Shown here: positions 1 through 18,119 of the stretch, piece after piece
Layout: the number at the start of each line of letters is the position of its first letter
Position numbering within the stretch: the first letter of the stretch is position 1
Source of the DNA: Candidatus Iainarchaeum sp.
Lineage (GTDB): Archaea; Iainarchaeota; Iainarchaeia; Iainarchaeales; CSSED10-239
Length of the DNA stretch: 18,119 nt
Assembly: GCA_003559395.1 (NCBI GenBank)
Contig: PWLL01000029.1
Coordinates: forward strand, 1-18,119
Direction of reading: 5' to 3'
Translations under genes and position numbers: made by a program
Notes under the pieces: model-generated
Told to the model about the DNA's origin: nothing
The model's database searches: none
The model's input: only the letters and a program-made list of their open reading frames with translations

Positions 1-44
1 AAAAAACAAACGAAATAACAGAACAAGCCAAAAACCCATAAATT

Positions 45-758
45 TCAAAGATTTAATTTGTAGCCGTTCTTTTTTAACCATTCTTTTTTATCTTTATAGT
101 CAGGCATAACTTTTTCTACAACTTGCCAAAAAGCCTTAGAATGATTTGGTTCTTTTAAATGTGCAAGCTCGTGCACACACACATAATCTAAAACATCATC
201 TGGCGCCAACAACAATTTTGTTGAAATGTTGATGTTTTTTTTTGTTGAACAACTACCCCACCTACTTTTTTGATTCTTAAAGGAGATTTTATTGATTTTT
301 TCTTGAAAATATTTTTTATTTAAAGCGTATATTTTCTTTTTTAATTGTGGTGTTTGTTCTTTTGCAAGCAAAGCATTTATTATTTTTGAAATTTGAGTTT
401 GTTTTTTTTGAAAACACAAGTTAGAAGAGATGGTTAAAAAAATTTGATTGTTTTTTAAAACGCCGTTACAGGCTTTATTATTTTTTTCAAAAACAACAAT
501 TTCGTAAATTTTATTAGGCAAAACAATTTTATCGCCAGACAAATAAATTTTTTTATTTTTTAAAGGCTTTTCTTGAAGTTTTTTAGAAATCCATTTTTTC
601 ATCTTTAAAAGTTGTTTTGTTTTTTCTTTTTGACTTAGACGAGTAGGCATCTTTATTTGTATTTCGTCTTTTATAGTACAAGTTATTGTTTTTCTTTTCT
701 CAAAACTTATATTTATAAGATGTTTTTCGCCATTTACAAACAGATGTTCTTTTAACAT
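45..758 (-). CDS. YgjP/DUF45-family zinc metallohydrolase (M48-like, HExxH)
   Basis: 237-aa ORF. The C-terminal segment YVCVHELAHLKEPNHSKAFW has the HExxH zinc motif followed by the H-x-x-x-FW element typical of DUF45/YgjP proteins. The N-terminal beta-rich part with KKWISKKL fits the family layout. Ends in TGA at 45-47. By-eye recognition only. Confidence 0.7.
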   Translation of the reverse strand: MLKEHLFVNGEKHLINISFEKRKTITCTIKDEIQIKMPTRLSQKEKTKQLLKMKKWISKKLQEKPLKNKKIYLSGDKIVLPNKIYEIVVFEKNNKACNGVLKNNQIFLTISSNLCFQKKQTQISKIINALLAKEQTPQLKKKIYALNKKYFQEKINKISFKNQKSRWGSCSTKKNINISTKLLLAPDDVLDYVCVHELAHLKEPNHSKAFWQVVEKVMPDYKDKKEWLKKNGYKLNL

Positions 759-785
759 ACTTAAAAAATTTATTTTATAAAAAAT

Positions 786-1421
786 TTAGAGGGCATCTCT
801 TTTTTTCTTAACAAGTTCTTTAAATGAAGCCAATTTTTCTTGTTTTTCAACATAATTTCTTAAAATTGCAGAATAGTTTTTTTTTAAAACTTCCCATTCA
901 TTTTCAAAAGAAGCAAACATTGCTTTTTCAGAAGCACTATATCTTTTTTGACTTGTAAAGATAGAAACATCTGTTGTAATCCCAAAAATTTTTTGTTGAA
1001 TTTCTTTTATTCTTTCTTTAAGAAGCTCTTGCATTTCAGACAAATGATGTTCTTTTTCAAATTTTACAATCTCATGTGATAATTGATTAAGGAGTTGTTT
1101 TTTTTCTTTATTTGACGATATTTTGTTACGACTTATGTTTGCGAGTTTTTCTGCAAAAATAGTGATTATACCTGGTGGTATTTTTTGACCAAACTTTTGC
1201 ATAAATTCAGGAACGCCTGTTGGTTTTTTCTTAGGTGTAAAAACTAAAGCATCGCCAAAACGCTTAAATTTATCTAAAAATAAACAATACTCTTTTTCTC
1301 TGTGTGTTTTTGGGTCACCATATTTTTTTTTTAATGTTGTATGTTCTTTAGTTACAAAAGGTCTAATTTTTGGTTTTATCTTATTTTTGGTTTTATTTTT
1401 ATAAAATGGTTTTCTAAACAT
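786..1421 (-). CDS. hypothetical Lys/Glu-rich protein, probable coiled-coil C-terminal half
   Basis: The ORF track gives 786..1577, but its first 52 codons (MVFFFYFIYICC...) look like read-through of the AT-rich divergent promoter. The ATG at 1419-1421 (MFRKPFYKNK...) is the first plausible start. No family recognised. Confidence 0.4.
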   Translation of the reverse strand: MFRKPFYKNKTKNKIKPKIRPFVTKEHTTLKKKYGDPKTHREKEYCLFLDKFKRFGDALVFTPKKKPTGVPEFMQKFGQKIPPGIITIFAEKLANISRNKISSNKEKKQLLNQLSHEIVKFEKEHHLSEMQELLKERIKEIQQKIFGITTDVSIFTSQKRYSASEKAMFASFENEWEVLKKNYSAILRNYVEKQEKLASFKELVKKKRDAL

Positions 1422-1575
1422 AATCTTCACATATATTATTAAATATAGAAAGAAATAAAAAGACAATACACAATAAAAACACTTTTGTTTTGTTTTATTT
1501 GTTGGACGAGTGAAAAAACACTTATTTTTATTTTTTTCTATACAACAAATATATATAAAATAAAAAAAGAAAACC

Positions 1576-1875
1576 ATGATTGATGTAAACGCAACAACCT
1601 CTGCAATTTCAGAAAAAGCAACAGAAGCAACAAATATTTTTTTTAACCCTACTTTCTTAATTTTAGGTGTTGTTTTTATAATTACTGCAATAGTTGTACT
1701 TTATTTTTTAAAAAACATTTTATTAAACAGTATTATTGGGGTTTTTGGTTTTCTTATATGTTATTTTATTTTTGGAATAAAACTGCCTTTCTTTATAACT
1801 TTGCTTGTAAGTGCGGTCTTTGGGATTGGTGGGCTTGGTACAATAATAATTCTTAAGTTTTTTGGATTGATTTAA
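1576..1875 (+). CDS. small integral membrane protein, BofA-family-like
   Basis: 99 aa with about three hydrophobic helices. The C-terminal half GIKLPFFITLLVSAVFGIGGLGTIIILKFF resembles the GI-x-V-P ... G-I-x-G-I-x-G ... K-x-F core of Bacillus BofA as I remember it. By-eye only. Confidence 0.5.
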   Translation: MIDVNATTSAISEKATEATNIFFNPTFLILGVVFIITAIVVLYFLKNILLNSIIGVFGFLICYFIFGIKLPFFITLLVSAVFGIGGLGTIIILKFFGLI

Positions 1876-1892
1876 TAAAGAGGGGAAAAATT

Positions 1893-2093
1893 ATGAACCT
1901 GAATTTTTTAATAATCTTGTTAATTGTTTTATTAACATTTACAATGGGGGTTACAACAACTACAGACACACAACCAACTTGTGGTGTAACTGATGATGGT
2001 GGTTGCTGTTGCGATAGGTATTGTGAAGACTTCTCCGTATGGTGTTGCCCAGTAGCACATATCCCAAATGACAGCAAGATGGTTGCTAAATAG
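1893..2093 (+). CDS. small Cys-rich peptide with N-terminal signal/anchor helix
   Basis: 66 aa. AGAGGGGA (1879-1886) lies 6 nt upstream of the ATG at 1893. The peptide has a hydrophobic N-terminus (MNLNFLIILLIVLLTFTMG), a Thr-rich linker (VTTTTDT), then 7 Cys within 23 residues (C-x7-CCC-x3-C-x6-CC). The coding part is visibly more GC-rich than its flanks. The 74-aa ORF on the opposite strand (1853..2077) is judged a shadow. Confidence 0.5.
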   Translation: MNLNFLIILLIVLLTFTMGVTTTTDTQPTCGVTDDGGCCCDRYCEDFSVWCCPVAHIPNDSKMVAK

Positions 2094-2101
2094 ATTTATT
2101 T

Positions 2102-3394
2102 ATGATTGATTATAAAAAATATAATCTAGACTTACACTATCATTCTCCATATGCTGGTGGGTGTTCTAAAAACATAACTATACCATTACTAGCAAAAGAA
2201 GCAAAGATAAAAGGACTAAATATCCTAACAACTGCAGATCTTTTTAACGAAGCTTGGAGAAAACATGTTAAAGAACATTTAAAATATGATCAAAAAGAAG
2301 ATATATATTATTTTAAAGATAACGAAAAGAAAAAAGAAAAAACATATTTTGTTCTAGGTTGTGAAGTTGAGTGTAAAAAAAGAGTGCATAATCTTATTTA
2401 TTTTAAAAACTTTGATGTTTTTGATGATTATTTTAAGAAGCTAGATAACAACATAATAGGCCTTGACACATATGGCTCAGGAAGGCCAAGGTTGCGTTTT
2501 AATTGTAAAGAGTTTTTAGATTTTTCTTTAGATTTTAATGTTTTAATAGGTCCTGCGCATGCGTTTACTCCATACTTTGGAGTTTATGCGCATTATGATT
2601 CTTTAAAAGAAGCATATGGAGAAAACTATAAACAAATAAAGTTTTTAGAGCTTGGGTTGTCAGCAGACACACATCTTGCAAACCTTATACCTGAGCTAGA
2701 AAAAATCACATTTTTATCCTTCTCAGACGCACATTCTGCATATAGCTACAGAGTAGGAAGAGAGTATGTTTGTTGTGATTTAGAAAAACCAAACTATAAT
2801 TCAATTAAAGATATGTTATATAAAAGAAAAGGAAAAATAGAATATAATGTAGGCTACAATCCACAAGAAGGAAAATATCACAGAACTGCTTGTCGTAGTT
2901 GTGGCCAAATTTATTCTTTATCTCAGGCTGTAAATAATAAATATAGATGTACGTTGTGTAACGACATTATTAAAAAAGGAGTAAAAGAAAAAGCACACGA
3001 AATTGCAGAAAAACAAGGAAATAAAGAACACCAACAAATCACCAATAGACCACCCTACAAACACCTTGTTCCTTTAGCAGAAATTATTCAAATACATTTA
3101 AATAAAAAACAAATAAATCATAGAAATGTTTTAGAAAAATATAATTTGTTTGTTTCTAAATATAAAGAAATTGATGTTATGTTTAATATACCTTATAAAG
3201 ATCTAGAAAAAATAGATGCAGAAATTACAAAATATGTTAGAGCTTTTAGAGAAGGGTTTGTTGTTTTTTATCCTGGTGGGGCTGGAAAACAAGGAAAACC
3301 AATAATTTGCTTTAGTAAAGAAGAAAAACAAAAAATGCAAGAAAAAATAAATAAAGAAATAAAGTTAAAGACTATACAAAAAAAATTATTTTAA
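2102..3394 (+). CDS. endonuclease Q (PHP-domain nuclease with zinc ribbon)
   Basis: 430 aa, collinear with archaeal EndoQ as I recall it. Motifs seen: LDLHYHSPY (PHP metal site), GCEVECKKRVHNLIYF, VLIGPAHAFTPY, FLELGLSADT, SFSDAHS, GKYHRTACRSCG...RCTLCNDIIKKGV (Cys4 ribbon) and NRPPYKHLVPLAEII. Confidence 0.82.
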   Translation: MIDYKKYNLDLHYHSPYAGGCSKNITIPLLAKEAKIKGLNILTTADLFNEAWRKHVKEHLKYDQKEDIYYFKDNEKKKEKTYFVLGCEVECKKRVHNLIYFKNFDVFDDYFKKLDNNIIGLDTYGSGRPRLRFNCKEFLDFSLDFNVLIGPAHAFTPYFGVYAHYDSLKEAYGENYKQIKFLELGLSADTHLANLIPELEKITFLSFSDAHSAYSYRVGREYVCCDLEKPNYNSIKDMLYKRKGKIEYNVGYNPQEGKYHRTACRSCGQIYSLSQAVNNKYRCTLCNDIIKKGVKEKAHEIAEKQGNKEHQQITNRPPYKHLVPLAEIIQIHLNKKQINHRNVLEKYNLFVSKYKEIDVMFNIPYKDLEKIDAEITKYVRAFREGFVVFYPGGAGKQGKPIICFSKEEKQKMQEKINKEIKLKTIQKKLF

Positions 3395-3399
3395 AAAAA

Positions 3400-4038
3400 T
3401 CAAAAGATTTTATTTAGTGCTTCAACATCTAGTTTTTTTATATCGGTTATATGAAGATCACAAGGACATTTGTCTGGTATTTTAGTCATAACACCAACAG
3501 CCTTCATTTTTGCTCTTTTTGCAGCTTTTAAACCTGCAAAGGCGTCTTCAACAACTATACAGTCTTCTGGTTGAGCCATCATTCTTTTTGCAGCCAATAA
3601 AAAAACATCTGGGTTTGGTTTTCCTTTTTTTACTTGGTCACCTGTAATAATTACTTCAAAGAAAGAACGCAATCTAGAGTTGTTTAATATCGCATGAACA
3701 AACTGTTTGTTAGAAGAGGAAGCAATGGCCAATCTAAAACCATTATCTTTTAACTTAATAATAAGTTGGTTTATTCCTGGAAAAGGCTTTATACTTGTTG
3801 CTTTTTTCTTTAAAATTGTCCAGTATTCTTCTGTTAAACGTCTTACTTCTTCTTCAGAAATTTTTTTGTTATTTTGTTTAGCTAGCGTTTTTATAATTTC
3901 GTTTACTTTTACGCCTTTAAAGTCTTTTAGGTTTTCTGAATATATTTTATGTTTTTTTAAAAATTGGGTTTGTATCTTTATATGTAGTTTAACGGTATCT
4001 ACAACAACACCATCAAAATCAAAAATAATAGCTTTCAT
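3400..4038 (-). CDS. HAD-IA superfamily hydrolase (beta-phosphoglucomutase/phosphatase-like)
   Basis: 212 aa. HAD motif I is IIFDFDGVVVDT, motif II is AIASSS, and motif III/IV is KGKPNPDVF ... VVEDAFAGLKAAKRAKM. GGAG lies about 10 nt upstream of the ATG. Confidence 0.8.
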   Translation of the reverse strand: MKAIIFDFDGVVVDTVKLHIKIQTQFLKKHKIYSENLKDFKGVKVNEIIKTLAKQNNKKISEEEVRRLTEEYWTILKKKATSIKPFPGINQLIIKLKDNGFRLAIASSSNKQFVHAILNNSRLRSFFEVIITGDQVKKGKPNPDVFLLAAKRMMAQPEDCIVVEDAFAGLKAAKRAKMKAVGVMTKIPDKCPCDLHITDIKKLDVEALNKIF

Positions 4039-4103
4039 TTTATTTTTCTCCTTATATGATATATACTATAAATAAATAATAGTAACAAAGTGTATAAATA
4101 TCC

Positions 4104-5474
4104 TTACCCTGTTATAACAATTCTTGGTTTTAAAGAAACAACTTTTTTTACAAGCTTTGCATTAACTAAAGAATCAACAACGTCTTCTGAAGGTTTATAT
4201 GCTAAAGGAGTTTCTTCTCTCATAACGTTTTCTGATCTTCCAGATAAAATAATATTGTCTTTTTGCATGTTTTCTTTAAGTTCGGCAATAGTTGATTGTG
4301 ATTTTGCTTTTTTTCTGGACATTTGTCTTCCAGACCCGTGTGCGACTGTGTTGAAGGTTTCTTTTAGATTTTCTTTAGAACCAGGTAAAAGAACGTGCGT
4401 TTTGTGTTGCATTGACCCTGGCAAAATCACAGGAACACCAGCCTCTTTATATTGACTTTTATTATCTTCTGCGTCTTTTGTGTACACTCTAGTGGCACCT
4501 TTTCTGTGCACGATTAGTTTTTTAGAGTGTTTTTCTACTTTTGCTATGTTGTGACAAAGATCATATAACAAATCAAAGGAAACATCTTTATTAACGTCTG
4601 CTAACGTTTTTTTTAATGTGTCTTCTATTGCACGATTAAGAACAGTTCTATTTACAAAAGCAAAATTTGCAGCAGCCAACATAGATTGGTAATATTCTTG
4701 ACCAAGCTTGGAATGAAAAGGTTCGTAAGAGATTGGTGTTTTATTAGTAAACTTGTTTGTAAAATCTGTAGCCACTTGGTGACCAAATCCTCTTGAGCCT
4801 GTGTGTAACAATATACAATATTGGTCTTTAAACAAACCTAACGCCCTAGCTTGTTTTTCATCAAAAACATCTGAAACAAGCAACAAGTCTATAAAATGGT
4901 TTCCTTGACCTAGCGTACCAATTTGTTGAAGCCCTCTTTTTTTTGCTTGTTTTGAAAGAAAGTCTATTGATGCGTCTTTATAACTTCCTTGGTCATCTAT
5001 TTTTTTCTTAGAATTTTTAGCACCAAGGTTGTTTTTTATTGCCCAATCAACACCGGTTAATAAAAGGTCTTCAAAATCTGCATTCGTTATTTTAAGACCA
5101 TCGTGGGATAGTCCTAATGGTAAATTTTCTAGAGCTTTTGTTATTTTTTTAAGATGTTCTATAGATAAGTCGTTTTTATAAAGATTAGTTTTTATTAGTC
5201 TTACTCCACAATTAATATCAAAACCAACAGCTTCAGAACTTATTATGCCTGTATCATAATCTGTTGCAAAACAACAACCAATAGGCACACCAAACCCAAC
5301 ATGCATGTCTGGCAAACCAATTACTTTTTTATAAACAGAGTCTATTTGTGTTATTGATAACAATTGATCAACGGCTGATTGTTCTATGTTGTTGAATATT
5401 TTTTTGTTTGCGATAAGGTTTACATCTTTGTTGTTTTTTCTACAAGAAAAAGAGTTTTTGTTTTCTTCAAACAT
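4104..5474 (-). CDS. rtcB: RNA-splicing ligase RtcB
   Basis: 456 aa. Motifs seen: GLPDMHVGFGVPIG, GFDINCGVR (metal Cys), GQGNHFIDL, HTGSRGFGHQV, HNIAKVE, HRKGATR, PGSM and AHGSGR (guanylylated His). All are RtcB hallmarks. Confidence 0.93.
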   Translation of the reverse strand: MFEENKNSFSCRKNNKDVNLIANKKIFNNIEQSAVDQLLSITQIDSVYKKVIGLPDMHVGFGVPIGCCFATDYDTGIISSEAVGFDINCGVRLIKTNLYKNDLSIEHLKKITKALENLPLGLSHDGLKITNADFEDLLLTGVDWAIKNNLGAKNSKKKIDDQGSYKDASIDFLSKQAKKRGLQQIGTLGQGNHFIDLLLVSDVFDEKQARALGLFKDQYCILLHTGSRGFGHQVATDFTNKFTNKTPISYEPFHSKLGQEYYQSMLAAANFAFVNRTVLNRAIEDTLKKTLADVNKDVSFDLLYDLCHNIAKVEKHSKKLIVHRKGATRVYTKDAEDNKSQYKEAGVPVILPGSMQHKTHVLLPGSKENLKETFNTVAHGSGRQMSRKKAKSQSTIAELKENMQKDNIILSGRSENVMREETPLAYKPSEDVVDSLVNAKLVKKVVSLKPRIVITG

Positions 5475-5516
5475 ATATAAAAAAATTTAAAAAGAACATT
5501 AATGATAGTCGTTAAA

Positions 5517-5825
5517 CTATGCATTAAGTTCTAAACTTATTTGTACGTCTGTTGGTACATCAACGCGCATGATTCTTCTAAGTATTTTATCATCTGCGTT
5601 TATATCTATTATTCTTTTATGTATTCTTAACTGAAATTTTTCATAAGTTTCTGTACCGCCGCCAGAAGCGCCTCGTCTAACAGGTACAACCAACTTTTTT
5701 GTTTTTAGAGGAATGATGCCTGAATGTTTGGCACCACTCTTTTTTGCAATATCTATTACATCGTCACAAAATTCTGTTAGTTTTTTATAATCTGTTCCAG
5801 TTATGATAACTCTTGCTGTTTGCAT
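5517..5825 (-). CDS. rps10: 30S ribosomal protein uS10
   Basis: 102 aa. ARVIITGTDYKKL...IPLKTKKLVVPVRRGASGGGTETYEKFQLRIHKRIIDI is archaeal S10. It sits directly after EF-1alpha, as at the end of the archaeal str cluster. GAGGA lies upstream of the ATG. Confidence 0.93.
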   Translation of the reverse strand: MQTARVIITGTDYKKLTEFCDDVIDIAKKSGAKHSGIIPLKTKKLVVPVRRGASGGGTETYEKFQLRIHKRIIDINADDKILRRIMRVDVPTDVQISLELNA

Positions 5826-5840
5826 AGTATTTCCTCTAAT

Positions 5841-7103
5841 TTACTTTTGTCTTGGTTTTATTTCTGTAACAACACCTGCAGCAACAGTTTTGCCCATATC
5901 TCTTATTGCAAATCTTCCAAGTTGTGGAAAATCTTTGTATGTTTCTACACAAAGTGGAGATAGTGGTTTTATTTTTACTATAGCTGCATCTCCTGTTTTT
6001 AAGAATTTTGGATTATCTTCTTGTGTTGGTGCAGTTTTTTTAATTATTTCTGTAACACTACAAGAAATTTGTGCTGTGTGCAAATGGAAAACAGGTGTAT
6101 ATCCAGGAGTTATTGCTGTAGGATGATTAAGCACAACAATTTGAGCAGTAAATTCTTCTGCAACGGTTGGTGCGTTATCTATTGGGCCTATAACAGATCC
6201 TCTTTTGATATCTCCTTTTCCAATTTTTCTAAGATTAAAACCAATGTTGTCACCAGGTCCAGCTGAAGCTAATTGTTCATGGTGTGCTTCAATGGATTTT
6301 ATGTCTGTTGGTATGTTTTGTGGCATAATAACGACTTTGTCGTTTGGTCTTAATATTCCAGTTTCTACTCTTCCAACAGGAACAGTACCCACACCTTTAA
6401 TATTATAAACATCTTGAACTGGCAGTCTTAGTGCTTTATCGGTTGGTATTTCAGTTGCTTTAAAAGTATCCAAGTGTTCTAACAATGTTGGTCCACTATA
6501 CCAAGGCATGTTTTCTGATTTTTTAACAATGTTGTCTCCATTCCATGCAGATGTTGGAATAACAGTGATTTGTTCTTTTTTGTATCCTGTTCTTGTAAGT
6601 AAAGCAGTAACTTCTTCACTTACTTCTTTAAATCTCTCTTCTTTATAGTCTACAACATCCATCAGGTTTACAGAAACAATTAATTGTCTAATTCCCATTA
6701 CTTGTGCAAGGAAGGCGTGTTCTTTTGTTTGTGCTTTAACTCCATCTTTTGCATTACAAACAAGTACGGCTGCGTCAGATTGTGCAGCACCTGTAATCAT
6801 ATTTTTTATATAGTCGGAGTGTCCTGGAGCATCAATTATTGTAAAATAGTTTTTTTGTGTTTCTAATTTTTTATAGTTTACATCGATTGTAACTCCTCTT
6901 TCTCTTTCTTCTTTAGTAACGTCCATCATGTATGCAAAAGCAAAAGTACCTTTTCCTTTCTCTTCTGCAATAGCTTGTAACTTTCTATAGTCTTGTTCAC
7001 TTAAGTTACCTGAATCGTACATTAAACGACCAACAGTTGTTGATTTTCCGTGATCAATGTGTCCAATAAAAATAACATTGATTTTTGGTTTGTCTGAAGC
7101 CAT
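5841..7103 (-). CDS. tuf: translation elongation factor 1-alpha (aEF1A)
   Basis: 420 aa. G1 is GHIDHGKST, G2 is RGVTID, G3 is DAPGH and G5 is SAW. G4 reads NLMD rather than NKMD. GGAGG (7112-7116 on the plus strand as cctcc) lies 8 nt upstream of the ATG. Confidence 0.95.
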   Translation of the reverse strand: MASDKPKINVIFIGHIDHGKSTTVGRLMYDSGNLSEQDYRKLQAIAEEKGKGTFAFAYMMDVTKEERERGVTIDVNYKKLETQKNYFTIIDAPGHSDYIKNMITGAAQSDAAVLVCNAKDGVKAQTKEHAFLAQVMGIRQLIVSVNLMDVVDYKEERFKEVSEEVTALLTRTGYKKEQITVIPTSAWNGDNIVKKSENMPWYSGPTLLEHLDTFKATEIPTDKALRLPVQDVYNIKGVGTVPVGRVETGILRPNDKVVIMPQNIPTDIKSIEAHHEQLASAGPGDNIGFNLRKIGKGDIKRGSVIGPIDNAPTVAEEFTAQIVVLNHPTAITPGYTPVFHLHTAQISCSVTEIIKKTAPTQEDNPKFLKTGDAAIVKIKPLSPLCVETYKDFPQLGRFAIRDMGKTVAAGVVTEIKPRQK

Positions 7104-7285
7104 TTATAATTCCTCCATATTAGTTTTTATTTTTTTTAAAACCTTTTTATTTTTAAAAATATTTCATAAACACACATAACAGATAAATGTATGCTTATAA
7201 AAAACATTTTAAATAAAGTTATATGCTATAAATAATATAAAGAGACATAAACCTTTTTAAATAGATTATTTCTGTTATCAAAACC

Positions 7286-7328
7286 TTTGTTTTGTTTTAA
7301 ATTTAGATTATTTTTAAAACAAAGCAAA
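7286..7328. promoter_or_regulatory. imperfect inverted repeat in the tuf/cdc48 divergent intergenic region
   Basis: tttgttttgttttaaa (7286-7301) pairs with tttaaaacaaagcaaa (7313-7328) at 15 of 16 positions, with an 11-nt loop. The core 11 bp (7291-7301 / 7313-7323) is perfect. The loop contains tagattattt, which also occurs at 7262-7271. It is AT-rich, so chance is not excluded. Confidence 0.25.
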
Positions 7329-7403
7329 AAAATAAAAAAAAGATTGTTTTTATAAATTTTGTATCTATATTATTCTAGAGAGGAACAAATAAATGTGAAA
7401 AAA

Positions 7404-9623
7404 ATGAAAGAAAGAGCGTTTTTAAATGTAAAAGAAATGGATCTTGCAGATGTTGGAAAAAATATTGCAAAAATTGATCCTTTGATTTTTGAAAAACTTA
7501 AACTTAACATAGGTGACACTATAAAAATAACTGGCGCAAAAAATTCAAAAGCCGCGATTGCAATCGCGATTAAAGGAAAAATAAATGACACAGGCACAAA
7601 CGTCATTAGAATCGATGGTGCAACAAGACAAAACAGTGGTACCTCTATTGATGAAGAAATAAGTATAGAAAAAATTGATTGTCTTATTGCTAAAAGCGTA
7701 AATCTTACGCCAGTTGTTGAAGACGAACTTAAAAACAACGAAATTATTTCACAAATTTTAAAACAACTTAATAGAGATGATATTAAAAGTTATATAAAAG
7801 AATATTTATTACATAAAAACTATCTAGAAGGAAACATTATAAAAATTCCAAAAATAAGTCTTCCATCAAAAACAGGAGATGCAAAACCATTACAACTAAG
7901 CGTAACAAAAATTTTGCCAAAAGGACCTATCAGAATTGTAGAAAACACAAAAGTAGTTCTTGAAGAAAAACCAGAAGTTGGAGTTTTAGGAATTACTTAT
8001 GATGATGTTGGCGGACTTAAGAAAGAAATAGAAGCCATAAGAGAAATGGTTGAATTGCCTATAAGAAAACCAGAAATTTTTAGAAGGTTAGGAATATCAC
8101 CACCTAAAGGTGTTTTGTTGTATGGATCTCCAGGAACAGGAAAGACTTTGTTAGCTAAAGCAGTGGCTTCTGAAACAGATGCTTATTTTAAAAGTATTAA
8201 TGGTCCAGAAATTGTTACAGGAGTTTATGGAAAAAGTGAAGAAAATTTAAGAGATATTTTTAAAGAAGCAGAAGAAAAAGCCCCAGCAATTATTTTTATT
8301 GACGAGCTTGATGCAATTGCGCCTAAAAGAGAAGATACACACGGAGATACAGAAAAAAGAATTGTTGCGCAATTATTAACTCTAATGGATGGGTTAAGTG
8401 CAAGAACAAACATCGTTGTTATTGCAACTACAAACAGACCAAACTCTATAGATCCCGCCTTAAGAAGACCAGGAAGATTTGATAGAGAAATTGAGTTTGG
8501 TGTTCCAGATAAAAATGCACGAAAAGAGATTTTAAAGATACATACTAGAAACATGAAACTAGATGAAAAAGTAAATTTAGAATTTCTTATTGAAAGAACA
8601 AACGGGTTTTCTGGTGCGGATCTTCAAATGTTGTGTAAGGAGGCTGCATTAAAAACTATTAAAAGACTAAAACCAAAGATCGATAAAGAAATTGATGACA
8701 GTTTATCAAAATCTTTGTTAGACGAACTAGTTATTAACCAAAAAGATTTTGAAGACGCGTTACATGTTGTTGAGCCAAGTGCTATAAGAGATATACAAGT
8801 AAACATACCAAGTACAAAATGGAAAGATATCGGAGGTATGGAAAAAGAAAAACAATATCTTAAAGAAATGATTGATTGGCCAATAAATCACAAAGAAGTT
8901 TTTAATAACGTAGGCATAAAACCACCAACAGGCATTCTTTTGTATGGCCCGCCAGGTACAGGAAAAACCATGCTTGCAAAAGCAATCGCAACCGAGTCTA
9001 ATTCTAATTTTATATCTATTAAAGGTTCTGATATTTTCAACAAATGGGTTGGAGAAAGTGAAAAGAAAGTCAGAGAAATTTTTAAGAAAGCGAGGTTGTT
9101 GGCGCCTTCAATTGTGTTCTTTGATGAAATTGAGGCTATTACTAGCAGAAAAACAACGAATGAGTCAACCAACGTAACAAACAATGTTGTTGCAGAACTA
9201 CTTACTGAGATTGATGGCGTTTCTAAGTTAGAAGATGTAATTGTGGTTGGGGCAACAAATAGAATAGATCTTGTAGATGTTGCTTTTTTAAGATCCGGAA
9301 GATTTGATAGAGTAGTTCATGTGCCGTTGCCGTCTGTTGAGGATCAAGAAAATGTATTTAATGTTTATTTAAATAAAATAAATACAGACGAAGATGTAAA
9401 AGCAAAAGAACTTGTGAAAATATTAAACGAAGATAGCGATCAAAAATATTCTGGTGCGGATATTGAAGCCATCTGTAATGAGGCCGCGATGGGTCGTATA
9501 AGAAAAATAATAAATAACAAAGAAAAAAAACAAATCGTAACTTTAGATGACTTTAAAAAAGCAATTGGGTTTTTTAAGAAAAAAGAAGAAAGTGAAGAAA
9601 AAAACTACCAGATGATAAGATAA
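7404..9623 (+). CDS. cdc48: Cdc48/VAT-type double-ring AAA+ ATPase
   Basis: N-domain-like start: IAKIDPLIFEKLKLNIGDTIKITG...VIRIDGATRQNSG. D1 has Walker A GSPGTGKTLLAKAVA, Walker B IIFIDELDA and PALRRPGRFDREI. D2 has GPPGTGKTMLAKAIA, IVFFDEIEA, the pore loop KWVGESE and LRSGRFDR. The track ORF begins at TTG 7359. ATG 7404 is chosen here, and the in-frame GTG 7395 is an alternative (GAGG at 7380-7383 lies 11 nt upstream of it). Confidence 0.9.
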   Translation: MKERAFLNVKEMDLADVGKNIAKIDPLIFEKLKLNIGDTIKITGAKNSKAAIAIAIKGKINDTGTNVIRIDGATRQNSGTSIDEEISIEKIDCLIAKSVNLTPVVEDELKNNEIISQILKQLNRDDIKSYIKEYLLHKNYLEGNIIKIPKISLPSKTGDAKPLQLSVTKILPKGPIRIVENTKVVLEEKPEVGVLGITYDDVGGLKKEIEAIREMVELPIRKPEIFRRLGISPPKGVLLYGSPGTGKTLLAKAVASETDAYFKSINGPEIVTGVYGKSEENLRDIFKEAEEKAPAIIFIDELDAIAPKREDTHGDTEKRIVAQLLTLMDGLSARTNIVVIATTNRPNSIDPALRRPGRFDREIEFGVPDKNARKEILKIHTRNMKLDEKVNLEFLIERTNGFSGADLQMLCKEAALKTIKRLKPKIDKEIDDSLSKSLLDELVINQKDFEDALHVVEPSAIRDIQVNIPSTKWKDIGGMEKEKQYLKEMIDWPINHKEVFNNVGIKPPTGILLYGPPGTGKTMLAKAIATESNSNFISIKGSDIFNKWVGESEKKVREIFKKARLLAPSIVFFDEIEAITSRKTTNESTNVTNNVVAELLTEIDGVSKLEDVIVVGATNRIDLVDVAFLRSGRFDRVVHVPLPSVEDQENVFNVYLNKINTDEDVKAKELVKILNEDSDQKYSGADIEAICNEAAMGRIRKIINNKEKKQIVTLDDFKKAIGFFKKKEESEEKNYQMIR

Positions 9624-9626
9624 AAT

Positions 9627-11567
9627 CTATAGTGATTTTTTAAAAGAATCATCATCGATGGTAAAAACATCTTCTTTTGAAATCATTTTTGGTAAATAAC
9701 AAAGGTTGTTTGTTTTATATGTTTGTATAAAGTCTTTTTTCATATCTTCTATTACTTGGTTTGTTTTTTCATAAAATAAATTAACATTACAAATACCATC
9801 ACAAAACTTTTCAAAAACGTTTTGTAGTTTTATTAAGTGCTGGTTGTTTATTTTTTCTCGGGGAGTGCCTTCTAAAAAAGAATAATTTTCGTTAGCGATT
9901 TTTACGAATTTATGATTTTCTGGTGGGTTTATGGTGTTGGTCGTGTTATTAGCGATCGAATAAATGTCTGAAAAAATAACAGAGTAGGTTGTAGAATTTC
10001 TAATACCAAATTTTCTTTGATTATTTTTTAGTTCTGTCCAATCAACAAGCAATTTGGTTGTAAGCAGTTTTTTTGCTTTGTTAATTTCTGAAAATAATGT
10101 TTTTTGAACACCTTTACTGTATTCAAACACGTCGTTATCTATATATTTTGTTTTTGTATAATCTAAAAAAGGTCTTTTTTCTTTTGCAAGTTCAATAGAT
10201 GCTTTTTTGGAATAATACGATACAAATTCTGAAAGATTTTCGCCAAACACTAGTGCGTCGTCACTTTCAAAAGGAACGTCCAACAAATCCAACAAAGAAA
10301 AATAACCAGTGATAGACAAATAAAGTCTTCGTGTTTTTTTAACGTTTTTTTCCAAACTTTCGTCTAAGTATTCTGAGTGGTCTATACAGGCGTCTAAAAA
10401 TTTCACAGAGTTAAATATAACTTCTTTTAATTCTTTCCATTTAAAGGTTTTTAGAGCACCTGTGGTTCTTACAAATTTTGAAACATCAATAATACCTGTA
10501 AAAAAAGAGTCATTTTCAAAAACGGGTTGATAACCAATAGATGAAAGTTCGTTAGTTTTGTCTAAAAAAACATTTTTATTTTTTAATTTATCAACAAAAA
10601 CAAAATCAAAATAATTTTCATCAATAATCTTTGAAAATAAAAAATCTAAATAAAGGGATGGTGTGATTGTTTGTTCTGCTTCTTCTTTTGTTGTTTCTAT
10701 TGTTTTTGCTCCTTCTTTTTTTAAATAATAAACTTTATTTTCTAACAAATTATGCATAAATCTATCTGGTATTAAAAAAACAAAATTATTGTTTTTAGAA
10801 GTTTTGTTTTTAACCACATCAATGGCGTCTGGATGTTCTATATTTATATAAAAGGTATTTTGTGCGTTTTTTTGTTTTCGATCTGTTATTTTTTCTTGTG
10901 CTAATATATAAAAATCAATTATGTTTTTTATACCACACGCTTTTTTTTTAGTTGAGGACACAAGCGCTTCTTTAGATCTTATATTATCTAAGTTTATTGC
11001 AGATGGCACTTTTTTTTTCTCACATTTAGATTTAACTAATAAAGAGTCAAAGATATCTTCTAAACAATCAGAAAGTCTAATTGTTTGAGAAGAAAAAATC
11101 AAATTTGTTTTGTGGTTGGTTAGTATGTTTGTGGATGGGTAAAAAACACCTGTTTTAATATATTCAATAATTTGGTCAGTAAGTTTTGGATTTTCACTAA
11201 ACCTTTGTTTTAAATTAAAAGGATTATCAAAACCTGTTTCTAAATTTAAAAAAGAAACGAACATTTTTTCTTTAATTATGTGTTGTGTTTGCGTGTCTTT
11301 TTTTTTATGTCTTGTAACGTATATTTCGTGTAGGTTTTTATTTTTTTCTAATAGTATTTCTTTAATATATTCTTCTAGTTCTTCTTTAGATAAAGAAGCT
11401 TGTTTTTTTTGCTCAATTTTTTCAAAAACACTTTTTGATATTTTTTCACAAAGTTCTATATTTGGTTCTCCTATCAAATAAGTTAATTCAAACAAACTAA
11501 TAGTTAGTTTTTCTAATGAGAAAGACTCTACATTATTATTTTTATCTGTAATTGTTATATTTGCCAT
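9627..11567 (-). CDS. class II ribonucleotide reductase-like protein with ATP-cone-like N-terminus, catalytic motifs lost (putative pseudoenzyme)
   Basis: 646 aa. By-eye collinearity with the RNR large-subunit barrel: SAINLDNIRSKEALV aligns with GGGxGxxxSxLRPxG. FYINIEHPDAIDVVKNK aligns with the HPDI-eF-K block. NFVFLIPDRFMHNLLEN aligns with N-x-s-v-x-v-x-D-x-FM. VFVDKLKNKN...LSSIGYQPVF...FFTGIIDVSKFV aligns with F-x-D-x-x-N...NPCGEQPL...CNLGSINLSKFV. FLDACIDHSEY...KKTRRLYLSITGY...SIELAKEKRPF aligns with FLDnviD...tRRiGLGvmG...S-x-x-LA-x-E-x-G-x-F. GIRNSTTYSVIFS aligns with RNs-x-x-x-x-iAPTG. HLIKLQNVFEKFCDGICNVNL...NNLCYLPK aligns with H-x-x-mqAA-x-Q-x-x-vD-x-x-iSKTiN...KG-x-T-x-YR. The N-terminus ITITDKNNNVESFSLEKL is ATP-cone-like. 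Consensus strings are from memory. Confidence 0.6.
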   Translation of the reverse strand: MANITITDKNNNVESFSLEKLTISLFELTYLIGEPNIELCEKISKSVFEKIEQKKQASLSKEELEEYIKEILLEKNKNLHEIYVTRHKKKDTQTQHIIKEKMFVSFLNLETGFDNPFNLKQRFSENPKLTDQIIEYIKTGVFYPSTNILTNHKTNLIFSSQTIRLSDCLEDIFDSLLVKSKCEKKKVPSAINLDNIRSKEALVSSTKKKACGIKNIIDFYILAQEKITDRKQKNAQNTFYINIEHPDAIDVVKNKTSKNNNFVFLIPDRFMHNLLENKVYYLKKEGAKTIETTKEEAEQTITPSLYLDFLFSKIIDENYFDFVFVDKLKNKNVFLDKTNELSSIGYQPVFENDSFFTGIIDVSKFVRTTGALKTFKWKELKEVIFNSVKFLDACIDHSEYLDESLEKNVKKTRRLYLSITGYFSLLDLLDVPFESDDALVFGENLSEFVSYYSKKASIELAKEKRPFLDYTKTKYIDNDVFEYSKGVQKTLFSEINKAKKLLTTKLLVDWTELKNNQRKFGIRNSTTYSVIFSDIYSIANNTTNTINPPENHKFVKIANENYSFLEGTPREKINNQHLIKLQNVFEKFCDGICNVNLFYEKTNQVIEDMKKDFIQTYKTNNLCYLPKMISKEDVFTIDDDSFKKSL

Positions 11568-11579
11568 GTTATTACCTTT

Positions 11580-12236
11580 TTATCTTAAAATATATTCTTT
11601 ATTTTCTGCATCTAAAAGAGAATAGATGGTTTTATTATTTAGTTCTTTTAAAGTGTTTTTGTTCACGAAATCTTGGACAAATATTTTTTCTCCATCAACA
11701 TAATTTAAAAGAACATCAAATTCTTCTTTTGTAAGTTCTGGATGTGTGGTGATTCTAAATTCTCTTGAAAGATTTGAGGATTTTATAATTTCTATACTTT
11801 CTTGTATATTTTCGACTGGCACTTTTGTAAAACAAGAATATTTTTCAAAAGTTTGTTTAATATCCATTGCAACATAATCTATTAATTTTTTGTTTATTAG
11901 ATTTTTAATAAGTTCTGGATTAGATCCGTTTGTATCTAGTTTAACTAAGTAGTCTTTTTCTTTTATTTTTTTAATAAAGTCTACGAGTTCTTGATTGTGT
12001 ATGGTTGGTTCTCCACCAGTAACGACTACGCCGTCTATCATTTTTTTTCTTTTATCTAAAAATTCAAATATTTCTTTTTCTGGAATTGTTGGTTGTTTTT
12101 CAATTTCTTCTGGCAAAACTAGTTGTTTGTTGTAACAATAACCACATCTAAAATTACAGCCTTTTAAAAAAACAATACAGCTGATTTTTTTAGGATAGTC
12201 TATAACACTAAATTTTTGAAAACCACCAATCTCCAT
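11580..12236 (-). CDS. nrdG: anaerobic ribonucleoside-triphosphate reductase activating protein (radical SAM)
   Basis: 218 aa. GGFQKFSVIDYPKKISCIVFLKGCNFRCGYCYN contains the CxxxCxxC cluster, and VVVTGGEPTIH is the SAM-binding GGEP motif. It lies directly downstream of nrdD. Confidence 0.88.
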   Translation of the reverse strand: MEIGGFQKFSVIDYPKKISCIVFLKGCNFRCGYCYNKQLVLPEEIEKQPTIPEKEIFEFLDKRKKMIDGVVVTGGEPTIHNQELVDFIKKIKEKDYLVKLDTNGSNPELIKNLINKKLIDYVAMDIKQTFEKYSCFTKVPVENIQESIEIIKSSNLSREFRITTHPELTKEEFDVLLNYVDGEKIFVQDFVNKNTLKELNNKTIYSLLDAENKEYILR

Positions 12237-12254
12237 AATAATCCAATTTTAAGA

Positions 12255-12392
12255 TTATGCTACTTTAAACACTTTTCTATCTTTAAATTCTTCTTGTTTT
12301 CCATAATTCCAAGAACTAGTTGGTCTTATATAACCCACAACTCTTGAATATACTTGACATTTTGTTCTTTTTGTTTCTATTTTTTCTTCCAT
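12255..12392 (-). CDS. stand-alone glycyl-radical domain of NrdD (45-aa ORF, below the ORF-track length cutoff)
   Basis: My translation of the minus strand from ATG 12392-12390 to TAA 12257-12255 is MEEKIETKRTKCQVYSRVVGYIRPTSSWNYGKQEEFKDRKVFKVA. It contains the NrdD C-terminal signature S-R-x-x-G-Y (radical glycine) and W-N-x-G-K-x-x-E-x-x-x-R. AGGTGAT (12402-12396) gives GGTGA-N4-ATG, the same spacing as before tspO. The frame is +1 relative to nrdD. Confidence 0.7.
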   Translation of the reverse strand: MEEKIETKRTKCQVYSRVVGYIRPTSSWNYGKQEEFKDRKVFKVA

Positions 12393-12396
12393 TAAA

Positions 12397-14433
12397 TCAC
12401 CTTTTATTTTCTATTTCACAATCACATTTTGGACAATATTCATGTTCTCCAAAAAGATAACCGTGTACTGGACAAATACTAAAAGTTGGTGTGATTGTAA
12501 AGTAGGGTATTTGATAATTTTCTGCAACTCTTTGTATTAGTTTTTTTATAGCTTCTGCATCTGGTTTTTTTTCTCCAATAAATATGTGTAATACTGTTCC
12601 GCCTGTATATTTTATTTGAAGATCGTCTTGATTATCTAAAACTTCAAAAACATCGTCTGTATAGTCTACAGGTACTTGTGTTGAATTGGTATAGTAAGGA
12701 TGTGCTTTTTTGTTTTGATATGCTTCTTCGTTTGCAACTTTTATATATGGATATTGTTTTTTATCATTTATTGCAAACCTATATGTCGTTCCTTCTCCTG
12801 GTGTTGCTTCTAGGTTGTATAGGTTTCCTGTTTCTTTTTGATATTCTTCTAGTTTTGTTCTTATAAAGTCCATTACTTTTAATGCAAAGTTTTTTCCTTC
12901 TTTTGTTGTAATGGTCGTGTTTAAAAAATTAATTAAAGACTCGTTCATTCCCAAAATCCCAATTGTGGAAAAATGATTTTTCCAGTATTTTCCAAAGTTT
13001 TTTTTAATAAAGCCAAGATTATGTTTTGAATAAGGATATAAACCAAAGTCTGTAAATCTTTCAAGTACTTTTCTTTTTATTTCTAAGGATGTTTTAGATA
13101 TTTCTAATAATTCTTCTAATCTTGCAAAATATTCTTCTTCTGTTTTTGATAAACATCCAATTTGAGGAAGATTTATGGTTACAACACCAATAGATCCTGT
13201 TAGTGGGTTTGCTCCAAACAAACCCCCTCCTCTTTTTTGAAGTTCTTTATTATCTAATCTCAATCTACAACACATACTTCTTGCATCTTCTGGACGCAAA
13301 TCAGAGTTTACAAAGTTTGCAAATGTTGGTATTCCAAATTTAATGGTTACTTCTAATATTTTTTCTGCAATCTTAGTATTCCAATCAAAGTCTTTAGTTA
13401 TGTTTATTGTAGGAATTGGAAAAGAAAACAGATTTCCTGCGCCATCTCCTTCTAAAAAAACTTCTAACAACAATTCGTTAAAAAGATCTACTTCTTTTTG
13501 AAATTCTCCATATGTTTTTTCTTGTGGTTTTCCGCCAATTATAACTGGCTGGTCTTTTAGGGTTGAAGGTATTGTTAAATCTAAAGTAATGTTGCTAAAC
13601 GGACACTGAAAGCCAACTCTTGTTGGTATATTCATATTATAAAAAAAACATTCTATTTGTTTTTTTGCTTCTTTTCTTGAAAGTTTGTTGTAATAAATAA
13701 AAGGTGCTAAAAGTGTATCAAAGTTACTAAAGGCTTGTGCTCCTGCTGCTTCGCCTTGTAAAGTGTATATAAAATTAGTTATTTGAAGAAGAGCAGTTGT
13801 GAAATATTTTGGTGGTGAACAAACAATCTTGCCTGGCGCGCCTCTAAAGCCTTTTAATAATAAATCTTGTAAATCCCAACCAACACAATATGGCCCTAAA
13901 GTAGATAGATCATGAATGTGTATTTTTGTTTTTTCGTGTGCTTCTTTTATTTCTGGTGGGTATATTTTTCTTAACCAGTAATCTGAAACAATTTTATTTG
14001 ATAAATAATTGTTTAGTCCTTGTAAAGAAAAATCCATGTTACTGTTTTCTTTTACTTTCCAGTCTGATGATGTTATGTACCCATCAACAACAGAAACACT
14101 ATCTAATAATTTTGAAAAGTTTCTTAGTTCTTCGTGTTGTTTTCTATATATAACGTATGCTTTTACTAGTTTTGTTAGGCCTTCTTTTATTAAAATATCT
14201 TCTATAACATCTTGTATATTTTCTACGTTAGGGGTTATGTTTCTTTTAAAGTATTTTTTATTAATTTCTGCATCTATTTTTTGGGTCAATTTTTCTGCAA
14301 TGGTTATGTCTGGGTTGTTTGTTGCGTTTAGTGCTTTAATTAATGCTAGTTTAATTTTATAAATATTGTATTGTTTTTTTATGTTGTTTCTGTTAAACAC
14401 GCATTTATTATTTATGTTTTTAATAGTCACCAC
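12397..14433 (-). CDS. nrdD: anaerobic ribonucleoside-triphosphate reductase, large fragment (ATP-cone + barrel + Zn ribbon, no glycyl-radical motif)
   Basis: 678 aa with a GTG start at 14433. The ATP-cone end is LTKLVKAYVIYRKQHEELR. The thiyl loop ARSMCCRLRLD, GGGLFGANPLTGSIGVVTINLPQIG, and the Zn ribbon FSICPVHGYLFGEHEYCPKC are present. It terminates at TGA 12399-12397, before any R-x-x-G-Y glycyl-radical motif. Confidence 0.9.
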   Translation of the reverse strand: MVTIKNINNKCVFNRNNIKKQYNIYKIKLALIKALNATNNPDITIAEKLTQKIDAEINKKYFKRNITPNVENIQDVIEDILIKEGLTKLVKAYVIYRKQHEELRNFSKLLDSVSVVDGYITSSDWKVKENSNMDFSLQGLNNYLSNKIVSDYWLRKIYPPEIKEAHEKTKIHIHDLSTLGPYCVGWDLQDLLLKGFRGAPGKIVCSPPKYFTTALLQITNFIYTLQGEAAGAQAFSNFDTLLAPFIYYNKLSRKEAKKQIECFFYNMNIPTRVGFQCPFSNITLDLTIPSTLKDQPVIIGGKPQEKTYGEFQKEVDLFNELLLEVFLEGDGAGNLFSFPIPTINITKDFDWNTKIAEKILEVTIKFGIPTFANFVNSDLRPEDARSMCCRLRLDNKELQKRGGGLFGANPLTGSIGVVTINLPQIGCLSKTEEEYFARLEELLEISKTSLEIKRKVLERFTDFGLYPYSKHNLGFIKKNFGKYWKNHFSTIGILGMNESLINFLNTTITTKEGKNFALKVMDFIRTKLEEYQKETGNLYNLEATPGEGTTYRFAINDKKQYPYIKVANEEAYQNKKAHPYYTNSTQVPVDYTDDVFEVLDNQDDLQIKYTGGTVLHIFIGEKKPDAEAIKKLIQRVAENYQIPYFTITPTFSICPVHGYLFGEHEYCPKCDCEIENKR

Positions 14434-14446
14434 GTTTTAAAATTAG

Positions 14447-14458
14447 TTTTTTTATATG
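14447..14458 (-). promoter_or_regulatory. candidate TATA box for the nrdD transcript
   Basis: The minus strand reads CATATAAAAAAA and ends about 16-20 nt upstream of the GTG start, which is compatible with a short-leader or leaderless archaeal mRNA. The AT-rich background makes this weak. Confidence 0.25.
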
Positions 14459-14577
14459 TTACTAAATAGTAGATTAATCATTTTAAAAAGGTATTTGTTA
14501 TAAAACAAAATAATTTTTAAACAATATATTTGGTTTATGAAAAAACCTATTTTTTAGTGTTTTTTTGTTATGTATAC

Positions 14578-15048
14578 TTAATTTATTAAAAATATCCAAA
14601 AATTAAGGATTGTTGCAAAAAACAACCACAATAGATAGGGAACTAACAAATATGCTGCTGTTTTTTTAATTTTATAAAAGTTAATAATGGTTAATATCAC
14701 TAAAACATTTAAAACCAAAATACAAAACAGCCCAAATAACGGTGATTGTAAGGTAAAAAAGAAAAATGACCAAGAAATATTAAAAATTAATTGTGTAAAA
14801 AATAAAAGTGTGCTTTTTATTTTTTGTTGTGTTTTTGGTTGTAGCCATATTAGATATTATAGAGAAACACCCATTAATATAAACAAAAGAGTCCAAGCAA
14901 TAGGAAACGCAAGGTTAGGTGGGGTAATTGGTGGTTTGTTTAAAAAATCGTACCAAGAACCTAGGCTTGTTTGTGTAAATTGCGAACCAATAGTTCCTGC
15001 ACTTAATGAAACTATAATAGATATTATTAGTTTAAATATATTTTTCAT
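14578..15048 (-). pseudogene. tspO: TspO/MBR family tryptophan-rich sensory protein interrupted by one in-frame TAA
   Basis: The track ORF 14857..15048 (63 aa, ...GSWYDFLNKPPITPPNLAFPIAWTLLFILMGVSL) ends at TAA 14859-14857. The same frame then continues for 92 codons: YLIWLQPKTQQKIKSTLLFFTQLIFNISWSFFFFTLQSPLFGLFCILVLNVLVILTIINFYKIKKTAAYLLVPYLLWLFFATILNFWIFLIN. It stops at TAA 14580-14578. Together this is a 156-codon, full-length TspO with WY..L.KP, QL..N..WS..FF and PY..W..FA..LN. GGTGA lies 4 nt upstream of the ATG. Confidence 0.75.
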
Positions 15049-15216
15049 ATGTTCACCAAAATAATTTATGTTGATTTTGTTTTTTTGTAAATAATTTATT
15101 AGTTAGTTATTAAAAAGACACAAATATATTTTAAACAAACATATTAAAAACACTTTTATTTTCATTTTTATTCTTAAACAATATAATTATAAACTTTAAA
15201 AACAATAATAATAGTG

Positions 15217-16086
15217 ATGATTGAAGAAAATAAAGATTTGATTTTAGAGGATAATAAAAAAATTATTGAAGATTTTAATGATCATTTAAATATTCAAGGA
15301 TATAGTGAAAAAACAATTGAAATTTATAAATTATATTTAACTCTTTTTTCTAAATATGTTAATAAAAATCTTAAACAAATAACTAATAAAGATATTATTG
15401 GTTATTTATCGTACATGAAAAAAGAAAAAAATATAAATAACACGTCTTTGTCTTTAATTTTGTCTTGTATAAAACATTTTTATAAAGAATTTTTAAAAAA
15501 TAATTTAATAATTGATGTTAAACTTCCTAGAAAATCTAAAAAAATACCAACAGTATTAACTACAAAAGAAATAAAAGAACTTATTGAGGCTACAAAAAAA
15601 TTTAGAAATAAATTGATAATTAAGTTTATTTTTTCTACAGGTGTTAGAGTGTCTGAGTGTGTAAATGCAAAAATAAGAGATCTTAATTTTGATGAACTTA
15701 CTGGACGAGTGGTTAGTGGAAAAGGAAATAAAGATCGTTTGATTATATTATCTAAAAATTGGATTGATGATTATAAAAAATATTTAGAAAATAGAAATAA
15801 AAAAATAAATTCAGAGTATTTGTTTTGTAATAACAAAGGAGAACAGTTATCTGTAGATACTATTCAAAAATTCTTAAAAGTATCTGCTCAAGAAGCAAAT
15901 CTTGATAAAAATATAAGTCCGCACACTTTAAGACATTCTTTTGCAACAAGTCTTTTAGAGGATGATATTAATATAAGATATATACAACAATTATTAGGTC
16001 ATTCAAACCTAAATACAACACAAATATATACTAAAGTTAATACTAATAAACTAAAAACTATTAAAAATCCATTAGATAACATGTAA
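15217..16086 (+). CDS. xerA: XerA/XerC-like tyrosine recombinase
   Basis: About 289 aa. The N-terminal SAM-like core-binding domain reads FNDHLNIQGYSEKTIEIYKLYLTLF...IKHFYKEF. Catalytic residues are present: TGVRVSE (Arg), GKGNKDR (Lys), HTLRHSFAT (His-x-x-Arg) and LLGHSNLNTTQIYT (His/Tyr). The track starts at GTG 15214; ATG 15217 is preferred. Confidence 0.85.
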   Translation: MIEENKDLILEDNKKIIEDFNDHLNIQGYSEKTIEIYKLYLTLFSKYVNKNLKQITNKDIIGYLSYMKKEKNINNTSLSLILSCIKHFYKEFLKNNLIIDVKLPRKSKKIPTVLTTKEIKELIEATKKFRNKLIIKFIFSTGVRVSECVNAKIRDLNFDELTGRVVSGKGNKDRLIILSKNWIDDYKKYLENRNKKINSEYLFCNNKGEQLSVDTIQKFLKVSAQEANLDKNISPHTLRHSFATSLLEDDINIRYIQQLLGHSNLNTTQIYTKVNTNKLKTIKNPLDNM

Positions 16087-16274
16087 AAACACAGAGACCC
16101 CACACTTCGTGTATTAAATTGAAAAAAACTAAACTTTGTTTAAAAATAGAAAACAAAGATTTTCTTAAAATAATATTTAGATACAAAAAAGAAAACATTT
16201 ATAAACACTTTGTATGATGTTTTCTATATAATGAAGTAATTTTTATTATATTTATATTTTGGAGGATGAAAAAT

Positions 16275-16631
16275 ATGGCAACAAGATTATCAAAATTGTT
16301 TGGAATGGATATATACGAAACAAACGCAACATATAGAGGAAAAGTTTATGATTTAGTAGTTAATTTAGAACAAGGAATAATAGAAACAATAACTACACAA
16401 CCACTAAAAGTAAACTCAAAACAAGAAGCTAAAAAAATAATAACAGAACATAGTATACCTTATAAAAAAGTAATATCTGCAGATGATATTATTCTTATAA
16501 ATTCAGGAAACGTACCAGTACAAAATAAAATTCCTAAACAAGAAGAAATGATGAATGAAACAAATGATACAGAATCAAAGATAAGAAAGAAATATATAGG
16601 TTATAAAAGTAAATATTCAAGATCTAGATAA
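16275..16631 (+). CDS. PRC-barrel domain protein
   Basis: LSKLFGMDIYETNATYRGKVYDLVVNLEQGIIETI matches the archaeal PRC-barrel pattern (l-x-G-x-x-V-y...G-x-v-x-D-l-v-v-d...G-x-i). GGAGG (16261-16265) abuts the track ATG at 16266 but lies 9 nt upstream of the in-frame ATG at 16275, so 16275 is taken as the start. Confidence 0.6.
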   Translation: MATRLSKLFGMDIYETNATYRGKVYDLVVNLEQGIIETITTQPLKVNSKQEAKKIITEHSIPYKKVISADDIILINSGNVPVQNKIPKQEEMMNETNDTESKIRKKYIGYKSKYSRSR

Positions 16632-16659
16632 AGATTATATGTTTTATTCTTTTTTTTAT

Positions 16660-16679
16660 TATATATATATATATATATA
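16660..16679. repeat. (TA)10 dinucleotide microsatellite
   Basis: A tatatatatatatatatata run is read directly from the sequence, in the intergenic region after a T8 tract that follows the PRC-barrel stop codon. Confidence 0.9.
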
Positions 16680-16750
16680 AATATATTTATATTATTAATT
16701 ATACATAACTACTTTTATAATTATATAAAAATTAATACAAGAAGTACGGG

Positions 16751-17362
16751 GTGTGTGAGATTTTGGAAAAACTATTATGTAAATATATTACGTATAAATT
16801 TATTTTTAATAATAATATAAATAAGTCATCTTATACTTATCAAAAACTATTTAGATCAATTTATGGTTATAATCAATCAATTTATAAAAGAAATTCTAAA
16901 AAATATATATATTTTAGAGAAGGTGTTATTTCTTCTATTCCTTATATAAAATCTGGTAAAAATTCTGTTATTTTACCTATAGATTATGAACATAAACTAA
17001 TAGATTATTTTAATACCGGTAATAACCCAGCACATAAGTGGAAAATAAAAGGTGATTGGGATGTTAGTTATGCTATTAATGATATTCATATAGATTTATT
17101 TAATATATCTGTAGCTATGGAAAAATTTATTAGAAATTATAAAATTTTTTCTAATGATTTTAAAAGTTATAATTATATAGAATTTGAATTGAAAAAATTT
17201 TTTGAAAGTAATTTAAATAATTACCAATATAAAGAATATTTAATATCTAATTTAAAATATTTATTTGATTTTGAATGGATTTATAAATCTATAAATTATT
17301 CTGAACATATAAAAAACATTTATAATAAATATTTATTATTAAAAGAAAATTCTTCTGAATAA
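16751..17362 (+). CDS. hypothetical Tyr/Asn/Lys/Ile-rich protein (ORFan)
   Basis: 203-aa ORF with no ATG start. The candidates are GTG 16751 or in-frame TTG 16763, preceded by GGGGTG at 16748-16753. It is extremely AT-rich, and no family was recognised. It remains open for about 200 codons in stop-rich sequence, which argues for real coding. Confidence 0.45.
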   Translation: MCEILEKLLCKYITYKFIFNNNINKSSYTYQKLFRSIYGYNQSIYKRNSKKYIYFREGVISSIPYIKSGKNSVILPIDYEHKLIDYFNTGNNPAHKWKIKGDWDVSYAINDIHIDLFNISVAMEKFIRNYKIFSNDFKSYNYIEFELKKFFESNLNNYQYKEYLISNLKYLFDFEWIYKSINYSEHIKNIYNKYLLLKENSSE

Positions 17363-17363
17363 T

Positions 17364-17996
17364 TTATTCTATAATGATTATTTTTTTCTTCCAAGATCTT
17401 TTTTTCCCTGTATTATTTACTTTTATTAAATTTATGTCTGTTAGTGTTTTTAAGTATGGGTACAGACTTTTTTCGTTTTTATATTCTATGTTGTATTCTA
17501 ATTTTATTCTTTGTTTTATTTCGTTCATATCAACCCATTGATCTGAAGGAATTACTTTAATAAGATGTTCTGCTTGTGTGTTTTCTTTTATTTTTAGGAT
17601 ATCCCAAATTGTATTTATTTCGTTTTCTAGTTTTATTACGTTATGTATTTTTGGTTTTTCGTGTTCGTATTGGTTAATCATTTTTTCTTTATTTTGTTGT
17701 TCTAATAATTGACCATTGCTAGTTAAATTTGTTATTTCTTCTGCATAGTTTTTTTCATTTTTTTGTTCGTTATTTATTATATTGTCTTTATTATTTTCTT
17801 TGTTTATTTGTTCATTATTTACTGTGTTGTTTTGATCATTTTCTAGATTTGTTTTTTTTTGAGTTTCAATATTTTGTGTTTTTGTTATGTTATTTTGTGT
17901 TTCTGGTTTTTTTTCTTCTGTTTCATTAATTGTGTATTTTTGCAATTTTTTAACTATATAAGTTATACTTTTTTTAAATATACTTGTCATAAACAT
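17364..17996 (-). CDS. hypothetical protein: N/Q/E/K low-complexity N-terminal half, winged-helix-like C-terminal domain
   Basis: 210 aa. Residues about 20-100 are low complexity (TQNNITKTQNIETQKKTNLENDQNNTVNNEQINKENN...). The C-terminus TIWDILK...DQWVDMNEIKQRI...SLYPYLKTLTDINLIKVNNTGKKRSWKK has a helix-helix-hairpin pattern reminiscent of wHTH regulators. The fold call is inference only. Confidence 0.45.
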   Translation of the reverse strand: MFMTSIFKKSITYIVKKLQKYTINETEEKKPETQNNITKTQNIETQKKTNLENDQNNTVNNEQINKENNKDNIINNEQKNEKNYAEEITNLTSNGQLLEQQNKEKMINQYEHEKPKIHNVIKLENEINTIWDILKIKENTQAEHLIKVIPSDQWVDMNEIKQRIKLEYNIEYKNEKSLYPYLKTLTDINLIKVNNTGKKRSWKKKIIIIE

Positions 17997-18018
17997 CTTT
18001 TTTTTATTATATAAATAT

Positions 18019-18092
18019 TGTAATTACCATAGTTATTTTAAATAGAATGGTAATTATTGTAGTTATTTTATTGTTTTTGTTGTAATTACCAT
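18019..18092. promoter_or_regulatory. three spaced copies of an imperfect GGTAATTACC palindrome (operator or iteron-like array)
   Basis: tGTAATTACC at 18019-18028, GGTAATTAtt at 18049-18058 and tGTAATTACC at 18081-18090. The exact 13-mer ttgtaattaccat occurs at 18018-18030 and 18080-18092. The 21-mers gtaattaccatagttatttta (18020-18040) and gtaattattgtagttatttta (18050-18070) match at 18 of 21 positions. Spacing is about 30 and 33 bp. The array lies 23-96 nt upstream of the start of the minus-strand gene ending at 17996. Confidence 0.5.
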
Positions 18093-18119
18093 AAAAACGA
18101 AGCGCACGCGTTATGTATA

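Follow-up and report, generated by a model that had tools for sequence, protein, structure and literature searches.

GrcA (YfiD) is an autonomous glycyl-radical cofactor of pyruvate formate-lyase (PFL), and the T4 protein Y06I is named alongside it. To our knowledge, GrcA is the one known free-standing radical protein, and in every glycyl-radical enzyme characterised that we know of the radical glycine lies on the barrel's own chain. Class III ribonucleotide reductase (RNR), an oxygen-sensitive enzyme that supplies the precursors of DNA, is in its canonical form, NrdD with NrdG, as found in phage T4, T. maritima and P. copri, such a one-chain enzyme. Catalytic subunits split over two consecutive genes, with products that together form an active enzyme, are known from the other RNR classes: in class II, NrdJa/NrdJb of gammaproteobacteria such as P. 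aeruginosa, and in class I, NrdA-a/NrdA-b of phage Aeh1, where a homing endonuclease gene caused the split. The review that covers them gives no class III case (PMC3267527). Our literature search, with subscription-only papers outside its coverage, found no description of a split, two-polypeptide or GrcA-like NrdD, or of an NrdD from DPANN or CPR, in line with the initial annotation of the present locus, which was aware of no natural NrdD in two pieces.

Results

Two adjacent open reading frames tile a single NrdD profile

The window (the whole stretch of DNA that was analysed, 18,119 nucleotides long) carries on its minus strand nrdD-large (14433..12397, 678 aa), whose product contains an ATP-cone, an alpha/beta-barrel core, the thiyl-cysteine loop MCCRLRLD and the Zn ribbon ICPVHGY...CPKC. 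In a Pfam scan, NRDD (PF13597) matched this chain over profile positions 1-528 of 562 (E 1.2e-172) and the ATP-cone domain was recovered with E 1.7e-12, and NF006126 scored 958 bits, against a cutoff of 548. The SMCCRLRLD motif showed no variation across the alignment, the ten-stranded barrel core and finger-loop thiyl cysteine were present, and the predicted metal site of the Zn ribbon (C654, H657, C667, C670) was constant in 58 sequences. The chain ends 8 residues past CPKC with the C-terminus ...CPKCDCEIENKR, followed by the stop TGA at 12399-12397, and the RVxGY radical-glycine motif is absent from the barrel polypeptide. Coordinates and profile coverage agree with the initial annotation, which had described an nrdD ORF with its catalytic elements up to the Zn ribbon and no glycyl-radical motif. 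The Gly motif was also missing in 94 of the 120 closest NrdD homologues, which end as nrdD-large does. Eighteen of 120 NrdD homologues reached a length of ~1000 aa, some of them with LAGLIDADG domains, inteins being common in this NrdD clade.

The second ORF, nrdD-small (12392..12255, minus strand, 45 aa), runs from an ATG at 12392 to a stop at 12255 and encodes MEEKIETKRTKCQVYSRVVGYIRPTSSWNYGKQEEFKDRKVFKVA, in which KCQVYSRVVGY forms the Gly loop and WN.GK..E..DRK.F the C-terminal tail. Its predicted radical glycine is G20 (codon 12335-12333), and no second Gly motif was found within the window. The peptide matched NRDD over profile positions 531-562 of 562 (E 2.8e-10), which was its sole match in the Pfam scan at E<=1, the PFL-type Gly_radical profile (PF01228) not being returned; comparison with glycyl-radical models thus bore out its earlier reading as the canonical NrdD C-terminus. 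One NRDD profile is therefore tiled by the two ORFs with a clean break between them, and the NCBIfam NrdD models agree. Eleven positions (C12 Y15 S16 R17 V19 G20 W28 N29 K32 E35 R39) were invariant across 66 small ORFs, close pairs differed by 0-2 nonsynonymous vs 9-16 synonymous changes, and uncorrected pN/pS was 0.02-0.5 (pooled 0.28). Purifying selection acts on the small ORF.

The junction (12396..12402, minus strand) consists of the SD-like AGGTGAT, which encloses the stop of nrdD-large, then TTA and the ATG, with a gap of 4 nt between the ORFs and a +1 frame relation. As had been reported and as is read directly in the sequence, the resulting GGTGA-N4-ATG recurs identically at the start of tspO. 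The last sense codon of nrdD-large, AGG, is rare in this genome (9 of 5158 codons, 1.7 per 1000), and its use here follows from its place within the SD of the small ORF.

Removing one A from the AAAA run at 12405-12402 would join both frames, as the initial annotation had pointed out, and an in-frame TAA in tspO of the same window shows that the contig does contain a broken gene. Both would favour an error of 1 nt in assembly or sequencing, or a pseudogene that arose recently in this strain alone. This explanation is exceedingly improbable and effectively already refuted by the identical junction in three other assemblies (JGI 3300000563 and the Logan assemblies of the two sequencing runs SRR490128 and SRR490129), by the purifying selection on the small ORF, and by the conservation of the split in relatives down to ~55% identity with non-homologous junction geometry.

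We also considered, and rejected, a genetic code with TGA as a sense codon (code 4/25): in-frame read-through of the nrdD TGA yields unrelated, non-homologous sequence, and the only ORFs that seem to merge under table 4 run antisense to cdc48. The codon that interrupts tspO, for its part, is TAA and not TGA. In one relative (P0004), the gene caller had read TGA as Trp and so produced a spurious protein of 707 aa.

Downstream and co-oriented lie two further genes. The first, nrdG (11580..12236, minus strand, 218 aa), begins 18 nt past nrdD-small and encodes a radical-SAM activase with the motif CNFRCGYC (CxxxCxxC); it scored 189.5 bits with TIGR02495 (NrdG2; cutoff 131.15), and Pfam Radical_SAM and Fer4_12 also matched. 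The second (9627..11567, minus strand) encodes a class II-like RNR paralogue without catalytic residues, which we regard as an operon neighbour and not as an established part of the split enzyme.

The split is conserved and its junctions vary

Relatives at 70-80% identity keep the order xerA, nrdD-large, a 44-48-aa NRDD ORF, nrdG and the RNR-like gene, that is, the same synteny with differing junction geometry. Across 36 split junctions (that of the window and 35 in relatives), the gaps had a median of 7 nt and spanned -89 to +172 nt, the frame relation was 0, +1 or +2 in 8, 18 and 10 cases, the stop was TAA, TAG or TGA, and an SD-like core was present in 22; the small ORF had its own ATG in every case. 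In related genomes the split is thus conserved with its own stop and start, usually with an SD, and with a geometry that varies. The small gene can also lie apart from nrdD-large. In three loci (L052, L093, L101), nrdG sits between the large and small genes, and in two others (L028, L047) the small gene has neither nrdD nor nrdG within 3 kb on either side, the neighbours in L028 being unrelated. For an Aenigmarchaeota NrdD (L012), no small ORF was found within ~3 kb either side of the gene.

Free-standing small peptides of this type formed at least 130 distinct clusters at 50% identity. In an exhaustive profile search, small proteins starting with M made up 130 of the best 150 cluster representatives, and the best 120 small-profile matches listed were all 44-84 aa long. 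The arrangement, which had been thought possibly unique to this genome, is on the contrary widespread, in these clusters as in the 35 junctions of relatives. The host labels DPANN and CPR/Patescibacteria, which stand for small-celled archaea and bacteria, were taken from MAG record titles, and mis-binned contigs are possible among them.

These junctions also bear on a programmed +1 ribosomal frameshift at AAA-AGG-TGA, which would produce a fused 722-aa NrdD and make the two-ORF appearance misleading. A-AAA allows Lys-tRNA to re-pair in +1, the rare AGG and then the stop come next, and the shifted frame reads ...ENKGDLMEEK.... However, relatives do not share this site: in the closest one (L017), the 5-nt gap and +2 relation would call for a different shift, other split relatives have overlaps of 4-17 nt (ATGA overlaps occur) or lie 49-172 nt apart with intervening stops, and nrdG stands between the pieces in three loci. 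Moreover, the rare AGG is accounted for by the SD, and the small ORF always has its own ATG. We therefore judge this explanation very unlikely, although in this genome AAA-AGG-TGA could permit some +1 slippage to a fused product. As general explanations, the alternatives raised initially (assembly error, recent frameshift pseudogene, programmed +1 frameshift) are rejected by the comparative data, in which junctions differ between relatives and selection is purifying.

One-chain relatives exist within the same group. The long linker (CD.E[IL]G..-variable-KRTK.E.YSR) also occurs in the fused P0044 and P0052, which nest within the split sequences and thereby show that the one-chain form and the two-chain form interconvert; a neighbor-joining (NJ) tree gave ~8 changes between the split and fused states. 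Rejoining of the separate pieces, after translation by a split intein or at the RNA level, might be suggested by the inteins common in this clade, but the 8 residues after the Zn ribbon of the large chain and the ~10 before the Gly loop of the small chain leave no room for intein halves, and no intein family matched either ORF in the Pfam scan, so that we assign this explanation a negligible probability.

A second family places a spare radical domain beside complete NrdD

A second family, of 92-aa ORFs that combine the Zn ribbon with the Gly loop, was found in Patescibacteria directly after a complete NrdD and before nrdG, with at least 120 clusters among the matches listed, of 833 matches. 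In one such locus (L059), the 32-codon Gly region of the 92-aa ORF differed from the C-terminus of NrdD itself by 12 synonymous and 0 nonsynonymous codons, which argues that a free radical domain may serve NrdD in trans. This family (L059, L063) would be the true GrcA analogue for NrdD, as it occurs beside an NrdD that retains a radical domain of its own.

A model of the joined chains has the NrdD fold

An AlphaFold2 model of the concatenated chains was NrdD-like with a pLDDT of 85, the binding of an untethered peptide being outside the reach of such a model. Residues 671-720, which cover the small chain except its last 3 residues, had pLDDT values of 80-92 that largely reflect homology with fused NrdDs. 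The top Foldseek matches were 8p23, 9d3x, 4coj and 1hk8, and the fold fits the solved NrdD structures; the 83 aa around the junction gave nothing useful when searched against PDB sequences.

Discussion

Neither gene is disrupted; they lie next to each other in the orientation of nrdG, and across many genomes they are conserved and evolve under purifying selection. The comparative data strongly support the initial proposal of a natural two-piece NrdD whose radical glycine lies on its own small polypeptide beside NrdG. We consider it highly probable that this is a natural two-chain class III RNR that arose by gene fission. On the best reading, the fission is ancient, took place inside a variable linker, and gave a two-chain enzyme found in MAGs labelled DPANN and CPR/Patescibacteria.

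The two-chain enzyme shares with canonical class III RNR the profile, the barrel, the thiyl-Cys loop, the Zn site, the Gly loop SRVVGY and the tail, as well as an adjacent NrdG of the NrdG2 type, and its model superposes on 8p23, 4coj and 1hk8. It differs in that the Gly loop and tail are on a separate 45-aa polypeptide, in that the chain is interrupted after the Zn site and before the buried Gly loop, inside the glycyl-radical domain (GRD) as defined in PMC11226230, and in a longer linker (CD.EIGY...KRTKC) specific to this clade. With NrdJa/NrdJb and the Aeh1 NrdA-a/NrdA-b it has in common a catalytic subunit made from two consecutive genes, here conserved in a lineage; those enzymes, however, are of class I and II, whereas the piece detached here is the radical-storing element, of just 45 aa, and, unlike in Aeh1, no mobile element separates the halves (4 nt lie between them here, and no gap in relatives exceeds 172 nt).

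According to the two-chain model, the large chain would retain the ATP-cone, the Zn ribbon and the catalytic barrel that bears the thiyl cysteine, while the small chain would supply what remains of the GRD, namely the buried Gly loop plus the tail at the C-terminus. The break lies in a linker between Zn ribbon and Gly loop that is particular to the lineage and varies in length. The two genes probably share a transcript. With the stop of the first inside the SD of the second and 4 nt between them, their translation is probably coupled in this genome. The small chain would place its Gly loop into the barrel, facing the CCRL cysteine loop, as does the C-terminus of one-chain NrdD; NrdG would abstract the glycine hydrogen on the small chain, free or bound, and the complex would then reduce NTPs as usual.

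The small protein resembles GrcA in being a small free-standing radical-Gly protein for a large glycyl-radical enzyme barrel, GrcA being activated by the activase of PFL. GrcA, however, supplements a PFL already equipped with a radical domain, whereas the large chain of the window has none, and the window peptide matches the NRDD profile and not Gly_radical (PF01228). Because it is the sole copy of the radical domain, with no intact domain to supplement, the small protein is, judging from the genes present, first of all an obligatory subunit.

The fission may in addition have been adaptive, the 45-aa chain acting as an exchangeable carrier that NrdG activates off-enzyme and that is swapped after O2 cleavage, as GrcA/YfiD is for PFL. 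The missing covalent tether might be put to use in this way, or by making the glycine more accessible to NrdG. This reading extends the two-chain explanation and does not exclude it, and we hold it to be possible, if doubtful. It would fit the small gene's own strong SD here and the SD-like core at 22 of the 36 junctions, the occurrence of small genes unlinked from nrdD (L028, L047) and the 92-aa spare radical domains beside complete NrdD genes in Patescibacteria. The activase of PFL accepts short Gly-loop peptides. The GRD of P. copri NrdD, furthermore, is mobile (PMC11226230). The tight coupling (the 4-nt gap, ATGA overlaps), however, fits 1:1 co-assembly equally, and the repeated interconversion of split and fused forms on the NJ tree suggests near-neutrality.

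Under the two-chain explanation, the consequences reach beyond this genome. A widespread natural two-chain NrdD would show that the covalent link between barrel and radical domain is dispensable, and would offer a small natural system for the access of the activase to the buried glycine, for the radical domain leaving the barrel and for the repair of oxygen damage. Annotation is affected as well: hundreds of ORFs of 45-60 aa bear the label "anaerobic ribonucleoside-triphosphate reductase" or "hypothetical", and GRD-less large chains could pass for pseudogenes in reconstructions of nucleotide metabolism in DPANN and CPR organisms. More speculatively, and with rather low confidence, free-standing NrdD-type glycyl-radical peptides might represent a "radical carrier" strategy that is general among ultra-small anaerobes, in which NrdG charges a small protein off-enzyme that then docks into a GRD-less barrel (the 45-aa split type) or replaces a damaged GRD (the 92-aa spare type). 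If this were true, the supply of peptide, and not the turnover of the whole enzyme, would set RNR activity and recovery from oxygen in these organisms.

Gene organization of nrdD in the window

On the minus strand of the window, the NrdD gene lacking a Gly loop (nrdD-large, 14433..12397, 678 aa) ended with ...ICPVHGYLFGEHEYCPKCDCEIENKR and a TGA (12399-12397), and direct reading of the sequence placed the ATG at 12392 of a 45-aa ORF (nrdD-small, end at 12255, minus strand, MEEKIETKRTKCQVYSRVVGYIRPTSSWNYGKQEEFKDRKVFKVA) 4 nt further on, in the +1 frame. The Pfam NRDD profile was tiled across both ORFs, with positions 1-528 of 562 on nrdD-large (E 1.2e-172), which carried an ATP-cone besides, and positions 531-562 on nrdD-small (E 2.8e-10), the latter match bearing out the assignment of the 45-aa peptide to the glycyl-radical domain (GRD) in the initial annotation. 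NCBIfam NrdD models gave the same tiling, and the NCBIfam families returned for nrdD-small included no model built on small proteins that stand alone. The activase gene nrdG followed 18 nt downstream of nrdD-small (TIGR02495, 189.5 bits vs a cutoff of 131). All conserved NrdD elements are encoded jointly by two intact genes adjoining a bona fide activase gene.

The stop codon of nrdD-large lies within AGGTGAT, which yields GGTGA-N4-ATG before nrdD-small. We found the identical Shine-Dalgarno (SD) sequence and spacing before tspO, as first noted from the sequence alone, and a direct check of the sequence and ORFs found the initial coordinates, and the calculation that loss of one A from the A-run would fuse the frames, all correct. 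The window has a G+C content of 27% and encodes aEF-1alpha, RtcB, Cdc48, and a XerA-like recombinase, features that mark its source as archaeal. The tspO gene itself (14578-15048, minus strand) contains a single in-frame TAA at 14857-14859 (…LMGVSL*YLIWLQ…), its two parts summing to the usual length of ~157 aa; the gene may have become a nonsense pseudogene, or the interruption may be an error or have another cause. After nrdG lies a class II-like RNR gene (9627-11567, minus strand, 646 aa) in which catalytic residues are missing: NPCGE of T. maritima NrdJ is SSIGY here and SPVGM in the related loci L020 and L021, the remaining two active-site cysteines are replaced in the window, and the NrdJ model scored 152 bits (cutoff 400). 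Judged by its sequence, this is apparently a conserved, catalytically dead RNR paralogue of the same operon.

Conservation of the split in other assemblies and relatives

The exact 45-aa ORF with an identical junction was present in JGI contig 3300000563 and in Logan assemblies SRR490128 and SRR490129 (two separate runs). Five related loci (L017-L021), with large chains 69-79% identical to that of the window, kept the order xerA, nrdD-large, a 44-48-aa NRDD ORF, nrdG, and the RNR-like gene, each with its own small ORF though gap and frame varied (5-nt gap and +2 frame; 49-nt gap; 8-nt overlap; ATGA overlap). Close pairs differed in the small ORF by about 1-4 nonsynonymous vs 9-16 synonymous changes in 32 codons (pooled pN/pS 0.28, uncorrected), by which measure the ORF is under purifying selection, and C12, Y15, S16, R17, V19, G20, W28, N29, K32, E35, and R39 were invariant in 66 small-ORF sequences. 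These assemblies, relatives, and selection together reject the assembly error and the recent pseudogene that had been raised as alternatives. A programmed +1 frameshift had also been proposed. The local AAA-AGG-TGA could in principle allow slippage, AGG being an infrequent codon here (9 of 5158), but even the nearest relative does not keep this site and its AGG belongs to the SD of nrdD-small, so that frameshifting would yield no more than a minor amount of fused product in the window genome. We also rejected a split intein (no room for intein halves, no intein family match on either ORF) and an alternative genetic code, which was without support.

A separate small ORF also occurred in more distant genomes with large chains ~60% identical to that of the window (by record title Woesearchaeota, Pacearchaeota, 'archaeon', Falkowbacteria, and Saccharibacteria). 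Scanning metagenomes with the small-ORF profile gave 80 loci. Of these, 32 were fused, 24 were classed as split because the large ORF ended close by (two of them, L059 and L063, are really complete NrdD plus a spare radical domain), 21 had a small ORF but no large ORF in the vicinity, and 3 fell outside these classes, being truncated at a contig end or lacking a recognisable motif. Across 36 split junctions, that of the window counted in, the gap ranged from -89 to +172 nt (median 7), frame relations 0/+1/+2 numbered 8/18/10, all three stop codons were in use, and 22 had an SD-like core. Three loci (L052, L093, L101) had nrdG between the pieces, in the order nrdD-large, nrdG, small ORF, and in L028 (small ORF 2962-3120) and L047 (3001-3126) the 3 kb flanking the small ORF on each side contained neither nrdD nor nrdG, the L028 neighbours being unrelated (a GEVED-domain protein and others). 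Given these varied junctions, the intervening nrdG, and the unlinked small ORFs, no single indel, read-through, or frameshift explains the arrangements.

Abundance and annotation of split sequences

Among the 120 closest large-chain homologues, 94 stopped 4-54 residues past the Zn-ribbon CxxC without the Gly motif and 26 were fused. The best 120 matches listed for the small-ORF profile in a 5.8-billion-protein set were all 44-84 aa long with a PF13597 match, the few named ones being called 'anaerobic ribonucleoside-triphosphate reductase' or 'hypothetical protein'; split-NrdD sequences are already public under generic names. When 1.84 billion 50%-identity representatives were searched exhaustively with an HMM, 5062 matched (2430 at E<=1e-10), of which the best 150 included 130 small, Met-starting proteins without the Zn ribbon and only one full-length fused NrdD.

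Eighteen of the 120 closest large-chain homologues were ~1000 aa long (P0006-P0013, P0015, P0018, P0020, P0021, P0039, P0068, P0078, P0089, P0110, P0120), some with LAGLIDADG (PF14528) matches; these are GRD-less large chains carrying inteins. In a subgroup of GRD-less large chains (P0023, P0028, P0032, P0040, P0046, P0066, P0068, P0070, P0081, P0089, P0110), the Zn ribbon was followed by a tail of 30-50 residues in which the motif ANRAQ[VA][IM]DA is conserved. One 66-aa JGI protein (P0121) carried the Gly-radical motif twice in tandem (…CEVYSRVVGYLSPVSHWNEGKKEEWEVYSRVVGYLSPVSHWNEGKKEEW…), which reflects a duplication or else a repeat created in assembly. In locus L019 (GCA_964463155.1) the deposited gene call takes the nrdD-large TGA as Trp and continues out of frame into the small ORF, giving a 707-aa protein (P0004); this MAG seems to have been annotated under genetic code 4. 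An Aenigmarchaeota NrdD (L012:5341-5445) terminates in CPVCIKEEKNECRWSK*, and a search across the whole 8.4-kb locus found no Gly-radical ORF; its partner may be encoded at another site, or damage to the gene may account for this.

Origin of the two chains

Split forms had a longer CxxC-to-CEVYSR segment than fused relatives (labelled Bathyarchaeia, Thermoplasmata, and Caldicellulosiruptor), in which this spacing was 4-10 residues: past CxxC the split large chain continued with CD.E[IL]G[YI] followed by a variable tail; the start of the small chain read M...LE.KRTKCEVYSR. Two fused proteins (P0044, P0052) had the split-type long linker uninterrupted, and a neighbour-joining tree placed them within the split sequences. 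The split/fused state changed ~8 times on this tree, an indicative count given a rough tree and a sample biased towards the query. The simplest account of these sequences is that the gene broke within a linker that is variable and specific to the lineage, and that the pieces occasionally fused again, which would imply that the enzyme functions equivalently as one chain or as two.

Putative spare radical domains beside complete NrdD

GrcA/YfiD, a known free-standing glycyl-radical protein, belongs to pyruvate formate-lyase (PFL) and supplements the intact enzyme; PFL has its own radical domain, whereas the partner of nrdD-small has no Gly loop. What looks like a true counterpart of GrcA, with an extra radical domain next to an enzyme that is itself intact, was found in L059 and L063, where a complete 711-aa NrdD (NRDD 1-562/562) was followed 1-4 nt on by a 92-aa ORF (L059:3134-3412 and L063:3137-3415, both plus strand) with a Zn ribbon (CHDC...CSEC) and Gly loop (NRDD 510-562, E 2.4e-14), and then by nrdG. 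The 32-codon Gly region of the L059 ORF differed from its own NrdD C-terminus by 12 synonymous and 0 nonsynonymous codons. This family comprised at least 120 clusters among 833 matches, and its named members, Minisyncoccus archaeiphilus MNSN_06970 included, were almost all Patescibacteria (Paceibacterota, Minisyncoccales, Staskawiczbacteria). The arrangement suggests that NrdD may accept a radical domain in trans, and makes exchange in split enzymes, as in the replaceable 45-aa cartridge initially proposed for this NrdD, more plausible without proving it.

Structural model and proposed mechanism

An AlphaFold2 model of the large and small chains directly concatenated as one polypeptide had a pLDDT of 85.4 and a pTM of 0.80, with 80-92 over residues 671-720, covering the small chain (679-723) save its last 3 residues; a helix (668-681) spanned the junction, and the best structural matches were the NrdD structures 8p23, 9d3x, 4coj, and 1hk8. 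This shows that the modelled chains are compatible with the canonical NrdD fold, the tethered model saying nothing on untethered binding. In P. copri NrdD, the GRD runs from a structural Zn site through a buried Gly loop to a surface tail, and becomes disordered on dATP binding (PMC11226230). From this architecture, fission cuts within the GRD, and we infer that the large chain retains the Zn site while the Gly loop and tail are detached. Both genes would be co-expressed from one operon, with translational coupling in the window genome; the 45-aa chain would dock into the barrel like the C-terminus of an ordinary NrdD, NrdG would make the radical on Gly20, and its transfer to the CCRL cysteine would permit NTP reduction.

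Split catalytic RNR subunits are known in class I (phage Aeh1 NrdA-a/b) and class II (NrdJa/NrdJb), and the review describing them contains no case in class III (PMC3267527), the class of the split NrdD reported here. Full-text searches of literature, mostly without subscription papers, turned up neither a two-chain NrdD nor a spare radical protein of the NrdD type, in agreement with the initial annotation, which knew of no natural two-piece NrdD; this is absence of evidence only. Specialists in RNRs and glycyl-radical enzymes should find a two-chain NrdD of interest.
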